Shown piece after piece: positions 1 to 64,000 of a stretch of DNA of 64,000 bases. The notes beneath the pieces are model-generated. The model was not told the DNA's origin. It was given only the letters and a program-made list of their open reading frames with translations, and ran no database searches. This DNA is from an uncultured Chitinophagales bacterium (GTDB lineage: Bacteria > Bacteroidota > Ignavibacteria > UBA10030 > F1-140-MAGs086), in the NCBI GenBank assembly GCA_964358705.1, contig CAYHPL010000001.1, positions 129,202 to 193,201 on the forward strand. Direction: 5' to 3'. The first letter of the stretch is position 1, and each line of letters starts with the position of its first letter. The position numbers and the translations under genes were made by a program.

Positions 1-785
1 CAATCACAGATACCCTTGTTGCGACGGGAAGTGTTGTCGGTGCGCCCGCATTACTTGAAATTACTCCTGATGGTAGTAAATTATACATTTCACAATTTAC
101 ATCAAGCACAAAATTAATTTCCGTGATGAATACGGCAACGATGACTGTACAAAAAACAATTCCGGTCTGGACAATGCCGCACGGAATCAGAATGAATAAA
201 GCAGGAACGCGCTTGTATGTTGCAAATATGATGTCGGATAATATTTCCGTAATTGATGTTGCAACGGATAGCGTTATTGAAACAATTCCACTGGCGTTTG
301 ATGCAAATCCGTTTGGTCCGACAAAATATGCGCCGATGGAATTAGCCGTCTCACCAAACGATTCGACTGTTCTGGTAACGTGTTCTGAACATCAGGAAGT
401 GAGAATGTTTTCAGCGGCAACAAATACGTTGATTGATTCCTTTCAGATTGGCGACCAGCCGTGGCATTTAGATTTTACTCCTGATGGAGAATATTGTTAC
501 GTTACCAATCGTCGCGGCAATTCCGTATCGCAAATTCATTTGCCGATGCGCACGGTAATGAATACAATTGTTGCTCCGTCGGATTTTGACTATCCGCATG
601 GATGTGTAACTTCTCCAGATGGAAAATATATTTTTGTTTCTAATGAAAATACGAATCATCATTTTGTTCCGCGCTACAGTCTGGATTTTATGGGAAACAT
701 TTGCGTAATAAATCATCTCACAAATCAAATAGAAAAAGTGTTGGAAGTCGGAAAAACGCCAACAGGAATTTCTGTACTTCACTAA
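1..785 (+). CDS. YVTN-family beta-propeller repeat protein (5-prime partial; frame continues from window start)
   Basis: Open frame from nt 3 in the same frame as ORF 123..785. Repeated ~40-aa units resemble YVTN/lactonase-type beta-propeller blades (SPDG.Y.YVTN). Confidence 0.55.
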   Translation, partial: ITDTLVATGSVVGAPALLEITPDGSKLYISQFTSSTKLISVMNTATMTVQKTIPVWTMPHGIRMNKAGTRLYVANMMSDNISVIDVATDSVIETIPLAFDANPFGPTKYAPMELAVSPNDSTVLVTCSEHQEVRMFSAATNTLIDSFQIGDQPWHLDFTPDGEYCYVTNRRGNSVSQIHLPMRTVMNTIVAPSDFDYPHGCVTSPDGKYIFVSNENTNHHFVPRYSLDFMGNICVINHLTNQIEKVLEVGKTPTGISVLH

Positions 786-804
786 TTTTACAAAGGAAAC
801 TACA

Positions 805-2118
805 ATGAAAAAATATTCTTCTCTCTTGTTTATCGTCGTTGCATTTCTGGTTTTTCTTTTTGGATGCAAAAAAGATGAAACGCCACCGACGGATAATAAC
901 ACCGGTGCGAAATTCAAACTTACAGATTTTGAATCTGCAACATCCTGTTCAACATGCCATCCGCAATATTATGAAGAGTGGAAAGGTTCAATGCATCGCT
1001 ATTCCACCAGCGACCCGATTTGGATGCTTGCAAATAACAGTTTACAGCAAAGCACAAACGGCGTCTTAAAATCAACGTGCTTTCAATGCCATTCGCCAAT
1101 CGGATTTCTTACCGGAAATGCGCCTCCTAATTTTCAATTCAATGATTTAAAAGATATTGTGCGTGAAGGAATTAATTGCGATGTCTGCCATAGAATGGTG
1201 CCGCCGCATACGACGACGAGCGGACGCATTGCATACAATTTGAAAAAAGGCAACGTAAAATACGGACAACTCGTTGACGCAGTGGATGCAGGCGCTCACG
1301 AAAACGGATACGATGCTTCTTTTGAGCGCTCCGAAATGTGCAGAGAGTGTCACGACTTAATTTCAAATGGTGTTCCGGTTGAAGTTACGTTTACAGAATG
1401 GCAAAACAGTCCGTGGGGCGCGATGTCTGTGGAATGTCAGGATTGCCACATGCAAACCTATACAGGAAGAGCAGCAACAGGCGGACCGATTCGCGAAAAT
1501 TTACATCGGCACGATATGGTTGGTGTTGATGTTGCAATTTCAGATTTTCCCTATCGTGCAGAGCAACGCGCGCAAATTGATTCGCTATTAAAAAATTCTG
1601 CGACACTCACTGTCGTTTCACCATCTTCTGCAAATGTTACGGATTCAATTCTTGTCGCAGTCAATGTATATAACGATAAAACGGGGCATAATTTACCGAC
1701 ATCGGTATTTTTCAATCGGCAAATGTGGATTGAAGTGAATATCTGGAATGCAACAGACACGGTGTATCGTTCCGGAAATCTGGATGCAAACGGTGATTTG
1801 ATGGATAAAAGTAGCGCATTGTCTCCCAACGCTGATAAAGATTTGAAATTATTTGCTGGAACATTATATAAAAACGGACATGAATCCAATGTGTTTGAAA
1901 TGGATTCTCTCGTAAATAATTCCATTCCGCCATTTGCTTCCCGCACTGCAAATTATAAATTTAAAGTGCCTTCATCGGGAACGTGGAATGTAAGTGTGCG
2001 TTTACTATTCCGCCCATTTGGTCCGTATCTGTTTCGTGCGCTCAATGCACACCAATATTTGACGGAACTCCCAATCTTTGAAATGGAAAAAGAGCAATCT
2101 GTTATTATTGTTCAGTAG
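805..2118 (+). CDS. multiheme c-type cytochrome lipoprotein (5 CxxCH)
   Basis: Signal peptide plus lipobox (LFGC); five heme-binding motifs: CSTCH, CFQCH, CDVCH, CRECH, CQDCH. Confidence 0.8.
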   Translation: MKKYSSLLFIVVAFLVFLFGCKKDETPPTDNNTGAKFKLTDFESATSCSTCHPQYYEEWKGSMHRYSTSDPIWMLANNSLQQSTNGVLKSTCFQCHSPIGFLTGNAPPNFQFNDLKDIVREGINCDVCHRMVPPHTTTSGRIAYNLKKGNVKYGQLVDAVDAGAHENGYDASFERSEMCRECHDLISNGVPVEVTFTEWQNSPWGAMSVECQDCHMQTYTGRAATGGPIRENLHRHDMVGVDVAISDFPYRAEQRAQIDSLLKNSATLTVVSPSSANVTDSILVAVNVYNDKTGHNLPTSVFFNRQMWIEVNIWNATDTVYRSGNLDANGDLMDKSSALSPNADKDLKLFAGTLYKNGHESNVFEMDSLVNNSIPPFASRTANYKFKVPSSGTWNVSVRLLFRPFGPYLFRALNAHQYLTELPIFEMEKEQSVIIVQ

Positions 2119-2189
2119 TTTAGTTAAACGAAATTTCGGATATTTTGTCCAAGAAAAGTTTTAATCCACCATTATTTTAAAAAAACATT

Positions 2190-2651
2190 ATGAAATATTT
2201 TATAACCTTACTTACTCTTCTCTTTATCACTTCTTCGCTCATTGCCGCTCCAACAAAAAAATACGGCAAAAAACTTTCTGTGAAACAAGTAACAAAAGTT
2301 TCCGATATCCTTGCAACTCCGGAAAAATATGACGGAAAAAAAGTGCTTGTTGAAGGAACTATTGTTAATGTGTGCAAAAAGCGCGGTTGCTGGATGGAGA
2401 TTGGCAGTGAGAAAGAATTTGAATCCATTCGCTTCAAAGTCGAAGATGGCGTAATGGTATTTCCGCTTGATGCAAAAGGAAAAAAGGCGCGCGCCGAAGG
2501 AATTGTTTCCGTTGAAACATACACAGTAGAAGAATTGATTGAAGAAGGTAAAAAGCACGCAAAAGAATCGGGCGAAAAATTTGATGAGTCAAGTATAAAA
2601 GGTCCCGAAACAACCGTAAAAATTATGGGTGAAGGTGCAGAAATAAAATAA
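2190..2651 (+). CDS. DUF4920-domain secreted protein
   Basis: Signal peptide; the YDGKKV..EGTIVNVCKKRGCWMEI core is typical of DUF4920. Confidence 0.55.
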   Translation: MKYFITLLTLLFITSSLIAAPTKKYGKKLSVKQVTKVSDILATPEKYDGKKVLVEGTIVNVCKKRGCWMEIGSEKEFESIRFKVEDGVMVFPLDAKGKKARAEGIVSVETYTVEELIEEGKKHAKESGEKFDESSIKGPETTVKIMGEGAEIK

Positions 2652-2657
2652 TTATTT

Positions 2658-3245
2658 TTGCTTTTCGTGAACGAACAGAAACCATTCCGATGGCGCAAAT
2701 GGAATAATATTCTCCATCGCGATATCGGATATTTAATAGTCGGATTGACGGTGATTTATGGCATTTCAGGAATTGCCGTCAATCATATTCAGGATTGGAA
2801 TCCGAATTACAGCATTGAAAAGGAATTTGTAACCATTGCGCCATTGGTTGCAATTTCCAAAGAAGAACAAATTGAAGAAGCACAAAAAAAATTATCATTG
2901 CGTGAAGAACTCAATGATGCGTTTCGTCCGGATTCTGCAACGTTGCAACTTTTTTATGAAGAAAAAACATATTCCGTTGATATTCCGACGGGAAATGTTC
3001 TCATTGAAACAACGCGCGAACGTCGTGTATTGTACGAGATGAATCAACTGCATCTGAATACACCGAAAGGGATATGGACATTCATCGCAGACCTTTTTGC
3101 ATTTAGTTTGATAGTTGTTGCAATTACAGGAATATTTGTTCTCAAAGGAAAAAACGGCATTACAGGTCGCGGCGCTTGGATGACGGCAATTGGCATACTT
3201 GTTCCCGTTTTGTACTGGATTTACTATTTATATTTTACAGAATGA
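2658..3245 (+). CDS. PepSY-associated TM-helix protein
   Basis: N-terminal W.R..H...G......L....SGI pattern and two TM segments. Confidence 0.45.
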   Translation: MLFVNEQKPFRWRKWNNILHRDIGYLIVGLTVIYGISGIAVNHIQDWNPNYSIEKEFVTIAPLVAISKEEQIEEAQKKLSLREELNDAFRPDSATLQLFYEEKTYSVDIPTGNVLIETTRERRVLYEMNQLHLNTPKGIWTFIADLFAFSLIVVAITGIFVLKGKNGITGRGAWMTAIGILVPVLYWIYYLYFTE

Positions 3246-4243
3246 ACCAACAATTACATCTCTTACGCGATACCTACAATCGTGAGCATAAGTATTTGCG
3301 CATAGCAATTACGGAGCGATGTAATTTGCGTTGCCGCTATTGTATGCCGTCCGAAGGTATTGCACTAAAACCGCGCGCAGAACTCCTCACGTTTGATGAA
3401 ATTGAAACACTCGCAAAAATTTTTGTAGAACTTGGCATTGAAAAAATTCGCGTTACGGGAGGTGAACCGTTGGTGCGCAATGGCGTTGAGAAACTGTGTG
3501 AACGCATTGCAAAAATTTCTGATTTAAAAACTCTTGCAATTACTACCAATGGCGTATTGCTTGAAGAAAAAGCACAACAGTTAAAAGATGCCGGCGTCAA
3601 GAATATTAATATCAGTCTTGATACGCTGCAACGGGAACGATTTGAACACGTTGCATTACGTGGAGAATTTGAAAGTGTTATTCGGGGAATTGAATCTGCA
3701 TTGCAAGTAGGATTTTCATCTATAAAAATCAATGTTGTAGTAATGCGCAATTTCAATGATGATGAACTGCCGGACTTTGTAGAATTTGCCAAAGCGCTTT
3801 CGCTCAATGTTCGCTTCATAGAATATATGCCATTTCTCGGCAACGGATGGAATGAAGTGCAGTTTGTTTCGTACAAAGAAATGAAGGAGTGTATTTCAGA
3901 AAAACACGAACTCATCCCGCTTACATCTGATGAAGTGCTTCCCGGTCCCGCAAAAGATTTTCGTATCGCAGGAAGCAATGCAACCGTTGGATTTATTACC
4001 ACGATGAGCGAGCATTTTTGCGGAGATTGTAATCGCTTGCGTTTGACCGCAGATGGAAAAATGCGCAATTGTCTTTTTGCTTCCGGTGAAATTGATTTGA
4101 AACATCATCTGCGTTCAGGCGCATCGCAGGCAGAACTCTCCGCGCTTATTCACAAATGTGTAATGCAAAAATGGGAAAAACATCCCGAAGCGGAAGAACT
4201 CATTGGGCAACAGAATCGTGCAATGATTGCAATCGGAGGATAA
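3242..4243 (+). CDS. moaA: GTP 3',8-cyclase MoaA (radical SAM)
   Basis: CNLRCRYC radical-SAM motif; MoaA-like throughout. Start moved to the ATG at 3242 (MNQQLHLLRD..), because the listed start at 3176 overlaps the upstream gene. Confidence 0.9.
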   Translation: MNQQLHLLRDTYNREHKYLRIAITERCNLRCRYCMPSEGIALKPRAELLTFDEIETLAKIFVELGIEKIRVTGGEPLVRNGVEKLCERIAKISDLKTLAITTNGVLLEEKAQQLKDAGVKNINISLDTLQRERFEHVALRGEFESVIRGIESALQVGFSSIKINVVVMRNFNDDELPDFVEFAKALSLNVRFIEYMPFLGNGWNEVQFVSYKEMKECISEKHELIPLTSDEVLPGPAKDFRIAGSNATVGFITTMSEHFCGDCNRLRLTADGKMRNCLFASGEIDLKHHLRSGASQAELSALIHKCVMQKWEKHPEAEELIGQQNRAMIAIGG

Positions 4244-4329
4244 TTCATTGATTGCAATATTGGTCGCTTTTTTTTAACTAAAAATTACCGAAAGTATTTT
4301 TATAATTTACAAACACAAAGTTTATTCAT

Positions 4330-4357
4330 CCTTCGTTGTTCAGCGAAGGTTTTTTAT
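4330..4357 (+). terminator. rho-independent terminator after moaA
   Basis: Hairpin CCTTCG-TTGTTCAG-CGAAGG followed by TTTTTTATTTT. Confidence 0.5.
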
Positions 4358-4383
4358 TTTATTTTTCAAAGAAGGGAAACTCT

Positions 4384-6576
4384 ATGAAAAAAATATCTTT
4401 GTATCCGCACACAGTGAGAAATTTGTTTTCACTGATGATGTTATTTGTTTTATACGCTGTCTCAGTTGGAGCGCAGCAGAAGCAAAAATTTATTGATGAA
4501 GTGCTTGTCGCTGTTCCACAAAAAACACTTCGGAACTTACAATCAATTGTACCAAACGCAGTACATCTTTACCAGCGATTGCCGGATGTGTACATTGCAG
4601 GGATGGAGAAAAAAACGGTAAAATATTTACAAAAGAAAAGAATGTCCGTTGAAGTAATTGATGAATATCCCTGGCTTGACCGGTACGCAGTTGTTGAAGA
4701 ATTCATTTCGGCTCCGTATTTGCGTATAGAAGATTTGGCGAAAGTACTCTTGCGTACAGATGATATATGTGTTGTCAAAGGTACAATGCAAACATTTGAA
4801 AATTTAAAACGAGCCGGATATTCTTTTGCAGAAATGGAGAGAAAAGAAATTGAATATGCAAGAACGAAAATATTGATGCCAGTAAATTTTACATTACAAA
4901 AGTATGAAACAATAGATAGTATTATTTCTTTTGTTTCCGATACATCAATACGCGATTATATTCAGCAAATGCAAAATTTCGGCACACGTCATTGGAATCA
5001 GCCGAATCGCGATAGTGTGTTTCGCTGGGTGAAAAATAAATTTCTCGCAACGGGAATTACTGATGTGCAGTATGACAGTTTTTCATACAACAGCACGTGG
5101 CAAAAAAATATTATTGCAACAATTCCCGGTTCGCTTGACCCATCTGCAGAAATGATAGTTGGAGGACATCTTGATTCGTACTCATCAAATCAGCAGCAAG
5201 CGCCCGGTGCAGATGATAACGCAAGCGGTACTGCCGCGGCGCTCGAAATGGCGCGTGTACTGAAACTTGTGAATTATCAACCGTCGTTCACTTTTCGATT
5301 TATGGGATTTGCCGCAGAAGAAGCCGGATTGCGCGGCAGTGCGGATTATGCAGCGAAAGCAGACGCACAAGACAGAGATATTCGCGCAATGTTAAATTAT
5401 GATATGATTGCCAACCGCACGCAATCGCAATCCGATAGAGATTATTTGCAAGTGTGGTACGAAGGCGCGAAAAGTTTCTCGGATGTACATTCACAAATAG
5501 CAATAATGTACACAACGCTGACACCTGTTTTCACAACACAATATCGCAGTGGCAGCGATAGTTGGTCTTTTTATCAACACGGTTACCCTGCAACGTTTTG
5601 CATTGAAAGAGATTTTTCACCGTACTATCATTCGCCGAATGACCAGTTGCAATATCTTGATATGATGTATGCGAAAGATATTGTGAAATCAGGTCTTGCT
5701 ACATTACTGACGCTTGATATGCTTCCGCCGAATGTAAGAAATTTATCAGCGCGGGATAAAGGAAACGGCACGTCCATTTTTATATCGTGGGATAGTGTAA
5801 AAGTTCCGGATTGGAGTACGTACAAAATATATGTCGGTACTTCTTCCGGAAATTACGATACAAATTTTACTGTCACATCACGTACAAAATTTATTACCGG
5901 ATTAACACAGAACTTACAATATTTTATCGGCGTTTCTATCGTTGATTTGGTTGGAAGAGAAGGAATGATTTCAGAAATTTCTGCAACACCGCGAGTGATT
6001 CCGAATGCGCCGACAGGAATTACTGCTACACCGATATTGTGGTCAATCATTTTATCGTGGAATAATAATCGCGAAATGGATATGCACTCATACAAATTAT
6101 ATCGCGCTGTTTCTCCTTCAACGGAGTTTACGTTGTATTCCACGTTGCCGTATCCTGATACGATGTTTGTTGAAGATGACACTATCAGTGCAGGATTGTA
6201 TTCGTACTTTGTAACCGCCATTGATTCCGCTGGAAATGAAAGTGCAACATCGGATACAGTTTCTGCAAGCCCGATAACAGATGTTCACGAAGGAAATGAA
6301 AGCAATCCGACAGAAATTACGTTGATGCAAAATTTTCCGAATCCGTTCAATCCGCAAACGGTTATTGGTTTTTCACTGTTGGCTTCCGGGAATGTATCAT
6401 TGAAAGTATTTGATGTTCTGGGAAGAGAAGTTGCAACGCTGTTATACAATGAAACAATGCAAGCCGGAAAACACGAAATACAATTTGATGCAAGCGCACT
6501 GACAAGCGGTGTGTATGTGTATCAATTAACAACGCAGAAAAAAACACTGACACACAAAATGCTTTTGATGAAATAA
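4384..6576 (+). CDS. M28-family zinc aminopeptidase with FN3-like domains and T9SS C-terminal sorting domain
   Basis: M28 motifs HLDS, GADDNASG, FMGFAAEEAGLRGS. C-terminal FPNPFNPQTVIGF...HKMLLMK is a T9SS C-terminal domain. Signal peptide begins at MKKISL (4384); the hairpin at 4330-4349 argues against the listed 4336 start. Confidence 0.8.
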   Translation: MKKISLYPHTVRNLFSLMMLFVLYAVSVGAQQKQKFIDEVLVAVPQKTLRNLQSIVPNAVHLYQRLPDVYIAGMEKKTVKYLQKKRMSVEVIDEYPWLDRYAVVEEFISAPYLRIEDLAKVLLRTDDICVVKGTMQTFENLKRAGYSFAEMERKEIEYARTKILMPVNFTLQKYETIDSIISFVSDTSIRDYIQQMQNFGTRHWNQPNRDSVFRWVKNKFLATGITDVQYDSFSYNSTWQKNIIATIPGSLDPSAEMIVGGHLDSYSSNQQQAPGADDNASGTAAALEMARVLKLVNYQPSFTFRFMGFAAEEAGLRGSADYAAKADAQDRDIRAMLNYDMIANRTQSQSDRDYLQVWYEGAKSFSDVHSQIAIMYTTLTPVFTTQYRSGSDSWSFYQHGYPATFCIERDFSPYYHSPNDQLQYLDMMYAKDIVKSGLATLLTLDMLPPNVRNLSARDKGNGTSIFISWDSVKVPDWSTYKIYVGTSSGNYDTNFTVTSRTKFITGLTQNLQYFIGVSIVDLVGREGMISEISATPRVIPNAPTGITATPILWSIILSWNNNREMDMHSYKLYRAVSPSTEFTLYSTLPYPDTMFVEDDTISAGLYSYFVTAIDSAGNESATSDTVSASPITDVHEGNESNPTEITLMQNFPNPFNPQTVIGFSLLASGNVSLKVFDVLGREVATLLYNETMQAGKHEIQFDASALTSGVYVYQLTTQKKTLTHKMLLMK

Positions 6577-6578
6577 TA

Positions 6579-7544
6579 ATGATAACGCAGAGACGCATTG
6601 CACCACACTGCGTCTCTGCACAATATGTACTTATGCTTGATATATCTAAAAAAATAAAGACTCTTCGTACCGCCGTTGCACAGGCAACACTCACGCTTTC
6701 TCCTGCAACAATTGCATTGCTGCGCGAAAATAAAATTCCCAAAGGCAATCCGCTCGAAGTGGCAAAAGTTGCAGCCATACAAGCCGCAAAAAACACAAGC
6801 CAGATTATTCCATACTGTCATCCGCTGCCGGTAGATTTTGCCGGTGTTACGTATGAAATTACCACGGCAACAATTATTGCAACAGTAACGGTAAAAGCAA
6901 TTTACAAAACCGGCGTAGAAATGGAAGCGCTCACTGCCGCATCTGTCTGTGTGCTGACATTGTACGATATGATGAAAATGCTCGACGAAGAAATGGAAAT
7001 CTCAGATATCAAACTCATCAGTAAAACCGGCGGCAAATCCGATTTTCGTGATACATTTGAAACACCGTTGCGTGCCGCAGTGCTTGTTATGTCCGATTCA
7101 ATTTCATCGGGAAAAAAAACTGATGCGTCGGGACAATTGATTGTCGAACGCTTAAAAAAAGAAAACGTAGAAATTGCCGACTATAAAATTATTCCCGATG
7201 ATGTAGAGACAATTGCAAAATTACTTATCACGTATGCCGACGAAATGAAACTTGATTTGGTAATCACTACCGGCGGTACAGGATTCAGTCCGCGCGATAC
7301 AACACCCGAAGCAATGCAAAAGATTATCGAACGCGAAATTCCCGGCATTCCCGAAACGATACGTGCGTATGGACAGGAACGAACGCCGTATGCAATGCTA
7401 TCACGCGGGAAGGCAGGAATTCGCGGCAACACAATTATAATGAATCTTCCCGGTTCAAAAAGAGGTGTCGCCGAGTCTCTCGATGCATTATTTCCGGTGG
7501 TGCTTCATTCATTGAAGATGCTGTGGGGCGGCGGGCATAAGTAA
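6579..7544 (+). CDS. moaC: bifunctional MoaC (cyclic pyranopterin monophosphate synthase) / MogA-MoaB-like molybdopterin adenylyltransferase fusion
   Basis: N-terminal half has MoaC motifs (MLDIS, KGNPLEVAKVAAIQAAKNTSQIIPYCHPLP, GVEMEALTAASV). C-terminal half has MogA/MoaB motifs (ITTGGTGFSPRD, GIPETIR, GSKRG). An alternative start at 6633 (MLDISKK) is possible. Confidence 0.8.
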   Translation: MITQRRIAPHCVSAQYVLMLDISKKIKTLRTAVAQATLTLSPATIALLRENKIPKGNPLEVAKVAAIQAAKNTSQIIPYCHPLPVDFAGVTYEITTATIIATVTVKAIYKTGVEMEALTAASVCVLTLYDMMKMLDEEMEISDIKLISKTGGKSDFRDTFETPLRAAVLVMSDSISSGKKTDASGQLIVERLKKENVEIADYKIIPDDVETIAKLLITYADEMKLDLVITTGGTGFSPRDTTPEAMQKIIEREIPGIPETIRAYGQERTPYAMLSRGKAGIRGNTIIMNLPGSKRGVAESLDALFPVVLHSLKMLWGGGHK

Positions 7545-7900
7545 GTCGAATAATAGATACATTTCATTTACAGCATTTCGGGACGGTCTTATTTAATTTG
7601 AATGCCAAATGATTTTGGTTGACACTCATTAATGAGAGCCATAACAGCTCCAATTTTATTTGGTCGTGATAGCTGATAAGTTTAAGAATCGTAATTGAGA
7701 GATTTCTCCTTCTTGCTGAACTCTTTGAAAAGAGTATAATGAGTGGTTTGAGCATTAGTTTCGTTAAATAAATTTTGAATTTTTTATTTGTATTTGAAAT
7801 CCATTCGGCTGTCAATTTGCACCAATCCGTTTTTGATTAAGCATTGGCGATTTGGCACATTTGCTTTTGCAGCCATTGAAACGTCCTAAAATGCGTTGGC

Positions 7901-10333
7901 TTATTTTTTCCAGTCATATTTTACGCTTCCACAATTACAACGAATTTTACTATTTACATTGTCAAAATTTTTCAATGCAACAAAGGATTTGCATTTTTCC
8001 TCTGAGCAATAAAATGTCTTGATTAGCTTTTTCACATCTTCCCAAAATACTTCAAGGTCGTTTATGTTTTCTTTAAATGAATTGTCATGTGAGGTTTTAT
8101 TTCCTATTAGAATTGGCGAAGCCAGAATACTATCAATGTTATTTTTTGTTTTCAAGTCTGCTGGTGATTGCTTGTTCACTCTGCTTTGAATAGAAGACAA
8201 AAGTTCATTCATCATTCTTTCCTCATTTCTGTCATTGAAACGAAATGCAAGGCCTGCTTCTATGTTAAATGCAATCTGTTTTAATTGTCTTTCAGCATAA
8301 CGTCTAATGTCATTACCAAGTCCATCAATATTCTTTGCCTTGAACTTGCCTTCAATTTTGGTTCTCAAATCTACAAGCGGAGTTTCAAAACTTGTTCCTT
8401 TTTCCGCTGTCCAAGAAAGTGATTTTATTACCCAATTATTCTTTTTTGCTTCACTTGAAGCAATATCAAAAAAATCTTTCTCGTGAGTTAATAATATGAT
8501 TTGAAAATCACTGAACTTATTTATTAGGAGTCGAATAAATCTTGTTCTATGCGTACTGTCAAAGCTTGAAATGACATCATCCAAAACAAAAAAATCATTT
8601 TCTTTATTAAATGCTTTAACAGAAGCCAAGAAGAAAGATAACCCTAAGCAATTTATATGACTTTCACTTAATAATGCAACTGGCGGTGTTTGCCTTTCGT
8701 TGTAAAATGTATATTCAATTGTAATTCCAGAGAGTTCGTCATTTTTGTCTTTAATTGGAACAAGCTTAATATCTTCAATTTTTTCATTCGGATTCATTTC
8801 AGTGTAAAAGCTGTTTATTTCATCCGAAAACATTGTTAAAAAACCTTCTAATGATTCTTCCTGCTTTTTTATAAAGTCAGTGTATAGGGCTTCGAAAGTT
8901 ACTTGCTGTTTAGTTAATATTTCTTCCTCTCTTTCAAGTTTCTTGTGAGCCACATAAGCGTCTAAAGCCCTTGAAAGTTTTGTATGTATATGTAATTTTT
9001 TGTTTTCCTTAATACTATCAGAAAGTGTTTTGGATTTTACTCTGGAGATGGAAATTAAGCCCTTAATTTCTTTGTCGTCAATTTTGATAAGCGAAAATTC
9101 TCTTAAAGGTTCGGTTGAAAAAATATCTTTTTTCAAATCTTCGCCAATAACTTTTATAGAATTTTGAATTTGCTCAATCGTCTTTTTTGTTGCTTCGTTT
9201 TCCTTTTCAGCAAGATGCTTTTCTTTTAGCAAACCGCTAATTACTGTATAGTTATTGCGAAGCAGCTTAGTAAGCTCTTCGCATTCTTCATTTAGTTTAT
9301 CTTGCTCTGCTTTAATTTCTTTTAAATCTTCAACTCTTTGATTTAATTCTTGTGCAAGTTTGAGTTTGTCCTTTTCTTGTTGACACAATGGACAAAAATT
9401 ATCTTTTACGATGTCCATTTTAATAACCTTTAAACCTTCCGAGAGTAATGCCAGTAGTTGAAGTTTACTTATTTTATCTGCATCTTTCCTTAATGCGATA
9501 AAGGATTTATAATAGTCATTGTATAAACTATGAATATTTGAAATCTCAATTTCTAAATCAGTTAATGTGTCCGCTATTTTGTTATGAAATGCAATTTGCT
9601 CAACAACTATTGTATCCTCTTTTGTTTCAATTGATTTAAGTGCAGTTTTTACATCCTTAAAAGATTTTATGTCCTTTTCAAGTTTTAATGGTGCAATTAC
9701 TTTCAATGCAGTTTCAAAAAACTGTTTTGAAGATGTTATATTTTGCCCCAAACTCTCTAAAAGAATTGCTTGTTGAGCACTTCGTTTATTACTAAATCCA
9801 CCAGCTTTTATTACTCGGGCAATTCGTCCGCCAACAAGCTTTAATAAACTGCGTAATTCTTGCACTTGGCTAAAGCCAATTATATTTTGTAAATGTTTTA
9901 GTTTGTCTCCTTTGGTTGCTATAATAAACTGAACCAAATCTCTGTATCGAAGAATTAAGTTCTCCGATTGCGATTGACTAAAATAACTTGCAAACTCCTT
10001 TGAGCTATTTGAGTTAAATGTTTTAAATAAATTGTTTATTGACTTTTCATTGTCAAGTAACCTGTTTGAATATTGAATTTCAATTTTTGCTTCATCACTT
10101 GGATTGAGAAATACATTTCTTAATGCGTTTTTTCCCTTGCCTCCAACTTCTTCTCCTGTCAAATGTTCAATGCTATCTTTATAGAACCACTCTAAAGCAT
10201 CTGTAATTGAACTTTTACCTGTTCCATTGTCGCCATAAATTAGTAAAGACTTCTTGTCGAGAGAAAGATTTAAACCTTCTCTAACACCTCTGATACCTGT
10301 GATGTTTATTGATTTAATTTTGTTCTTACTCAT
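7901..10333 (-). CDS. Rad50/SbcC-like SMC-family ATPase with zinc hook and C-terminal zinc ribbon (candidate defence ATPase)
   Basis: N-terminal Walker A (GDNGTGKSS), then a ~400-aa K/E/L-rich coiled-coil with a central CPLC hook. C-terminal ABC signature-like LSESH, Walker B (FFVLDDV), D-loop (SSFD), H-loop (LLTHE), then a ~170-aa tail with CSEEKC..CNCGS. The ATG at 10333 is preferred over the TTG at 10345. Confidence 0.75.
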   Translation of the reverse strand: MSKNKIKSINITGIRGVREGLNLSLDKKSLLIYGDNGTGKSSITDALEWFYKDSIEHLTGEEVGGKGKNALRNVFLNPSDEAKIEIQYSNRLLDNEKSINNLFKTFNSNSSKEFASYFSQSQSENLILRYRDLVQFIIATKGDKLKHLQNIIGFSQVQELRSLLKLVGGRIARVIKAGGFSNKRSAQQAILLESLGQNITSSKQFFETALKVIAPLKLEKDIKSFKDVKTALKSIETKEDTIVVEQIAFHNKIADTLTDLEIEISNIHSLYNDYYKSFIALRKDADKISKLQLLALLSEGLKVIKMDIVKDNFCPLCQQEKDKLKLAQELNQRVEDLKEIKAEQDKLNEECEELTKLLRNNYTVISGLLKEKHLAEKENEATKKTIEQIQNSIKVIGEDLKKDIFSTEPLREFSLIKIDDKEIKGLISISRVKSKTLSDSIKENKKLHIHTKLSRALDAYVAHKKLEREEEILTKQQVTFEALYTDFIKKQEESLEGFLTMFSDEINSFYTEMNPNEKIEDIKLVPIKDKNDELSGITIEYTFYNERQTPPVALLSESHINCLGLSFFLASVKAFNKENDFFVLDDVISSFDSTHRTRFIRLLINKFSDFQIILLTHEKDFFDIASSEAKKNNWVIKSLSWTAEKGTSFETPLVDLRTKIEGKFKAKNIDGLGNDIRRYAERQLKQIAFNIEAGLAFRFNDRNEERMMNELLSSIQSRVNKQSPADLKTKNNIDSILASPILIGNKTSHDNSFKENINDLEVFWEDVKKLIKTFYCSEEKCKSFVALKNFDNVNSKIRCNCGSVKYDWKK

Positions 10334-10529
10334 CTTCTTTGTCAATTTGTTTTAATTCCTTCTGAACTATTTCGTCCAAAGTGTTTTGAACATTTTTATC
10401 AGAAAGTTTTCCCTGACTGTAAAGCTCAACTAATGCATCAACGGTCTTTTTGTCGGCATTCGGAATATTATAGATTTCTGCAAAAAAATCATCAATTACG
10501 TCCTTTCCACTTTTTATATTATCGTCCAT
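10326..10529 (-). CDS. small acidic protein (67 aa), middle gene of the cassette
   Basis: Sits between the GIY-YIG and ATPase genes. Its stop overlaps the ATPase ATG (ATGAGTAA). Rich in D/E/K; no recognisable domain. The listed ORF start is a TTG; the internal ATG (MDDNIK) is preferred. Confidence 0.45.
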   Translation of the reverse strand: MDDNIKSGKDVIDDFFAEIYNIPNADKKTVDALVELYSQGKLSDKNVQNTLDEIVQKELKQIDKEDE

Positions 10530-10539
10530 AGTATTTGTT

Positions 10540-10995
10540 TTATTCAAAGTATTTCCAATCAATTATAAAATTTGCTTTTATCTTTTTTTCTAAAATTTCA
10601 AATCCTGATTTGTTGTTGCAAATCGGGTAAACACCATACTTTTCAACAAAGTCAAGAATAAAATAGCTTTCCAAATCTTCTATTCTATATTCCCAAAAGC
10701 TTTTAAGCATTTCAAAATTTATTATCGTGAATTTAAGTTGTCCAACTTTTCTATAATTTACAAGTCCTAAGTTTTTACTTTTTCCTTCAAAGTGACCAGT
10801 CAGCCGACTTCCCATACTATTCGTTTTTTTCTCACTCATTCCAATGTAAAGTAATTTTGATTTTTTGAATGGATATTGAATTTCGCATTCCGTTGTGAAA
10901 ATGAAATATAGTCCCACCAAACCTGCAAGAGGTTTGATATTTTGAATTTCAAAAGTCTTAGGCGTGTCAAAGTATATATTGAATTCATTTGTCAT
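10540..10995 (-). CDS. minimal GIY-YIG nuclease-domain protein
   Basis: GLYFIF...(18 aa)...LLYIGMS...RLTGHF plus downstream conserved E and N (ICNNK). Genuine ATG start. Confidence 0.7.
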   Translation of the reverse strand: MTNEFNIYFDTPKTFEIQNIKPLAGLVGLYFIFTTECEIQYPFKKSKLLYIGMSEKKTNSMGSRLTGHFEGKSKNLGLVNYRKVGQLKFTIINFEMLKSFWEYRIEDLESYFILDFVEKYGVYPICNNKSGFEILEKKIKANFIIDWKYFE

Positions 10996-11592
10996 ACGGT
11001 TGATGTACGGTCGGGTAAAAGCAAATGTGCTGCAACTGTGTTGGCTTGTGGGTGGAGATGCAGTATTTTTTTATTTTTCTGATGCGTTGGATTTTTTGTT
11101 CATTTTTCTGTCAGTCTGTTTGATGTTGCACCGTCGTCACAGCATTACTCCAACATCTAATATGCGCTACAAATATATTTTTTATAGCGCAAATCCGCAA
11201 TAAAAGTGTTGGATTAACGCAGGTTTTTGGCTTTTTGAGTAGTGCATATCTACAGCAGTTTATCAAATGGCTATTGTCGTTAAATATTTCTTTGTTTCTT
11301 CTGTAAAGATTTTTCGTGGTTGAAAATTGGCTTCATTTTCTTTGGCAAAAGATAGGGATTGCGGAGAAATAGTGCAAGGGGAAAGAAATCCCGCTCACTC
11401 ACTTTTCAATGGAGAATTATTGCACAGGTATCAGATTACGTATATCGTAAATCTCAAATCCCCGATTTTCATATTGTAGCATAATCAATATTTCTTTCGC
11501 TCCACAAATCTAAAAAGGAAAAATGTTCTTTGTATATTTTCGCGCAATTTTTAGAATGCACAACGAGTTTTCCCCACGATTTTTTTTAAAGA

Positions 11593-14460
11593 ATGAACGT
11601 AAAAACATTTACCGAAGACCAATTCGCAGCTCGCCATATTGGTCCCGATGAAACGCAAACACAAGATATGCTTGCAACTATTGGCGTGCAATCTCTTGAC
11701 ACACTTATAGCGCAGACAGTTCCGGAAAATATACGATTGCAAACACCGCTGCAATTGCCTGAAGCAATGAGCGAATACCGCTATCTGAGGCACATCCGCG
11801 AAGTGGCGGATAAAAATGCAGTATTTGCAACATACATTGGAATGGGGTACTACGATTGTATCGTGCCATCCGTAATACAAAGAAATATTTTTGAAAATCC
11901 CGGATGGTACACGCAATACACACCGTATCAGGCAGAAATCGCACAGGGTCGTTTGGAAGCGTTGCTGAATTTTCAAACGATGATAATTGATTTGACGAAA
12001 ATGGACGTTGCAAATGCATCATTGCTCGATGAAGGTACAGCCGCCGCAGAAGCAATGCAAATGATGTATGGGATTGTCAATAAAAATGCTGAGACAAGGA
12101 ATAAATTTTTTATCAGCGAACAGTGTTTTCCGCAAACTATTGACGTATTGCGTTCTCGTGCATCAGCGCATCGGTTTGAACTTATTCTTGGAAATCCGGA
12201 AACTACACAGATTGATGAAACATTTTTTGGCGCATTATTGCAATATCCCGATGCAAACGGCGAGGTGAGCGATTACAGAAAATTTATTGAACAAACACAC
12301 CGTGCTGGTGCGTTGGTTGCTGTTGCATCCGACTTGCTCAGTCTTGTGCTGATAACGCCGCCGGGAGAATTTGGCGCAGATATTGTCATTGGAAATTCAC
12401 AACGCTTTGGTGTGCCACTTGGATTCGGAGGACCGCACGCTGCATTTTTTGCTACACGAAATGAATTTATCCGCCAGATGCCCGGCAGAATAATCGGCGT
12501 TTCTGTTGATGTGCATAATAATCCTGCATTGCGCATGACATTGCAAACCCGCGAACAACACATTCGCAGAGAAAAAGCCACTTCAAATATTTGTACTGCG
12601 CAGGCATTACTTGCAATTATGGCGGGTATGTACGCTGTCTATCATGGCGCAGTTGGTTTGCAACGGATTGCAACCAATGTTCATCTTCTGGCTGTACTGC
12701 TTGAAAAAAAATTGCAGAATCTTGGTTATGAACAGGTCAATAAAATTTATTTCGATACGTTGAAAGTAAAAGTATCTTCAATTGAAAAAATAAAATTCAT
12801 TGCAGAAAAAAAAGAAATTAATTTCCGCTATTTTGATGATGCATTTGTTGGGATTTCGCTTGATGAAACAACCCAGCCCGAAGAGGTAGAAAAAATTATT
12901 TCTGTTTTTGCAGAAGCGCAATCGAAAGAATTTTCTGCAAATGACGTTACAGAAATTGATACAGTGCTTCCGCCGCAATTCGCCCGCAGAAGTGAATTTT
13001 TAACGCATCCGGTATTTCATTCATATCATTCCGAAACTGAAATGATGCGGTACATTAAAAAATTGGAGAACCGCGATTTATCATTAACACATTCGATGAT
13101 TCCTTTGGGTTCGTGCACAATGAAACTCAATGCTGCAACGGAGTTGCTTCCAATTACATGGAAAAAATTTTCCAAGATGCATCCGTTTGTTCCTCCATAT
13201 CAAGCAGAGGGATATTTTGAAATTTTTCGTGAACTTGAAAAATCATTATGCAGTATTACAGGACTTGATGCATGTTCATTGCAACCAAATTCCGGAGCGC
13301 AGGGAGAGTACGCGGGGCTGATGGTTATTCGCGCATATCATCACGATAGCAATGAATCCTTTCGCAACATTGCTTTGATTCCATCTTCTGCGCACGGTAC
13401 AAATCCTGCAAGCGCAGTAATGGCGGGATTCAAAGTTGTCGTCATAAAATGTGATGAGTTGGGAAATATTGATGTTCAGGATTTGCGCATAAAAGCAGAA
13501 GAAAATAAAGATTCGTTGGCTGCATTGCTTGTTACGTATCCATCCACGCATGGAGTGTTTGAAGAAAGTATTCAGGAAATTTGCTCCATAATTCATCGCA
13601 ATGGCGGGCAAGTATATATGGATGGTGCAAATTTGAATGCACAAGTTGGCTTGACGAGTCCCGGAAGAATAGGCGCGGATGTGTGTCATATCAATTTGCA
13701 TAAAACTTTTTCAATACCACATGGCGGCGGCGGTCCGGGAATGGGTCCGATTTGTGTTGCACAACATCTTGCGCAATATTTACCGGGACATTCTGTGCAG
13801 AGAAAAGGAACTGAAAAATCTATTCCAGCCGTTTCATCCGCACCGTTTGGCAGCGCAAGTATTGTATTGATTTCGTATGCGTACATCAAAATGCTTGGTG
13901 CGCGGGGTGTTACTGATGCTACAAAATATGCAATACTCAATGCGAATTATCTGAAAGCAAAATTAGAACCACATTTTTCAATTTTATACAAAGGAAAAAA
14001 TGGATTTTGTGCGCATGAATTTATTCTCGACACACGGGAATTTAAACACAGTGCAAATATCGAAGCAGAAGATATTGCAAAGCGATTGATGGATTATGGA
14101 TTTCACGCGCCAACAGTTTCATTTCCGGTGGCTGGAACATTGATGATTTAACCAACAGAAAGCGAATCAAAAGCAGAATTGGATAAATTTATCAACGCAT
14201 TGGTTTCTATTCGAAAGGAAATTCAGGAAATAATTGATGGCAGTGCAGACAAAAATAATAATGTGCTGAAAAATGCGCCTCATACTGATTATGAATCTGT
14301 AAAAGAAATATGGGAACATCCGTATTCGCGTACAAAAGCAGCGTACCCGTTACCATCACTTTATGCAAATAAATTCTGGCCCATCGTCGGACGTATCAAT
14401 AATTCTTATGGCGATAAAAATATTATGTGTTCGTGTCCGCCAGTTGAGGAGTATAAATAG
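11593..14460 (+). pseudogene. gcvP: glycine dehydrogenase (decarboxylating) GcvP, interrupted by an in-frame TAA at 14149-14151
   Basis: The 852-aa ORF ends ...GTLMI*, and [13 protein letters not shown]... continues in the same frame. The 93-aa downstream ORF is the canonical GcvP C-terminus, so TAA replaces the conserved Glu of LMIEPTESE. Confidence 0.8.
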
Positions 14461-14463
14461 CGC

Positions 14464-14883
14464 GTGAATCAAAATACGGTTATTCAAACTATGCTTGAAT
14501 CTGCGGAAACAATTGCAGTGGTCGGACTGTCCGATAATCCGGAGCGTTCAAGTTATGGTGTTGCAAAATATTTAATGAATGTCGGATACAAAATAATTCC
14601 TGTGAATCCAAAGGTGAAAGAAGTGTTTGGAATAAAAAGCGCTGCTTCACTGAAAGAAATTACTGAGCAAGTTGATATTGTAAATATTTTTCGCCGTTCA
14701 GAATTGGTGTTGCCTGTTGTAAAAGAAGCGATTGAAATTCATGCGAAGGGAATATGGATGCAGGAAGGTGTGTATAATGAAAATGCGGCAGAAATAGCGA
14801 GGAACGCAGGAATTCCCGTCATAATGGATAATTGCATTGCCGTTGCGCACCGGATAGTGAAATATCAGTTACATCAACAATAG
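14464..14883 (+). CDS. CoA-binding domain protein (YccU-like)
   Basis: IAVVGLSDNPERSSYGV..GYKIIPVNP motif. Confidence 0.7.
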   Translation: MNQNTVIQTMLESAETIAVVGLSDNPERSSYGVAKYLMNVGYKIIPVNPKVKEVFGIKSAASLKEITEQVDIVNIFRRSELVLPVVKEAIEIHAKGIWMQEGVYNENAAEIARNAGIPVIMDNCIAVAHRIVKYQLHQQ

Positions 14884-14893
14884 CACTTATGCA

Positions 14894-16228
14894 ATGATGC
14901 GCGTTTTTTTTCTCCTTCTGCTTGTATGTGCATTTCAATTTCTTTTTTCTCAAGCCAAATTAATTATTCCCGATGCCAAAATTACTCCAACGTACATTCG
15001 TTACATTTCTATTACAGGAAATGAAAAAACCGAAGAGTATGTTATTCGCCGCGAACTCACATTCAAGCAAGGCGACACGGTAAAAATTGCTACACTCAAT
15101 TACAACAAAAACAGAATTTACTCGCTTGCGTTGTTTAACAAAGTGGAAATTTTTCTACAGCCCATTGGCGATGATTCTGTGGATGTGCGCATCAGTGTGA
15201 GCGAGCGATGGTATATTTATCCGTTTCCTGTGTTGCAGGCAATAGAAGGCGATTTTAAAAAACTGAACTACGGCTTCAGTATTATGCACTCAAATTTTCG
15301 GGGGCGCAATGAAAAATTAATTACTTCATTCACATTCGGCTATAATCCGTTTATAAGTTTTTATTACTACAATCCGCTCATCAACGAGCATCCCGAATTA
15401 TTTCTCGAATCACAACTCACGTACAGCAAAATCCGCAATCACAGCACACTTGCTCTTGCATCTGGAAATAATTTTGTTGAAATACATTACGCCGCTTTGA
15501 TGAATGTTGGTCGTCGGTTTGATGTATTCCGCCGCTTAACTTTTGGCGGAGAATTTAATCAGGTGCAGGTTTCAACGTATCAACCGCGCAGAACAATTTC
15601 CCTGTCAGGTAAAGATTCCTATGTAACACTTCGTATGAATTACAGTTACGATTCGCGCGATTTAATTCAGTATGCCGGATACGGAATGTTATTTCGCTCT
15701 TCAATTGCAAAAGCAGGTTTCGAAAAAGACGGCGTTAATTTTTCCAGAATATCATTTGATTACCGTCGCTATTTTCCAATTGCAGTGGATTCAAATTTTA
15801 CTGCAACACTTGCCGCGCGTGTTTTTACTACTGCAACTCGCGGAAAAAATGTTCCATCGTATGAATTTCTTTACTTTGGATATCAGGAAAAAATTCGCGG
15901 ACACAACCACAAAAAAATTGAAGGAGATAATTTAATCGGCGCAGCAATGGAATTCCGACTGCCGCTTTTCTCTCCGCGTATTTATCAACTCGCATTTGTG
16001 CCGGTAAAGCAGTTCTCTGTGTTTCGCTTTGGAATGTATCTTGCATTGTTCGGCAATGTTGGCGCGATGCAATTTCAACCAATGACATTGGGCAACTATA
16101 TTTTTGTCAAAGGATACGGCGCAGGTATTCATTTTCTCTTGCCGTATGATTTTCTCCTGCGTTCAGAAATTGCCTTCAATGAAGCAAGACAATCGGAAAT
16201 AATTTTAGAACTCGGCACTGCTTTTTAA
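14894..16228 (+). CDS. BamA/TamA-family outer-membrane beta-barrel protein (POTRA + Omp85 barrel)
   Basis: Signal peptide, POTRA-like N-terminus (I..I.I.GN....YVIRREL.FKQGD), C-terminal aromatic residue (..GTAF). Confidence 0.6.
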   Translation: MMRVFFLLLLVCAFQFLFSQAKLIIPDAKITPTYIRYISITGNEKTEEYVIRRELTFKQGDTVKIATLNYNKNRIYSLALFNKVEIFLQPIGDDSVDVRISVSERWYIYPFPVLQAIEGDFKKLNYGFSIMHSNFRGRNEKLITSFTFGYNPFISFYYYNPLINEHPELFLESQLTYSKIRNHSTLALASGNNFVEIHYAALMNVGRRFDVFRRLTFGGEFNQVQVSTYQPRRTISLSGKDSYVTLRMNYSYDSRDLIQYAGYGMLFRSSIAKAGFEKDGVNFSRISFDYRRYFPIAVDSNFTATLAARVFTTATRGKNVPSYEFLYFGYQEKIRGHNHKKIEGDNLIGAAMEFRLPLFSPRIYQLAFVPVKQFSVFRFGMYLALFGNVGAMQFQPMTLGNYIFVKGYGAGIHFLLPYDFLLRSEIAFNEARQSEIILELGTAF

Positions 16229-16231
16229 AAA

Positions 16232-16930
16232 ATGAATACGAATTATTTCTACACACAACCTGAATTCATAAACGAAAATACTCTCACATTGATAAATGAA
16301 GAATTTCATCACTGCGTAAATGTGTTGCGCAAAAAATTCGGAGAAAAAATATTTGTTGTGGATGGAATCGGTAATTGTTTTGAAGCACAAATTATTGAAA
16401 TCCAAAACAAAATCGCAGTAGGAGAAATAATTACCAAGTATGAAAACTTCAACGAACCTTCTGTGTCTCTTACACTTGCAGTTTGCCTGTTAAAAAATTC
16501 CGCCAAGTTTGATTTTATGGTTGAAAAAGCGACAGAACTCGGCGTGAAAAAAATTATTCCGGTCATTTCAGAACATACGATTGTACATCACATCAAAAAA
16601 GAGCGTCTCGAAAAACTTGCGCTTTCCGCAATGAAACAATGCGGTCGCGGCTGCTTACCGGTGATAGCAGATATGCATTCTTATGATGAACTCATTTGCC
16701 AAAAAGAAATTGCAGAAAATAAATTCATCGCGTATGAATTTGAAAAAGAAAAAACTGCGATGTATCCTACTCCATCTGCAATTGTTCTCGTTGGACCGGA
16801 GGGAGGTTTTTCTATAGCGGAAGTAGAAAAAGGAATCGAGGAAGGATGGAATTTGATATCGTTAGGAAAGAGAAGATTGCGTACGGAAACTGCTGCAATT
16901 GCACTCTGCGCAAAATTTATTGATGGATGA
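16232..16930 (+). CDS. rsmE: 16S rRNA (uracil1498-N3)-methyltransferase RsmE
   Basis: RsmE-like PUA plus SPOUT motifs (LVGPEGGFS..E). Confidence 0.8.
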   Translation: MNTNYFYTQPEFINENTLTLINEEFHHCVNVLRKKFGEKIFVVDGIGNCFEAQIIEIQNKIAVGEIITKYENFNEPSVSLTLAVCLLKNSAKFDFMVEKATELGVKKIIPVISEHTIVHHIKKERLEKLALSAMKQCGRGCLPVIADMHSYDELICQKEIAENKFIAYEFEKEKTAMYPTPSAIVLVGPEGGFSIAEVEKGIEEGWNLISLGKRRLRTETAAIALCAKFIDG

Positions 16931-17459
16931 GGAGATAAATTTTTTCTGCAATAGTTTCAGCCGATTCTTTTGAAGAATTGAAAGTGTGCGTTGCAAGTTG
17001 TTGATAAAAAATTTCTCTGCTCGCAAGTTCTTCAATAATTTCTTCGCGCAGTTTTTTTTCGCTGTCAAAACGAATTCTGTTTGCATCGCCTGCAATTCGT
17101 TGCTCAATTGTTTCCACTCCTGCATTCATCCAGATTACAAGAGATGCATTTTTCTTTAAGAGGGTTCTATTCAGTTCACGCAATACTATGCCGCCGCCGC
17201 AATCAATAATTGTATTTTTATTGTGCAAAGCGGAGTGAAGTATTTCACTTTCCACATTGCGAAAATACTCCCAGCCATTTTGTGTTACTATTTCTGCAAT
17301 TGTCTTTCCCTCTTGCATTTCTATTACTCTATCAGTAGAAAAAACTTGATAGCCAATTTTATCCCCGAGTAGTGTGGCAACTGTTGTTTTTCCTGTCCCG
17401 CGAAATCCTATAAAAGCAATGAGCATTTGCTTATCATTCATTGCAATTCCAATAAACAT
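16917..17459 (-). CDS. aroK: shikimate kinase
   Basis: GFRGTGKTT Walker A; IIDCGGG. Confidence 0.85.
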   Translation of the reverse strand: MFIGIAMNDKQMLIAFIGFRGTGKTTVATLLGDKIGYQVFSTDRVIEMQEGKTIAEIVTQNGWEYFRNVESEILHSALHNKNTIIDCGGGIVLRELNRTLLKKNASLVIWMNAGVETIEQRIAGDANRIRFDSEKKLREEIIEELASREIFYQQLATHTFNSSKESAETIAEKIYLLIHQ

Positions 17460-18523
17460 TCGCGCACGATGTGTTCATCCGCTTCCACATTGAATTTACA
17501 GTGTCCGATGGAATCAATGAGCGAATATTTTACTTTTCCTGCGCGATTTTTTTTATCGCGAAATGTTTTTGCGATGATTTTTTCTATAGAAATATTTTTG
17601 GGAATGCGCACAGGTAATTGCGCGCGAAGCAAAAGCGTATCAATGCGTTTAATATTTTCAGAAGAAAGCCATCCGAAACGGTATGCTATACGTGATTCCG
17701 CTGCCATTCCGATTGCAACTGCATATCCGTGACGCAATTCGTAATCGGAAAGCGTTTCCAACGCGTGTCCGATTGTGTGTCCGAAGTTTAAAATTTTTCG
17801 CGGTCCTGCTTCACGTTCATCTTTTTCAATAATGTTTGCTTTCAGTTTACAATTCCATACAATTGTTTTGTGCAAAATTTCTTTATTCTGCTGTACAAGA
17901 TGCTCCATTTCTCTTTCGAGAAACAAAAAAAATTTTTTATCCTGAATTAGCGCCTGCTTAATAATTTCTGCGATGCCGTTGACATATTCCTCCTGCGTCA
18001 GTGTTGCAAGGAAATCAGTATCAATGCAAAGATGTTTCGGTTGGTGATACGCGCCGATGAGATTTTTTCCAGACGGATGGTCAACTGCAGTTTTTCCTCC
18101 GCTACTGCTATCAACCTGTGCGAGAAGCGTCGTAGGAATTTGGAAAAAAGGAACGCCGCGAAATAATGTTGCGGCAACAAATCCTGTAACATCACCGACA
18201 ACACCGCCGCCAAGCGCAATGAGCAAGCAATCTTTTCCAATGTGATTGTTGAAAATTTTATCTTCAAGCATTGATTTTGTCTCGCGGGATTTGCTATGCT
18301 CTCCTGCAGGAAAATCAATGAGAATTGTTTGTGGAAAAATCTTGCTGAACAGAGAAAGAATTTTTTTCCCGTATAATTTTTTAACGCTGCTATCCGTGAT
18401 AATCACACAGAATGTAGGAGAAAATTTCTTTTGAATCAGAGAGGGGAGACTTGCAACAATTCCGCTGCCAATATCAATGTTGTAGGAATCGTCAACGGTT
18501 TTTTTGAGATGAACGCGCAGCAT
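17438..18523 (-). CDS. aroB: 3-dehydroquinate synthase
   Basis: Full-length AroB similarity (GGGVVGD, NAD- and metal-binding motifs). Confidence 0.9.
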   Translation of the reverse strand: MLRVHLKKTVDDSYNIDIGSGIVASLPSLIQKKFSPTFCVIITDSSVKKLYGKKILSLFSKIFPQTILIDFPAGEHSKSRETKSMLEDKIFNNHIGKDCLLIALGGGVVGDVTGFVAATLFRGVPFFQIPTTLLAQVDSSSGGKTAVDHPSGKNLIGAYHQPKHLCIDTDFLATLTQEEYVNGIAEIIKQALIQDKKFFLFLEREMEHLVQQNKEILHKTIVWNCKLKANIIEKDEREAGPRKILNFGHTIGHALETLSDYELRHGYAVAIGMAAESRIAYRFGWLSSENIKRIDTLLLRAQLPVRIPKNISIEKIIAKTFRDKKNRAGKVKYSLIDSIGHCKFNVEADEHIVRECLLELQ

Positions 18524-18575
18524 AAATATATTTTTTTAAATAAAATGAAAGTGTAAATGTATTGATTGCGTTATT

Positions 18576-19025
18576 TTACTTTTCGCATAATAATTTGAGC
18601 GCGGTCAATGCTTTTTTCCACATTGCTTCAAACATTGATTTGTATTCTTCTTCCACCTGCATTTCGATTGTTAATTCTGTCTCGCCGTTGTTTTCTGTGA
18701 ATGTATAATTTTCAAAAGAAGGCATCCATTTTTTAGCTTCTTCGCTTACAGTATCAACTTCTCCATTTACAATGAGCCCCAGATGTTCAATCGAAATAAA
18801 CTGGTACAGAATATTTTCTTTTATCCTGCTGAATATTCCCTGCCGTTTGCCGTTTTGGTCAGGAGCAATAAAACGTATTTCACTGTCCTTGTTCCAGTTT
18901 CCTTCATAAGATGAATCTGCGTGAAATTCTTTTGTCCACTCGCGATATGTGTTTTCATTGAGCATTGTGTTCCAGACTTTCTTCTTGTCTGCATTGATTA
19001 AAATTGTACAGTGTAATGTTTGCAT
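18576..19025 (-). CDS. SRPBCC-family (AHSA1/polyketide-cyclase-like) protein
   Basis: N-terminal ..I.A....VW..M.....REW pattern. Confidence 0.55.
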   Translation of the reverse strand: MQTLHCTILINADKKKVWNTMLNENTYREWTKEFHADSSYEGNWNKDSEIRFIAPDQNGKRQGIFSRIKENILYQFISIEHLGLIVNGEVDTVSEEAKKWMPSFENYTFTENNGETELTIEMQVEEEYKSMFEAMWKKALTALKLLCEK

Positions 19026-19089
19026 AGTTGGTATATTTTTTTTGCCGCATAAACATACAAAAAAGACAAAAGCACAAAAAATAAAAAAA

Positions 19090-19128
19090 CCTTCGCCTTA
19101 GTTGATGAAGGTTTTTTCTCCCCCAAAA
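19090..19128 (-). terminator. bidirectional rho-independent terminator downstream of phoU
   Basis: AAACCTTCGCC..GATGAAGGTTT hairpin flanked by an A-run and a T-run. Confidence 0.5.
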
Positions 19129-19136
19129 AAAATATC

Positions 19137-19820
19137 CTATTCGGCTGAGTGATGTTTAATGTTTTTCGCTTTCGCGATAAATATTACATCTTCTGCGATG
19201 TTTGTTGCCAAATCAGCAACCCGCTCAAGATTTCTGCTTACACGAATCAATTCAAGCGACTGGTCAATTAATGCACCGTTGTTTTTCATCAGTCCGATAA
19301 GTTCAGTGATAATTTGCAGATTGAGCATATCCACAACATCATCAACAAGTAAAACACTTTCGCCGAGATTTGCATCGAAGTGAATGAAACTATTGAGCGC
19401 ATCTGTCAGCATACGTTTTGTAATATGCGTAATGCGTTTTACTTCGTTCGCAACGGGAAGAGTTTCCCACATAGAAGAAGATATTTGCTCGTGTTTTTTC
19501 AGATTGAGAACGGATTGCGCAATATTTACTGCGTGGTCGCCGATACGTTCCAAATCGCTGTTTATTTTTACAGCCGCTAAAATAAATCGCAAATCCGACG
19601 CAACAGGTTGTTGCAGAGCAAGCAGGTCAACTATTGTATTATCAATTTCAATTTCGAGTGAATTGATTTTTGTGTCGTCATTTATTACTGCTGATGCGAG
19701 TTCTGTATTTTGCGAGAGCAAAGCGTAAATGGATTTTTCAATGGATTGCTCCACAATGGAACCCATCTTAATCAGTGTGGATTTTAATTTTGAAAGTTCA
19801 GTATCAAAGTGTCGTTGCAT
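19137..19820 (-). CDS. phoU: phosphate signalling complex protein PhoU
   Basis: Duplicated PhoU repeats (LERIGDHA, LERVADLA). Confidence 0.9.
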   Translation of the reverse strand: MQRHFDTELSKLKSTLIKMGSIVEQSIEKSIYALLSQNTELASAVINDDTKINSLEIEIDNTIVDLLALQQPVASDLRFILAAVKINSDLERIGDHAVNIAQSVLNLKKHEQISSSMWETLPVANEVKRITHITKRMLTDALNSFIHFDANLGESVLLVDDVVDMLNLQIITELIGLMKNNGALIDQSLELIRVSRNLERVADLATNIAEDVIFIAKAKNIKHHSAE

Positions 19821-19841
19821 AGATTTTAAAAAATAAATTAT

Positions 19842-20606
19842 TTATCCGAATCGTCCTGTAATATAATCTTCCGTTTGCTTTTTCTTTGGCATGGTGAAAA
19901 TTGTTTTTGTTGCATCGTATTCAATTAATTCGCCCATATAAAAAAAAGCAGTGCAATCGCTGACACGTGCCGCTTGTTGCATATTGTGTGTAACAATGAC
20001 AATTGTGTAGTGTTGTTTCAAATCGTACATAAGTTCCTCAATTTTTGTAGTTGAAATCGGGTCGAGCGCGCTGGCGGGTTCATCCATAAGCAGAACGTCC
20101 GGATTTACTGCGAGTGCGCGGGCAATACACAATCTCTGTTGCTGACCGCCGGAAAGCGCGAGTCCGCTTTTGTGCAATTCATCTTTTACTTCATCCCACA
20201 GTGCGGCTTGGTGTAAACTTTTTTCTACAATTTCATCGAGCATTATTTTTTCTTTAATGCCATTAATGCGCGGTCCATACGCGACATTTTCATAAATAGA
20301 TTTTGGAAACGGATTGGATTTCTGAAAAATCATTCCGACTTTTTTTCGCAATTCAACAACATCAATATTCATATCATAAATATTTACATCATCAATTGTA
20401 ACTGTTCCTGTAATTCGCACATTATCTATTAAATCATTCATACGATTCAATGAACGGAGGAATGTAGATTTGCCGCAACCGGAAGGTCCGATAAGTGCCG
20501 TTACTTTATTCGATTGTATTGTCAGCGAAATATCTTTTATCGCGTGCTTTTCTCCATAGTAAAGATTCAGTTGCGAAGTAGAAATTTTAGTTGTTGTCTG
20601 TTCCAT
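19842..20606 (-). CDS. pstB: phosphate ABC transporter ATP-binding protein PstB
   Basis: Walker [18 protein letters not shown], PstB-specific ends. Confidence 0.95.
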
Positions 20607-20613
20607 TAAATAG

Positions 20614-21513
20614 TTATCGAAATGCGCGTGTGCGTAATTTGTAGCGCAAAAATATTGCAGAGAAATTTAATAAAAAAGTCAGAAGAAGAAGCACAAGTGT
20701 TGTTGCATATTGAATTCCGCGCGTCGCTTCAACATCAGGAGATTGCGTGGACATAATGTAAATATGATACCCAAGTTCCATAAACTGGTCGGAAAGCGCA
20801 TTGGGAAGATGGGGAAGAAAATATGCCGCACCGGTAAAAAGAATCGGAGCAACTTCTCCAGCGCCGCGACTGACTGCTAATATTCCACCTGTTAAAATTC
20901 CTGTAATTGAATTCGGAAGAACTATTTTTACAATTGTTTGCAATTTTGTTGCTCCAAGCGCAAGACTCGCCTCACGCAATTCACGCGGAACATTTTTTAT
21001 TGCCTCCTCCACAGAAACGATAACAACGGGAAGAGTCAGCAATGCCATCGTTAAACTTGCCCACAAAATATTCGGTTGTCCCCATTGCAATTTTACACCA
21101 CCGTTTGTAACATTATCAATTCCACTGCCGACGAACTGCACAAAAAATCCCAATCCGAATAATCCGAACACAATTGCAGGAACGCCTGCGAGTGTATTTA
21201 CTGCAAAACGAATTGTACGCGCAAGTTTTGACATGCTGCTTGCATATTCACTGAGATATATTGCGGTTATTGTGCCGATAGGAACACCAACCATTGACAT
21301 TATGATGACTAAAAGAAATGTTCCGATAATTGCAGGAAAAATTCCGCCCTCGGTCATTCCGCCTTTCGGAGCGGCTGTTAAAAATTCCCACGTCATCGTT
21401 GACCATCCGCCAATGACAATTTCAGCCATAATTGCAATTACAGAAAGTACAATCATAGTTGCACTGAGAGCAGTAATTGTTGAAATTGTAATGCCGAGAA
21501 CTTTATTTTTCAT
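20614..21513 (-). CDS. pstA: phosphate ABC transporter permease PstA
   Basis: PstA-like permease with EAS/A.LGA motif. Confidence 0.9.
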
Positions 21514-21527
21514 ATCTATTTTCAGCT

Positions 21528-22580
21528 TTACTGTCCTCCGAATTTTTTCATCAGACGATTACGAATAAATATTTCCGCAACGGCATTGAGGGAAAATGTA
21601 AAAACGAAAAGTAGCGCGCCGATAAGAAAAAGAATATTATAATGCGTTTCACCAAACACCACTTCAGCCATTTCTGCGCCAATTGTTGCAGACATTGTGC
21701 GCACGGGCTCAAAAGGATTTGCTGAAAATAATGCCGCATTTCCTGTCGCCATTAACACAATCATCGTTTCACCGAATGCACGTCCGAAGCCAAGAAGCAC
21801 AGCGGCAAAAATTCCCGGAATTGCAGCAGGAAGAATTACAAAAAGCGCTGTCTGCCATTTTGTTGCGCCGAGTGCGAGACTTGCTTCATACAAAGTTTTT
21901 GGAACTGCTGCAATTGCATCTTCTGCAATTGTATAAATAATCGGAATTACCGCCAAAGACATTGCGATGCCACCGACGAAAGCATTCAACCGGTATTCAA
22001 AACCAAACAAATTTTGTATTGCGGTCGCCAAAACTATCAGTGCGAAAAACCCAATAACGACAGAAGGAAATCCCGCAAGAATTTCAATTGCGGGTTTGAG
22101 GAGTTCTTTCGCCCATCGCGGAGCAAATACAGCAGTGAAGAGCGCCGCGAGTATTGCAATGGGCGCAGCAAATAGAATCGCTATCAATGTTACTTTAAAA
22201 CTTCCTGCGGCGAGTGGAAACAAACCATATTTCGGGTCTTCGGAAACTGGTTGCCATTGCGTTCCGGTGAGATTGGAAAGAGAAGCATCTCCTTCGTTTC
22301 CGGATGACTCCAATAACTGTCTTGCGGTATTTGTATTTTCAGAAAGTTCATCGGGAATGTCGCCGTACGTTTCCTGCTGTTCATTTTCCTGAATTACTGA
22401 AATTGCTTTTTCCTCTGTAAAAAAAACAGGCAGCGTTTCTTTAAAGACAAAGATAAAAATCAAAACAATGCACGCAAACGAAATAAATGCCGTTACGGTA
22501 ATAAATTTTTCTGCAAGAAATTCTACCCAACGGAATTTCTTTTGTAGCAAATTTATATTTCGCATTGTACTCTTATGCAA
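21528..22580 (-). CDS. pstC: phosphate ABC transporter permease PstC
   Basis: PstC-like permease with [14 protein letters not shown]. Confidence 0.9.
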   Translation of the reverse strand: MHKSTMRNINLLQKKFRWVEFLAEKFITVTAFISFACIVLIFIFVFKETLPVFFTEEKAISVIQENEQQETYGDIPDELSENTNTARQLLESSGNEGDASLSNLTGTQWQPVSEDPKYGLFPLAAGSFKVTLIAILFAAPIAILAALFTAVFAPRWAKELLKPAIEILAGFPSVVIGFFALIVLATAIQNLFGFEYRLNAFVGGIAMSLAVIPIIYTIAEDAIAAVPKTLYEASLALGATKWQTALFVILPAAIPGIFAAVLLGFGRAFGETMIVLMATGNAALFSANPFEPVRTMSATIGAEMAEVVFGETHYNILFLIGALLFVFTFSLNAVAEIFIRNRLMKKFGGQ

Positions 22581-22607
22581 TGTATGTTTTGATTTTTTTA
22601 CAGGAAA

Positions 22608-23432
22608 TTATCGCACCGGAAAATATCCGACTTTTGAAACAATCGCCTGACCTTCTGCGCTCAAAATCCAGTCAATGTATTCTTTCAATGCGCCGGTTGG
22701 TCTGCTGCGTGTGTACATATACAAATACCGTGTAACAGGGTACTTATTTAATTTAATATTTTCCTCTGTCGGCTCATACGCGGGAGACTCTGCATCTTTT
22801 TTTACATGCACATATTTTATTCCTTTGCCATACGCCGCTCCTCCATATCCGATACCGTTTTTATCCTTTGCAACTGCATTTACAACAGCCGCTGTGCCGG
22901 GCATATTTTGTGCGCTCGGCGCGAAATCACTTCCTTCAAGGACGTTATCTTTAAAATACACATACGTGCCGGAATTATTTTCTCTGCTGTACAAAATTAT
23001 TTTTGCATCGTTGCCGCCGATATCTTTCCAGTTCGTAATTTTTCCTGTGTATATCATTTTGATTTGCTGTAATGTTAATTCTTTTACGGGATTGCTTTCG
23101 TGAACATAAATTGCCAAACCGTCTTTTGCGGTTTTAATTTCCACGCCAAGCGTATTGTAGCGTTGTTTCAGCTTTTCTTTTTCACTTTGCTTCATTGGTC
23201 GGGATGAATTGCAAATATCCGTGGTGCCATTGATGAGTGCAGAAATTCCTGTTCCGGAACCTCCGCCTGTTACCTGAATTGCAATTTCACTGTGTGCAGA
23301 CATATAATTTTCTGCCCATCGTTGCGCAAGAATCACCATCGTATCAGAACCTTTTACAGTAATTGTTTCATTCGAGCCGGAAAATCCGAAGGAAATAACG
23401 GCAAGGAGTAGTGTGAGAAATATTTTTTTCAT
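22608..23432 (-). CDS. pstS: phosphate-binding protein PstS
   Basis: Signal peptide; PBP-like (GSGTG, SR). Confidence 0.9.
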   Translation of the reverse strand: MKKIFLTLLLAVISFGFSGSNETITVKGSDTMVILAQRWAENYMSAHSEIAIQVTGGGSGTGISALINGTTDICNSSRPMKQSEKEKLKQRYNTLGVEIKTAKDGLAIYVHESNPVKELTLQQIKMIYTGKITNWKDIGGNDAKIILYSRENNSGTYVYFKDNVLEGSDFAPSAQNMPGTAAVVNAVAKDKNGIGYGGAAYGKGIKYVHVKKDAESPAYEPTEENIKLNKYPVTRYLYMYTRSRPTGALKEYIDWILSAEGQAIVSKVGYFPVR

Positions 23433-23468
23433 TGTTGTGTTGGTAAATAATTTGGATAGTTAAAAAAA

Positions 23469-24824
23469 TTAAAATTTGTATTGCATCCGCAGTGAAAGCA
23501 CATTGTCTTTCACATCTTTTTTGAATGGAATCAGTGAGCCGGTTGCTGTATTGTTCACTTTTTCATTCGTTACAAAATCTTTGAAGAAAATAAATTTTAC
23601 ATTTGCATCCCAATGGTATATCCAGCCCAGTCCAAATGTGGAATATTTTATATCGCCTGCTTTCAGATTGCTTCCCGTTGCGCCAATATGTTCATCACTG
23701 ATTTTACTGTTCGGGTCAAAGACATCATATTTTAAAAGCAATTGATTTGACAGACCGAAATTTTGAACAAAATTTATATACCAGCCATAAAATTTTCTTT
23801 CGTATAAAGGAGAAACAACAGAGCCGGGATTGTAAAAACTATTCGATGATGCAGTTCCGGGCTGCGTTCCTGTGATAAATTCTCCGCGCAGTGAAAATCC
23901 TCCGAGAGACGGAATATCATAGTACATCTGAATATCTGCTCCGAGATGATTGCGCTTAAAATATTTTCCAATATTTGATGATAAAGAATCGCGGGTGAAT
24001 TTTTTCGTTGCATCATTTATCGTGCTATATACTTCAGTCGAATTGCTTCGCACGTTTCCTGCATACAAAGAAACGCCGCAATCAATTTCAAAATTTTCTT
24101 CATAAAATGGAAACAAAAATCCAATTCGTCCAATGAAATCTTTACGGCTGTCATTTTCATTTGCATTGTTCAATACACCGTTAAAAAATCCCGCTTTTAA
24201 ATTCAACCAGTTATATCGTTCATTCTCTGAAACTAGTTCAATTTTTGCTCCGAGTTCACGCTCGCCAGGAAACAGCGTCTGAAACATTCGTGAGCGTTCA
24301 GGAGATTCGCGCATATTGGATGAGTGTGAAATTTCATAGCCAAACGGACGGTCAAAAATTCCGGCAGTGAGTGTTGCCGTTCTGTACCATTCTTCTTTCA
24401 CAGAAATATATGCATCTTTTATCCCTACGCCATTTTGCGTAAGGTCAAGTTGCAAAACATATTGCGTTACATCGTTATCATAATTTATTTTCAATCGTCC
24501 GCGCCGTAATTGAAAACGGGAATTAACATACGTTGGAAAACTTCCTCCTGCAAAATTTCCAATCGGATATGTATTGAGCGCAGTTGAACTCAATGCTTCC
24601 GTATCTGCTATTTGATATTGCGCCTGAATATAGCCGCTGATTTTTATTTTTTTTAAAATGTCAAGCGTGTTTTTCATTTCCGTAACCGTTTCATTCATTC
24701 CGTCGAATGCGCCTTTTATTTCTGCAATGTCTTCCTTTGTTGCAATATTGGAAGTATCTTGTGCGTGCGTCGGTTGAAAAAATAGTGTTGCAATAATCAA
24801 AAGGAATAGTATAAATATTTTCAT
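23469..24824 (-). CDS. outer-membrane porin, probably phosphate-selective (OprO/P-like), first gene of the pst operon
   Basis: Signal peptide, beta-barrel with C-terminal F, and position immediately upstream of pstS. Confidence 0.5.
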   Translation of the reverse strand: MKIFILFLLIIATLFFQPTHAQDTSNIATKEDIAEIKGAFDGMNETVTEMKNTLDILKKIKISGYIQAQYQIADTEALSSTALNTYPIGNFAGGSFPTYVNSRFQLRRGRLKINYDNDVTQYVLQLDLTQNGVGIKDAYISVKEEWYRTATLTAGIFDRPFGYEISHSSNMRESPERSRMFQTLFPGERELGAKIELVSENERYNWLNLKAGFFNGVLNNANENDSRKDFIGRIGFLFPFYEENFEIDCGVSLYAGNVRSNSTEVYSTINDATKKFTRDSLSSNIGKYFKRNHLGADIQMYYDIPSLGGFSLRGEFITGTQPGTASSNSFYNPGSVVSPLYERKFYGWYINFVQNFGLSNQLLLKYDVFDPNSKISDEHIGATGSNLKAGDIKYSTFGLGWIYHWDANVKFIFFKDFVTNEKVNNTATGSLIPFKKDVKDNVLSLRMQYKF

Positions 24825-24978
24825 AAAGTGTAAATTGAATCGTTAATAAATGTGTGTAATGTACGCATCCAATATACTTGTTGTATGTTGTGTTTTGATT
24901 GCCGTTGTATTATGAAATTGTGAACTGCCATTGCATCAATTTGTACGCAAACAAAATACAGTTCCGGTATGAACTGAA

Positions 24979-25007
24979 TGTAACCGCAATGTTAAGAAAT
25001 TGTTAAG
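24979..25007. promoter_or_regulatory. candidate Pho box (three 7-bp direct repeats with 4-bp spacers)
   Basis: TGTAACC-gcaa-TGTTAAG-aaat-TGTTAAG, 11-bp phasing, ~150 bp upstream of the porin-pstSCAB-phoU operon. Confidence 0.3.
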
Positions 25008-25063
25008 AGAGAAAAAGATGTTTCCAAAGTTGAGAAATTAAGTATATTTTCGTCGGTTAATTT

Positions 25064-28060
25064 ATGAATCAGGCACTTACACAAATAAAAATCCTTGTCG
25101 AAGATTTTCAGAAACAGGAATCTGCATTTCTTCATCCCGATTATTCCGAGCAGCAGGTGCGCGAAGATTTCATCAACAAATTTTTCGTCGCGCTTGGTTG
25201 GGATGTTACGCACGTAACGCAGAAAAATCCCTACGAACAGGAAGTAAAAATTGAGAACAAAGTAAAAACCGGCGCAAGTCATCGAAGAGCCGATTATGCA
25301 TTCTTCATTGCTCCAAACTTCCACGATGTTAAATTTTTTGTGGAGGCGAAAAAACCTTCGCGCAATCTTTGCAACGCCGACGATTATTTTCAGACAATTC
25401 GCTACGGATGGAATAAAGGAACGCCGCTCGCAATGCTCACCGATTTTGAAGAATTGCACATTCTCGATTGCCGCTACAAACCCGATATACAAACTGCGCT
25501 CGAAAGAAAAATAGTATCGTATCATTACACCGATTATGCAAACGAAGAAATCTTTGCAAAAATATTTTACCTCTTCAGCCGCAATGCCGTTGCAAATAAT
25601 TCGCTGGAAAGATTTGCTGATACACTTCCCAAACCACGAAAGAAAAACCTAACAGGTTTTCAAAACCTGTTAGGTTTAAAGTCCGTTGACGAAGCATTTC
25701 TCGAACTTCTCGATGAATACCGCGAAACACTTGCAAAAGCATTCAAGAAACACAATCAGCAACTCATAAGCGAAGAACTCACCGAAGCGGTGCAGAGAAC
25801 AATTGACCGGCTTGTATTCATCCGCTTCCTCGAAGATAAACAAATTGAAGAACAGCAAGTTCTCAACTATCGCGCACAACCTTCTGCGTGGAAAGCGTTC
25901 ATTGCACATTGCAAATCCCTCGAACCCAAATACAACGGTCTCGTTTTCAAACCCCACCGCATCATTGATAGCAAAGAATTCGTTCCTCCCGACGACAATT
26001 TATTCGCAGGTATTTGCGACGAACTCTCCGACCCGACTTCGCCGTACGATTTCGACCAGATACCCATTTCCATTCTCGGAAGTATTTACGAACGCTTTCT
26101 CGGAAAAGTAGTACACGCAACACCAAAGCAGGCAAAAGTAGAAGATAAACCCGAATTCCGCAAAGCAGGCGGCGTCTATTACACTCCCGAATACATCGTC
26201 CGCTATATTGTAAGCGAAACAGTAGGAAAAATTTTAAATCCTGAACTCCCCCTTGAAAAGGAAAACGAAGGCGGAGTAGAACATAAATTCCACCTTGAAA
26301 AGGGGGACAAAGTGGGATTATATAAACTTGAATTAAAATCTCCCGAAGAAATTTCCCAACTCTCCTTCGCAGATATTGCATGCGGCTCCGGTTCATTTCT
26401 CATCGAAATATATAGCCAATTGCTCGACCATCATACAAAATATTACAATGCCTTTCCCGAAAAAGCGAAGAAAGGCGAAACAGAAATCCGCGACGGCAAA
26501 ATTGTACTCTCGCTCAAAAAGAAACAGGAAATTCTTCTCAATAATATTTATGGCGTAGATATTGATTTTCAGGCAACCGAAGTAACGCAACTCTCGCTCT
26601 ATTTGAAATTGCTCGAAGACGTAACAATGAACGATGCATTTCAATTCAGTCTGCTCAAAGAAAAAATTCTTCCCGATTTAAGATTCAATATTGTCTGTGG
26701 CAATTCGCTCGTAGATAATGATATCAATGGATTGTTTGCCGAAGAAGAAAAGGAAAAATTAAAGCCAATGAATTTCAGCGATGCGTTTCCAAAGATAATA
26801 AAACAAGGAGGGTTTGATGCGATTGTAGGTAATCCGCCTTGGATTGATATAAAAGGAATGGATCCTTCCGTAGTTGATTATTACTTTAAGAAATATTCAA
26901 CTGTTGAGAATAGAATGAATATTTACGCTGTATTTATTCAGATTGCATTGTCGTTATTGAAAAGAGAAGGAACACTCGGTTATATTACACCAAGTTCTTA
27001 CACTACGCAATCTTCGTACAAACAACTTCGTGAATTATTATTATTGAAATATTCATTTACAAAATTAATTCGTCTTCCGGATAATGTTTTTAAAAACGTC
27101 ATTGCAGAAAGTATAATCTCTATTCTCGAAAATACAAGTAAAAAAAATGATGTAACGGAAGTATTTGTTTACGATGCGAAGAAAAAAATAGATACTATTG
27201 TTTCAGACGAAACGAGTATTCACCATTTCATACAACAAGAGAATTGGAAACAAGATGAAGAAAAGGTTATCAATCTTTTTGTGAATGGAAAAGAAAAACA
27301 TCTCATTACTAAGATAAAACATAATACGAAATCACTCGCACTTTTCTGTGAGTTCAGTTTAGGAATAACACCTTACGATAAATACAAAGGGCATACAAAG
27401 AGTCAAATCAAGAATCGGGAATTCCATTCAACAAAAAAAGAAAATATAACATTCAAACCATTACTGAACGGAGGAAATATTACTCGTTACTTTGTGAGAT
27501 GGGATGGAAAAGAATGGTTAAGTTACGGTGATTGGTTAGGTGCATCACGAGAACAAAAATTTTTTACTTCTGAAAGAATTATAGTTCGACAAATATTGAG
27601 CGGAAATTCTTTACGTATTTATGCTGGTTATACAAATGAAGAATTATATAATACTCAAATTGCTTTCAATCTTGTAAAGAAAGAATCCATTGAAGTTTCT
27701 ATTAAATACTTACTTGCCATTCTCAATTCAAATTTGATGAATTGGTATCATCGCAATAAACATCTTGACCAAACAAAAAATATTTTTCAGAAAATTTTGA
27801 TTGAAAATGCAAAAGAGTTTCCCATTCGCACAATCAATTTCTCCAACACAAAAGAAAAATCCCAACACGACAACATCGTAAAACTTGTCGAATTTATGCT
27901 CGCGCTCAAACAAAAACAATCATCCGCCAAACTCTACTCCGAACTCAATCGCCTCGAAATGCAAATCACATCCACCGACAAACAAATAGACCAAGCCGTG
28001 TACGAATTATACGCCTTAACCGAAGAAGAAATTAAAATTGTAGAAGGAACAACGCCGTAG
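25064..28060 (+). CDS. Type IIG restriction-modification enzyme (MmeI-like: PD-ExK endonuclease + gamma N6-adenine methyltransferase + target-recognition domain in one chain)
   Basis: N-terminal D...EAK nuclease motif (RADYAFF...FFVEAKKP); motif I DIACGSGSFL; motif IV VGNPPWI; ~300-aa C-terminal variable region. Confidence 0.8.
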   Translation: MNQALTQIKILVEDFQKQESAFLHPDYSEQQVREDFINKFFVALGWDVTHVTQKNPYEQEVKIENKVKTGASHRRADYAFFIAPNFHDVKFFVEAKKPSRNLCNADDYFQTIRYGWNKGTPLAMLTDFEELHILDCRYKPDIQTALERKIVSYHYTDYANEEIFAKIFYLFSRNAVANNSLERFADTLPKPRKKNLTGFQNLLGLKSVDEAFLELLDEYRETLAKAFKKHNQQLISEELTEAVQRTIDRLVFIRFLEDKQIEEQQVLNYRAQPSAWKAFIAHCKSLEPKYNGLVFKPHRIIDSKEFVPPDDNLFAGICDELSDPTSPYDFDQIPISILGSIYERFLGKVVHATPKQAKVEDKPEFRKAGGVYYTPEYIVRYIVSETVGKILNPELPLEKENEGGVEHKFHLEKGDKVGLYKLELKSPEEISQLSFADIACGSGSFLIEIYSQLLDHHTKYYNAFPEKAKKGETEIRDGKIVLSLKKKQEILLNNIYGVDIDFQATEVTQLSLYLKLLEDVTMNDAFQFSLLKEKILPDLRFNIVCGNSLVDNDINGLFAEEEKEKLKPMNFSDAFPKIIKQGGFDAIVGNPPWIDIKGMDPSVVDYYFKKYSTVENRMNIYAVFIQIALSLLKREGTLGYITPSSYTTQSSYKQLRELLLLKYSFTKLIRLPDNVFKNVIAESIISILENTSKKNDVTEVFVYDAKKKIDTIVSDETSIHHFIQQENWKQDEEKVINLFVNGKEKHLITKIKHNTKSLALFCEFSLGITPYDKYKGHTKSQIKNREFHSTKKENITFKPLLNGGNITRYFVRWDGKEWLSYGDWLGASREQKFFTSERIIVRQILSGNSLRIYAGYTNEELYNTQIAFNLVKKESIEVSIKYLLAILNSNLMNWYHRNKHLDQTKNIFQKILIENAKEFPIRTINFSNTKEKSQHDNIVKLVEFMLALKQKQSSAKLYSELNRLEMQITSTDKQIDQAVYELYALTEEEIKIVEGTTP

Positions 28061-28152
28061 GCGTGAAATCTTAATAGAAAATAAATCAAAAATAAAATTT
28101 CAGCTCCGTAGGAGCGATATATTCACTTTCCATCCCAAAAAAGCAAATCTCG

Positions 28153-28322
28153 CTTCCCATTTCATAAAACTCACGCCCCAGTCTGTAAAACTTACGCCCC
28201 AATTCATAAAACTCACGCCCCAATTTGTAAAACTTACGCCCCAATTTGTAAAACTTACGCCCCAATTCATAAAACTTGCACCCGCATTTGTAAAACTCGC
28301 ATCCGCATTCATAAATCTTGCC
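28153..28322. repeat. 8 x 21-bp tandem direct repeat (consensus ccccaatt[ct][ag]taaaact[ct]acg)
   Basis: Eight contiguous, exactly phased 21-bp units in the convergent gap between the RM gene and the histidine kinase; they decay toward the 3-prime end. Confidence 0.8.
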
Positions 28323-28387
28323 ATTTCAATTGCACTTAGTCCTCCTAAATCTTCGTCCCCTCTAAGCGAACTTTACACTCATTGTAT

Positions 28388-29833
28388 CTATAAATTCCTC
28401 CTCAACACAAAACTAAACACGCTCCCTTTTCCAATTTCGCTTTGCACTTCCACCTTGCTCTCGTGCGCTTCAATAATGTGTTTCACAATTGCAAGCCCAA
28501 GCCCCGTGCCGCCAACATCGCGAGAGCGGTCTTTATCTATGCGATAAAACCGTTCAAAAATACGCGGCAAATGTTCTTCTGCAATTCCGCAACCGGTATC
28601 AGTAACAATGATACGAACTCCGTTGCTCTCAATTGCGTATGCAATAATAATTTTTCCGGTTGCAGAGGTGTATTTGATTGCATTTTCAATCAGATTCAAC
28701 ATCACTTGTTTTATGCGCTCCTTATCAGCAAACACCTCAACTGATTGCGATGGAGAAATACATTCAAGAGAAATATTTTTTTGCTCCGCTTGCAATTGCA
28801 CTTCTTCGAGAACGGAATTAAAAAATTCGCGTAATGAAAAATAGCGAAACATCATTTTCATTTCGCCGGATTCGATACGCGAAATTTCTATCAAATCGGA
28901 AAGCAAAGCATTCAACCGTTGCGAGTGATGCATTGCCTTTTGCAAAAAACTCACATTCACTTTTTTATCGTCAATAGCCCCATTCAGCAACGTTTCAAGA
29001 GCAGTCTGCAATGCGAAAATCGGTGTGCGTAATTCGTGCGAAACATTGCCGAGAAATTCACTGCGCACACGCTCAAGTTTTTTTAACTGCACAATATCGT
29101 CATTGAGTTTCTGCACCATTGCATTGATAGCCGCCGCAAGTTTTCCTATCTCATCTTTTGAAGTATGTGCAATGCGCTTTTCCAATTTTCCTGCGCGGAT
29201 TTCCTCAGCAGTGTAAGCGATTGCGTTGATGGGGCGCGCTATTTTTTTTGAAATGAAATTTGATGCGAAAATAATAAAAATGAAAATAATACCGCTTGCA
29301 AAAAATATTTTTGAGCGGATTTCCTGCAATGCAATGTGTACTTCTGTAAGATGAATACTACCGCGCAGAACTGCAACAGTCGAAAGTATTCCCGTTTGTT
29401 GCAATGGTACATTTATTTTGCGTGCAAGATACATCATTTCTACATTTAGCGTTCCGCTGCGATGCTGACTCACTCCTTTTCCCTTGCGCAATGCTTCAAA
29501 CACTTCCGGGCGCATCCGGTGATTTTCAAGTGATGGTAATTTCTTTTCATCAACTTCAGAATCAAAAACGACAACGCCATCTGCGCGAATAAATGTTACG
29601 CGAATTTCCAGCGAGTGGGAGAGTTGCTGTAATTGTTCATACGAGAGCGATGATTGCGGAGAAGCAAACGTGCGGAGTTCGTATTCAATGGAGCGGATTT
29701 TTGCATCCAACTCATTGGTGAAACGCGCGAGAAAATATTGCTCTATCTCATACGAAATAAAAAATCCTGCTGAGGACAAAATACAAATACCCAGCAGGAG
29801 AAAAATAATATTGAGACGTGTCTGCAGTTTCAT
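28388..29833 (-). CDS. sensor histidine kinase, PhoR-like
   Basis: TM, HAMP, HisKA (SHELRTP), HATPase (GTGLGL); operonic with a PhoB-like regulator. Confidence 0.8.
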   Translation of the reverse strand: MKLQTRLNIIFLLLGICILSSAGFFISYEIEQYFLARFTNELDAKIRSIEYELRTFASPQSSLSYEQLQQLSHSLEIRVTFIRADGVVVFDSEVDEKKLPSLENHRMRPEVFEALRKGKGVSQHRSGTLNVEMMYLARKINVPLQQTGILSTVAVLRGSIHLTEVHIALQEIRSKIFFASGIIFIFIIFASNFISKKIARPINAIAYTAEEIRAGKLEKRIAHTSKDEIGKLAAAINAMVQKLNDDIVQLKKLERVRSEFLGNVSHELRTPIFALQTALETLLNGAIDDKKVNVSFLQKAMHHSQRLNALLSDLIEISRIESGEMKMMFRYFSLREFFNSVLEEVQLQAEQKNISLECISPSQSVEVFADKERIKQVMLNLIENAIKYTSATGKIIIAYAIESNGVRIIVTDTGCGIAEEHLPRIFERFYRIDKDRSRDVGGTGLGLAIVKHIIEAHESKVEVQSEIGKGSVFSFVLRRNL

Positions 29834-30531
29834 TCCGGAATATTTTTGCTGCGAAAACGATAGCCAATGCCTTTTATTGTTTCGATGTATTCGGCATACG
29901 TTCCTAATTTCTCGCGGATTTTTCGTATGTGAACATCAATTGTTCTGTCATTGACGCGCACGTCATTTCCCCAAATGCTATCGAGGAGTTTTTCGCGCGT
30001 TACAACATTGCCGCTATGCTCAATGAGAAATTGCAGCAATTGAAATTCCTTCTTCGGAAAAAAAATATCGCGTTTGTTGATGAATACTTTATGCTGCTCG
30101 GGATGAATTTCAATTTCTTCAAATACAATGGCACTGCTTTTTTGGGGAGAATGTTCCTGCTGTTCATTTTTGCGTAGTACAGATTTTATGCGCGCAAGAA
30201 GTTTTGGAATGGAAATTGGTTTGACAATATAATCCACCGCGCCAAGTTCCAATCCGACTACTTCATCAATTTCAGAACTTCGTGCAGTTAAAAAAATAAC
30301 AGGAATTTGTGAAGTCTCTTTGTTCCGCTGAAGCTGCTTGAGCGCTTCAAATCCATCCATACCGGGAAGCATTACATCGAGAAGAATTACATCCGGTTTT
30401 TTCGAAGCGCACGGCAATACATCGTAGCCATTAAATGCTGTAATGACATTGTAATTTTCTTTCTGCAAATTATATTGCAACAATTCTACAATATCTTTTT
30501 CATCATCAACAATAAGAATGGTTTTGTTCAT
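29830..30531 (-). CDS. OmpR/PhoB-family response regulator
   Basis: REC (DD...D..LPGMDG) plus winged-helix (GYRF). Confidence 0.85.
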   Translation of the reverse strand: MNKTILIVDDEKDIVELLQYNLQKENYNVITAFNGYDVLPCASKKPDVILLDVMLPGMDGFEALKQLQRNKETSQIPVIFLTARSSEIDEVVGLELGAVDYIVKPISIPKLLARIKSVLRKNEQQEHSPQKSSAIVFEEIEIHPEQHKVFINKRDIFFPKKEFQLLQFLIEHSGNVVTREKLLDSIWGNDVRVNDRTIDVHIRKIREKLGTYAEYIETIKGIGYRFRSKNIPE

Positions 30532-30549
30532 TGCATCTTTTTTAAAAAA

Positions 30550-31419
30550 TTATACAAAAACCATTTCCGGCACGAATGGAATTAATCCTTTTTCAAATCC
30601 CATCTGAAAAAGAAGCGCTAATGCTTTTTTACCGCTTTCGCCCATATTGATTGTCAGTTCACTCACGTACATTTTTACAAAACGTTCGCCGAGTTCTTCA
30701 TTTATTCCGCGCCCCCACTGCATCGCATACGGAATAGATTCTTTCTGGTGAGTATAACCGTAATGAATACTTTCCTTCAAACCGCATGAAATTTTTCTTG
30801 CTGTCTCTTCTCCCAAATCTTTGCGCACAACATCTAATCCAAGTGGAAGCGGAAGTCCGTTTGTTTTTTCGCTCCACAATTCACCAAAGTCAATTATTTT
30901 TTTGAAGCCCTCATCCTTGTATGTCAATTGTCCTTCGTGAATAAGAAGTCCGGCATCGTACGTTCCATCATTTACTTTCTCCATTATCGCATCGAACGGA
31001 ATATCAACATTTGTTATACCATCGCAGAAAATTTTGAACAGCAGAGTTGCAGTTGTCAGTTTACCGGGAGTTGCCACTTTTTTCCCGCGCAGTTCTTCAA
31101 GGGAAGAATATTTTTTTGAAACAAGAACGGGACCGTATCCTTCGCCCATACTTGCGCCTGTTTCCATTATCCAATAATGTTGCGCAACATAAGGGAATGC
31201 GTGCGCGGAAATTGCGGTAATTTCAAGTTCACTTTTCATAGCGCGAAGATTCAGCGATTGAATATCCTCGAGAAAATGTTCAATGGAAAATCCATCGAGT
31301 TTTACTTTGCCGCTTGCAAGTCCGTAGAACATAAATGCATCATCAGGGTCGGGTGAGTGTCCAACGTGAAGTATGCGGTCGGATGTTTGAGATTGGGGAT
31401 TTGAGATTTGTTTGTTCAA
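30550..31419 (-). CDS. mqnD: 1,4-dihydroxy-6-naphthoate synthase MqnD (futalosine pathway)
   Basis: VGHSPDPDDAFMFYGL...ISAHAF matches the MqnA/MqnD family. Confidence 0.7.
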   Translation of the reverse strand: MNKQISNPQSQTSDRILHVGHSPDPDDAFMFYGLASGKVKLDGFSIEHFLEDIQSLNLRAMKSELEITAISAHAFPYVAQHYWIMETGASMGEGYGPVLVSKKYSSLEELRGKKVATPGKLTTATLLFKIFCDGITNVDIPFDAIMEKVNDGTYDAGLLIHEGQLTYKDEGFKKIIDFGELWSEKTNGLPLPLGLDVVRKDLGEETARKISCGLKESIHYGYTHQKESIPYAMQWGRGINEELGERFVKMYVSELTINMGESGKKALALLFQMGFEKGLIPFVPEMVFV

Positions 31420-31443
31420 AAGAATTGTGCTTTAAAATTAAAA

Positions 31444-32199
31444 TTATTTTTGCGCGATATAAATAGTCGCGATACCAAATGTCAGTTGTGTTGCGGATAA
31501 ATTTTTGAATCCGATACTTTTTAAAATATGCAGAAACCGTTCTCCATCGGGAAAATTCATTACAGTATTGGGAAGATAATTGTACGCTTCCTTGTGTTGC
31601 GAAAATATTTTTCCGATGAGAGGCAAAATATTTTTAAAATAAAAAAAGTACAATTGGCGGAAAATAAATCCTTGCGGTTTTGAAAATTCAAGAATAAGTA
31701 TCACGCCGTTTTCAGACAGAACACGCTGCATTTCCTGCAATCCTTTTTCGAGATGCGCAAAATTTCGTACACCAAATGCAACAATTGCGGCATCAAAATA
31801 ATGTCCGTCAAATTGTAAATGTTCTGCGTCCCCTGTCTCTAAATAGATAATGTGTTGCAGATTTTTTTTTGCAATTTTTTTTCGTCCGATGTGCAGCATT
31901 TCATCAGCAATATCCACGCCGATAATTTCCTGGGGAGAAATTTTTTGTGCCGCAGCGATAGAAAAATCTCCTGTACCGCACGCAACATCAAGAATTTTTT
32001 TCGGTTGAAACGGAAGGAGAAGTTGCATTGCTTTATTGCGCCACCATACATCAACGCCGCCGCTGAGAAAGTGATTTAAAAAATCGTAGTTCTTTGCAAT
32101 GGAATTAAACATTGAGCGAACGTATGTTGTACGCTCGTTTTCTTCAGTTGTTTTTTCCATTGAATTGCAATGCGGAGAAAATTTTTCTGTGTGAATCAA
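31444..32199 (-). CDS. ubiE: demethylmenaquinone/ubiquinone C-methyltransferase UbiE/MenG
   Basis: YDFLNH..S.G.D..WR plus SAM motif ILDVACGTGD. Confidence 0.85.
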   Translation of the reverse strand: MIHTEKFSPHCNSMEKTTEENERTTYVRSMFNSIAKNYDFLNHFLSGGVDVWWRNKAMQLLLPFQPKKILDVACGTGDFSIAAAQKISPQEIIGVDIADEMLHIGRKKIAKKNLQHIIYLETGDAEHLQFDGHYFDAAIVAFGVRNFAHLEKGLQEMQRVLSENGVILILEFSKPQGFIFRQLYFFYFKNILPLIGKIFSQHKEAYNYLPNTVMNFPDGERFLHILKSIGFKNLSATQLTFGIATIYIAQK

Positions 32200-33182
32200 A
32201 GAAATAATTCAATGATTTTATAGCAACCCGCGCTAACAAGAGCAGAGAGCGGAATTGTGAGAATCCATGCAATTATAATATTGCCCGCTAATCCCCAGCG
32301 CACTGCAGACATTCGCTTTGTCGCGCCGACTCCCATTATTGCGGCAGTAATTGTGTGTGTTGTGCTGACGGATATTCCGAAAAATGCTGTGATAAGAAGA
32401 GTCAAACCACCGGAGGTTTCCGCACAAAATCCGCCGGATGCTTTCAGTTTTGTAATTTTTTGCCCCATTGTTTTTACAATGCGCCATCCTCCGAAAAGTG
32501 TTCCCATTGCAATGGCAAAATGGGATAGCAGAATTACCCAAAAAGGAACTTCAAATGTAGATAAATATCCGGCAGTAACAAGAAGTGTTGTGATGACCCC
32601 CATCGTTTTTTGCGCATCGTTTGTACCGTGTCCGAGACTGTACAATGCGGCAGAAAAAAGTTGTAAGGTTCGAAACCGTTGATTTACTTTGGAAGAAGGG
32701 CGATTATGAAATAACCACATTAAACTAGCCATTAAAATAAATCCGAGAAGAAGTCCAATGAGTGGTGCAAGAATTATGAAGAGCAAAGTTTTTGTCCAGC
32801 CAGAAATAATTATTACGTTAAAACCAGCATGTGCCATTGCCGAGCCGGCAAGTCCTCCCATAAGTGCGTGCGATGAACTTGACGGAATGCCGTAATACCA
32901 CGTTATCAGATTCCAGACAATTGCGCCGAGTAAAGCGCACATAACGACATATTCATTAACGGCGGATAATTCCACGAGACCTTTTCCTATTGTTTTTGCA
33001 ATATGAACATCAAAAAGGAATGCGGCAACAAGATTGAAAAAAGCCGCCCATGCTACTGCTTGCCGAGGGGAAAGTACTCGTGTTGAAACGATTGTAGCAA
33101 TAGAATTCGCCGCATCATGAAATCCGTTGAGAAAATCGAAAATGAGCGCAATGATAATGATTGAAATAACAAGTGTTAGCAT
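32196..33182 (-). CDS. inorganic phosphate transporter, PiT family
   Basis: Duplicated GTNDAQKTMG / GANDVAN-type PiT motifs. Confidence 0.9.
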   Translation of the reverse strand: MLTLVISIIIIALIFDFLNGFHDAANSIATIVSTRVLSPRQAVAWAAFFNLVAAFLFDVHIAKTIGKGLVELSAVNEYVVMCALLGAIVWNLITWYYGIPSSSSHALMGGLAGSAMAHAGFNVIIISGWTKTLLFIILAPLIGLLLGFILMASLMWLFHNRPSSKVNQRFRTLQLFSAALYSLGHGTNDAQKTMGVITTLLVTAGYLSTFEVPFWVILLSHFAIAMGTLFGGWRIVKTMGQKITKLKASGGFCAETSGGLTLLITAFFGISVSTTHTITAAIMGVGATKRMSAVRWGLAGNIIIAWILTIPLSALVSAGCYKIIELFL

Positions 33183-33191
33183 CGTCTCTTG

Positions 33192-33836
33192 TTATCCGTG
33201 TTTGATGAGTAAAGTTTCGAGTACATTCGATGCATCTTCACATTTATCAGTTGCAGTTTCAAGACTGACAAGAATTTCTTTCAGTTTGATGATTTTAATA
33301 GCATCTGTTTCATTTTCAAAAAGATTTGCAATTGCTTCTTCAAAAATTTTGTCTGCCTGATTTTCATAATCATTAATTTTATGGAGAATTTTTTTCAATG
33401 GTTCCGGGTCGCGGAAATCACGCAACATGTGAACGCCATTTTTTAATTCAATCACGGAAAGATGAATAACTTCAATGAGCGCAGTCATTGCCGGAGGACA
33501 TTCTTTGAGTTTATACAAAACGAAACGATGTGTGCTTCCGTCAATATAATCCATTACGTCGTCAAGCGCAGATGCGAGTAAATGAATATCTTCGCGGTCA
33601 AAAGGCGTAACAAATGTTGCACTGAGTTCTGCAAAAATTTCGTGCGTGATTGTGTCCGCGCGGTGTTCGTGTTCTGTAATCTGATTACTGATGCTCGCTC
33701 GTTCTTCATTCGTTGCTGTGGGAATTTTTTTTAGAAGAACAGAAGCGTCAAGAAGTGTTTGTGCTGCCTGCTCAAAGAGTTTATAGAATTTTTCATCGTG
33801 AGGAAGGAGAGTTTGGATAATATTATCAAGTTTCAT
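33192..33836 (-). CDS. DUF47/TIGR00153 PhoU-like protein paired with PiT
   Basis: Conserved PiT-DUF47 pairing; helical PhoU-like repeats. Confidence 0.8.
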   Translation of the reverse strand: MKLDNIIQTLLPHDEKFYKLFEQAAQTLLDASVLLKKIPTATNEERASISNQITEHEHRADTITHEIFAELSATFVTPFDREDIHLLASALDDVMDYIDGSTHRFVLYKLKECPPAMTALIEVIHLSVIELKNGVHMLRDFRDPEPLKKILHKINDYENQADKIFEEAIANLFENETDAIKIIKLKEILVSLETATDKCEDASNVLETLLIKHG

Positions 33837-34114
33837 TTGCTCAAAAAAATAGGATTGTGAGAGATGTCGCTAAAAAAGCGGGCAAAAATTACAGAAAGTT
33901 GATGAGATATTCAAGGAAGGCAAAGAGAAGTTTTGCAAATTGCCTGTAAAATTATTGATAATTTTCATTTTAAGGAGAATTTATCTATTTCAGTGAAAGT
34001 TCTTGCATAGTTCTGTGGAAATAAGTATTTTTCGTGCCAAAATTTTTCGACCGAAGCAATTACAAGGTTTAAAAAGCTTCTCTTACACTGGAAGCACACA
34101 GCCAAAAAATCTCA

Positions 34115-35053
34115 ATGCCAGAATTAAAAATTTTCTCCGGACGTTCGCATCGCGCACTTGCTATTGCTATCGCTGATACCATCGAACACGAACTTGGTAA
34201 ATGTGATATCGAGAATTTTTCGGATGGCGAAATTTGGGTGAAATATAATTCCAATATTCGCGGGGATGATGTCTTTATTGTACAATCAACAAATCCTCCT
34301 GCAGAAAATCTGATGGAATTATTGATTATGATTGATGCCGCAAAAAGAGCATCAGCAAGAAGAGTAACTGCCGTAATTCCCTATTTTGGATACGGAAGAC
34401 AGGATAGAAAAGACCAGCCGCGTGTTTCAATAACTGCGAAACTCGTTGCAAATCTGATTACAGAAGCAGGTGCAGATAGAGTTATTACGATGGATTTGCA
34501 CGCACCGCAGATACAAGGTTTTTTTGATATTCCAGTTGACCATTTATATTCTTCGGCGGTTTTTATGCCGTTTTTGAGACAATTTTCAATTCCGAATCTT
34601 GCAGTGGTTTCGCCTGATGTCGGAGGAATAAAATTAGCCCGTGCATATGCAAAACGTTTAGACAGCGAATTAATTCTGATTGATAAACGCCGTCCGAAGC
34701 CGAACATTGCTGAAGTGATGAATATTATCGGCGATGTGAATGAAAAAAATATTCTCATTGTAGATGATTTGATAGATACGGGAGGAACTTTTACGAATGC
34801 AGTTGAAGCGTTAAAAGATGCCGGTGCAAATGAAATCTATGGCGCGTGTGCTCACGCAGTACTCTCAGGTGATTCCGTAAGAAAAGTGGAAGAGTCATCA
34901 GTGAAAAAGTTATTTGTTACCGATACGTTCCCGACAAGAATAGTTTGTGAAAAAATCGAAGCGCTGACCGTAGCAAAAATATTTGGAGAAGCAATTCTCC
35001 GTTGTTATAATAATGAATCCATCAGTACGTTATTTGATATTGATAAAGGATAA
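34115..35053 (+). CDS. prs: ribose-phosphate pyrophosphokinase
   Basis: PRPP-binding DLIDTGGT and Prs-wide similarity. Confidence 0.95.
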   Translation: MPELKIFSGRSHRALAIAIADTIEHELGKCDIENFSDGEIWVKYNSNIRGDDVFIVQSTNPPAENLMELLIMIDAAKRASARRVTAVIPYFGYGRQDRKDQPRVSITAKLVANLITEAGADRVITMDLHAPQIQGFFDIPVDHLYSSAVFMPFLRQFSIPNLAVVSPDVGGIKLARAYAKRLDSELILIDKRRPKPNIAEVMNIIGDVNEKNILIVDDLIDTGGTFTNAVEALKDAGANEIYGACAHAVLSGDSVRKVEESSVKKLFVTDTFPTRIVCEKIEALTVAKIFGEAILRCYNNESISTLFDIDKG

Positions 35054-35085
35054 TAAGTTTTAATTACCGAATACAAAAAAAAGAA

Positions 35086-35772
35086 ATGAAAGAAGTAGCA
35101 TTACCAGTTGAAATACGCACTCAACTAAAAAAGAAAGTCGGAAGTTTACGTCGCGCAGGATTTATTCCAGGCGTGTACTATTTGCATGGCGAAAGCAATA
35201 TAAGTTTAAAAGTGAAGTTGACGCACTTGCTTCCGCTTGTTACAACAAATGAAACACACATCATCAATTTAAATTTTACCCCCGGTGAAACCCGTCAGGG
35301 AATTATCCGCGAAGTACAATTTGACGCGATTACGGATAAGCCCGTTCATATTGATTTTCAGGGAGTGCGAGCAGATGAAGAACTGACTTTAAAAGTGCCT
35401 ATAGTTTTGACTGGTGGAATACCAAGCGGAGTTCGTGAAGGCGGTGTTCTTCAGCATATTTTACATTCTTTAGAAATTTCATGCTTGCCAAAATTTATTC
35501 CGGAGCACATCGAAATAAATATAGCCAACCTGAGTATGAATCATACAATTCACGTGAGTGATTTGAATCTGGAAAATCTCCGCATTCTTACCCATGCAGG
35601 CGACCCAATTGTATCCGTGTTGCCGCCGTTGGTAGAAAAAGTGCAGACACCTGAAGAAGCAGCCGCAGATGCAGCAAAAGAACCCGAAGTAATTACCAAA
35701 GGTAAGAAAGAAGAAGAAGGCGCTCCTGCAACAGGTGATAAAGGCGCTAAGGCAGCAACTCCCAAAAAATAA
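35086..35772 (+). CDS. rplY: 50S ribosomal protein L25 / general stress protein Ctc
   Basis: L25 N-terminal domain; K/A-rich tail. Confidence 0.85.
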   Translation: MKEVALPVEIRTQLKKKVGSLRRAGFIPGVYYLHGESNISLKVKLTHLLPLVTTNETHIINLNFTPGETRQGIIREVQFDAITDKPVHIDFQGVRADEELTLKVPIVLTGGIPSGVREGGVLQHILHSLEISCLPKFIPEHIEINIANLSMNHTIHVSDLNLENLRILTHAGDPIVSVLPPLVEKVQTPEEAAADAAKEPEVITKGKKEEEGAPATGDKGAKAATPKK

Positions 35773-35852
35773 TTTTTTTAACAACATATATTCTCTGCTT
35801 CAGTTTTCATAATAATTGAAGCCAATTTAACCACGACCATAGAGATAATTTA

Positions 35853-36299
35853 ATGGAACACATACAACGACTCTACGAAACAACGTTTATCATAAACGGG
35901 GTACTCGAAGACGTTCATATCGAAGCTACGATTGCCAAAGTGCAGGACTTAGTTTTGAAGAATGGCTGCGAAATTGTAACCCTGACCCGATGGGGAAGAA
36001 AACGTTTTGCCTATCCCATCAAACACAAAAATAACGGCTACTACGTTATTCTTGAATTCAAAGCGTTTCCCGAATTCGCAAAGGAACTTGAGCGCTTTTA
36101 TCATTTAGATGAAAATATTCTTCGCCATCTTACCATTCTTGTTTCCAAGAAAATGGTTCAGCAGCGGGAAGTGAAACCGTTTATCATCGAACAAGTTTCT
36201 CCTTTGAATGATACGCCTGCGCTTGAAGAAATTGAAATTAAAGAAGCGATTGAAGAGCTCAAATCTGAAATCGAAGTTATTGCGGAAGGAAAGGAATAA
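35853..36299 (+). CDS. rpsF: 30S ribosomal protein S6
   Basis: YE..FI......[10 protein letters not shown] motif; acidic tail. Confidence 0.85.
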
Positions 36300-36301
36300 T
36301 T

Positions 36302-36583
36302 ATGCAACAACGCGCAGACCAAAAAAAGTTTTATGACAAAAGGAAAAAACAACAGCAGGAAGACCTTAACAGAAAACGCACATGCCGTTTTTGTAAATCA
36401 AAAGATATCTACATTGATTTCAAAGATGAAAAGCGTTTGATTCGTCTCGTCTCGGAACAGGGAAAAGTAATTCCGAAAAGAATTACCGGAACCTGTGCAA
36501 AACATCAGCGGCAACTTGTCAACGCAATTAAACGCGCCAGACATCTTGCTTTACTGCCATTTGTTTCCACCATAATTCGTTAA
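36302..36583 (+). CDS. rpsR: 30S ribosomal protein S18
   Basis: CRFC..K..YIDFKD...L..F..E.GKI.P.R.TG.CAK.QR.L..AIKRAR. Confidence 0.9.
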
Positions 36584-36594
36584 GGAGCAAGACA

Positions 36595-37038
36595 ATGAAA
36601 ATTATATTACGTCAAGACCACCCGCAACTTGGGAAAATGGGCGATGTTGTAACTGTGAAAGACGGATACGCTCGTAATTATCTGATTCCGCGAAGTATTG
36701 CCTATCACGCAATTCCTGGAAAACTTCGCGCACTTGAGGAGGAGAAACAACAAAAAACGATGCGCGATAAAAAAGATTTGCGAACAGCACAGCAACGTTC
36801 ATCCGATTTGGAAAAACTTTCTGTCTCTATTTCTGTAAAAGTAGGAGAGGGCGACCGTTTGTTTGGCTCCGTAACATCAGCAGATATTGCAAATGCATTG
36901 AAGGAATTAAAGTTCGAAGTAGATAAACGTACCATTGAACTTGATGAACCAATCAAAGCATTAGGTATGTACACTGTTCCTGTGAAGTTACACAGTGACG
37001 TGAAAAGCTACATCAAAGTCTGGGTCGTGAAAGAATAA
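36595..37038 (+). CDS. rplI: 50S ribosomal protein L9
   Basis: MKIIL..D...LGK.GDVV.VK.GYARNYLIP. Confidence 0.9.
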   Translation: MKIILRQDHPQLGKMGDVVTVKDGYARNYLIPRSIAYHAIPGKLRALEEEKQQKTMRDKKDLRTAQQRSSDLEKLSVSISVKVGEGDRLFGSVTSADIANALKELKFEVDKRTIELDEPIKALGMYTVPVKLHSDVKSYIKVWVVKE

Positions 37039-37173
37039 TTACGGCACTCGAAAACCTTTGTAAGGACACACTTGCTTGCGGAGAATTCCACCATTTGTGT
37101 CCTTCTCTGTTTTATAACACAAAACACAATTTTATATCATATAATCTAACCACATTCACAATATTACACGATT

Positions 37174-39339
37174 ATGGAACTATCACTTATTATTGGAATT
37201 AGTATCATCGGTCTTTTGTTCGCGTTATATTTGATTAAAAATGTAATGGACCGTGACACTGGAACAGCAAAAATGCGCGAGATTTCAGATGCCATCAAAT
37301 CTGGTGCAGAGGCATTTTTGCGAAGACAAAACCGTACTATACTCACGCTTGTAGTTGCACTTGGAGCAATAATTTATATTCTGTACGCGTTTGTACGAGC
37401 GCATAATGAACATGACCCTGCGAGTCCATCGGAGTTGGCGTTATGGACAACACTATCGTTTGTTCTTGGCGCACTTTGCTCTGTTGCTGCCGGATATATG
37501 GGTATGTGGGTAGCAATTCGCTCTAACATTCGTACTGCTGCAGGCGCAACAAAGAGTATGAACAGCGCATTGCAACCAGCGCTTCGCGGTGGCGCAGTTT
37601 CCGGATTCTTTGTTGTCGCATTGAGTTTACTCGGTGTTGCAGGGTTATTTTGGCTTGTTCGATGGAGTGGTGTAACAGATGATGTTACAAAGATTCCTTT
37701 ATTGATTGTTGGATATGGATTTGGTGCGAGTTTCGTTGCATTGTTTGCGCAACTTGGCGGCGGTATTTATACAAAAGCCGCAGATGTCGGCGCAGATTTA
37801 GTTGGAAAAGTTGAAGCAGGAATTCCTGAAGATGACCCACGCAACCCTGCAGTTATCGCAGACCTTGTCGGTGATAATGTTGGCGATTGTGCAGGTCGTG
37901 GCGCAGATTTATTTGAATCCACTGCTGCAGAAAATATCGGCGCAATGATTCTTGCCGCGGGTTTATACAAAGCCAATTCTCTTACCTTTGATGGCGCAGG
38001 GCTTACGTTGCTTGGCGTTCTTCTCTTCCCGCTTGTTGCTCGTGCATTTGGTATTCTCGCCTCTATAGTCGGCATACTGATGGTGAAGACAAATGATACG
38101 GAAGACCCAATGAAAGCATTGAATCGCGGTTATTACATTACCGCTGTTCTTGCAATGATTGGCTTCTATATTGCGTCAAAATGGTTACTTGGACCTTTCT
38201 ATTTCAATTTCTTCCTTTGCGGATTAATAGGCGTTCTCACATCCGTTGCATTTGTACTTATCACTCAGTATTACACTGAATACAAGTATCGCCCGGTGAA
38301 GTCAATTGCAGAAGCATCTCAAACAGGTCCCGCGACGAACATCATCAGCGGTATTGCTGTTGGTATGGAATCAACCGGTTATCCTGTGCTTGTTATAGCC
38401 GCCGCAATTGTTGGTGCATATTTCCTTGGAGAGAATTCAGGTTTAGCCCACGCAGGACTTTTCGGTACAGCAGTCGCTACGATGGGTATGCTCGGAACTG
38501 CTGCATATATTCTTGCAATGGATACATTTGGTCCGATTACAGATAACGCAGGCGGTATCGTTGAAATGAGCCAACAGCCGCATGAGATACGTGAACGTAC
38601 TGACCGTCTCGATTCAGTTGGAAACACAACGAAAGCGCTTACAAAAGGTTATGCAGTCGGTTCTGCCGCGCTTGCAGCATTCTTGCTCTTCAGCGCATAC
38701 ATTGATGAAGTAAAGATTTATATGCCGACATTTGACGGCACAATCAACTTGAACAAACCCGAAGTATTTGTCGGGGCAATGTTCGGCGCTATGCTCGTAT
38801 TCTTGTTTTCATCAATGGCAATCAAAGCCGTTGGACGTGCTGCCTATTCTATTATTAATAATGTGCGTGAACAATTCAAGAATAATCCCGGAATTATGGC
38901 AGGAACATCGAAACCGGATTATGGTCAATGCGTTGATATTGCCACAAAGGCAGCATTAAAGGAAATGGTACTGCCCGGACTACTCGTAGTAGGTATGCCA
39001 ATCATTGTCGGACTTTTATTCAAATGGCTTTACGTTTCGCAAGGGTCACTATTAGCGCACGCAAGCGGCGCTGAAGTTGTTGGCGGATTTCTTATGGTGG
39101 GAACGATAGTAGGCATACTTATGGCGCTTTTTCTGAACAATGGCGGTGGTGCTTGGGATAACGCAAAGAAGTATATCGAAACAGGTGCCTTTGGCGGAAA
39201 GAAATCTGACCCGCACAAAGCTTCCGTTGTCGGCGATACCGTTGGCGACCCGTTTAAAGATACTGCCGGTCCATCATTGCACGTATTAATCAAATTGCTC
39301 TCAACAATTACGCTTGTAATGGCGCCGTTGTTTATTTAA
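37174..39339 (+). CDS. hppA: membrane-bound proton/sodium-translocating pyrophosphatase
   Basis: GGGIYTKAADVGADLVGKVE and DNVGDCAGRGADLFES motifs. Confidence 0.95.
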   Translation: MELSLIIGISIIGLLFALYLIKNVMDRDTGTAKMREISDAIKSGAEAFLRRQNRTILTLVVALGAIIYILYAFVRAHNEHDPASPSELALWTTLSFVLGALCSVAAGYMGMWVAIRSNIRTAAGATKSMNSALQPALRGGAVSGFFVVALSLLGVAGLFWLVRWSGVTDDVTKIPLLIVGYGFGASFVALFAQLGGGIYTKAADVGADLVGKVEAGIPEDDPRNPAVIADLVGDNVGDCAGRGADLFESTAAENIGAMILAAGLYKANSLTFDGAGLTLLGVLLFPLVARAFGILASIVGILMVKTNDTEDPMKALNRGYYITAVLAMIGFYIASKWLLGPFYFNFFLCGLIGVLTSVAFVLITQYYTEYKYRPVKSIAEASQTGPATNIISGIAVGMESTGYPVLVIAAAIVGAYFLGENSGLAHAGLFGTAVATMGMLGTAAYILAMDTFGPITDNAGGIVEMSQQPHEIRERTDRLDSVGNTTKALTKGYAVGSAALAAFLLFSAYIDEVKIYMPTFDGTINLNKPEVFVGAMFGAMLVFLFSSMAIKAVGRAAYSIINNVREQFKNNPGIMAGTSKPDYGQCVDIATKAALKEMVLPGLLVVGMPIIVGLLFKWLYVSQGSLLAHASGAEVVGGFLMVGTIVGILMALFLNNGGGAWDNAKKYIETGAFGGKKSDPHKASVVGDTVGDPFKDTAGPSLHVLIKLLSTITLVMAPLFI

Positions 39340-39373
39340 TTGTAGATTGCCATTCCTGCTTTATGCAGAAATT

Positions 39374-39412
39374 AAAAAAGGTTTCTCTTTCAACGGGGAA
39401 ACCTTTTTTAAT
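39374..39412 (+). terminator. rho-independent terminator after hppA
   Basis: AAGGTTTC-loop-GAAACCTT followed by TTTTT. Confidence 0.55.
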
Positions 39413-39437
39413 TTTGGAAATATTTTACTTAGCAATA

Positions 39438-39476
39438 ATAAAAAAAAGGGTTTCTTCAATTAGAAAAAACCCTTGT
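39438..39476 (-). terminator. rho-independent terminator after the RRM protein gene
   Basis: AAGGGTTT-loop-AAACCCTT with a T-run on the minus strand. Confidence 0.55.
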
Positions 39477-39495
39477 TAGTTTAATTATTCGTTCG

Positions 39496-39822
39496 TTACC
39501 AGGAGCGACGACCGAAACTTTCGCGACCACCGCCGCCGCCACGCGAACCACCGCGTGAACCACCGCCTCCGCCACCTTCTGTTTTGGGACGTGCTTCGTT
39601 GACTGTTATATTTCTTCCTTTGAGTTCATTGCCGTTGACTTCTGAAATTGCTGTAAGCGCTTCAGATTTAATCGGCATCTCGACAAAACCAAATCCACGT
39701 GACTGATTGGTAAATTTGTCTTTGATAACAGTTGCTGATGCAACTTGTCCATAAGAGGAAAAAGCTTGACGTATATCTCCTTCTGTAACATCAGGAGAAA
39801 GGTTGCCAATATAGATATTCAT
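39496..39822 (-). CDS. RRM-type RNA-binding protein with Gly/Arg-rich tail
   Basis: RNP motifs IYIGNL and RGFGFVEM; C-terminal GGGGSRGGSRGGGGGR. Start set at MNIYIGNL. Confidence 0.8.
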   Translation of the reverse strand: MNIYIGNLSPDVTEGDIRQAFSSYGQVASATVIKDKFTNQSRGFGFVEMPIKSEALTAISEVNGNELKGRNITVNEARPKTEGGGGGGSRGGSRGGGGGRESFGRRSW

Positions 39823-40157
39823 AAAAATATTAGATTTGTGTAGATAAATTAAGTTAATATAGATTGCCAAAGCGCTAACCTCCTATTGGTATTACCTACA
39901 ATCAAGACGTGAATCGAAGAGAGAAGAAATAGACGATGGGGGGAGAAAGCAATATTTGGCGGGCAAATATACAAACTAATTCTACATTGCCAAAAATTTA
40001 AAGCGCATCCATTTTCGCATTGATATTACGAGCAATACTTTCGCACTGTTTTTTTTCTTTAAAAAAACTATAAATAATTGCAAACAATAAAAGTTATTCG
40101 TAGTTTCATCACCGTTTTTTTACGCATCAGTAATTATTACACTCTCTCGAATATATA

Positions 40158-41807
40158 ATGTCACATCATAAAGAATCCTGGGGTTCACGTGTCGGACTTG
40201 TACTCGCAATGGCGGGCAATGCAGTCGGGCTCGGAAACTTTCTACGCTTTCCCGCGCAAGCCGTTCAAAATGGCGGCGGCGCTTTTATTATTCCCTATCT
40301 CGTTTCATTTTTGTTAATGGGAATTCCGTTACTCTGGGTGGAATGGGCAATCGGCAGACACGGCGGAAAATACGGACATCATTCTACGCCGGGAATGATG
40401 GACGCGCTCGGAAAAAGTAAATGGTGGAAATACGTTGGCGTCTTTGGTATTTTTACTAATCTCACTGTTGCCGCGTACTATTGCTATCTTGAATCGTGGA
40501 CGCTTGCGTATATGTGGCACTCCATTAAAGGAACGTTTATCGGACAATCTGCCGCTGATGTTGCGCAGTTTTTTAATCACTACGTTGATGTAACAGATGG
40601 CAATTTTTTTAATTTTCCTTCTGAAGCAATTTTCTTTTTTGTCTTGACACTGGGAATGAATCTCTGGATACTTTCGCGAGGGTTGAGCAAGGGAGTAGAA
40701 ATTGCAAGTAAAATAGGAATGCCGCTCCTAATAGTGTTCGGAATCTTTCTTGCAATCCGCGCACTGACGTTAGATGCGGGAGAACAGGGCGCAGTGAATG
40801 ATGCTCTGGTTGGTTTAAATTTTCTTTGGGAACCGCAGTATGATTCTCTTTTAAATCCAAAAGTATGGCTTGCAGCGGCAGGACAAATTTTCTTTACGCT
40901 TTCTGTTGGAATGGGTTCCATACATTGCTATGCGGCGTATGTTCGCGAGAAAGACGATATTGCGCTGAATGCTGCTTCTGCTGGCTGGATGAATGAGTTT
41001 GTTGAAGCGCTGCTCGGCGGCTCTATTGTGATTCCCATTGCCGTTGCGTATCTCGGGTTAACTTGGGTGCAAACGCCCGGAAATGCGGGCTTGATGATGG
41101 GATTTCGTGTAATGCCAACATTATTTCAAAACTGGGGTCCGTTGCTTGCCGCCATTGCAGGAATTGCATGGTTCGGACTTCTCTTTTTTGCAGGTATAAC
41201 AAGTTCGCTTGCAATGGGACAGCCCGTGATGGCATTTTTGCAGGATGAATTTAAAATGTCGCGCAATCGTTCTGCGTGGGCTTTCGGAATTGTAACGTTG
41301 ATTCTTGGATTGTGGACGGTATTCTTTTTTGGCTACGGTGCATTCGGTGAATTTGATGATTGGTCAGGAACATTTGCTCTTGTACTTTTCGCATTGCTTG
41401 AATCACTTGCCTTCGCGTGGGTGTTTGGCATTGAAAAAGGATGGGATGAAATTAATCGCGGCGCAGATATTAAAATTCCCACATTTTTTAAATTTGTAAT
41501 AAAATATGTTACGCCGTTATTTTTACTCGCGGTTTTCTGTGGTTCTCTCATCAGTCCGCTTGGCGGTGATTGGGTTGGAGCATTTTCTTCTCTTATGAAT
41601 GGCAATGGCTGGCCCCTCGATGGCGGCAGTATCATTGGAAAAATTTTCCACATTGGCTACACGAATACGGATTGGTTTAATGCGGAAGGCAGCCCGACAC
41701 CGGTATTTATTGTTGATGCAACGCGAATGTTACTCTTACTGACATTTCTTGTTATCGCGTGGATGATAAAAATTGCATGGAACAAACGCGCAGCAAACAC
41801 TCTCTAA
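40158..41807 (+). CDS. sodium-dependent transporter, NSS/SNF family
   Basis: N-terminal WGSRVGLVLAMAGNAVGLGNFLRFP motif; ~12 TM segments. Confidence 0.85.
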   Translation: MSHHKESWGSRVGLVLAMAGNAVGLGNFLRFPAQAVQNGGGAFIIPYLVSFLLMGIPLLWVEWAIGRHGGKYGHHSTPGMMDALGKSKWWKYVGVFGIFTNLTVAAYYCYLESWTLAYMWHSIKGTFIGQSAADVAQFFNHYVDVTDGNFFNFPSEAIFFFVLTLGMNLWILSRGLSKGVEIASKIGMPLLIVFGIFLAIRALTLDAGEQGAVNDALVGLNFLWEPQYDSLLNPKVWLAAAGQIFFTLSVGMGSIHCYAAYVREKDDIALNAASAGWMNEFVEALLGGSIVIPIAVAYLGLTWVQTPGNAGLMMGFRVMPTLFQNWGPLLAAIAGIAWFGLLFFAGITSSLAMGQPVMAFLQDEFKMSRNRSAWAFGIVTLILGLWTVFFFGYGAFGEFDDWSGTFALVLFALLESLAFAWVFGIEKGWDEINRGADIKIPTFFKFVIKYVTPLFLLAVFCGSLISPLGGDWVGAFSSLMNGNGWPLDGGSIIGKIFHIGYTNTDWFNAEGSPTPVFIVDATRMLLLLTFLVIAWMIKIAWNKRAANTL

Positions 41808-41985
41808 TCACAATTTAACAACGTAAAATTTACACTCAAAAAAATTATGACAACTTCCGCATTAATAACAATGATATGCACGTGGGCAGTGATTGCATTT
41901 TACACGACACGTTTTTTTCTTAAAGTATTAAGCACACCGCAGGAAAAAGAAGATTAACTTTTTCAACAATTTAAAAAGTACATTT

Positions 41986-43461
41986 ATGGCTGATACACAA
42001 TCAAAAGGAATTTTAAGTTCCTTCCCGCGCACATTTTGGGTTGCCAATGTGATGGAATTATTTGAGCGCGCAGCATACTATGGTTTAAATTCCGTTCTTG
42101 CAATCTATCTCACGGATTCTATTGACACCGGCGGGCTGGGATTTACAGAACAATCCGTAGGATTTCTCCAGAGTTTAATTTATGCGCTTACGTACATAGT
42201 TCCGATACTTGGAGGCGCACTTGCAGACCGCTACGGCTATCGCAGGATGTTGCTCGTGGCGTTCTCGCTCTTGACATGCGGATATTTTCTTAGCGGAAAT
42301 ATGAGCACGTACGGAACTGTGTTTGCAAGTCTTCTCATTATGGCGGTGGGCGCGGGATTATTCAAACCGATAATTTCAGGAACACTTGCACGCACAACAA
42401 CTGCAGAAAATTCAAGTTTTGGTTTTGGCGTGTATTACTGGATGATTAACGTCGGAGCATTTCTTGCGCCGTTGGTGGTAAGTTATCTGAAAGGATTTTC
42501 GTGGAATTATGTTTTTATTGCGTCGTCATTGTATTGCGCGTTGATGTTGATTCCCACCGTATTTATTTACAAAGACCCGCCGAAACCGGAAAATACAAAA
42601 ACACTGAAAGATGTTTTAAGCAGTGCGGCAATGGTTCTTGGTGATGCACGATTTATGCTGATGATTTTTGTGTATTCGGGATTCTGGATTTTATATTTTC
42701 AGAATTTTGGTTCTGTACTGTGGTTTCTCCGCGACTTTGTGAACACCGCACCGATTGATAATCTCTTTGCTTCAATGGGCATTCCGCTTAAATTTGATGC
42801 TGAGCATGTTACTGTTGTGAATGCGGGAACGATAATATTGTTGCAGGTTGTCGTTAGCCGCATTGTGAAAAATACCAATCCGTTGCTGACGATGGTTGCG
42901 GGAATTGCGCTGGGAGTTGTCGGATTTATTTGTCTTGCCTTTGCAAGCAACATTTGGATTTTTGTTCTTGGCATTGCAGTATTTTCCATTGGTGAAATGA
43001 CGGCACATCCGAAATATTATTCATACATCGGACTTGTTGCGCCAGCGGATAAAAAAGCCGTGTATATGGGATACGCATTTTTGTATGGCGTTATCGGAAG
43101 TCTCGTTGGCTCAAATCTTGGCGGTGCAATGTATGAAGCATTTCTCAAACCGCTTGTCGGACAAACGGGAATTGAAAATGAACTCAGAAATTTCTGGATG
43201 ATATTTGCCTTTCTCGGATTCATTGCAATGGCGGGCTTATTTTTGTACAATAAAAATTTTTCCGCAGATACGCCTGCAACAAACGCGCGCGCGCGAACGA
43301 TTATGCTCGGCGTGTATGTTGTTGTCGTAGTGATTGGCGCGTGGTTTTTCTATTCGTCTGTGTTGAGCGGTGCAACTATTTCTTATAAAACGATGGTGCA
43401 GTCAATTATTATGATACTGCTTGGCGGAAGCGGAATAGTTATTAGCATGCAAAAGAGGTAG
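41986..43461 (+). CDS. proton-dependent oligopeptide transporter (POT/PTR2, MFS)
   Basis: ERAAYYG and GGALADRYGYRR POT signatures. Confidence 0.8.
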   Translation: MADTQSKGILSSFPRTFWVANVMELFERAAYYGLNSVLAIYLTDSIDTGGLGFTEQSVGFLQSLIYALTYIVPILGGALADRYGYRRMLLVAFSLLTCGYFLSGNMSTYGTVFASLLIMAVGAGLFKPIISGTLARTTTAENSSFGFGVYYWMINVGAFLAPLVVSYLKGFSWNYVFIASSLYCALMLIPTVFIYKDPPKPENTKTLKDVLSSAAMVLGDARFMLMIFVYSGFWILYFQNFGSVLWFLRDFVNTAPIDNLFASMGIPLKFDAEHVTVVNAGTIILLQVVVSRIVKNTNPLLTMVAGIALGVVGFICLAFASNIWIFVLGIAVFSIGEMTAHPKYYSYIGLVAPADKKAVYMGYAFLYGVIGSLVGSNLGGAMYEAFLKPLVGQTGIENELRNFWMIFAFLGFIAMAGLFLYNKNFSADTPATNARARTIMLGVYVVVVVIGAWFFYSSVLSGATISYKTMVQSIIMILLGGSGIVISMQKR

Positions 43462-43484
43462 AAAAGATTTTTTACAAAGCAAAA

Positions 43485-43520
43485 CAAAGGCGATAGAGAG
43501 TTTTTTCTGTATCGCCTTTG
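43485..43520. terminator. bidirectional terminator between the POT transporter and trpF
   Basis: CAAAGGCGATA-loop-TATCGCCTTTG. Confidence 0.45.
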
Positions 43521-43539
43521 CTGTTTATTCTACATTCGT

Positions 43540-44202
43540 TTATGCAATTGCTTTAAAAAATTGCGCCAATTTTTTTTCATCCAGTTTGCCATTTGTGCGA
43601 ACACCGCTGCAAATATCTAATCCGAATGGGTGCACTTCATCGAATGCTCTTTGTGCATTGTCGGCATTCAATCCTCCTGCAAGAAATACCGGAATAGAAA
43701 TATTTTCAACAATTATTCTACTCAATTTCCAATTATGCACTCTGCCCGTACCGCCAAGTTTTTTCACGGAAAGATTGGGATTCCCGCTATCGAGCAGCAG
43801 TGCATCAACAGAGAGCGAAACTTCTATCGCTTCTTCAATGGAATGTTCGTTGATAACGTGAATGACCTGTACAAGTTTTACAGAGGGGAGAGCATCGCGT
43901 AATTTTTGAAGGACACTGTACTCCACACGGTCAACGATTTGAATTGTATTCGTGCGCGTTCTTTCTTGGTGATGTACAATTTCCTGAGACGAAGTTTCGC
44001 TCGTGAGTAAAAATGTTGCAACAGGTGGAGGAACACTTTTTGCAATTGTGCAAATGAGTTCATCGGAAATTACGCCGGGACCACTCGGCATTTTTCCCAC
44101 AAGACCAATTGCAGATGCGCCGTAATTTATTGCTATCTTCGCTTCGTGAATGGATGAGATGCAACAGATTTTTATACGAGGAGGCATTGGATTTTTTTCC
44201 AA
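43540..44202 (-). CDS. trpF: phosphoribosylanthranilate isomerase
   Basis: IKICCISS..EA..A...GA.AIGLV and LAGGL motifs. Confidence 0.85.
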   Translation of the reverse strand: MEKNPMPPRIKICCISSIHEAKIAINYGASAIGLVGKMPSGPGVISDELICTIAKSVPPPVATFLLTSETSSQEIVHHQERTRTNTIQIVDRVEYSVLQKLRDALPSVKLVQVIHVINEHSIEEAIEVSLSVDALLLDSGNPNLSVKKLGGTGRVHNWKLSRIIVENISIPVFLAGGLNADNAQRAFDEVHPFGLDICSGVRTNGKLDEKKLAQFFKAIA

Positions 44203-44271
44203 AGTTGTTGTAAGGTGTGGATAGTTGTTCGTTCAAATCTGTAATGTTAAAGTTAGCACTGTCGACATAAG

Positions 44272-46092
44272 TTATGCAGTCATTACATTTTGTGCTCTTG
44301 CCTTTTTGTCTTTTACTTCTGGTTCTAATAATGTCAGTTGTTTAGAATTAACTAGCATCATTGTTTTAATAAAGTCGTCCCACTTATCAAGTTTGATATT
44401 CAGTTTGAATTGACTGTTGATTGCATCAAGTTCGTCTTGAATTTTCAGTCCTGAAAATTGCAAAGCAAGCTTCAAAATGTCAATTCGCATTAGAATATCT
44501 TTTGTAAAAGTCCGCTTTGCATCAGCGAAAGTAATTCCTTGCAAAAGTTCTTTCGACTTGTCAGAGTTTAAAAGAACAAGTGTATAAGCTGCAAACTCTA
44601 ACTTGTCGAAGCCCAACAAATAACAAGTGTCGTCAAGCATTATTGGTTTTCCGTTCTGCGGTAAAACCAAATTGAAAAAGTAATTTTTGTATAAACCCGA
44701 AATAGAAATTTTGTAAGGAGCAAATGAATAGTCACCAATTCCGAAGATTGAGTAGTCGGGTTTGTTGTTGTAAATACTTGATTTGCGTAAATCAAATTGT
44801 GCTTTGTTCTTGTGCAGATAGTTAAAAGTTTTCGGAAAATCTTTTTTGATAAACGAAGTGTCTTGTCCAACTTTTTTCTGTGTGATGATTGTAAATTTTC
44901 TTGTCTTGTCAATTACAGTTTTTTTGAGGTCTGAACTTTTTAGAACACCGTAAACTAAATCTTCTTCCAAATTAATTTCTTGTTGAAGTCCGTTTACAAA
45001 ATGTCCGTTCACTCTGTCAAATTCCATAATCGAAGAACAGTCGTGTTTAATCCCTTGTCGCCACTCGAACGGAGAAAGCCCGTCAATGTCGTTGCTGTGT
45101 TTGTAGTGTTCAATGTTTGAAACAAACTTGTCATTAACCCAACCAAATTGGTTTGCCAATTTGGTGTGATTGTAAAAATCAAATTCGTTGCAAACGAATT
45201 CGGGAGTTTCATTCAACTTGCAATAAAGCAATGATGCTTCAACTGAAACATTAAATTCTTTCTTGCTGTCAATGGTTAGCTTTTGTAAGTCCGCAATTTT
45301 GTAGTTGCGTTGTTGTTGGTCAAAAACAACATTTTTTATTACAGAATTTTTTACAAGAAATGCAAAGTGTCCTTTTGAATTTTGAAAAGCATCAAACATC
45401 ATCAGAGTTATATATTCCCCAATGTCAAAGTTTCCTTTGCCTGTCATTGCATCTAAACCACTATGATTTTTAAAGTTTGATTTTGTCGGAAGATTGCCTG
45501 ATTCCAAACTGCTCAATTTAGAATTTGTAACCCACGGTGGATTTCCAATTACTAAAATTTCTTCTCTTGAATGTTCTTTGGAAATTTTGCTAAAGTCAAA
45601 ATCAAAAACATTGAAGTGATTAATTTCTATTTCGGGTTTTCTTGTGTCGGGATTGTCAATGAAAAATTGAAGAATGTTAAACTTGGTTTCCCACACATAC
45701 GGTTTGTAAATCTCTACTCCGAAAATTTTTTCAATTCTCTTGAATGTGTTTAAACAAGCAAGAATAAAATTTCCTTTTCCACAAGTCGGCTCAACAATAA
45801 TTTTTGGATTTGAAGAACCTTGCTTTAAAAATTTGGCAACTTTAATTGCTAAATCTGAATTGGTTTGAAAGTCGCCATATTCAGCCCTGTCAGGTTCTTC
45901 AACTAAATTTTCATTGGAGCAAATAATTTCTTTTAATGTTTCAAACTCTTCCTCACAATCAAAAAAATGTTTGATGCCGCAGGTATCAAACATTTTTTGA
46001 TTGGCTGTTAAAAGCGTTGTTGTTCTGTTCAGTTTCTTGCGTAAGAAATCCGAAACCTGATGAGTAATATTTGCTTCAAATATTTTCATCAT
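44272..46092 (-). CDS. gamma-class N6-adenine DNA methyltransferase (Type II) with C-terminal target-recognition region
   Basis: Motif X (YGDFQT), motif I (EPTCGKGNF), motif IV (IGNPPWV); AT-rich. Confidence 0.8.
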   Translation of the reverse strand: MMKIFEANITHQVSDFLRKKLNRTTTLLTANQKMFDTCGIKHFFDCEEEFETLKEIICSNENLVEEPDRAEYGDFQTNSDLAIKVAKFLKQGSSNPKIIVEPTCGKGNFILACLNTFKRIEKIFGVEIYKPYVWETKFNILQFFIDNPDTRKPEIEINHFNVFDFDFSKISKEHSREEILVIGNPPWVTNSKLSSLESGNLPTKSNFKNHSGLDAMTGKGNFDIGEYITLMMFDAFQNSKGHFAFLVKNSVIKNVVFDQQQRNYKIADLQKLTIDSKKEFNVSVEASLLYCKLNETPEFVCNEFDFYNHTKLANQFGWVNDKFVSNIEHYKHSNDIDGLSPFEWRQGIKHDCSSIMEFDRVNGHFVNGLQQEINLEEDLVYGVLKSSDLKKTVIDKTRKFTIITQKKVGQDTSFIKKDFPKTFNYLHKNKAQFDLRKSSIYNNKPDYSIFGIGDYSFAPYKISISGLYKNYFFNLVLPQNGKPIMLDDTCYLLGFDKLEFAAYTLVLLNSDKSKELLQGITFADAKRTFTKDILMRIDILKLALQFSGLKIQDELDAINSQFKLNIKLDKWDDFIKTMMLVNSKQLTLLEPEVKDKKARAQNVMTA

Positions 46093-46765
46093 TTAGTTTT
46101 ATTGAAACTTACAATCTTTATTATTCCCTTAACTTTCTTATCTAATGTTACAATTCTTTGGTATTGTAATCTCCATTGTAAAGCATTAGAAATAGTAAGG
46201 TATCCTTGCTCTGGCGGTGATTGTAAAATTTGTTTCGCTAATTTGTATAAAGTTATTTCGTCAGCAGGAATATTTTTATCGTTGAGATAAGCAATGATGT
46301 CGGCTTCATTGGCTTTATCCTTTATCATTTCTCTCAAACGAAAAGTTGTTGTGTAATCAGCAGTTCGTTCTTTTGAAATGAATGAACAATTAACAAAATT
46401 TAGTTGAGCAGTTTTAGTTTTTGGGTAGTCTGTTTTATCGTAAACGAAAACAAGCAGATTGTAGCCAAGTCCAAAAACCTTTTGTTTAGCGTCTTTGAAA
46501 GGACAAGATGATTGAGGTTGTTTTATTGAAGTTACTTTGATGTCGGTTAGAATGCCTGCCGATGGTAAGTCAATCCCACTTGCTGAAGAACCAATGGTAA
46601 GTTCGTATTTGTCGTTGAGATGTTTTGAAACTTCTGTTCAATGAGAGTTCCAACGGCTTTACCGTCAGTAACTCCGAAAAGTTCTTTGTGTTGAAATTTT
46701 GATTGGGAAACACAGAAAATTTGGGACTCTTCAATCAGTTTCTTTATGGTTAATTTTTGTTTCAT
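46089..46765 (-). pseudogene. putative PD-DxK Type II restriction endonuclease, disrupted by a frameshift near 46620-46645
   Basis: The 72-aa and 82-aa ORFs are in different frames. The downstream frame stays open ~100 codons upstream of its first start codon. GIDLP...TDIKV resembles a PD-(D/E)xK core. Overlaps the methyltransferase start (ATGA). Confidence 0.4.
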
Positions 46766-46798
46766 TGTCTATTTAAAAATGTCTTTTGTTTTTTCCCA

Positions 46799-49700
46799 TT
46801 ACTTCACCAACATCATCTTCCGTACAAGTGATTGCGCGTTTCCTACTTCATTAAGAATATGCAGGCGATAGAAATACACGCCGCTTGCAAATGCTGATGC
46901 GTTAAACGGAATTTCGTGTGTGCCTTCACTGAGTTTTTCATTGTGCAGCAACGTTGTCACTTCTCTTCCAAGCACATCATACACTTTCAATGTCGCTGTT
47001 TGTGGTTCGTGAATCGTGAATCGGATTGCTGTTCGCGGATTGAATGGATTGGGATAATTCTGGAATAACATAAATTCATTCGGAGAATTTTGTTCGTCGA
47101 GAATTTCAAGCGCGTTTAATTTTTGCGCTGTGGAGGATTTTACCAAACCGTTTGATTCCCACGCATGTTTGATTCCTTTCAAACGCACTGCATACGATTT
47201 TTTATCTGTTACAACACGAGTCGTATCAATAATATAATTTCCTGATTTCAGACTGTCATAAAATCGTGTATTCAATTGCTCAATAACGCCAACAAAATTT
47301 GTAAATGCAACAACGCTCGCAGAATCCACTACGCCGAATTTTGCATAGTATGTATTTGCGCTGTCAAGATAAATGCCAAGAGTATCAAGTGTTTTTCCCT
47401 TCATTTCCATTCCTGCAAGTGTTATGTTCGTATCAAGCAACAAACTGCCGAATCCTTTTGTTGTTTTTCCGTATTTACTTGCAAGCAAATTGAGCTTCAA
47501 TAATATTCCCTGCGCCCATCCTTTATTGTTTGTTTTCTTGTAATCCGGTTTTACTGCCTTTGAAAGTTTCTTTGATTTTTTCCCTTCTGTACGCAATGAA
47601 TCGAGCGGATATGCTTTCCCTGTATGTTCAATAGTGAAAAATTTTCCTAAGTCCGTTGCTTTTTTATAAGCCACCCATGCATATTTTTTAATAGAATCTT
47701 TTTCAATTTGTTTTATGCCAAGAAAAGTTGCGCCGCTTTTTCCCAGTGTATCGAAAACATTTTCGAGAACGGTTTTGATATTTGGCAATCCGCTGGTAAG
47801 TACGCCATTCTTGAATTTCAGTTTGATTGCTTTTGCAGTAAGTTCGCTGGTAACTGCTTTAAACGTGCGGAACTGCAGCGTATCTTTATTCGGTCCATCC
47901 AAACGCATCAAACGGAAACCATCTTCGCCTGTATATGTTGGCGTTTCACTTTCTTCGTAGCGAAAAGAAACGTATGCCTGATAGCCGGTTCCTCCTTCAA
48001 CATTCATTGCATAAATTCTCTTCGCAAGAAATCCTGCGAAAATATTGTACAACGGTTTTCCAATCACGAAACGCGCGTACCCGCTGTCGCTTGCGAATGT
48101 GGAAGAAACGGTATCAATGACAGTGTTTGCGCTTGAATCAAGTTGCGAAGAAAAATTGTAAATAGATTCAAGTGTATCAGCAAGAGTATTGGGTGATGTT
48201 GTGAGTGTAATTGATGTCGGGTTTGTTCCGTTGCCATCAAACGCAATTTTTGTATTGTTGCTTTCAAAACGATATTCACTTGTTGAGCCGGCGAGAATGG
48301 CACGTTGGATTGAACCATCAATTATTGATGCATCACCAGTCAAAGCATTCGCGGCGGAATTTGTTACAACAAGTGTATCGCTTCCTAATTTTACATTTGT
48401 CAGCAATGTGAGTGTTCCCTGCACTGTCATATTCCCGCTTGATTTTATTGAAGCAGTTTGCGTCAGCGTGTTGTTCAATTCATTTCCTTTCATTGGAATT
48501 GCGCCAAGCGTAAGATTGTAAAATGTACTTCCATCAATTGTAGAAGAATCATCGGGTGTGTTTGAAACGCTTGAAGTGCCTGCACTGAAACCGCCGCTTT
48601 TATTCCAGTCGCCATTGAATGTAATATTACTTCCGTTTGCGTTGAATTGTCCGCCCTCTATATTGACATCATTCATTACCGTTAATGATTTATTTGCGCC
48701 GGTAGAAAATGTTCCGGATGTCAGCGTAAAATTATTTGAAACTGTCGCTGTCCCCGTGAGCGTAACGGTGCCTGATGGTTTATTGATGGTAAGATTTTTA
48801 AAATTGGATGCGCCAACAGATTGCGCTAACGTACTATCGAAGAGCGTTGTACCAGTAGTTGTGAACGTTCCTGATTTTGTCCAGTTGCCGCGAACGGGAA
48901 ATGTTTTTCCTGCATCGTTTAAAGTGCCGGTAATATTGACAGAACCGAATTTAATATCTGCACTGCCAGAAAGTGTTGTAGTGCCGCTGAATGTTGTTGT
49001 AGCAATGCTTGTGTAATTTCCATTTGCAACAAGAGCGCCATTTATCGTTGTTTTTCCTGTGTCGGAATTTTCGGTGAAACTTGCAGTTGCATTGATAGTG
49101 AACGTTCCGTTAGTCGTAAAATTTCCTGACGGAGAGTAATTTCCCGTTCCGCTTAAAAGTAAATTGCCGAAAGTTGCGCCGGGAATATTTCTATCTGTTG
49201 TGCCGGGAAGTTCGCAGATGCTTGTAGTTGCAAAATACACGGGAGAAAAATTTTGCGGGAAATTTGTCCCTCCTGCAAGTTTAAAAACGCTTGTGCCATA
49301 CACAGCAAAAGAATCGCTTGCGGTTGCTCTGTTTGCAGTAAATGTGGAAATATCAAATGTACCGCTCGTAAGAATCAATTTCGAACTCAATGTGATGTTG
49401 GTGAGAAGGAAAAGCGCTCCAGAAGATTTATTGACACGAAGCGTACGAAACTGTGTTGCTGTTGCTCCGCTGATTGTTTGCGCGTTTACTCCCGTAAATT
49501 CAACAATGTTACTTGTTGCAGTGGTGTACGAGCCATTGTTAATCCAGTTTCCTGAAATCTGATGCGTTTTACTCGAACTGCCTGCAAATATTACTCCGTT
49601 ATCAATTGTCAGATCGCCTGTAATGATAATTGATTCTGTTGCGGTTTTTGTTCCGCTGCCGGAGAATTGCAAATTTCCGTAATTGCGGTTGCTAATTGTC

Positions 49701-50416
49701 TGCGAGCCGCCGTTGAAAATTACATTGCTCGTGGTTGCAAGTGTGTAAGTGAAATAGTTAATCGGAAATGCATTTGTTCCTCCGATTTTGAGAGTTGATG
49801 TTCCTGCAAGGAGAAATAATCCGCTCCCTGAAGTTGTGCGGTCAATAGAAAATGCGCCTATATCAATCGTTCCAGCAGAATCAATCCAGTTGGAATTGAC
49901 ATTCATTGATGCGAGAAGAGTAACCGTTCCGGAAGATTTATTGATAATAAAATTATCAATAACTGTATTTCCTCCGCTTATTGATTGGTCGTTTGCGCCG
50001 AAGAAACGCATCGTTCCGTTTGCTGTAACAAATTCACCGTTGTTCGTCCAATCACCGCCGATATTGATTGTGCCGCCGCCGCCGATGAGTATTATCGAAC
50101 CGTTGTTGATAATTCCCTGCGTTACTGTGAGTACTCTGCCATTCGTAAGTATAAGAGAATCGCCGAGAGATTCCTTATCCATCAGCATTGCCGCACAGGT
50201 TGCGCTGGAATTTGAAATTGTTACCGTAATAGGATTGCCGTTATTGTGGTCAATAACGACACTATCGGTACCTAATGGAACACCGGGGGAATCCCAGATA
50301 TTCGGATTGCTCCAATCACCGGATGCAATTGCTTCCTTTTTTTCTGCAAAGGCAATTGTATGTGTGAGTACGCAAATAAAAAGAACTGCAAATAAACGTT
50401 GTAACAAAGTTTTCAT
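46799..50416 (-). CDS. 1205-aa T9SS-secreted beta-helical adhesin-like protein
   Basis: Signal peptide, long T/G/N/S-rich degenerate repeats, C-terminal NYPNPFNPRTAIRF...RKMMLVK T9SS sorting domain. Confidence 0.7.
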   Translation of the reverse strand: MKTLLQRLFAVLFICVLTHTIAFAEKKEAIASGDWSNPNIWDSPGVPLGTDSVVIDHNNGNPITVTISNSSATCAAMLMDKESLGDSLILTNGRVLTVTQGIINNGSIILIGGGGTINIGGDWTNNGEFVTANGTMRFFGANDQSISGGNTVIDNFIINKSSGTVTLLASMNVNSNWIDSAGTIDIGAFSIDRTTSGSGLFLLAGTSTLKIGGTNAFPINYFTYTLATTSNVIFNGGSQTISNRNYGNLQFSGSGTKTATESIIITGDLTIDNGVIFAGSSSKTHQISGNWINNGSYTTATSNIVEFTGVNAQTISGATATQFRTLRVNKSSGALFLLTNITLSSKLILTSGTFDISTFTANRATASDSFAVYGTSVFKLAGGTNFPQNFSPVYFATTSICELPGTTDRNIPGATFGNLLLSGTGNYSPSGNFTTNGTFTINATASFTENSDTGKTTINGALVANGNYTSIATTTFSGTTTLSGSADIKFGSVNITGTLNDAGKTFPVRGNWTKSGTFTTTGTTLFDSTLAQSVGASNFKNLTINKPSGTVTLTGTATVSNNFTLTSGTFSTGANKSLTVMNDVNIEGGQFNANGSNITFNGDWNKSGGFSAGTSSVSNTPDDSSTIDGSTFYNLTLGAIPMKGNELNNTLTQTASIKSSGNMTVQGTLTLLTNVKLGSDTLVVTNSAANALTGDASIIDGSIQRAILAGSTSEYRFESNNTKIAFDGNGTNPTSITLTTSPNTLADTLESIYNFSSQLDSSANTVIDTVSSTFASDSGYARFVIGKPLYNIFAGFLAKRIYAMNVEGGTGYQAYVSFRYEESETPTYTGEDGFRLMRLDGPNKDTLQFRTFKAVTSELTAKAIKLKFKNGVLTSGLPNIKTVLENVFDTLGKSGATFLGIKQIEKDSIKKYAWVAYKKATDLGKFFTIEHTGKAYPLDSLRTEGKKSKKLSKAVKPDYKKTNNKGWAQGILLKLNLLASKYGKTTKGFGSLLLDTNITLAGMEMKGKTLDTLGIYLDSANTYYAKFGVVDSASVVAFTNFVGVIEQLNTRFYDSLKSGNYIIDTTRVVTDKKSYAVRLKGIKHAWESNGLVKSSTAQKLNALEILDEQNSPNEFMLFQNYPNPFNPRTAIRFTIHEPQTATLKVYDVLGREVTTLLHNEKLSEGTHEIPFNASAFASGVYFYRLHILNEVGNAQSLVRKMMLVK

Positions 50417-50495
50417 AATACACCATTCGTAATTTTAAAGTGGAGAGTGTGAGACTGTTTAATTCTGGGATGAATATAGAAAATTTTGAGTGAAG

Positions 50496-50517
50496 AACAT
50501 TTTGAGTTCAAAATGTT
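50496..50517. promoter_or_regulatory. perfect 22-bp palindrome AACATTTTGA-GT-TCAAAATGTT upstream of the adhesin gene
   Basis: Two 10-bp arms around a 2-bp centre, ~80 bp upstream of the 46799..50416 start. Adjacent direct repeat ATTTTGAGT. Confidence 0.3.
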
Positions 50518-50962
50518 TTTTCCACTGCGTATCCCTTATCACCCAATTAACCACAGAAAAAGTACCTTTTTGTTATTCCGTTTGTCGTGCAGTTATGTTG
50601 CAACTATTTTTTAAATGAACGGCGCTTTCACGGAAAAACATTTGTCAATTAATAACTTCTTCAGTGAAGTTCATTGTTTCTTTTATGAACATCAGCGAGA
50701 TGAAATATTCAATTGTCACAAAAAAATATGTTTTTGAGATACCAAAATAATTTTTTAACTTCTCACCGAATTATTTTAAGCGATGATATTAATAAATATT
50801 TCTGTAAACCCAAAAATGAAAAAATACAGCACGTATTTATTTTTCATCGAATCGTATTTTCTTTCGTTCACTGTTTTACTCTTTCCACGAAAATAGAAAA
50901 TTACCAAACACGCACAACACAAATCAAAAAAATAATATTAATCACATACAAAGGCAACTGGT

Positions 50963-53900
50963 ATGGAGAAGAAATCACCACTCAATATAAATCAAACAGC
51001 ACAAAATATCTCCGGGCTTGAAGATATTACACAACCGTTGCAAGAAATTGAGCAACGCTATCAATTGCTCTATGAACTCACGCCCATTGGAATTATTTTT
51101 TCGGATGACAACGGAATTATTCTGGACGTGAACAGCACGTTCTCTCAATCACTCCAGTACACACGGGAAGAACTGCTTGGGAATAACGTGCGGATGTTCG
51201 TTCCTCCGGAGAATCATTACAAGGTAGATGAACATATTAAGAAGATTCTTGCGGGAGAAACTTTAGAGCATGAAGTAACGAATCGCAGAAAAGACGGTTC
51301 CGTGCATATCATTGAATTGTACGAGACTGCTATCATCTTGCCCAATGGGCGGCGAGGAATTCTTACCGTCGCCAATGACATTACCGAGCGCAAAAAGGCA
51401 GAGAAAGCGTTACGGGAAAGCGAAGCAAAATATCAACAACTTTCGGATGCTACGTTTGAATCTATCTTCATTTCTGAAAAAGGTATTTGCACCGGTCAAA
51501 ATAAAACCGCTGAACGAATGTTTGGTTATACACTTGAAGAAGCGTTAGGAAGATATGGAACGGAATGGATTCATCCTGATTATCGAGAAATAGTAATGAA
51601 CAATATACTTGCCGGTTTTGAAAAACCGTATGAAGTTGTTGCATTACGAAAAGACGGAAGCACCTTCCCTTGCGAGATTCAGGGACGAATGACAAAAGAT
51701 GAAACTGGTAAATCCATCCGTATAACTGCGTTGCGGGATATAACAGAACGTAAACAAGCGGAAGAATCACTGCACCAGCACCTGCGGTTTGCTGGTGCGC
51801 TTAACGAAGTATCTGAAAGTATTATCCTGAACGATTGTCCAGATATTTTTTTGGAATCAACCACACAGATTGTCGGTGAGGCACTTATGGTTGACCGCTC
51901 GTTGATTTACGATGTATCTTTCGATAAGTATCAAGCCATTGCGCTTTGCGAGTGGATGAATCCGATGCACTCAGATATCAAGCCAACGAAGTCAACGTAT
52001 CCGTTAGGAATGTTTATCGGTGGAGCAACGGAGATGAGACGAACAAAGCAATGGTTGGAAAGTCATTCCGACAACATCAATTTATATTTTCATAATGATG
52101 GCTCCGGCGAAATTCTTCATCAGCAAATGAAAATTCAAAGTCTGTTATGGTATCCTTTTGCTTTCTACGATGGTGGATATTATCTGCTTGTATTGAATCA
52201 AGTTCATACACGAAGTGAATGGACGAAAGAAGAACTTAATTTTATTGATTCTGTTAGTAAACTCGTAAGTATTTCACTTGATAAGAACCGCCTCCTTAAA
52301 GAACGCAAGCAAGCGGAAGAATCCCTTCGGCAGTCTCACCAATTAGCGGAAACCATCTTCGATAATACGCACTTGATGATTGCCTATCTTGATTCACAGT
52401 TCAATTTCATACGCGTCAATTGTGCGTATGCTTCTGCTGACGGACATGAACCTTCCTTTTATATTGGCAAAAATCACTTTGAACTATTTCCACATCAGGA
52501 GAATAAAGAAATATTTCAACGAGTGGTGGATTCTGGGGAAACGTATTTCTCATTTGCGAAACCGTTTGAATATGCAGAAAATCCTGAACGTGGAGTGAGC
52601 TATTGGGATTGGAGTCTTAAACCAATCAAAGGCACAGATGAAAAGACAGTGGGATTGATTATGTCTCTGATAAATGTTACTGAGCGGATATTATCGGAAT
52701 TTGCATTGCGCGCGCGAGAGAATCATTCACAATCACTGCTGCGCCTTTCCAGAAAGTTTGAAGTTGCACAAACGTATGCCGAAGTTCAAAATATCGCCCT
52801 CGAAGAATTGAAATCCACTCTCGGTTATCAATCTCTGTGGATTTATCTAATGACTGAAGACAAAAAATATTTCAAAGTCCTTACTATTAATGGACCAATG
52901 TCTGACATGATATTGTCAGATGATAGAATTGCCACCCTCACCATTCAGGGTGATAGTTTTCTCGAAGAGATAGCAGAAGCAAAAGCGATAGTGGTAGTTG
53001 AAGATGCACGGACGGACAAGCGAACCAACAAAGATATTGTTGCGAGACTCGGAAACCGCACGATAATAAATGTTCCTATTTTCCTATTCGATAAACACAT
53101 CGGTAGTGTTGGTACAGGAACATTTGGAGAAGAGGGCATTTGTGTTCCTACAAAACTTGAGCAGGAATATTTGTCTGCAATGGCAAGCCATCTCGCCGTT
53201 ACACTCGACCGAATTCATTTGCTCGATGAACGTAAGCGAACGGAAATGGAAAGGGAAACGAATCGTCAGATACAGGAAGTATTGAATGGTCTTCTCCGCG
53301 CTTCAACAGAGAACATTTCATTAGATGATATACTTGAACGAGTATTGATGCTCACACTTTCTGCTCCATTTCTATCGCTACAACCAATGGGCGGTATATT
53401 TCTTACTAACGAAACAGGAGATGCGTTGCTGATGCACTGTAGTTATAAATTACCAGCATCACTACTCACAATGTGCCATACGGTGCCTTTTGGATTTTGC
53501 CTTTGTGGACGTGCTGCCGAAACCGGACAAGTTCAGTTTGCGACATGTGTTGATGAGCGGCATGAGAATCGCTACCCGGGAATACTGCCTCATGGACATT
53601 ATAATATTCCCATCATTGCTGATGACAAGATACTTGGTGTAATTGTTATTTATCTGGTGGAAGGACATCTGCAACAACAGTTGGAATTGAATTTTCTTAA
53701 ATCGGTTGCGGATATACTTTCAGGAACAATTATGAAAAAGCGTGCAGAAGAATCGTTGCGGCGCAGCGAAGAAAAATATAAAACATTTTTCGAAGACGAT
53801 TTAACTGCCGATTACATTGCAACTGCCTCTGGTCAATTATTAGAGTGCAATCCTGCGTTTGTACGAATGTTCGGCTTCAGTTCATTACAGGAAGCATTGG

Positions 53901-55270
53901 CTACGAATACAGTCGTACTGCATTTGAAACCGGAAATGCGCGATGAATTTCTTGCTCTGCTTCAGTTGAAGAAGAAACTTGAATACTTCGAAGCAAAATT
54001 TCTTCGCAGAGATGGCACATACGTGGATGTTGTTGCAAACATTACCGGAATCTTTGATGAAGAAGGAACTCTGACGAAGATGCGTGGATATTTGTTCGAT
54101 GATACAAAACGAAAACTGCTTGAGCAACAACTCATTCACGCACAAAAGATTGAAAGTCTCGGAACACTTGCGGGCGGGATTGCGCACGACTTCAATAATA
54201 TACTTGCGATTGTAAGTGGAAATGCTGCATTGATGCATTTGCAAATTACGCAACCTGAAAAGTTAGCAAAGAGTATTGATGCGATACAAAAGGCATCAGT
54301 ACGAGGAACTTCGCTCGTGAAGCAAATGCTTACGTTCGCACGTAAAACGGATACCGTGTTCATTTCCGTTGCAGTGAATGATGTTATTACAGAAGTCAAA
54401 GAATTGTTGTTTGAAACAATTCCGCGAACAATTGTCATCAAAACAAACCTGCAAGCAGAATTCAGTACTATTAATGCAGATGTATCGCAACTACATCAGG
54501 TATTTATGAATCTGTGCGTCAATGCGCGTGATGCAATGCCAAAGGGAGGAACACTGACCATTTCTACTGTTGTCGTTCAGAGTGATGCAGTGAAAAGTAA
54601 ATTTATTAACGCTCCTGCTTCAGAATATATTTTGGTTACCGTTTCTGATACAGGAATCGGAATAGATGATGTAACAATGAAAAGAATATTTGAACCGTTC
54701 TTTACTACGAAAGATATTGGCAAAGGTACGGGATTAGGGCTTGCTCTTGTCTATTCTATCATTGATAATCATAAGGGATTCATTGACGTAGTAAGTGAAA
54801 TTGGAAAAGGTACAACGTTTCTCATTTACTTGCCATTGGAAGCAGATGTTGAAATGAAGGAACGCATCTCTGATGAGAATATTTCCGTTATGCAGGGCGG
54901 TACAGAAACTATCCTTCTCATTGAAGATGAAGAAATGCTTGCTGAATTAGTAAAAGGTATTCTTGAAACAAATGGGTACAAAGTTCTCCTTGCGTTTGAT
55001 GGCGAAGAAGGTATTGAAGTGTTTGCTCAATATCGCAACAAGATTGCCTGCGTGATTACTGATTTGGGTTTGCCGAGACTTAGCGGCGATGAAGTCGTTG
55101 TGCATATCAAAGCTCTTGATGCTCATGCAAAGATTATTGTTGCAAGCGGTTTCATTGACCCGAAAAACAAGATTGAAATTATGAAAGAGGGAGTAGTGCA
55201 TTTTATTCTCAAGCCCTACTCAGCCAATGAAATTCTTTCTGTTCTTCGTACAGTTATCGAGGGAAAATAA
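50963..55270 (+). CDS. multi-sensor hybrid histidine kinase (multiple PAS and GAF domains, HisKA, HATPase, C-terminal REC)
   Basis: PAS S-box segments; HisKA (AHDFNNILA); HATPase (DTGIGI..GTGLGLA); REC (LLIEDE...ITDLGLP). Confidence 0.9.
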   Translation: MEKKSPLNINQTAQNISGLEDITQPLQEIEQRYQLLYELTPIGIIFSDDNGIILDVNSTFSQSLQYTREELLGNNVRMFVPPENHYKVDEHIKKILAGETLEHEVTNRRKDGSVHIIELYETAIILPNGRRGILTVANDITERKKAEKALRESEAKYQQLSDATFESIFISEKGICTGQNKTAERMFGYTLEEALGRYGTEWIHPDYREIVMNNILAGFEKPYEVVALRKDGSTFPCEIQGRMTKDETGKSIRITALRDITERKQAEESLHQHLRFAGALNEVSESIILNDCPDIFLESTTQIVGEALMVDRSLIYDVSFDKYQAIALCEWMNPMHSDIKPTKSTYPLGMFIGGATEMRRTKQWLESHSDNINLYFHNDGSGEILHQQMKIQSLLWYPFAFYDGGYYLLVLNQVHTRSEWTKEELNFIDSVSKLVSISLDKNRLLKERKQAEESLRQSHQLAETIFDNTHLMIAYLDSQFNFIRVNCAYASADGHEPSFYIGKNHFELFPHQENKEIFQRVVDSGETYFSFAKPFEYAENPERGVSYWDWSLKPIKGTDEKTVGLIMSLINVTERILSEFALRARENHSQSLLRLSRKFEVAQTYAEVQNIALEELKSTLGYQSLWIYLMTEDKKYFKVLTINGPMSDMILSDDRIATLTIQGDSFLEEIAEAKAIVVVEDARTDKRTNKDIVARLGNRTIINVPIFLFDKHIGSVGTGTFGEEGICVPTKLEQEYLSAMASHLAVTLDRIHLLDERKRTEMERETNRQIQEVLNGLLRASTENISLDDILERVLMLTLSAPFLSLQPMGGIFLTNETGDALLMHCSYKLPASLLTMCHTVPFGFCLCGRAAETGQVQFATCVDERHENRYPGILPHGHYNIPIIADDKILGVIVIYLVEGHLQQQLELNFLKSVADILSGTIMKKRAEESLRRSEEKYKTFFEDDLTADYIATASGQLLECNPAFVRMFGFSSLQEALATNTVVLHLKPEMRDEFLALLQLKKKLEYFEAKFLRRDGTYVDVVANITGIFDEEGTLTKMRGYLFDDTKRKLLEQQLIHAQKIESLGTLAGGIAHDFNNILAIVSGNAALMHLQITQPEKLAKSIDAIQKASVRGTSLVKQMLTFARKTDTVFISVAVNDVITEVKELLFETIPRTIVIKTNLQAEFSTINADVSQLHQVFMNLCVNARDAMPKGGTLTISTVVVQSDAVKSKFINAPASEYILVTVSDTGIGIDDVTMKRIFEPFFTTKDIGKGTGLGLALVYSIIDNHKGFIDVVSEIGKGTTFLIYLPLEADVEMKERISDENISVMQGGTETILLIEDEEMLAELVKGILETNGYKVLLAFDGEEGIEVFAQYRNKIACVITDLGLPRLSGDEVVVHIKALDAHAKIIVASGFIDPKNKIEIMKEGVVHFILKPYSANEILSVLRTVIEGK

Positions 55271-55272
55271 TT

Positions 55273-56382
55273 TTATTCTATATCATCTGCAGCATCTTCT
55301 ACTTCTTCTTGAAACTTTTCGGTGTATTTGTTGACGAATTCTTCGTAGCAGTCTTCGAAGATATCACTTCCTGTCTTGTCGCCGTATTTACACTCTGTGT
55401 ACATCCAGTATTGGTCGCCGCCATTATGCTGAATTGCGGTCGTAACACCATTTTTGAACGGATTATCTTTTACCCATGCGGTCATCTTTGCAGCAACTGC
55501 TTCGAGTTTTTTCGCATCGGCTTTGATTTTGTAAGAAAGTCTTAAATGGGTTCCTTCATTATCAATCCAATAATGCCTTGCTCCTTCATCGTACGAGAAA
55601 CTCCACGACCCTTCTTTGCTCTTTGATTGCTTCGCCGCATAATTATCTGATAAACCGAGAAGCGCCGACATTGCGCCACGCGAATAGTACGTTTGTTTCG
55701 TATCCCGAATGTGGTCTAACTCTTCCCATCCTATTTTATCAGTTCTATCAATCAAGCCGTCACAAGTAAAATTAAAGTAGTATTGAATTGCTTCTCCGAG
55801 TGCGGATGGTTCAATTGGTGTTTCTTTTAAATTGATAGTCCCGACGAGTTTGTAGTATGTAATTCCTTCTTCATTATGCTTTTGCAGGGAAAGAACTATC
55901 TCGTCCCATTTATCATATTCATCCGTCAGTTCTTCCTGTAGTTTTGCATCATCATAGGGTATCCATGTGGTATCTATCGGAGTGGAATAAAATATCAACG
56001 TAACGGTGTTGCCGCTGCATTGCACATACGCAGGGCGGGAATATATTAATGCTCCACCCGTTGCTTCTATCGGGCTGGAGACTGGATTATAACTTCCACG
56101 TGTAATGCCTTGCCAGCAGCCAACGGTAGTATTACAGGATGTTGGTTGGAATACATCAATCGTTGGAACTTGTTCACCTGTTGCAAGTGTGAGTGGAAAT
56201 CCGCTATTGATGGCTTTGTTTAATGCCACTGCCATACAGTTCGGACCAAACCAACTGCGTTTTGCTTCGAGCCAACTGTTGCCAAGCGACATTTGTACTG
56301 CATCACCATCACAGTCTTCATTTTGCGCTTTCAGTACGGGTGAAACAATAATAAGCAATAAGAGCAATGTGAAATATTTCAT
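55273..56382 (-). CDS. secreted hypothetical protein (signal peptide, Cys-containing, acidic C-terminus)
   Basis: Long ORF with a clear signal peptide (MKYFTLLLLLIIVSPVLKAQ); no recognisable domain. Confidence 0.5.
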   Translation of the reverse strand: MKYFTLLLLLIIVSPVLKAQNEDCDGDAVQMSLGNSWLEAKRSWFGPNCMAVALNKAINSGFPLTLATGEQVPTIDVFQPTSCNTTVGCWQGITRGSYNPVSSPIEATGGALIYSRPAYVQCSGNTVTLIFYSTPIDTTWIPYDDAKLQEELTDEYDKWDEIVLSLQKHNEEGITYYKLVGTINLKETPIEPSALGEAIQYYFNFTCDGLIDRTDKIGWEELDHIRDTKQTYYSRGAMSALLGLSDNYAAKQSKSKEGSWSFSYDEGARHYWIDNEGTHLRLSYKIKADAKKLEAVAAKMTAWVKDNPFKNGVTTAIQHNGGDQYWMYTECKYGDKTGSDIFEDCYEEFVNKYTEKFQEEVEDAADDIE

Positions 56383-56585
56383 ATGATTAACCTTTCATTT
56401 AGATTTTATTAAGTAAATTCAATTCAAATATATCTATTGCCGTGAGAATTAGGCATACCACAAATGGGGTATTTTTTAAAAATTGATTTAATTTGAATTT
56501 TGGAACGAGCAATTCCTATTCTGTAAATGAAAAAGAGTCATTGACTTCCAATAGAATCTGCTCAAATTATGGCAAAATAAAGAAA

Positions 56586-56750
56586 ATAAATAGCGTTGTA
56601 TGTATAAACAATACTATTGTAATGGCTTGCAATAACATTGTTTATGTTTACTATATGATTGTATGCATCTGTAATACCATTGTGTTTGTATGCAATATAA
56701 TTGTATTAACGTGCAAAGGCATTGTATTATTATACAATAGCATTGTATGC
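56586..56750. repeat. 8 x 21-bp phased tandem repeat (core AATANCATTGTAT) upstream of 55273..56382
   Basis: ATTGT cores at 56607, 56628, 56649, 56670, 56691, 56712, 56733, plus TTGT at 56587, giving exact 21-bp spacing. Confidence 0.8.
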
Positions 56751-56856
56751 GATGAAATTAGTAAAATTATATAATAATCACCTATAGTATGATTCAAATT
56801 CAACAAAAAAGCCATCTTCTTTGCAAAAGATGGCTTTTCGTTTGTTTGATGAAATA

Positions 56857-57990
56857 TTACTTCATCAACATAAGCTTCTTTGTTTCGCTATAATTGCCGC
56901 TTTGCAATTTGTAGAAATATACACCGCTCTGTACATCGGTTGCATCCCATTGCACGGAGTAACTTCCGGCACTGAGATTCTCACTCATCAATGTTGCAAC
57001 TTCGCGTCCGAGTACATCAAATATTTTTACTGTCGTGAATCCTTCACTCGCAATCTTGAATGTAATCGTTGTAATCGGATTGAAGGGATTGGGATAATTT
57101 TGGTTGAGTGCAAAACCATCGGGAACTTCGCGGGAGAGTTCGTGTACAGCCGCTGCGCCGGTACGTATTTCATACGTAAAACTATTTACCAATACGTTGC
57201 CGCCGGTAAATGCGGTATCTACATCAAAACTTGTCATTGATAAGTCCGCGCCCCACATTGAAATACTGCGTCCGACATCACGGCTTTGAAATGTTCCGTT
57301 GCTGTACGTCATATTAACATAATCTTGCTGGACACGAATTGCTGGTTGCGAAGAACCATCAGGAAGTGAAAGTGTTCCGAAACCATTCGCATTGAATGTC
57401 CGCGTAGTAACTATTACATCGCCACTGGGACTGACGGTTGAATCTGTGCTTGTAGATTGCGTGCCAAGTGTAAGCGGAAGTGGAAACAGTTTTGATTTTG
57501 GGCTGCTGATGGAAACCATGAGTGTATCCATAAAGCCGGGAATGTAATAATGAAGCGCATACCCTAATCCGAATACGCCATTATCCGCAAGTTGATAGTA
57601 AATTGCAAGTGTCATAGTTGCGGGTGGATTGTACGTTACTTGCTTTGCCGCCACATTTGCATCAGGGAAACTTGCTGCACCGGGCAATCCTGTGGGAGAA
57701 ACATAATCGGTATAAGTAGTATCGCGCAATGAATCAATATCGGCGGGAAGAGTGCCGAAGTTAAATGCTTGTGCGCTGCTGGATGGATTGCCAACATCGA
57801 ACGATGCACTATTATCGAACTGACTCCCGATTTGAGCGCGGTGTGAGTTCATAAAATATTGTTCAAATGTTGCTCGGGTAATTGTAATCTGCGCATCCGC
57901 ACTGATGACAACGCCCAGGGTAATAATAAAGAGTAATAAGGAAGAGATTTTTTTCATAGTCGTAATAATTAATTGTGGCTTGATATACAT
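56857..57990 (-). CDS. T9SS C-terminal-domain secreted protein, function unknown
   Basis: Signal peptide; C-terminal NQNYPNPFNPITTITF...KKLMLMK. Confidence 0.65.
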   Translation of the reverse strand: MYIKPQLIITTMKKISSLLLFIITLGVVISADAQITITRATFEQYFMNSHRAQIGSQFDNSASFDVGNPSSSAQAFNFGTLPADIDSLRDTTYTDYVSPTGLPGAASFPDANVAAKQVTYNPPATMTLAIYYQLADNGVFGLGYALHYYIPGFMDTLMVSISSPKSKLFPLPLTLGTQSTSTDSTVSPSGDVIVTTRTFNANGFGTLSLPDGSSQPAIRVQQDYVNMTYSNGTFQSRDVGRSISMWGADLSMTSFDVDTAFTGGNVLVNSFTYEIRTGAAAVHELSREVPDGFALNQNYPNPFNPITTITFKIASEGFTTVKIFDVLGREVATLMSENLSAGSYSVQWDATDVQSGVYFYKLQSGNYSETKKLMLMK

Positions 57991-58110
57991 ATAATTGAAG
58001 ATGGGGATGCCTCATAGAGATATGTTTGTCTATGCATATTTACAATAAAACATTCCCCCCATAGACAAATTACGATGCAAAGATAGAAAACTTAATCCTA
58101 TTCTGCAACA

Positions 58111-58146
58111 AATAAAAAAAGCGATGGAGATGATTCCATCGCTTTA
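58111..58146 (-). terminator. rho-independent terminator after the S8 peptidase gene
   Basis: AAAGCGATGGA-loop-TCCATCGCTTT followed by a T-run on the minus strand. Confidence 0.5.
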
Positions 58147-58170
58147 AGAAACAAGGTAATGAGTGATGCA

Positions 58171-61071
58171 CTATTTCATCAAAAGCATCTTCTTCACAGT
58201 AACGTTACGGTCTGTTTGCAATCGCGTAAAATATATTCCGCTCGGCAGATTGGATGCATCGAATTGAAAGGAATATGTTCCTGCATTGCGATGTTCATTA
58301 TTGATAAGCGTAGTAATTTCTTTTCCGAGCACATCAAATATTTTTAGCGTTACATTGCCCGATGAAGGGAGCGAATATACAATTGTCGTATTCGGATTGA
58401 ATGGGTTTGGATAATTTTCGAGCAGTGCAAATTGTGCAGGCGCTGCGTTTTCATCTTGTACAGAAAGTCCGCTGCGAATCTGCATCCATTTTGCTTTTGC
58501 TGCGTCTGCATTTTCCTGCATTTGTGCAAGTGAACTATCACCGACAGCAATAGCAAAACCAATTGTTATATATTCGTTTGGCTGAATGGTGTATGGACCC
58601 GAAGCAATAACATTATGAACATCCGCAGGACCTCCTGTATTTGTTGTCGTACCGCCGCTAATCCATCCCCACTTATCTGCTCGCGTCAATCCGATTCCTG
58701 CTGCATTAATAAGAGCGCGATAACTTTTTGCGCTATCAAGTGCGCGAATACCAATATATTCTTTACGAGCGTTCACACCTGAATCGTAGCAATATCCGAG
58801 ACTTCGTGTTGCATCATACTTTGCGTAATTTGCAGTTGCCGCACCTAAATCCCAATCGTAAAACTGTCCGACGTGCACACTGGAAATTGCAACAGCAGTT
58901 GTATTTTTAATATCATAGCGCATAATAACGAATTTATTATTGGGTGATGTTCCAAAAGCATACGAATACATATCCACACGGAGCCCTATTTTATTTGCAG
59001 TCGGAGCACTGTTATCAGTAAAGAACGTGTAGCCATCCTGATCTGAAACAATGCCCGGCGTAGTAAGAGAGTAAAAATTAGTAGAGGCAAAATCTGCATC
59101 TTGTGCATTATTGGGATTGCGTACAACACTGACAGTTTTTGTTGCAGAAGTCCCGATAATTAATCCGCCTTCAAATAAATGATTTACTCCATTAAATATA
59201 CAACCATTTCCAAGCGAGTTTGTGGGAAAATCAAAGAAGCCGAGTTTGCCATTATTCGTCAATGTTAACTGAATTGCGCTTACATCCGTTGTCTGAAAGG
59301 TGGGATTGACGAGGAAGGTAAAATTCTGAACATCTGTATATCCGCCATCAGTAACGGTGAGTTTTACATTTACTTTGTGACTTGCGGGAACATTTGCTTT
59401 AACAAATAAACGGAATGGTATTGAAGAGTTAGAAGCAGTTCCGAGCGTAGGAATTGCTCCCATTACATAAGAACCATTTACAATGGTAATATATGTGCTT
59501 GTTGTAGTAAGCGTTACAGATGCATTTGTTGTTGGCGCAAGAAAATTTTGATAATTTGTAATAACGCTTAAAGTTTCTGATGGTTGTGGAAAACCGTTAC
59601 CATTGCCGCCGAAAGAATCAGACACAGCATATTTTTGCAAGCGAACAGAAGGAAGAGTAGAAGCAGTCATTGCAGCGCTTGCGTTTATTCTTCCACGTCC
59701 AAGTTGTCCGACATAACCAGGATTAATCGCATCAATATTCGTAGAAGTCATACGCACTTGTTCACCAACTTGAACAGCAGTGTAATCAGGAAAATGTGAT
59801 TTCACTAATCCGCACAATCCTGCAGTGAAAGGACTCGCCATAGAAGTGCCATCTAAATATGTATAAGAGTTATTATAAATAGTACTGTATATACTTGTAC
59901 CGGGGGCAGAGACATCAACAATTTCTCCATAGTTAGAAAACCCAGCTTTTATATCGCTTGAATTTGTTGCGGCAACTCCTAAGACATTTCTGTAACCTGC
60001 GGGAGATTGGAATCCATTAGTTCCATCATTTCCTGCCGCCGCTACAACAAGCGTTCCCAATTGCGTTGCCGCGTTAATAATATCCTGCTCGGATTGAGAG
60101 CCGCCCGTTCCGCCCCAACTGCAATTTACGACATCTGCGCCCATCATTGCGGCATAAACAATTCCCTGATATCCAGTGAGAATATAACCGTAGCCGCCTG
60201 GTGCGCGCGTATCATTATCCGCAGAACATTTCACGGGTAGTATTTTACATTTGAATCCAATAGATGCAATGCCAACACTATTATTTGTCGTTCCTGCCGC
60301 AATTCCTGCAACGTGTGTTCCATGTTCATTATTAGAACCCATCGGAGTTGGGTTGTTATCGCCGACAATGTTCTGCCAATTTGCGCCTGCAAAATCCCAT
60401 CCGTGAATGTCATCAATGTATCCGTTATTATCATCATCAACGTTGTTTCCTGCAATCTCATTAGGATTATTCCAGATGTTTGCGTTTAAATCAGGATGAG
60501 TCCATTGCACGCCGGAATCCACGATGCCTATTTTTACCGTATCGCTTCCCTGTTCAATATCCCACGCGGCAGGCGCGTTCACTTTTGGCAATCCCCATTG
60601 TGAACTGTATGAAGGGTCATTCGGAATAAAATTTGATTTATAAATAAACCATGGTTCTGCGTACTGAACTTCATTCAGTGCAGAAATCTGTTCAGCAAGT
60701 GTAAATGGGTCTTCCGGTGATGAGAATTTAACAATATAAAATTTTGTAAGGTCAACATCATCCGCTTTGGAAGGCGTTTGAGCAGTTGGAAACATTTTTT
60801 CAATGGAAGACAACGAAATGTGAGAAAGCGCGGCATCAACAGAAGAAATTCCGAACGCTGTTTTTGTCGGACTAACTTCACTATTGCTCATGAGTTTAAC
60901 AATAATTCTATCAGGAAGAAATTCGCTGTTAGAGCGTGACTTTATCTCAACATTGGGAACTCCATCAAGCGGAAGTTGCTTGTGTATAGTTCCTTTAGTA
61001 GAAATTCCAAGAGAAATCGCCTGCGTAATTGCGGCAAAAATAAGTGTGAGGTAGAGGTAGCGTAAGTTCAT
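58171..61071 (-). CDS. S8-family subtilisin-like serine peptidase with T9SS C-terminal domain
   Basis: Catalytic triad in context: GIVDSGV (Asp), HGTHVAG (His), GTSMASP (Ser). C-terminal ENYPNPFNPNTTIVY...KKMLLMK. Confidence 0.9.
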   Translation of the reverse strand: MNLRYLYLTLIFAAITQAISLGISTKGTIHKQLPLDGVPNVEIKSRSNSEFLPDRIIVKLMSNSEVSPTKTAFGISSVDAALSHISLSSIEKMFPTAQTPSKADDVDLTKFYIVKFSSPEDPFTLAEQISALNEVQYAEPWFIYKSNFIPNDPSYSSQWGLPKVNAPAAWDIEQGSDTVKIGIVDSGVQWTHPDLNANIWNNPNEIAGNNVDDDNNGYIDDIHGWDFAGANWQNIVGDNNPTPMGSNNEHGTHVAGIAAGTTNNSVGIASIGFKCKILPVKCSADNDTRAPGGYGYILTGYQGIVYAAMMGADVVNCSWGGTGGSQSEQDIINAATQLGTLVVAAAGNDGTNGFQSPAGYRNVLGVAATNSSDIKAGFSNYGEIVDVSAPGTSIYSTIYNNSYTYLDGTSMASPFTAGLCGLVKSHFPDYTAVQVGEQVRMTSTNIDAINPGYVGQLGRGRINASAAMTASTLPSVRLQKYAVSDSFGGNGNGFPQPSETLSVITNYQNFLAPTTNASVTLTTTSTYITIVNGSYVMGAIPTLGTASNSSIPFRLFVKANVPASHKVNVKLTVTDGGYTDVQNFTFLVNPTFQTTDVSAIQLTLTNNGKLGFFDFPTNSLGNGCIFNGVNHLFEGGLIIGTSATKTVSVVRNPNNAQDADFASTNFYSLTTPGIVSDQDGYTFFTDNSAPTANKIGLRVDMYSYAFGTSPNNKFVIMRYDIKNTTAVAISSVHVGQFYDWDLGAATANYAKYDATRSLGYCYDSGVNARKEYIGIRALDSAKSYRALINAAGIGLTRADKWGWISGGTTTNTGGPADVHNVIASGPYTIQPNEYITIGFAIAVGDSSLAQMQENADAAKAKWMQIRSGLSVQDENAAPAQFALLENYPNPFNPNTTIVYSLPSSGNVTLKIFDVLGKEITTLINNEHRNAGTYSFQFDASNLPSGIYFTRLQTDRNVTVKKMLLMK

Positions 61072-61241
61072 TATGGAAAAATATTAGTGTTTTAAATTTT
61101 GGCTTAAAAAATGGGAAAATTCCAGAACACTTTCAAAGGAAATTCCAAAAAAATTTATAAAAATGGAACTTTTTAAAATTAAGTATGTGTTTCAGAAGTT
61201 CAAAAATTTGTATTTTTCGCGCCTAAATTTAAAAAACATAA

Positions 61242-62231
61242 ATGGTAAAAGATATCCAACAATTAAACGAAAAGATTCAAAAAGAATCTGCATTTGTAGA
61301 TTTACTCACGCTTGAAATAGGGAAAGCCATTATAGGTCAAAAATATATGGTGGAACGCTTGCTCATCGGATTGCTGACAAACGGACACGTATTGCTCGAA
61401 GGCGTTCCCGGTCTTGCAAAAACGCTTGCAGTGAAATCACTCGCCGCATCTATCAATGCAAAATTTCAACGCATACAATTCACACCGGATTTACTTCCCG
61501 CCGATTTAATCGGAACAATGATTTACAATCAAAAGGACGGGAAGTTTGAAACAAAACACGGACCTATCTTTGCGAATTTTATACTTGCAGACGAAATCAA
61601 TCGCTCTCCTGCAAAAGTACAAAGCGCACTGCTCGAAGCAATGCAGGAACATCAGGTAACAATCGGCGAGCATACATACAAACTTCCCGAGCCGTTTCTT
61701 GTACTCGCAACACAAAATCCTATCGAACAGGAAGGAACATATCCGCTTCCCGAAGCGCAGGTTGATAGATTTATGCTGAAACTGAAAATTACGTATCCAA
61801 CGAAAGATGAAGAGTTGCTCGTGATGCGGCAAAATGTGAACGGACAAGCGACAGAAATTCGCAATGTAGTTTCGACAAAAGAAATTCTGAATGCACGTAC
61901 CGTTGTTGGCGAAATTTATATGGACGAAAAAATCGAACGCTACATTCTCGATATAGTTTTTGCCAGCAGGCAACCAAAAGATTACAAATTGGATTCGATT
62001 GCGAACCTCATCAATTATGGTGCATCTCCTCGTGCCTCCATCAATCTTGCGCTTGCATCAAAAGCGTACGCATTTATCAAACGCAGAGGCTATGTTATTC
62101 CCGAAGATGTTCGCGCAATTGCAATGGATGTTCTGCGTCATCGCATAGGTTTAACGTATGAAGCGGAAGCAGAAGAGAGAACCAGCGAAAGCATTGTGGA
62201 AGAGATTTTGAACAATGTTGAAGTGCCATAG
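61242..62231 (+). CDS. MoxR-family AAA+ ATPase
   Basis: AAA_3-type Walker A (GVPGLAKT) and Walker B (ILADEINR). Confidence 0.9.
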   Translation: MVKDIQQLNEKIQKESAFVDLLTLEIGKAIIGQKYMVERLLIGLLTNGHVLLEGVPGLAKTLAVKSLAASINAKFQRIQFTPDLLPADLIGTMIYNQKDGKFETKHGPIFANFILADEINRSPAKVQSALLEAMQEHQVTIGEHTYKLPEPFLVLATQNPIEQEGTYPLPEAQVDRFMLKLKITYPTKDEELLVMRQNVNGQATEIRNVVSTKEILNARTVVGEIYMDEKIERYILDIVFASRQPKDYKLDSIANLINYGASPRASINLALASKAYAFIKRRGYVIPEDVRAIAMDVLRHRIGLTYEAEAEERTSESIVEEILNNVEVP

Positions 62232-62326
62232 TAAATTAAAAATTAAAAGTTAAGAATTAAGAATCAAGGATAGATGCTTCGTTTGTTTACAAACAACAAA
62301 CCACGAATCATGATTCACGAATAAAG

Positions 62327-63202
62327 ATGACCACTAACGAAATATTAAAAAACGTACGAAAAATCGAAATTAAAACACGCGGTGTGGTGAATCAGATTTT
62401 TTCTGGCGAATACCATTCTGTATTTAAAGGAAGAGGAATGGATTTTTCGGAAGTGCGGGAATATCAATATGGTGATGACATTCGTACCATTGATTGGAAT
62501 GTGTCTGCACGGTACAATCGTCCGTACATAAAAATCTATGAAGAGGAGCGTGAATTAACTGTTATGCTTATTGTAGATTTTTCTCGTTCGGGAAATTTCG
62601 GTACAGTGGAAAAATTTAAAAATGAAATTGCTACTGAATTGTGCGCGGTTCTCGCTTTTTCTGCAATGAAGAATAATGATAAAGTTGGGATGATTGCATT
62701 TACAGACCACGTGGAAAAATTTATTCCACCCAAAAAAGGTCATTCGCATGTTTTACGCATCATTCGTGAAGTGCTTGCATTTGAACCAACGGGAAAAGGA
62801 ACAAATATTGCAGGCGCATTGGAATACCTTACGCACGCCATAAAGAAACGAAGTATAGCATTTGTTATCTCCGATTTTTTTGATGACGGTTATGAAAAAC
62901 CTTTACGGATTGCGAGCCGCAAACACGATGTTATTGCGTTGCAACTTTCTGACCCGAAAGAGCAACAGATGCCAAAAATGGGATTAGTAAAATTTCGCGA
63001 TGCAGAAACCGGAGATGCTCGATGGCTTGATACAAACAGCGCAACAGTACGGGAAATGTTTGCGCAGTATTTTCAGCAACTTCGCGAAAAGCAAAAGCAG
63101 TTGTTTGTAAAAACTCGCGTAGATGCAGTTCCTGTGCGTATTGACCAATCGTACATTACGCCGCTCGTGAATTTTTTTAGGATGAGAGAAGGAAGACGGT
63201 GA
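62327..63202 (+). CDS. DUF58 (vWA-like) protein, MoxR partner
   Basis: Conserved DUF58 core; standard MoxR-DUF58 pairing. Confidence 0.85.
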   Translation: MTTNEILKNVRKIEIKTRGVVNQIFSGEYHSVFKGRGMDFSEVREYQYGDDIRTIDWNVSARYNRPYIKIYEEERELTVMLIVDFSRSGNFGTVEKFKNEIATELCAVLAFSAMKNNDKVGMIAFTDHVEKFIPPKKGHSHVLRIIREVLAFEPTGKGTNIAGALEYLTHAIKKRSIAFVISDFFDDGYEKPLRIASRKHDVIALQLSDPKEQQMPKMGLVKFRDAETGDARWLDTNSATVREMFAQYFQQLREKQKQLFVKTRVDAVPVRIDQSYITPLVNFFRMREGRR

Positions 63203-64000
63203 AGAAATTACGAATTACGAAATATCAGTTACCAATCGCCGTTATTCGTCAATGGTCATTGATTATTTACGTTTTCTTGCTCTTTGCACTTTGCTCGCCG
63301 CTCCGCGCGCAACAAATAAGTGTAACTGCAAAACCCGACACAACTTCCATACTTGTCGGCGACCATCTTGGAATAACATTAACAATGAGAGCGCCGGAAG
63401 ATATTGTGTGGAATATGCCCGTGTTTGGCGATTCACTGAATGGATTTGAAATTCTTCGCCAAGAAAACGGAGAGCAGAAAAAAGAAGAGAATGAAGTAAT
63501 TCAGCAACTGCGATTATTTGTTTCGCGCTATGATTCCGGAACATTTGTTTTTCCTCCGCTTGGAATTTTTTATCACACAATGACGGATTCATCAAAGAGA
63601 ATTGCAGAGACGAGAGCATTTTTCATCAATGTAAGCACGCTCGATGTCGATACAGAAAAAGGAATACGTGATATTGCAGAACCGTTATCGTTGCCATGGT
63701 CTTTTTGGGAAATAATGATGTACGTCGGAATTATTGTCGTTATTTGCGTTGCAATAATTTTTGCGTGGTATTACTGGAAGAAGAAAAAACTGAAACAACC
63801 ACTATTTGAATTTGAAGAAATAAAACGTCCCGCACACGAAGTTGCGTTGGAATCACTCCACAAACTCGAAGGTGAAAAACTCTGGCAGCGTGGATTTGTG
63901 AAACAGTATCACAGTGAAGTTACGGAAATAATTCGTCGCTACATTGAAGGACGGTATGGCATCATCGCAATAGATATGACGAGCGATGAAATTCTCTCTG
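63199..64000 (+). CDS. Bat-operon-associated membrane protein (BatD/DUF4381-like), 3-prime partial
   Basis: GTG start overlaps the DUF58 stop. Signal peptide plus one TM helix (IIVVICVAIIFAWYYW). Open frame runs to the window end. Confidence 0.4.
   Translation, partial: MKKLRITKYQLPIAVIRQWSLIIYVFLLFALCSPLRAQQISVTAKPDTTSILVGDHLGITLTMRAPEDIVWNMPVFGDSLNGFEILRQENGEQKKEENEVIQQLRLFVSRYDSGTFVFPPLGIFYHTMTDSSKRIAETRAFFINVSTLDVDTEKGIRDIAEPLSLPWSFWEIMMYVGIIVVICVAIIFAWYYWKKKKLKQPLFEFEEIKRPAHEVALESLHKLEGEKLWQRGFVKQYHSEVTEIIRRYIEGRYGIIAIDMTSDEILS

Follow-up and report, generated by a model that had tools for sequence, protein, structure and literature searches.

Three adjacent genes in the genome of an uncultured Chitinophagales bacterium raise the question of whether they form a defence system and, if so, of what kind. 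They lie in a window of 64,000 nt (the whole stretch of DNA analysed; GCA_964358705.1 CAYHPL010000001.1:129202-193201). A sequence-only reading had described them, at 7901-10995, as three coupled minus-strand genes encoding a GIY-YIG nuclease, a small acidic protein and a zinc-hook ATPase, set in an island of about 30% GC between moaC-mog and gcvP. This description holds in most respects: the ORFs are found where they had been placed, 10 nt separate the stop of the GIY-YIG-like gene from the ATG of the small gene, and the stop of the latter overlaps the start of the ATPase gene in ATGAGTAA (both read in the sequence). Furthermore, GC content is 0.29-0.33 over 8000-11000 against 0.37-0.46 in the flanks, and the neighbours are those proposed. 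The extent, however, holds for the genes only, the conserved mobile unit being larger, roughly 7860..11158. The features of the locus are as follows.

6579..7544, flanking gene, MoaC+MoCF_biosynth fusion
7855..7900, minus strand, short conserved 3' tail, including the left arm of an inverted repeat
7901 (stop) to 10333 (ATG), minus strand, ATPase gene, 810 aa
7904..8008, minus strand, C-terminal zinc ribbon of the ATPase, residues 776-810 (C776, C781, C799, C801)
8009..8386, minus strand, HEPN-fold domain of the ATPase, residues ~650-775, with invariant R677-x3-E681-x3-K685, N745 and S748-H749-D750
8444..10333, minus strand, ABC ATPase core, residues 1-630 of 810 (Pfam SMC_N, AAA_23)
9383..9394, minus strand, zinc-hook motif C314-P-L-C317, midway along the coiled-coil insert
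10326..10529, minus strand, gene for the small acidic protein (ATG 10529, stop 10326), 67 aa, pI 4.3
10540..10995, minus strand, gene for a putative stand-alone GIY-YIG-like nuclease, 151 aa, basic, pI 8.7
10996..11158, minus strand, conserved non-coding leader with the motifs GCACATTTGCTTTT (11017-11030) and CCAACGCA
11140..11225, minus strand, imperfect hairpin of 86 nt, ends TCCAAC / GTTGGA, at the point where upstream homology breaks off
11593 onwards, flanking gene, GcvP

Each of the three proteins has from hundreds to about 1,500 homologue clusters and the gene order is conserved, thus indicating real genes and not chance ORFs. The sequence-only reading had named two outcomes that would speak against it, namely that the three genes never co-occur in other genomes, or that the ATPase sits in the conserved context of a housekeeping SbcC/RecN. 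In effect, of 81 related loci, which come from several phyla and extend down to ATPases 41% identical, 76 have the trio together in the same order, GIY-YIG-like gene included, and genomic context differs in every locus examined. The small gene lies upstream of the ATPase gene in 78 of the 81, and a plasmid relative at 30% identity has all three genes. Members occur in Bacteroidota, Ignavibacteriota, Chloroflexota, Planctomycetota and Nitrospirota-like MAGs and, more distantly, in Alphaproteobacteria; occurrence is patchy, and near-identical copies turn up in different phyla. Among Flavobacteriales, Ignavibacteria, Paludibacter and Emticicia protein identity is 84-93%, and the loci of these groups have in common only a unit of ~3.3 kb, inserted at sites without flanking homology. 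Some copies reside at plasmid or Tn7-like locations, an RM system and a tyrosine recombinase adjoin the trio in Aequorivita, and in many loci the unit has no adjacent recombinase. The trio is therefore a conserved, horizontally moving accessory module and, as had been claimed, not a housekeeping SbcCD. A scan of viral contigs retrieved no relative of the cassette, which is neutral as to defence.

The ~3.3 kb unit is a horizontally mobile integron gene cassette, a feature that the sequence-only reading had not noted. An attC site, the mark of such cassettes, is an imperfect palindrome with …AAC and GTT… ends that keeps its structure but not its sequence. In related loci an attC-like site of ~131 nt lies downstream of it; TAACA and CGT are invariant in these sites, 17 of the 19 stem pairs show compensatory changes, and the sites recur in same-strand arrays, up to eight per array. 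The window copy has no such ~131-nt site, the attC-like model R1 finding nothing, and no IntI was identified with certainty. At its upstream end, nucleotide homology to other loci stops at ~11149-11158, within the 86-nt hairpin, whose DNA fold of -16.8 kcal/mol (z = -5.0) was equalled in stability by none of 200 shuffled sequences. The hairpin may be an attC-like remnant, an assignment that we keep tentative because model R1 misses it. The leader probably holds the cassette promoter; a scan for promoters and terminators gave no excess over the shuffled expectation. A perfect 14-nt inverted repeat pairs 7855-7868 in the 3' tail with 11017-11030 in the leader. The non-coding ends have no match in Rfam, and no tRNA genes lie near the cassette.

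The largest of the three proteins is an ABC ATPase with a Walker A motif at G34-S42 (K40), a coiled-coil insert, a signature-like LSESH (555-559), a Walker B motif FFVLDD (581-586) and the H-loop LTHE. K40, D585/D586 and the other ATPase motifs are invariant in 30 homologues, as is the zinc hook, which is kept as CPFC in the relative at 30% identity and as CPKC in one at 22%. A CxxC hook is also present in Rad50 and RloC (PMC2610378). Profile searches of the PDB with the ATPase matched only Rad50 and SMC heads, and none of the solved LmuB/DdmC chains even at E<=10. In PADLOC the best family is LmuB (PDLC03859; E 1.7e-22, with a modest score of 78 bits), matched over profile positions 4-599 of 611; the relative at 30% identity scores 94 bits. 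This similarity is restricted to the ATPase core of the 810-aa protein, and a match to Pfam AAA_13, the PrrC/RloC family, is also confined to the ATPase part. The labels 'SbcC-like' (PHROG) and 'SbcCD ATPase subunit' (JGI) occur as well, but NCBIfam and PHROGs yielded no specific match.

The sequence-only reading had added to this ATPase an extra C-terminal zinc ribbon. The ribbon is indeed present, its four cysteines invariant in the 30 homologues and conserved in distant relatives too, with beta strands at residues ~786-807 (local 157-178) in the predicted structure; but it does not stand by itself, since a HEPN domain with conserved RNase-type residues precedes it, the two together making up the last ~180 residues. 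The domain forms the four-helix up-down bundle of the HEPN fold, and R677, E681, K685, S748 and H749 are invariant in the 30 homologues and kept at 22-30% identity. Of the HEPN active-site elements, the acidic E-x3-[KR] has its counterpart in E681-x3-K685 and H749 is invariant, but the residue four positions before the His is N745 and not Arg; the Arg of the canonical HEPN R-x4-6-H is thus absent, and Arg comes instead as R677-x3-E. The R-x3-E arrangement has also been reported for PrrC/RloC (PMC2610378, PMC3710099), while the spacing from Glu to His is 67 residues here versus 36-52 in RloC. When the C-terminal domain was searched exhaustively with phmmer, only its own family (143 clusters) came up, so that homology to the RloC nuclease domain is not demonstrated by sequence; a PDB sequence search gave no useful match. 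Given a C-terminus composed of HEPN domain and ribbon with conserved RNase-type residues, the ATPase would itself be an RloC-like effector.

We regard the 151-aa protein as a probable GIY-YIG nuclease of the stand-alone kind, similar to T4 EndoII. It has the alpha/beta fold of the superfamily, with conserved Arg, His/Tyr, Glu and Asn after the GIY and YIG strands, and this single nuclease fold fills nearly all of its length; the candidate catalytic set is Y30, Y50, R64, H68, E106/E109 and N127/N128. Its Pfam GIY-YIG score of 18.7 bits is below the cut-off of 22.4, and no model in PADLOC, NCBIfam or Pfam was matched above threshold. Foldseek of the predicted model against the PDB gave no significant match, a PDB sequence search gave no useful match, and hhalign of the family alignment against a sequence of the I-TevI catalytic domain gave no match either, both profiles being too shallow for this to be informative. 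Phage T4 endonuclease II (DenA), also a stand-alone GIY-YIG nuclease, shares 15% identity with the cassette protein, in which the GIY…YIG spacing is 20 residues. This partner has about 1,500 clusters at 90% identity. Its conservation is unusually strong, at 72-78% identity between loci whose ATPases share 47-65%. At one locus (L022) an ORF in place of the GIY-YIG-like gene was first taken as RhuM-like, an assignment dropped when Pfam gave nothing.

The 67-aa protein between them looks like three helices when its sequence is judged by eye. It belongs to no family in Pfam, PADLOC, NCBIfam or PHROGs, and is always free-standing (60-85 aa); relatives at 22-30% identity also have it upstream of the ATPase. 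Its conserved motif reads KSG..VI.eFF..I…D.kt…L..Ly…Kl…Ni.Nal, and its variability across loci is no greater than that of the ATPase. With respect to LmuC, no PADLOC or Pfam match was found, whereas position and translational coupling are LmuC-like.

Which known system does this combination approach? The view that no named system fits is upheld, since the trio is unnamed in PADLOC, NCBIfam, Pfam and PHROGs, as well as in the literature searched. In RloC the triad is Arg-x3-Glu-x36-52-His, often with Ser before the His, and a DNA-dependent ATPase activates the RNase (PMC2610378, PMC3458546); what naturally triggers RloC-type enzymes has yet to be clarified (PMC3458546). Compared by its published description, RloC of Geobacillus kaustophilus resembles the cassette ATPase in length (804 versus 810 aa), in an N-terminal ABC ATPase interrupted by a coiled coil (hook C288/C291 in RloC, C314/C317 here), in a C-terminal R-x3-E … S-H (R692/E696/H737 in RloC, R677/E681/H749 here) and in lateral transfer as a unit. 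In contrast, RloC is described as a single gene while the cassette ATPase has two conserved partner genes, and the Cys4 ribbon that follows the HEPN domain here is not mentioned in the RloC descriptions. The ATPase thus has the RloC architecture, HEPN plus zinc hook, yet sequence searches link it more closely to LmuB. PrrC-EcoprrI provides a parallel of another kind, in that a DNA-targeting nuclease and an ABC-ATPase-HEPN RNase are the two arms of a single locus (PMC3710099); PrrC, however, is without coiled coil or zinc hook and is paired with a type Ic R-M system that includes a methylase, whereas the cassette has a bare GIY-YIG protein and no modification enzyme. The DndD-type systems combine a DndD/PbeC ATPase, a CxC hook and a DndE (RHH) partner (PMC10853773). 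We rejected this assignment, as the hook is CxxC and the small protein has no RHH match; no DndD/PbeC model is among the PADLOC matches of the ATPase or of its 30% relative, the presence of such models in PADLOC being unconfirmed.

On balance we lean towards a self-contained mobile module that acts against phages or plasmids by abortive infection and has two nucleases, its logic part RloC-like and part Lamassu-like. The scheme that we infer for its biochemical activities, trigger, complex and defence phenotype would run as follows. The core would be an RloC-like sensor-effector, that is, a Rad50/SbcC-like ABC ATPase with a CxxC hook at the end of its coiled coil and a C-terminal HEPN RNase plus ribbon. 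The translationally coupled, acidic and helical 67-aa protein would act as adaptor or regulator of the ATPase, in the manner of LmuC or of the tail by which SbcD/Mre11 binds Rad50, and an EndoII-like stand-alone GIY-YIG DNase would be the second effector. Both nucleases would be held silent by the ATPase dimer. Binding of the ATPase to the invader's DNA ends, or to aberrant replication intermediates, would stimulate ATP hydrolysis, whereupon coiled coil and hook would rearrange; the HEPN RNase would be unleashed to cut tRNA or mRNA, stopping translation, and the GIY-YIG nuclease would be released or activated to cut DNA. It is also conceivable, though we rather doubt it, that the two nucleases work in relay, the GIY-YIG enzyme making, or being licensed for, breaks in invader DNA whose ends the ATPase and small adaptor sense before firing the HEPN RNase. 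If so, a single integron cassette of 3.3 kb, moving between phyla, would couple restriction to abortive infection, and the activating signal long sought for RloC-type enzymes would have a defined source within the locus itself.

In an alternative scenario, which we hold to be unlikely, the cassette is a true Lamassu: the ATPase would be LmuB, the 67-aa protein a miniature LmuC and the GIY-YIG protein a new LmuA, with the HEPN/ribbon tail as an add-on. By the corresponding mechanism, to which we give the same low credence, LmuB/C would sequester monomeric LmuA until the sensing of DNA ends released it to oligomerise and degrade DNA. The likeness to Lamassu or ABC-three-component systems pointed out from the sequence is in fact borne out in part. 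The order nuclease, small protein, SMC-like ATPase is that of type II Lamassu/DdmABC, and LmuB is the best PADLOC family of both the window protein and its 30% relative; but at E<=1 none of the PADLOC models for LmuA or LmuC matches the GIY-YIG-like or the small protein, and Lamassu membership is therefore not established. As to ABC-3C, the same two proteins match no Pfam family at E<=1 beyond noise in a 2025 copy that presumably includes the ABC-3C families. The effector had further been called bare for lack of a DUF3732-type LmuA core; LmuA matches are indeed missing, but DUF3732 is the domain of type I LmuB and not the core of LmuA. In the accessible part of a Lamassu study, zinc hooks occur in some LmuB clades, LmuC lies directly before LmuB, effectors are modular, and LmuA contacts LmuB/C through a conserved C-terminal domain, which a linker joins to the N-terminal effector domain; the effector types named there are Cap4, Mrr, protease, Sir2, lipase and hydrolase, with no mention of GIY-YIG (10.1101/2025.04.02.646746). 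A protein of 151 aa leaves no room for such a linker and C-terminal domain. Likewise, no solved LmuB/DdmC chain resembled the ATPase, and its own conserved nuclease-type domain, fused as HEPN and ribbon, has no counterpart mentioned in the Lamassu descriptions as far as these are accessible.

The integron setting suggests another possibility, which we judge quite improbable: an addiction cassette of toxin-antitoxin type that stabilises the arrays, with the nuclease(s) as toxin, the acidic protein as labile antitoxin, and phage defence secondary or absent. Toxin-antitoxin cassettes are common in chromosomal integrons, the trio does occur in attC-like arrays, some copies have HigB and MNT genes nearby, and translational coupling links the small acidic protein to a basic protein that bears a nuclease. 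However, a simple pair would not need a zinc-hook ATPase of the DNA-binding type, 630 aa long, the trio persists outside arrays and between housekeeping genes (in this window and at locus L094), and the small protein is no more variable than the ATPase. The two remaining readings were rejected, both being highly improbable. The closest solved relatives, Rad50 and SMC heads, and the PHROG and JGI labels might point to a DNA-repair or housekeeping SbcCD-like machine with the GIY-YIG nuclease replacing SbcD/Mre11. SbcCD/Mre11-Rad50 shares the ABC head with zinc-hook coiled coil and a nuclease gene upstream of the ATPase gene, and the small protein stands where, according to the same study, the SbcC-binding tail of SbcD would be encoded (10.1101/2025.04.02.646746). 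Yet the cassette has no Mre11/SbcD phosphoesterase (the neighbours being MoaC-Mog and GcvP), its coiled coil is much shorter and its ATPase has a fused HEPN domain; patchy, near-identical copies across phyla, cassette and plasmid/Tn7-like locations, a GC content atypical for the host region and a non-conserved context also argue against such a machine. GIY-YIG enzymes include homing endonucleases, so one could instead imagine a selfish homing or mobility module whose nuclease cuts target DNA to spread the cassette while the ATPase aids repair-mediated copying, consistent with the strong conservation of the nuclease relative to the ATPase and with the many loci without adjacent recombinase; but the attC-like sites and arrays already explain mobility, the insertion sites share no flanking homology, and the GIY-YIG protein has no DNA-recognition domain.

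If the abortive-infection module that we favour is a working defence system, it would be a new family in the ABC-ATPase defence group, the module being unnamed and widespread. It bridges a feature of RloC, the fused HEPN RNase, and features of Lamassu, the separate nuclease and the small middle protein; the combination could therefore help to show one Rad50-like sensor controlling different effectors. The dedicated DNase partner, in turn, offers a testable route to RloC activation. Defence systems are known to be carried in integron cassettes (10.1101/2024.07.02.601719). As in these BRiCs (e.g., brc128, Lamassu type I-like), a defence-like system is here borne as a cassette with an attC-type site, whereas this one occurs mainly in Bacteroidota and further environmental phyla rather than in clinical mobile integrons, and is large (~3.3 kb, three genes) with other protein content. 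A three-gene cassette in environmental Bacteroidota-type arrays carries the view that integrons serve as biobanks of defence further than Vibrio and the clinical integrons. The neighbours of the trio in these arrays include cassettes for Mrr-type (type IV) restriction enzymes.

Three minus-strand open reading frames (ORFs) make up the trio in the window:

10540..10995, minus strand, GIY-YIG-like gene (151-aa ORF)
ATG 10529, stop 10326, minus strand, small gene (67-aa ORF)
ATG 10333, stop 7901, minus strand, ATPase gene (810-aa ORF)

A gap of 10 nt separates the GIY-YIG gene stop from the small-gene ATG, and the small-gene stop overlaps the ATPase start at ATGAGTAA. ORF calls and the sequence agree on all points with this arrangement as described in the sequence-only reading, which had also placed the genes in a low-GC island between housekeeping loci. 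The island is real: GC content is 0.29-0.33 across 8000-11000 versus 0.37-0.46 on both sides, and the trio is flanked by a MoaC+MoCF_biosynth fusion and GcvP. Further left lies an M28 peptidase bearing a type IX secretion sorting domain, a sign of a Bacteroidota-like host. An identical copy of the locus is carried by a groundwater metagenome contig.

The co-occurrence of the three genes, on which the same reading hinged, is upheld in other genomes. Scans of genomes and of metagenomes gave 90 related loci in all, and partners were counted in the 81 in which the ATPase gene is preceded by 720 nt or more. The GIY-YIG gene is found in 76 and the small gene in 78 of these, in identical order throughout, and this order holds down to 41% ATPase identity. 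Five loci are without one or both partners. Two of these (L079, L089) are truncated genes at contig ends. In L055, with an IS transposase upstream, a 619-aa transposase-like ORF (988-2847) replaces both. The other two are Chryseobacterium loci (L008:5173-9596 and L009) encoding the small protein and an ATPase of 61% identity and no GIY-YIG gene; the L009 ATPase reading frame is broken into two. Outside the 81, in a locus with 678 nt upstream (L022), the GIY-YIG gene gives way to a partial ORF (L022:3-464, 153 aa) that is unrelated to it and has no match in Pfam. Copies at 84-93% ATPase identity occur in Epilithonimonas, Ignavibacterium, Paludibacter, Emticicia and Ferruginibacter, and more distant ones carry the labels Chloroflexota, Thermodesulfovibrionales and Ca. 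Wunengus. No relative of the trio was found in the viral contigs scanned.

The comparison of loci also delimits the mobile unit. Nucleotide homology spans approximately 7860..11158 of the window and ends there, and the MoaC and GcvP flanks are common to no other locus compared. In at least 11 loci the ATPase stop is followed, after ~140 nt, by an element of ~131 nt composed of TAACA, a stem of ~20 bp, a variable centre, the complementary stem and CGTT. Examples, together with a second conserved hairpin, are:

L011:7574-7704, after the ATPase stop, attC-like site (~131-nt element)
L001:8559-8689, after the ATPase stop, attC-like site (~131-nt element)
L015:7570-7700, after the ATPase stop, attC-like site (~131-nt element)
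L011:7434-7530, between ATPase stop and attC-like site, second hairpin GGTAGCACATTTGCATTTTTT…AAAAAAATGCAAAAGAGCTACC

In an alignment of ten elements the stem sequences vary while complementarity is kept, with compensatory double changes in 17 of the 19 predicted pairs. A covariance model built from these ten, and then used to find further copies, revealed same-strand arrays of 8 sites in L015 and ~7 each in L070 and L093, and several same-strand sites each in L029, L027, L059 and L001. Covarying stems and same-strand arrays are the hallmark of attC sites in integrons, and thus the trio is an integron gene cassette in those loci. In Aequorivita soesokkakensis (L093, LXIE01000001.1) a 280-aa tyrosine recombinase (L093:7816-8658) is encoded 1.2 kb before the trio and shares the strand of the cassettes; the attC-like sites and an RM system follow it downstream. 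This recombinase may be an integron integrase, of the type with 'inverted' orientation. The neighbour cassettes in L015 (9405-10292 and 10495-11295) encode a Mrr-type type IV restriction enzyme, labelled mREase_IV / PDC-S02 by PADLOC, and a HARE-HTH protein. Defence systems on integron cassettes are documented, including a Lamassu type I-like pair (10.1101/2024.07.02.601719).

The second hairpin recurs at the equivalent region in L001, L003, L012, L015, L017 and L023, is flanked by GCCAACGCA direct repeats, and from locus to locus the two arms covary (GGTGGC/GCCACC, CACTC/GAGTG). No Rfam family matched it; it may act as a terminator or have a regulatory role. The window itself carries a different set of boundary features:

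11140-11225, minus strand, imperfect 86-nt hairpin with TCCAAC/GTTGGA ends (fold z = -5.0)
7855-7868 and 11017-11030, perfect 14-nt inverted repeat GCACATTTGCTTTT, bracketing the three genes
7891-7910 and 11082-11101, 20-nt direct repeat ATGCGTTGG…, bracketing the three genes

The covariance model of the ~131-nt sites gives no match at the window's own copy, the 86-nt hairpin included. This hairpin is placed exactly at the upstream breakpoint of homology to the other cassettes, and may be a short attC-like remnant. Neither repeat has another copy within the 64-kb window, and in other loci the downstream copy of the 14-nt repeat is in direct, not inverted, orientation. Its CACATTTG core lies 27 nt before the GIY-YIG ATG and resembles the Bacteroidetes -7 promoter element, TAnnTTTG.

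Residues 1-630 of the 810-aa protein form an SMC/Rad50-type ABC ATPase. Pfam SMC_N and AAA_23 are matched (some family members also reach AAA_13, over the ATPase part only), and PDB sequence and profile searches matched Rad50 and SMC heads. Midway through the coiled-coil insert, CPLC (residues 314-317) is kept unchanged by all of 30 homologues (51-90% identity). Among PADLOC families the best match is LmuB (PDLC03859, E 1.7e-22), which is matched over almost its entire 611 positions, yet only by residues 5-631. To the zinc ribbon that the sequence-only reading had noted at the C-terminus, the same 30 homologues lend four invariant cysteines (C776, C781, C799, C801); the ribbon does not stand alone, however, a predicted HEPN-type domain preceding it. 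Invariant here are D670-GLGNDIR677-x-Y-x-E681-x3-K685, N745 and S748-H749-D750, and the HEPN helix-1 motif is E-x3-K (PMC3710099).

The overall layout is nearly superimposable on that of RloC, an 804-aa protein with Walker A K44, hook C288/C291, Walker B D572 and triad R692/E696/H737 (PMC2610378, PMC3458546), the corresponding residues being K40, C314/C317, D585 and R677/E681/H749. The PrrC/RloC anticodon-nuclease triad reads Arg-X3-Glu-X36-52-His, often with Ser before His (PMC2610378), and the R-x3-E … S-H pattern is shared. In contrast, the spacing is 67 residues rather than 36-52, the Arg 4-6 residues before His is missing, and the C-terminal zinc ribbon sets the protein apart. With the C-terminal domain as query, exhaustive phmmer searching across 1.84 billion representatives returned 143 clusters only, nearly all C-termini of ~800-aa proteins or their fragments, and no match demonstrating homology to the RloC nuclease domain. 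The domain is thus private to this ATPase family, and its likeness to the RloC nuclease is one of architecture and residue pattern only.

The 151-aa protein is very probably a GIY-YIG nuclease. It is indeed the bare domain previously proposed, similar in size to EndoII, but its Pfam matches are below threshold (GIY_YIG_2 18.7 bits, GIY-YIG 15.9 bits). The assignment comes from G28-L-Y30, Y50-I-G52, R64, H68, E106/E109 and N127/N128, which are invariant among homologues and match the GIY-YIG catalytic pattern; the spacer between the two GIY-YIG strands is long, at 20 residues. There are ~1,500 homologue clusters, the best 120 all at least 73% identical. It is the most conserved of the trio (72-78% identity where the ATPase shows 47-65% and the small protein 52-63%), which is unusual for a defence effector. 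The small protein (pI 4.3; family median 4.5) looks by eye like three helices, is always free-standing among homologues, and has no match in Pfam, PADLOC, NCBIfam or PHROGs. It stays longest with the ATPase, outlasting the GIY-YIG gene, as in the Chryseobacterium variant and a 22% Phaeobacter plasmid relative. The study 10.1101/2025.04.02.646746 puts LmuC directly before LmuB and the SbcC-binding tail of SbcD at a comparable position. By analogy with this placement, just before a Rad50-like ATPase and translationally coupled to it, the protein might be an adaptor or regulator.

Taken as a whole, the evidence supports an accessory, mobile conflict module whose centre is a DNA-sensing, Rad50-like ATPase and whose two effectors are of the nuclease type. 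As in RloC, a predicted HEPN effector is fused to the ATPase; as in type II Lamassu, a separate effector, here GIY-YIG, stands behind a small middle protein. True membership of Lamassu, which the LmuB match might suggest, is opposed by the absence of the LmuA C-terminal domain from the 151-aa protein and of any LmuC match for the small one; PDB searches with the ATPase matched no Lamassu chain, even at E<=10. Other rival readings would make the trio an addiction or TA element of cassette arrays, an SbcCD-like repair machine or a homing element. The trio falls outside ABC-3C, DndD/CxC and SbcCD as these are defined.

We rate this putative conflict module among the ABC-ATPase-nuclease defence systems, mixing RloC and Lamassu features; since precedents exist for all of its parts and for its logic as a whole, it is not new in kind. 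That it could be assigned to no named system still holds: the GIY-YIG and small proteins are named by no model in PADLOC (2023), NCBIfam (June 2026), Pfam (2025) or PHROGs, and the trio is undescribed in the searchable literature. In RloC, the DNA-dependent ATPase and zinc hook switch the RNase on (PMC3458546), and in Lamassu, DNA-end sensing releases the nuclease (10.1101/2025.04.02.646746). Extrapolating from both, we infer every functional step of the most likely mechanism: once the ATPase has bound DNA ends or replication intermediates, its hydrolysis of ATP would switch on both the HEPN RNase and the GIY-YIG DNase, and the activated nucleases would abort infection. Widespread, cross-phylum, compact and cassette-borne, the trio is directly testable, its defence role being a prediction.

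Partners differ among relatives. In the Chryseobacterium variant an HTH_26 protein is encoded upstream, and downstream there are two genes without annotation (129 and 226 aa); the D…ECK pattern of the 226-aa product might point to a PD-(D/E)xK nuclease. On an Aliiroseovarius crassostreae plasmid (L091, NZ_CP080785.1, 172750-179421) the trio, at 30% ATPase identity and with the zinc hook kept as CPFC, adjoins a Tn7-like tniQ/tniB/Mu-transposase module, and its GIY-YIG gene is divergently transcribed. The 22% relative, on Phaeobacter inhibens plasmid pP88_b (L092, 108283-110909), is without a GIY-YIG gene. Its zinc hook (CPKC) and zinc ribbon are retained, as are R-x3-E-x3-R and T-H, and a 58-aa gene upstream overlaps it. 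Upstream, the Phaeobacter locus also has two divergent genes (176 and 201 aa) without annotation. Such retention at 22% identity shows a wider predicted ABC-HEPN-zinc-ribbon superfamily whose partners vary.

Follow-up and report, generated by a model that had tools for sequence, protein, structure and literature searches.

Bacterial immunity is now known to employ Rad50-like ATPases as its sensors, in systems such as Lamassu, Wadjet and RloC, and how one such sensor controls its effectors is an active question. RloC reportedly joins a Rad50-like ABC ATPase to a HEPN anticodon nuclease (Davidov & Kaufmann 2008, Klaiman 2012). It has been defined by the signature 'Arg-X3-Glu-X36-52-His, Ser often precedes His' (PMC2610378). 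The three genes of Lamassu stand in the order LmuA-LmuC-LmuB, and the Walker B of its ATPase LmuB reads D-Q, the catalytic glutamate having given way to glutamine (bioRxiv 10.1101/2025.03.14.643221). The HEPN superfamily carries an 'Ex3[KR]' motif, and one of its families, that of structure 2q00, 'lacks R but H is conserved' (PMC3710099).

The locus that we describe here lies within a window of 64,000 nucleotides, by which we mean the whole stretch of DNA that was analysed, and its features are collected in Table 1. An earlier note had read it as an ATPase alone. The ATPase is indeed real, and every motif listed for it is present in an open reading frame that starts with ATG at 10333 (alternative start, TTG at 10345); the strand is minus, and a plus-strand reading was rejected because its translation is riddled with stops. 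What the note missed were two co-transcribed partner genes, and it is these that define the system.

Table 1. Features of the cassette; coordinates are those of the window, residue numbers those of the ATPase
Feature	Residues	Position	Strand	Basis or remark
Whole mobile cassette: three genes and a 5' leader of ~118 bp		7898..11113	minus	blastn limits
Gene 1, 151-aa GIY-YIG-type nuclease		10540..10995	minus	Invariant motif residues, sub-cut-off Pfam matches
Gene 2, 67-aa acidic helical protein, pI 4.3		10326..10529	minus	
Gene 3, Rad50/LmuB/RloC-like ABC ATPase with HEPN-like domain and zinc ribbon, 810 aa		7901..10333	minus	
Walker A, GDNGTGKSS	34-42	10208..10234	minus	
Helical coiled-coil insert	155-513	8795..9871	minus	AF2 secondary structure, pLDDT mostly 80-92
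Zinc-hook motif CPLC (C314-P-L-C317, within DNFCPLCQQ)	314-317	9383..9394	minus	
ABC signature variant LSESH	555-559	8657..8671	minus	
Walker B and D-loop, FFVLDDVISSFD	581-592	8558..8593	minus	
H-loop LLTHE	614-618	8480..8494	minus	
HEPN-like helical domain	653-773	8015..8377	minus	Conservation, Foldseek, relatives with RNxxxxH
Four-cysteine zinc ribbon (C776, C781, C799, C801)	774-810	7904..8014	minus	

The product of gene 3 is a Rad50-type ABC ATPase whose head motifs are split by a long insert, and the head-coil-hook-coil-head arrangement first proposed for it is supported. Pfam SMC_N matches above its cut-off (3.2e-11; 43.5 bits against 40), and Foldseek, given the AlphaFold2 model (mean pLDDT 80), ranks Rad50 first among PDB structures (7zr1, E 2.6e-12) and SMC heads next, with an alignment to full-length Rad50 of 820 columns. 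A profile search of PDB sequences found SMC and Rad50 heads only; NCBIfam and PHROGs gave generic P-loop or SbcC matches only, and Pfam Rad50_zn_hook matched weakly, on one distant relative (E 0.025). In the model, a near-continuous helix (155-306) and a further helix (323-513) are separated by a loop at 307-322 that carries CPLC and is the sole long non-helical loop of the insert; a crude heptad score was uninformative on the coil. Conservation was counted, here and below, over 64 representative full-length homologues, or 65 sequences in all, with tail identity falling to ~26%. Across this set C314 and P315 are invariant (65/65), C317 is kept in 64/65, the hook reads CP[LFVI]C in 64/65, and D585, D586 and H617 are each found in all 65, so that the motifs cannot be put down to chance. 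Asp586 occupies the usual position of the catalytic glutamate, Walker B ending D-D and not D-E.

Beyond the heads lies a tail of ~170 residues, and here the earlier picture needed redrawing. It had been taken for one Cys-rich module, which it is not: the conserved cysteines all fall in the final 37 residues, and the stretch of ~120 residues ahead of these is helical and has conserved residues of its own, among them Arg, Glu and His. The idea of a zinc ribbon that binds DNA or a partner was incomplete, in that a ribbon does occupy the last ~37 residues and most of the tail is helical and HEPN-like, with an R-x3-E...S-H pattern that resembles RloC/PrrC. That Rad50 and SbcC lack this tail was correct, for when 1.84 billion representatives were searched exhaustively, it turned up nowhere but at the C-terminal end of ~800-aa members of this family and in fragmentary sequences. 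The ribbon is formed by FYCSEEKC at residue 774 and RCNCG at residue 798, shows short beta strands in the structure model, and has four cysteines that are invariant in 16 divergent tails and present in 58-64/65 of the family alignment; an IBR half-RING match to the tail (E 0.044) involves the ribbon part alone.

The conserved residues of the helical domain fall into three groups, R677-x3-E681-x3-K685, then N703/E704/R706/E710, and lastly G744-N745-x2-S748-H749-D750. The key positions are kept in most of the family (R677 61/65, E681 64/65, K685 59/65, S748 63/65, H749 64/65), and R677, E681 and S748-H749 are in fact better conserved than parts of Walker A. The Ex3[KR] motif of the superfamily is present as E681-R-Q-L-K685. 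Foldseek with the tail model ranks 2q00 (HEPN-T/PaREP1; probability 0.99, target TM 0.60), 1o3u and 2hsb best, with weak E-values of 0.05-1.6, and the loop bearing H749 has pLDDT <50. Searches with the tail of Pfam and, by profile, of PDB sequences gave nothing meaningful, and one acidobacterial relative has a weak Pfam PaREP1 match in its tail. The canonical HEPN motif Rx4-6H is absent, the stretch reading G744-N745-K-T-S-H749 with Gly in place of Arg. In relatives that share this architecture, the residues opposite IGNKTSH read WVRNSVGCH, IRNKVGCH, LRNAVGAH or IRNLLACH, and hhalign joins the tail to these RNxxxxH relatives with E 8.5e-5 over 154 columns. In addition, the R677 column holds Arg in the 12 sequences that lack the motif Arg and Gly in the 4 that have it. 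Because homologous relatives carry RNxxxxH at the aligned site, the tail family looks HEPN-derived, with its motif arginine moved or lost. The fused domain is probably an RNA-cutting one; it could also be inactive, given that the canonical arginine is missing at G744.

Of the two partners, gene 1 encodes a probable DNase effector. Both of its Pfam matches fall below cut-off (GIY_YIG_2, PF20815, 1.8e-3, 18.7 bits against 22.4; GIY-YIG, PF01541, 1.7e-2, 15.9 against 22.6), and its homologues are named 'GIY-YIG nuclease family protein' by NCBI. Across 8 sequences, down to 42% identity, G28-x-Y30, Y50-I-G52, R64, H68, E109 and N127 are invariant, residues that we take to correspond to the catalytic ones of I-TevI; hhalign of the gene 1 alignment with I-TevI was uninformative (probability 0.2), the family alignment being too shallow. 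The protein is a single bare GIY-YIG-like domain, with neither a docking domain nor the DNA-binding extensions of homing GIY-YIG enzymes, and no homologue of it was found in phage genomes. Gene 2 lies between nuclease and ATPase, the place of a 'middle component'; an overlap of 8 nt links its stop with the start of the ATPase gene, to which it is translationally coupled. No PADLOC model matches gene 1 or gene 2.

The three genes travel together and occur in many phyla. The trio is present in all checked loci that have a recognisable ATPase tail and upstream DNA, the sole exception being locus L022, and the GIY-YIG gene stands beside the ATPase in ~20 independent loci across phyla, two plasmids carrying it inverted, that is, divergently transcribed. 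A small ORF, acidic in most loci, lies upstream of the ATPase gene at almost all loci checked, the distant branches without GIY-YIG among them. The GIY-YIG gene is absent from L022 and from those distant branches (Acidobacteriota, archaea), where the tail and its His are retained. For the nuclease, the search brought up 1,500 clusters at the 90% identity level; the cassette itself, or something related to it, is scattered patchily over many phyla of bacteria and is also found in archaea and on plasmids. No metallophosphatase was found in any neighbourhood examined.

As a unit, the cassette is 3.2 kb long with a GC content of 31.2%, against 39.6% in the remainder of the window. It matches loci L010 and L011 at 90.6% identity (blastn), the match ends exactly at 7898 and 11113, and the flanking genes at those two loci are unlike the ones around the window cassette. 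Indeed, each genome compared has a different set of genes beside it, and a 93%-identical copy lies in another genomic context. Neighbours elsewhere include an integrase, RM methylases, TA genes and Tn7-like transposition genes, and degraded copies exist. The self-contained cassette is horizontally mobile, as its varying flanks, the arrest of homology at its edges, its low GC and its mobile-element neighbours make clear; in the window it is flanked by housekeeping genes (moaC-type, gcvP), without a surrounding defence island. Rfam gave no match within the cassette, and a sigma-70 promoter scan found sites no more frequent than in shuffled sequence, the host being probably of Bacteroidota/Ignavibacteriota type and outside that scan's scope. 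An ORF of 83 aa downstream (7564-7815) had no matches in any search, Pfam and PADLOC included, and falls beyond the conserved cassette; for both reasons it was set aside and is not counted as a gene.

We judge it rather probable that this is a mobile three-gene conflict cassette, likely directed against phages or plasmids, in which the ATPase acts as sensor and regulator and bears a HEPN-derived domain. A more specific proposal, which we offer tentatively and would not yet bet on, is that it may be an undescribed and very widespread dual-nuclease immune system, whose hook-dimerised ATPase controls a fused HEPN RNase and a GIY-YIG DNase through an acidic adaptor. In the first and broader of these readings, the gene 3 protein would be both sensor and regulator, its head halves held apart by a coiled coil that runs antiparallel and bears the CPLC hook at its tip, where two protomers presumably share one Zn2+. 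Its HEPN-derived domain, capped by the zinc ribbon, would have a putative active site in which R677 and E681, from the first core helix, are joined by S748-H749, just ahead of the final one. If RloC and Lamassu are a guide, both nucleases would be held silent at rest by the small protein and by the dimer that the hook links. Binding of ATP and of abnormal DNA (ends, breaks, replicating foreign DNA) by the heads might then rearrange the coiled coils, switching on the fused HEPN RNase, against tRNA or other RNA, and/or releasing the GIY-YIG DNase, and the infected cell or the invader would be stopped. Domain architecture, motif conservation, gene linkage and mobility are what the sequences establish, whereas the defence role, its trigger, catalysis by either nuclease and the part played by the small protein are inferred. 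Several findings weigh against the reading: neither small protein matches a PADLOC model, the window cassette has housekeeping neighbours, the canonical HEPN Arg is missing, the E-to-H spacing lies outside that of RloC, the AAA_13 profile stays below its cut-off and never covers the tail, the Foldseek E-values of the tail are weak and its H749 loop is poorly modelled, and the GIY-YIG matches are below the Pfam cut-offs.

It is also conceivable, though in our view unlikely, that the cassette is of Lamassu/ABC-3C type, with GIY-YIG as sole effector and with the HEPN-like domain and ribbon as a non-catalytic platform, which would substitute for the effector's docking domain and hold nuclease and small protein until DNA is sensed. 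The gene order matches LmuA-LmuC-LmuB (bioRxiv 10.1101/2025.03.14.643221) and LmuB is the best defence-HMM match, yet Walker B ends D-D where LmuB has D-Q, and matches to the LmuA and LmuC HMMs are absent. Loss of the HEPN motif Arg, a 151-aa nuclease without a docking domain of its own, and identities across loci of 75-83% for the nuclease against ~52% for the ATPase, as expected of a tightly bound partner, would all suit such a platform. Conservation of R677, E681 and S748-H749 beyond that of parts of Walker A would, however, be unusual for a docking surface, and in L022, the Acidobacteriota and the archaea, where no GIY-YIG gene is present, both the tail and the His within it persist, which argues for a tail with its own function.

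Those same branches could be turned to another account, one that we strongly doubt, in which the cassette is an RloC-type anticodon nuclease with a small regulator, and GIY-YIG is a selfish passenger or a loosely attached accessory. The small protein and ATPase do form a pair without GIY-YIG in L022 and throughout the distant branches, the layout and triad of RloC resemble those of the window ATPase, and the distant relatives L031 and L034 exceed the AAA_13 cut-off. A passenger, however, is hard to square with a GIY-YIG gene that accompanies the ATPase in all those independent loci, remains linked even when inverted on plasmids, lies inside the cassette boundaries and, at 151 aa, has none of the DNA-binding extensions typical of homing enzymes. 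A housekeeping role in DNA repair, as an SbcCD/Mre11-Rad50 analogue with the GIY-YIG nuclease in place of Mre11/SbcD, is highly improbable. In its favour stand the structural match, which is best to Rad50, the intact hook and ATPase motifs and the co-transcribed nuclease gene, but we reject this role on distribution and mobility: occurrence is patchy, flanks differ by genome, a 93%-identical copy has a different context, GC is low, copies sit on plasmids and beside transposon genes, and others have decayed. Fusion of the ATPase to a HEPN-like domain and the want of a nearby Mre11-type phosphoesterase also count against it.

A very widespread cassette of only 3.2 kb, in which one sensor is paired with two different putative nucleases, offers a compact model in which to study how effectors are controlled. 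The superfamily is, moreover, a natural series for the evolution of HEPN active sites, comprising members with canonical RNxxxxH, members with Arg on helix 1, and members with or without GIY-YIG. If the dual-nuclease reading is true, these relatives would record the HEPN catalytic Arg shifting from Rx4-6H to the first helix, a shift that would yield the R-x3-E...H triad of PrrC and RloC. Should the cassette prove only an RloC- or Lamassu-like variant, the work would still provide useful annotation for thousands of genes labelled 'AAA family ATPase' or 'hypothetical'.

How, then, does the cassette compare with what has been described? Strict membership tests place it outside both Lamassu and RloC. 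The closest architecture to its ATPase is RloC, not plain Rad50: both proteins are ~800 aa long and run from Walker A through a coil with a CxxC hook to signature, Walker B and H-loop, and carry ~150 aa of nuclease-type domain at the C-terminus, with R-x3-E on one helix and S-H further along. K44/C291/D572/R692/E696/H737 of GkaRloC nearly superimpose on K40/C314/D585/R677/E681/H749 here. The window ATPase differs from RloC in its E-to-H spacing (60-70 residues against 36-52), in its added four-cysteine zinc ribbon, and in its obligatory partners, the small acidic protein and GIY-YIG, RloC being described as without an external silencer. Unlike RloC and PrrC, it has no Pfam AAA_13 match at E <= 0.01; its homologues reach ~29.5 bits where the cut-off is 36 (profile positions 20-584/713, the tail never covered), and L031 and L034 reach 51 bits, over the ATPase part only.

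Of Rad50/SbcC-Mre11/SbcD it shares the fold, the hook and a nuclease partner encoded nearby, with Rad50 the top structural match, whereas its coiled coil is far shorter (~150 aa per arm), it has the extra tail and no Mre11-type partner, and it is mobile and patchy. HEPN-T/PaREP1 (2q00) and canonical HEPN structures (1o3u, 2hsb), the best if weakly scoring neighbours of the tail, resemble it in the Ex3K of their first core helix and in a conserved His ahead of the last one, and the 2q00 family also lacks the motif Arg; the tail departs from them in the loop and short helices inserted between its core helices and in its fusion to an ATPase and a zinc ribbon. With Lamassu/ABC-3C, DdmABC included, it has in common a three-gene operon of effector, small protein and ATPase, and with Lamassu a zinc hook on a Rad50-like ATPase. 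Its best defence-HMM match, PADLOC LmuB PDLC03859 (1.7e-22, 78 bits, residues 5-631, 596/611 profile positions; model threshold not given), stops short of the HEPN-like domain and ribbon, which lie beyond that 611-position profile. Its Walker B reads LDD, and no part of it matches the PADLOC LmuA or LmuC HMMs. Gene 2 resembles LmuC in position and size, overlapping the ATPase start, and not in detectable homology; LmuA, unlike the bare effector here, has an N-terminal effector domain and a C-terminal docking domain. A literature search found no paper connecting Lamassu, LmuA and GIY-YIG. Most likely, the cassette merges the three-gene layout of Lamassu with the ATPase-nuclease fusion of RloC.

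The ATPase gene does lie where the earlier note had put it, but it is read from the minus strand (translated on the plus strand, the interval is interrupted by many stops), and the reading frame starting at ATG 10333 carries every motif that had been named.

Features of the cassette and its surroundings (nt, window positions; aa, residues of the ATPase, on the minus-strand translation)
Feature	Position	Strand
Gene 1, 151-aa protein	10540-10995	-
Gene 2, 67-aa acidic protein, pI 4.3	10326-10529	-
Gene 3, ATPase, 810 aa	7901-10333	-
Walker A, GDNGTGKSS	aa 34-42	
Hook motif, DNFCPLCQQ	C314-C317	
Signature, LSESH	aa 555-559	
Walker B region, FFVLDDVISSFD	aa 581-592	
LLTHE	aa 614-618	
FYCSEEKC	aa 774	
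RCNCG	aa 798	
83-aa ORF	7564-7815	-
gcvP	11593-14460	+
In-frame TAA in gcvP	14149-14151	+
998-aa fused restriction-modification enzyme, Eco57I/MmeI-type	25064-28060	+

An AlphaFold2 model built from a 28-sequence alignment (mean pLDDT 80) is helical from residue 155 to 306 and again from 323 to 513, and the CPLC sits, as had been proposed, at the centre of this region, inside the insert's only long non-helical loop (307-322); from the model we infer that the two helical arms pair. The Rad50/SMC-type reading is likewise upheld, the best Foldseek match being full-length Chaetomium Rad50 (7zr1, E 2.6e-12), with heads of SMC, condensin, cohesin and JetC ranking next. Walker B ends Asp-Asp rather than Asp-Glu (LmuB, the Lamassu ATPase, has Asp-Gln), so that ATP hydrolysis may plausibly be slowed or otherwise altered. 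A word-indexed search returned 557 homologues, nearly all of 803-811 aa, and when the window protein is compared with 64 full-length representatives (n=65) the hook residues C314 and P315 (65/65 each) and C317 (64/65) are retained, as are D585, D586 and H617 in the ATPase core (each 65/65). Conservation of this kind marks a genuine family and not a coincidence of motifs. With its strand corrected the original observation stands, and its interpretation holds in part: the Rad50/SMC assignment survives, and the reading of the tail as a zinc ribbon alone is incomplete.

The tail had been described as one extra, Cys-rich module of ~170 aa. It is exclusive to this family, since scoring aa 631-810 against all 1.84 billion representative proteins gave 143 matches, all C-terminal in ~800-aa proteins or in fragments. 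Its four cysteines (Cx2-4C ... CxC; C776, C781, C799 and C801, conserved in 58-64/65), however, are confined to the last ~37 aa, where short strands in the model fit a zinc ribbon of small size; helices make up the ~120 aa before it. This helical part had no match by sequence search in Pfam or PDB sequences, and it is the convergence of motifs, fold, distant relatives and weak Pfam matches that points to a HEPN-derived, RloC/PrrC-like domain. The RloC nuclease is defined by 'Arg-X3-Glu-X36-52-His, where Ser often precedes His' (PMC2610378), and a HEPN survey gives 'Ex3[KR]' on the first helix and Rx4-6H ahead of the last (PMC3710099). The tail has R677-x3-E681-x3-K685 and S748-H749, with an E-to-H spacing of 60-70 residues versus 36-52 in RloC, whose triad we compared by its published description. 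Conservation is high at R677 (61/65), E681 (64/65), K685 (59/65), N703 (60/65), R706 (61/65), S748 (63/65) and H749 (64/65). Modelled separately (pLDDT 73, the H749 loop poorly modelled), the tail has 2q00 as its best PDB neighbour (Foldseek probability 0.99, target TM 0.60), with 1o3u and 2hsb among the top 12, all with weak E-values and all HEPN structures; the survey lists 2q00's family as one that 'lacks R but H is conserved' (PMC3710099).

Distant relatives from a species-genome scan, with 21-26% identity in the ATPase, share the layout of ATPase, CxxC hook, helical tail and CxxC...CxC ribbon. In four of them WVRNSVGCH, WIRNKVGCH, LRNAVGAH or IRNLLACH, which is the textbook HEPN motif, aligns exactly to the window protein's IGNKTSH. 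An hhalign comparison of the two groups, spanning 154 columns, gave E 8.5e-5 at a probability of 60%. In the alignment of these tails the R677 column held Arg in the 12 sequences without the motif Arg and Gly in the 4 with it, and this complementarity suggests that the catalytic Arg was relocated rather than simply lost. The tails at five loci (L037, L040, L048, L065 and L077) have the canonical RNxxxxH motif and no R677-equivalent Arg. There is a weak PaREP1 Pfam match in the tail of an acidobacterial relative, and the ATPase part of two relatives passes the AAA_13 (PrrC/RloC) cut-off, a Pfam match that extends over the tail in none of the proteins checked. We consider HEPN ancestry probable, and would put catalytic activity of the tail at an even chance. 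Broken, apparently decaying copies of the ATPase gene also occur: at L035 the ORF at 1679-4107 stops before the tail, which resumes in another frame, and L033 and L042 are broken around 5000-6500.

Of the two small ORFs directly upstream, on the same strand, gene 2 starts 10 nt past the gene 1 stop, with an 8-nt overlap between its own stop and the ATPase start. The trio was present in each neighbourhood fetched (Aequorivita, a 2.9-Mb assembled contig, Imperialibacter, Candidatus Wunengus, Ignavibacterium-like contigs and others), and tblastn over 92 loci found both small genes wherever the tail was recognisable and the upstream DNA intact, bar one Bdellovibrionales genome (L022). Flanking genes differed in each case examined. 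A 93%-identical copy is embedded among quite different genes, its nucleotide homology stopping at window 7898 and 11113, and the cassette has a GC content of 31.2%, compared with 39.6% elsewhere in the window. On two alphaproteobacterial plasmids (L093, NZ_CP080785.1, 3368-6453; L094, NZ_CP008817.1, 2323-5402) the trio is present with gene 1 divergently transcribed; a linkage that outlasts such rearrangement argues well for joint function of the genes, in a cassette that is both linked and mobile. The L093 copy directly adjoins Mu-transposase/TniB/TniQ genes (TnsB/TniB/TniQ-type), as transposon cargo would. Of the genome matches, an uncultured Ignavibacterium MAG (L013, CAYSWN010000054.1) is the closest, at 92% identity. 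Just downstream of the ATPase, beyond the conserved cassette, the 83-aa ORF had no match in any library searched and is probably not a gene. Elsewhere in the window, the glycine dehydrogenase gene gcvP has an in-frame TAA, either a nonsense mutation or an error of sequencing, at the usual GcvP Glu position (GTLMI*PTESE) and reads on, its frame unchanged, to the normal C-terminus; the restriction-modification enzyme (Eco57I 1.3e-36, N6_Mtase, TaqI_C) occupies another patch of low GC, some 15 kb away from the cassette; and Por_Secre_tail proteins are present, which, taken with the Ignavibacterium match, suggests that the source of the window is of the Ignavibacteriota/Bacteroidota type.

In Pfam, gene 1 stays under the cut-offs of the two GIY-YIG families. 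Its homologues, which NCBI names 'GIY-YIG nuclease family protein', keep G28-x-Y30, Y50-I-G52, R64, H68, E109 and N127 invariant down to 42% identity, which we take to be the full catalytic set, as in I-TevI and UvrC. Across phyla, in the same cassettes (loci L001-L025), the nuclease is 75-83% identical versus about 52% for the ATPase, an unusual difference that points to strong constraint on this small nuclease. In nearly all distant branches checked, archaeal ones included, a small, mostly acidic ORF of 53-80 aa precedes the ATPase, and the GIY-YIG gene is absent from them; the small protein and the ATPase-HEPN-ribbon protein are therefore the core of the superfamily, and the nuclease is an addition in the window protein's clade. 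Some distant branches adjoin other genes, judged by N-terminal sequence: L039 and L048 lie downstream of large SNF2-like helicase genes, L065 of an HsdR-like and L077 of a DUF262-like gene.

How might such a cassette work? The nuclease of RloC is switched internally, by the hook together with an ATPase that depends on DNA (PMC3458546). Lamassu keeps its effector sequestered close to the hook of a LmuB dimer, and its defence requires the nuclease and the hook as well as binding of ATP and engagement of the heads (bioRxiv 10.1101/2025.03.14.643221). By analogy with both, a hook-linked ATPase dimer would sense abnormal DNA and activate the fused HEPN RNase and/or release the GIY-YIG DNase, with the acidic protein as a putative adaptor or inhibitor; we lean towards this model, putative defence role included, with some reserve. 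The cassette would work like RloC and like Lamassu, yet strict membership of either fails. The window protein does not reach the AAA_13 cut-off, its triad spacing differs from that of RloC/PrrC, and it has a ribbon and partner genes besides. The LmuB model matches the ATPase at 1.7e-22, but the cassette has no LmuA or LmuC matches, its effector is without a docking domain and Walker B differs from the Asp-Gln of LmuB (bioRxiv 10.1101/2025.03.14.643221); unlike Rad50/SbcC, it is without a Mre11/SbcD partner. Our literature search found no paper joining Lamassu, LmuA and GIY-YIG, and a 2020 ABC ATPase classification may mention the family. The cassette is best described as a variant of the Rad50-like ATPase defence theme, a hybrid of RloC and Lamassu that has two putative nucleases and a putative role in defence.

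Follow-up and report, generated by a model that had tools for sequence, protein, structure and literature searches.

Iterons and type II centromeres are tandem repeats of about two helical turns on which a DNA-binding protein polymerises into a regular filament, and they include the seven 22-bp iterons of the R6K gamma origin, the four 20-bp repeats of pSK41 parC and the ten 11-bp repeats of R1 parC. The sopC site of the F plasmid is composed of twelve repeats of 43 bp, and in each of them a SopB dimer binds a 7-bp inverted repeat. The lux box of Vibrio fischeri is a single 20-bp site with a CTGTA-N6-TACAG core, centred near -42.5, and the LuxR family that binds it belongs to the same helix-turn-helix (HTH) superfamily as BvgA. 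The sites of LytTR regulators (AgrA at P2/P3, ComE, PlnC/D) consist of two, rarely three, direct repeats. Known LytTR sites are repeat pairs located near -60 (PMC4227749). Phosphorylated BvgA binds Pptx as six head-to-head dimers with centres 22 bp apart, one monomer per turn and all on one face of the helix, and covers about 130 bp through individual sites that are weak and degenerate (PMC7250471).

The window that we analysed, i.e., the whole stretch of 64,000 nucleotides presented here, contains at 56589..56756 an array of eight 21-bp units (starts at 56589, 56610, 56631, 56652, 56673, 56694, 56715 and 56736) whose consensus is AATAnCATTGTAT-n5-TRC. Units 1 to 4 read, in order, AATAGCGTTGTATGTATAAAC, AATACTATTGTAATGGCTTGC, AATAACATTGTTTATGTTTAC and TATATGATTGTATGCATCTGT, and units 5 to 8 read AATACCATTGTGTTTGTATGC, AATATAATTGTATTAACGTGC, AAAGGCATTGTATTATTATAC and AATAGCATTGTATGCGATGAA. 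The array, to which no strand is assigned, carries eight ATTGTA-type half-sites on the plus strand and, with the same 21-bp phasing, five to seven of the TRCAAT type. ATTGT is found at 56616, 56637, 56658, 56679, 56700, 56721 and 56742, in exact 21-bp steps, and unit 1 has the variant core GTTGT at 56595. An earlier reading of this DNA, made from the sequence only, had described an eight-fold 21-bp phased core, and the seven ATTGT and one GTTGT exactly in phase confirm it. The extent that it gave (56586..56750) was close, with both ends slightly shifted by the register established here, and the distances to the flanking genes that it stated are correct: the array comes within 207 bp of the ATG (56382), and 101 bp lie between its other end and the stop of the gene at 56857..57990. 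The plus strand of the 64-kb window has 178 copies of ATTGT, a mean of one in about 360 bp, and since no 170-bp stretch of the window other than the array holds four or more copies, a chance origin of the phasing is excluded. The self-identity of the array reaches 0.58, 0.63 and 0.58 at lags of 21, 42 and 63 bp, against a background of 0.18-0.34 at lags of 7, 10, 11, 14, 20 and 22 bp. Tandem Repeats Finder reported only 4.3 copies with 67% matches (56658..56748) and under-calls the array because the units are old and diverged, their mean pairwise identity being 0.61.

Conservation is distributed unevenly along the unit. Columns 2 and 8-11 are invariant (8/8 units), columns 1, 3, 4, 7 and 13 have the same base in seven of the eight units and columns 19-21 read T-R-C in six to eight, while columns 5, 14, 15, 16 and 18 are essentially random; two conserved blocks (columns 19-21 continuing into 1-4, and columns 7-13) are separated by spacers at columns 5-6 and 14-18. 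When the unit mismatches were scattered over random columns, the observed variance was reached in 0.1% of the trials (P ~0.001 against uniform decay). Conserved blocks with free spacers are the pattern given by selection on a recognition sequence, and it is likely that selection acts on the core of the array. These data bear on the possibility that the array is a functionless minisatellite, born as a 21-bp slippage duplication in a tolerant intergenic spot and now decaying, with the core as a remnant. Neutral decay should strike all columns alike, yet invariant columns stand here beside five random ones, and the units have diverged to 61% identity without a single phase-breaking indel over 168 bp. 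Altogether, we consider that the array is real and probably functional.

The distribution of conserved columns also ignores codon positions, third positions 3 and 9 being invariant and second positions 5 and 14 free, which argues against a real small gene. The open frame concerned (56493..56774, plus strand) starts with TTG and would encode a 93-aa Cys-rich peptide with eight copies of the heptad N-x-I-V-x-x-C. It does stay open through eight diverged units and shows some synonymous variation in Val (GTA/GTT/GTG) and Cys (TGC/TGT) codons, but an open frame through such a core is expected by chance in 10-20% of cases by our estimate. We found no homologue (0 among 1.84 billion representative proteins) and a sub-threshold Pfam match only, and the gene finders left the frame uncalled in three assemblies (L001-L003). 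On these grounds the coding interpretation, which the sequence-only reading had already judged spurious, is rejected as scarcely credible.

The two conserved blocks are mutually reverse-complementary and create a dyad, TRCAAT-ANC-ATTGTA, that spans the unit junctions. The best copy, at 56732..56748, is ATACAAT-AGC-ATTGTAT (ATACAATAGCATTGTAT); it joins units 7 and 8 and is a perfect dyad whose 7-bp arms flank a 3-bp centre. A second clean copy, ACAAT-ACT-ATTGT, has 5-bp arms at 56608..56620, within 56606..56622, across the junction of units 1 and 2. The inverted repeat across unit junctions had been overlooked in the earlier reading. In the dyad register, 83.7% of the cells pair when G-U is allowed (plus strand) and 69.4% pair by strict Watson-Crick rules as read on the minus strand, whereas registers slid by one to three columns give just 16-54%. 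Because the unit is periodic, a second dyad, ATTGTA-N6-TRCAAT, is also present. The two dyads per period place symmetry axes every 10.5 bp with alternating half-site orientation and, since like sites recur every 21 bp (two turns), all sites lie on one face of the helix. Half-sites with at most one mismatch number 19 per 168 bp in the array versus a window mean of 3.4 (sd 2.0). The dyad is well supported and not beyond doubt, because its arms are unequally conserved (ATTGT is reported in 8/8 units, whereas in the left arm column 20 is G or A and column 21 is C in 6/8) and because, as we estimate, chance would produce a 6-bp dyad in an AT-rich periodic unit in a few percent of cases. Outside the array, no further copy of the dyad was found in the 64-kb window, and therefore no regulon is visible; the flanking motif TTGAATTTGAAT was not enriched.

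Several features of known systems are found in this architecture. As in BvgA tracts, inverted half-sites occur once per turn, with dimer centres 21 bp apart and on one face, here over seven to eight positions and 168 bp. The BvgA tracts of Pfha and Pptx run up to the -35 element, while 207 bp separate the array from the ATG; BvgA recognises heptads resembling TTTCCTA as half-sites and those of the array are TTGTA; and BvgA tracts, unlike the array, are not recognisable tandem repeats. BvgA itself belongs to the NarL/FixJ family with a GerE-type HTH, and a GerE-type gene is absent from the window. In its second register, TTGTA-N6-TRCAA, the array appears to share the 5-6-5 geometry of the lux box and nearly its half-site, but lux boxes are single sites and not arrays. 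Like sopC, every unit of the array carries a small palindrome suited to an HTH dimer, whereas sopC has a period of 43 bp rather than 21 bp, near-identical units, a partition role and the adjacent sopAB genes. Like iterons and parC, the array consists of contiguous tandem repeats of about two helical turns; those sites, however, lie by rep or par genes on plasmids, and the array is chromosomal without such genes.

Intrinsic curvature was considered as a cause of the 21-bp period and ruled out for this array, which is predicted to be straight by a dinucleotide wedge model (end-to-end/contour 0.989, above 99% of the window segments). The window has another array of eight 21-bp units at 28156..28323, with 76% alike units and the consensus CCCAATTCATAAAACTTACGC, and the sequence-only reading had taken the two as kin (28153..28322 in its coordinates) through the common architecture and a weak shared TTGTA core. 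This kinship does not hold: TTGTA is present in only 3/8 units of the sister array, the unit is unrelated, and the site lies between convergent genes, where an Eco57I-type restriction-modification gene and a PhoR-like kinase gene have their 3' ends. The predicted curvature is opposite as well, since with an end-to-end/contour ratio of 0.69 the sister array is the most curved 168-bp segment predicted in the window by the wedge model. According to this model, curvature would explain the 21-bp period of the sister array and not that of the array at 56589..56756. The two arrays differ in all but unit count and period and should not be pooled; the window's two 8 x 21-bp arrays are different things.

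The array is intergenic, outside the called genes, in a region of 27% G+C between the terminator of a T9SS gene and the start of the next gene. The T9SS-sorted protein (366 aa, Por_Secre_tail) is encoded on the minus strand at 56857..57957 (56857..57990 as the gene in the sequence-only reading), and the array lies past its terminator. This strong intrinsic terminator (56806..56839, assigned to the minus strand) is a G+C-containing hairpin with T-runs on both strands: a 15-pair stem followed by TTTTTTGTTG on the minus strand and a 12-pair stem followed by CGTTTGTTTG on the plus strand. It could also end a plus-strand transcript crossing the array, from which it is separated by about 50 bp. A rival reading is a plus-strand non-coding RNA of about 270 nt (roughly 56577..56845), which would end at the bidirectional terminator and display either seven short hairpins, each with a URCAAU/AUUGUA stem and an ANC loop, or eight CAUUGUAU motifs; it might sequester, like a sponge, an RNA-binding protein or another RNA. 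A sigma-70-like match, TTGACT-18-AATTAT, sits just before the array at 56541..56570 on the plus strand, and the hairpin with its T-run follows about 50 nt downstream; moreover, the departures in the left arm are mostly G-U pairs (83.7% pairing on the plus strand versus 69.4% on the minus strand) and the plus-strand fold has a z of -2.9. The minus-strand fold is equally non-random, however (z = -2.8), as is expected of a DNA palindrome, and none of the seven pairs shows compensatory changes (0/7), shuffled partners pairing equally well, in a comparison of seven internal copies that has low power. The hairpins, with five to six A-U-rich pairs and 3-nt loops, would be marginally stable. The promoter match is a weak one, a consensus match only (9/12), and shuffled sequences give about as many such sites (7 found in the region vs 4.9 expected), while the better T-run of the terminator serves the minus-strand gene. 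In Rfam 15, nothing in the window reached the gathering thresholds, and permissive filters returned sub-threshold matches to the terminator hairpin only. A non-coding RNA thus described appears quite unlikely to us.

Coming back to protein-binding sites on DNA, phased cores with a 21-bp period had been tentatively attributed by the sequence-only reading to LytTR-type or some OmpR-type regulators, a version in which a response regulator would bind head-to-tail on direct repeats spaced by 21 bp. The period does fit a 9-bp repeat with a 12-bp spacer, as in the sites of AgrA, ComE and PlnC, and columns 1-13 can be read as one 13-bp direct repeat. Nevertheless, the LytTR consensus [TA][AC][CA]GTTN[AG][TG] matches neither strand anywhere in 56560..56790, the conserved blocks show dyad symmetry rather than a plain direct repeat, and no LytTR gene was seen among the Pfam-scanned proteins of the 64-kb window. 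The 10-11-bp period of OmpR/PhoB sites is not seen either, since the self-identity at lags 10 and 11 (0.34 and 0.31) stays at background, below the 0.58 of lag 21. Known LytTR sites are paired about 60 bp from the start site (PMC4227749) and do not come in sets of eight; the units here lie 207-374 bp from the ATG, which would be some 170-340 bp from the start site. The likeness to a LytTR element is limited to the period of exactly 21 bp; the array differs in its eight units, its dyad-symmetric core, its lack of a consensus match and the absence of a LytTR gene nearby.

A link to LytTR proteins was found at another locus. Among the matches listed, the most similar array is that of Bergeyella cardium (AATnnnATTGTAACGC, 9 units), which lies 113 bp after a gene pair for a LytS-type kinase and a LytTR regulator. 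The orthologous two-component loci of Chryseobacterium taklimakanense, Kaistella carnis and a metagenomic relative have neither an array nor clusters of ATTGTAA, so the adjacency in Bergeyella is not conserved, and a phmmer search with the Bergeyella LytTR domain, a single-sequence search of limited sensitivity, found no such domain beside any other fetched array. For the LytTR/OmpR reading the period fits and nothing else does; we regard it as distinctly doubtful.

The Bergeyella array came from scans of genome contigs, searched for ATTGT four times at 21 bp, and of metagenome contigs, searched for a degenerate core four times. Together they gave at least about 200 arrays of 21-bp period among the matches listed, nearly all young, near-perfect and unrelated, and these matches include intergenic arrays whose units contain ATTGT, spread over various phyla. 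Partial likeness, in the form of constant and variable segments, was seen among the matches listed in Bergeyella cardium, in Taibaiella lutea (at least 13 units), in a Chloracidobacterium MAG (9 units) and in several Bacillaceae. Twelve look-alike arrays share no neighbour gene family, and several of them lie between convergent genes (including L119, L093 and L066). A scan of viral sequences yielded short, perfect arrays, the neighbours of which were uninformative. Scattered arrays without a shared neighbour gene imply that such repeats can arise without an obvious regulatory partner, which speaks for the functionless minisatellite described above: unrelated 21-bp intergenic arrays are common in many phyla, several of them, including the sister array, lie between convergent genes, where no promoter is expected, and we found no relative of the array in databases among the matches listed, no partner protein and no second site. 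Weighing these observations against the core-specific conservation and the intact phase, we hold a functionless origin to be unlikely.

Three contigs of the same strain (L001-L003, from Hainich groundwater assemblies) are 100% identical over the intergenic region and ~100% elsewhere, and for that reason they are silent on constraint and copy-number variation. The closest named homologue of the neighbouring gene comes from an Ignavibacteriales MAG. Homologues of the upstream 366-aa gene (up to 55% identity) have other neighbourhoods, without the array, and no orthologous array region or synteny was found among the relatives of both flanking genes, all of which are distant. The literature search on 21-bp arrays in Nostoc or Ignavibacteria found nothing.

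The surroundings of the array are those of an ordinary chromosome, with pst/phoU/phoBR, ribosomal proteins, an H+-pyrophosphatase, several T9SS-sorted proteins, a 1435-aa hybrid sensor kinase and a MoxR/Bat operon. This setting bears on whether the array is iteron- or centromere-like (R6K iterons, pSK41 and R1 parC, F sopC), maybe the relic of an integrated element. Contiguous repeats of 20-22 bp in sets of 4-12, some with inverted repeats, define such sites, the 21-bp units fall within a range of 17-22 bp for repeats of this kind, and the flanks are AT-rich (27% G+C). There is, however, no rep, par or integrase gene nearby, the neighbours being housekeeping, T9SS and Bat-operon genes; no similarity to plasmid or phage records was found, and one weak match alone resembles a DnaA box. 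We consider this origin very improbable. Among the window proteins scanned with Pfam, the only DNA-binding regulator besides sensor kinases is a PhoB-like protein of OmpR type (29830..30531), and the scan revealed no candidate array-binding protein encoded in the 64 kb. The adjoining 10 kb (Bat operon) has no further 21-bp array.

If the array is regulatory, its presumed target is the downstream gene at 55273..56382 on the minus strand, which encodes a protein of 369 aa that begins with a signal-like segment and falls in no Pfam family. Its AlphaFold model (pLDDT 74.6) gives weak fold matches only, to ARPC2 and to YbjN/type III chaperone-like alpha/beta domains. The sequence-only reading had placed the array in the promoter region of this gene; upstream and intergenic it is, and "promoter" is generous for a site 207 bp from the ATG when another palindrome is proximal. 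No sigma-54 promoter was seen by eye, and the Bacteroidetes-type -7 motif TAnnTTTG is not enriched upstream of the organism's genes, so it was not used for placing the start site. The proximal palindrome, ATACCAC-AAAT-GGGGTAT (56455..56472, no strand assigned), lies outside the array, its centre being some 81 bp from the ATG. In other bacteria, the genes for homologues of the 369-aa protein (43-51% identity) immediately follow those for a histidine kinase of Y_Y_Y type and a response regulator of GerE type. None of their loci has a 21-bp array, and all have the element ATACCCC-N4-GGGGTAT in short spacers before the homologue or the gene preceding it, with an additional copy between the kinase and regulator genes in 2/3 loci. 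The copy at 56455..56472 corresponds to this element with one mismatch. The proximal palindrome is a likelier candidate operator of the 369-aa gene than the array, which is an extra, lineage-specific feature farther upstream.

The array is of a known general kind, phased tandem operator arrays; its size and position are unusual, and its partner was not found in the 64-kb window. Our best explanation, which we advance tentatively as a fair possibility, is that it serves as a DNA docking track for a dimeric sequence-specific regulator, with a geometry nearest to that of the BvgA arrays. This reading is supported by the exact phasing, the core-specific conservation, the density of half-sites, the intergenic site, the predicted straight axis and the experimental precedent of BvgA, and its rivals lack support (an ORF without homologue, no Rfam family, no covariation). 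Phasing, position-specific conservation and dyad-symmetric half-sites with axes 10.5 bp apart on one face are direct features of the array, and on such a scaffold seven to eight dimers might be accommodated side by side, each on either TRCAAT-N3-ATTGTA or ATTGTA-N6-TRCAAT. Contacts between neighbouring dimers would then give a cooperative protein-DNA filament of about 170 bp. It is tempting to go further and hypothesize that this filament may modulate the gene of the 369-aa secreted protein from afar, whether it activates or silences the gene as an upstream tract or serves as a reservoir of the regulator, and that it may work jointly with the separate proximal ATACCAC-N4-GGGGTAT operator.

The protein binding this track would most likely be an HTH regulator. 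Because homologues of the target gene are paired with GerE-type regulators elsewhere, the GerE family is a reasonable first candidate, and no more; at those loci the GerE-type regulator goes with a palindrome different from the array. The distance from the gene, the lack of further sites in the window and the lack of a partner gene all speak against a simple activator; for a bacterial activator of the sigma-70 kind, 207-374 bp from the ATG is far. A more specific proposal, namely a dedicated chromosomal polymerisation track with a filament of about 170 bp on some 15 alternating half-sites acting 170-340 bp upstream or as a titrating reservoir, or alternatively a seven-hairpin sponge RNA, has in our opinion a small chance of being right. 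If the reservoir were true, it would impose a sharp concentration threshold on the regulator.

At this stage the practical value of the array is that of a lead and not of a result, as it is one orphan element in one clonal population. In addition, 21-bp intergenic arrays are widespread and heterogeneous, which is a warning against inferring a regulator family from the period alone. If the docking track exists, the array would offer a defined 168-bp probe for fishing out its binding protein and, should the regulator polymerise, a clean natural case, beyond BvgA of Bordetella, of several dimers binding cooperatively on one face of the helix, in an uncultured groundwater lineage of Ignavibacteriales. 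Experimental data on gene regulation in Ignavibacteriota are very scarce. Either the filament or the sponge RNA, if true, would represent an undescribed regulatory device in Ignavibacteriota.

The spacers that lie 5' of the homologues of the 369-aa secreted-protein gene share a palindrome of 18 bp (ATACCCC-N4-GGGGTAT), in most cases with TGAT after it; the palindrome stands either before the homologue itself or before the gene that precedes it, and this among bacteria whose proteins are only 43-51% identical. Copies were found at about 3125-3145 and 3852-3872 in homologue locus L004, at about 7135-7155 in L008 and at about 855-875 and 1600-1620 in L009, while the copy of the window (56455..56472) carries one mismatch. 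In two of these three homologue loci the palindrome also occurs between adjacent genes for a Y_Y_Y histidine kinase and a GerE response regulator; this two-component pair is not found near the window copy. The palindrome is probably the operator of the GerE response regulator; alternatively, it may be an RNA hairpin.

The AlphaFold model of the 369-aa protein (pLDDT 74.6; alignment of six sequences) consists of two alpha/beta modules. Its best fold matches are weak, with a TM of about 0.23 over the full length and of about 0.5 for single domains; they are to the Arp2/3 subunit ARPC2 and to YbjN/type III secretion chaperone-like domains. The gene (55273..56382, minus strand) lies tail to tail with that of a 1435-aa hybrid PAS/GAF histidine kinase (50963..55270, plus strand), their stop codons being just two bases apart, and no terminator was found between the two genes (55270..55273).

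The second array of the window (28156..28323) comprises eight 21-bp units, 76% alike, with the consensus CCCAATTCATAAAACTTACGC; it is flanked by convergent genes for an Eco57I-type R-M protein and a PhoR-like kinase and represents, as predicted by the wedge model, the most curved 168 bp of the window (0.69). An ATG-started open frame of 74 aa (28100..28324, minus strand) runs across this array, reads as WGVSF(T/M)N heptads and lies 64 nt past the stop of the PhoR-like kinase gene. Flanking convergent genes, one of them coding for a T9SS-sorted protein, are likewise found around the Taibaiella lutea array (L093, 4224..4497), in which the 21-bp unit AGTGTAATTGTRTA-n5-TTA is present 13 times or more; 16 bp of every unit are constant and 5 bp are variable. 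The Bergeyella cardium array (L119, 6879..7068, at about 30.9 kb of NZ_CP114055.2) contains nine 21-bp units, AAYnnnATTGTAACGCrAArA, in which columns 4-6 form a hypervariable triplet, and is placed between two terminators, that of a LytS-kinase/LytTR-regulator operon and that of a convergent ClpX-like gene; such an array is absent at the orthologous loci of Chryseobacterium and Kaistella.

Among the matches listed, intergenic tandem arrays with 5-14 units of 21 bp form a large family in Nostocales genomes and in metagenomes (L013, L053, L059, L061, L081, L087, L104 and many JGI contigs, e.g., L182 and L209), with the unit AAT[GC][GC]CATTGTCAGTCGAT[AG]C and conserved flanks. Like the main array upstream of the 369-aa gene, these arrays carry an RCAAT-N3-ATTGT dyad, a likeness that may be due to chance because our search forced ATTGT. 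The family had no match in Rfam, and a literature search returned no publications on it. In three related IMG/VR contigs the 21-bp unit TTACAATTAAATTGTTTTAAG, which includes a 5-3-5 dyad, is repeated perfectly 4-5 times (L285, 3018..3098; L286, 4311..4391; L289, 6369..6470), and the genes flanking these viral arrays belong to no PHROG or Pfam family.

As regards promoter type, the Bacteroidetes-type -7 motif TAnnTTTG is not enriched 5' of the window genes when all gene starts are considered: the 150-bp stretches preceding 45 genes contain four sense matches in total, compared with a background density of about 0.6 per kb on each strand. This Ignavibacteriales genome probably does not have promoters of the Bacteroidetes type.
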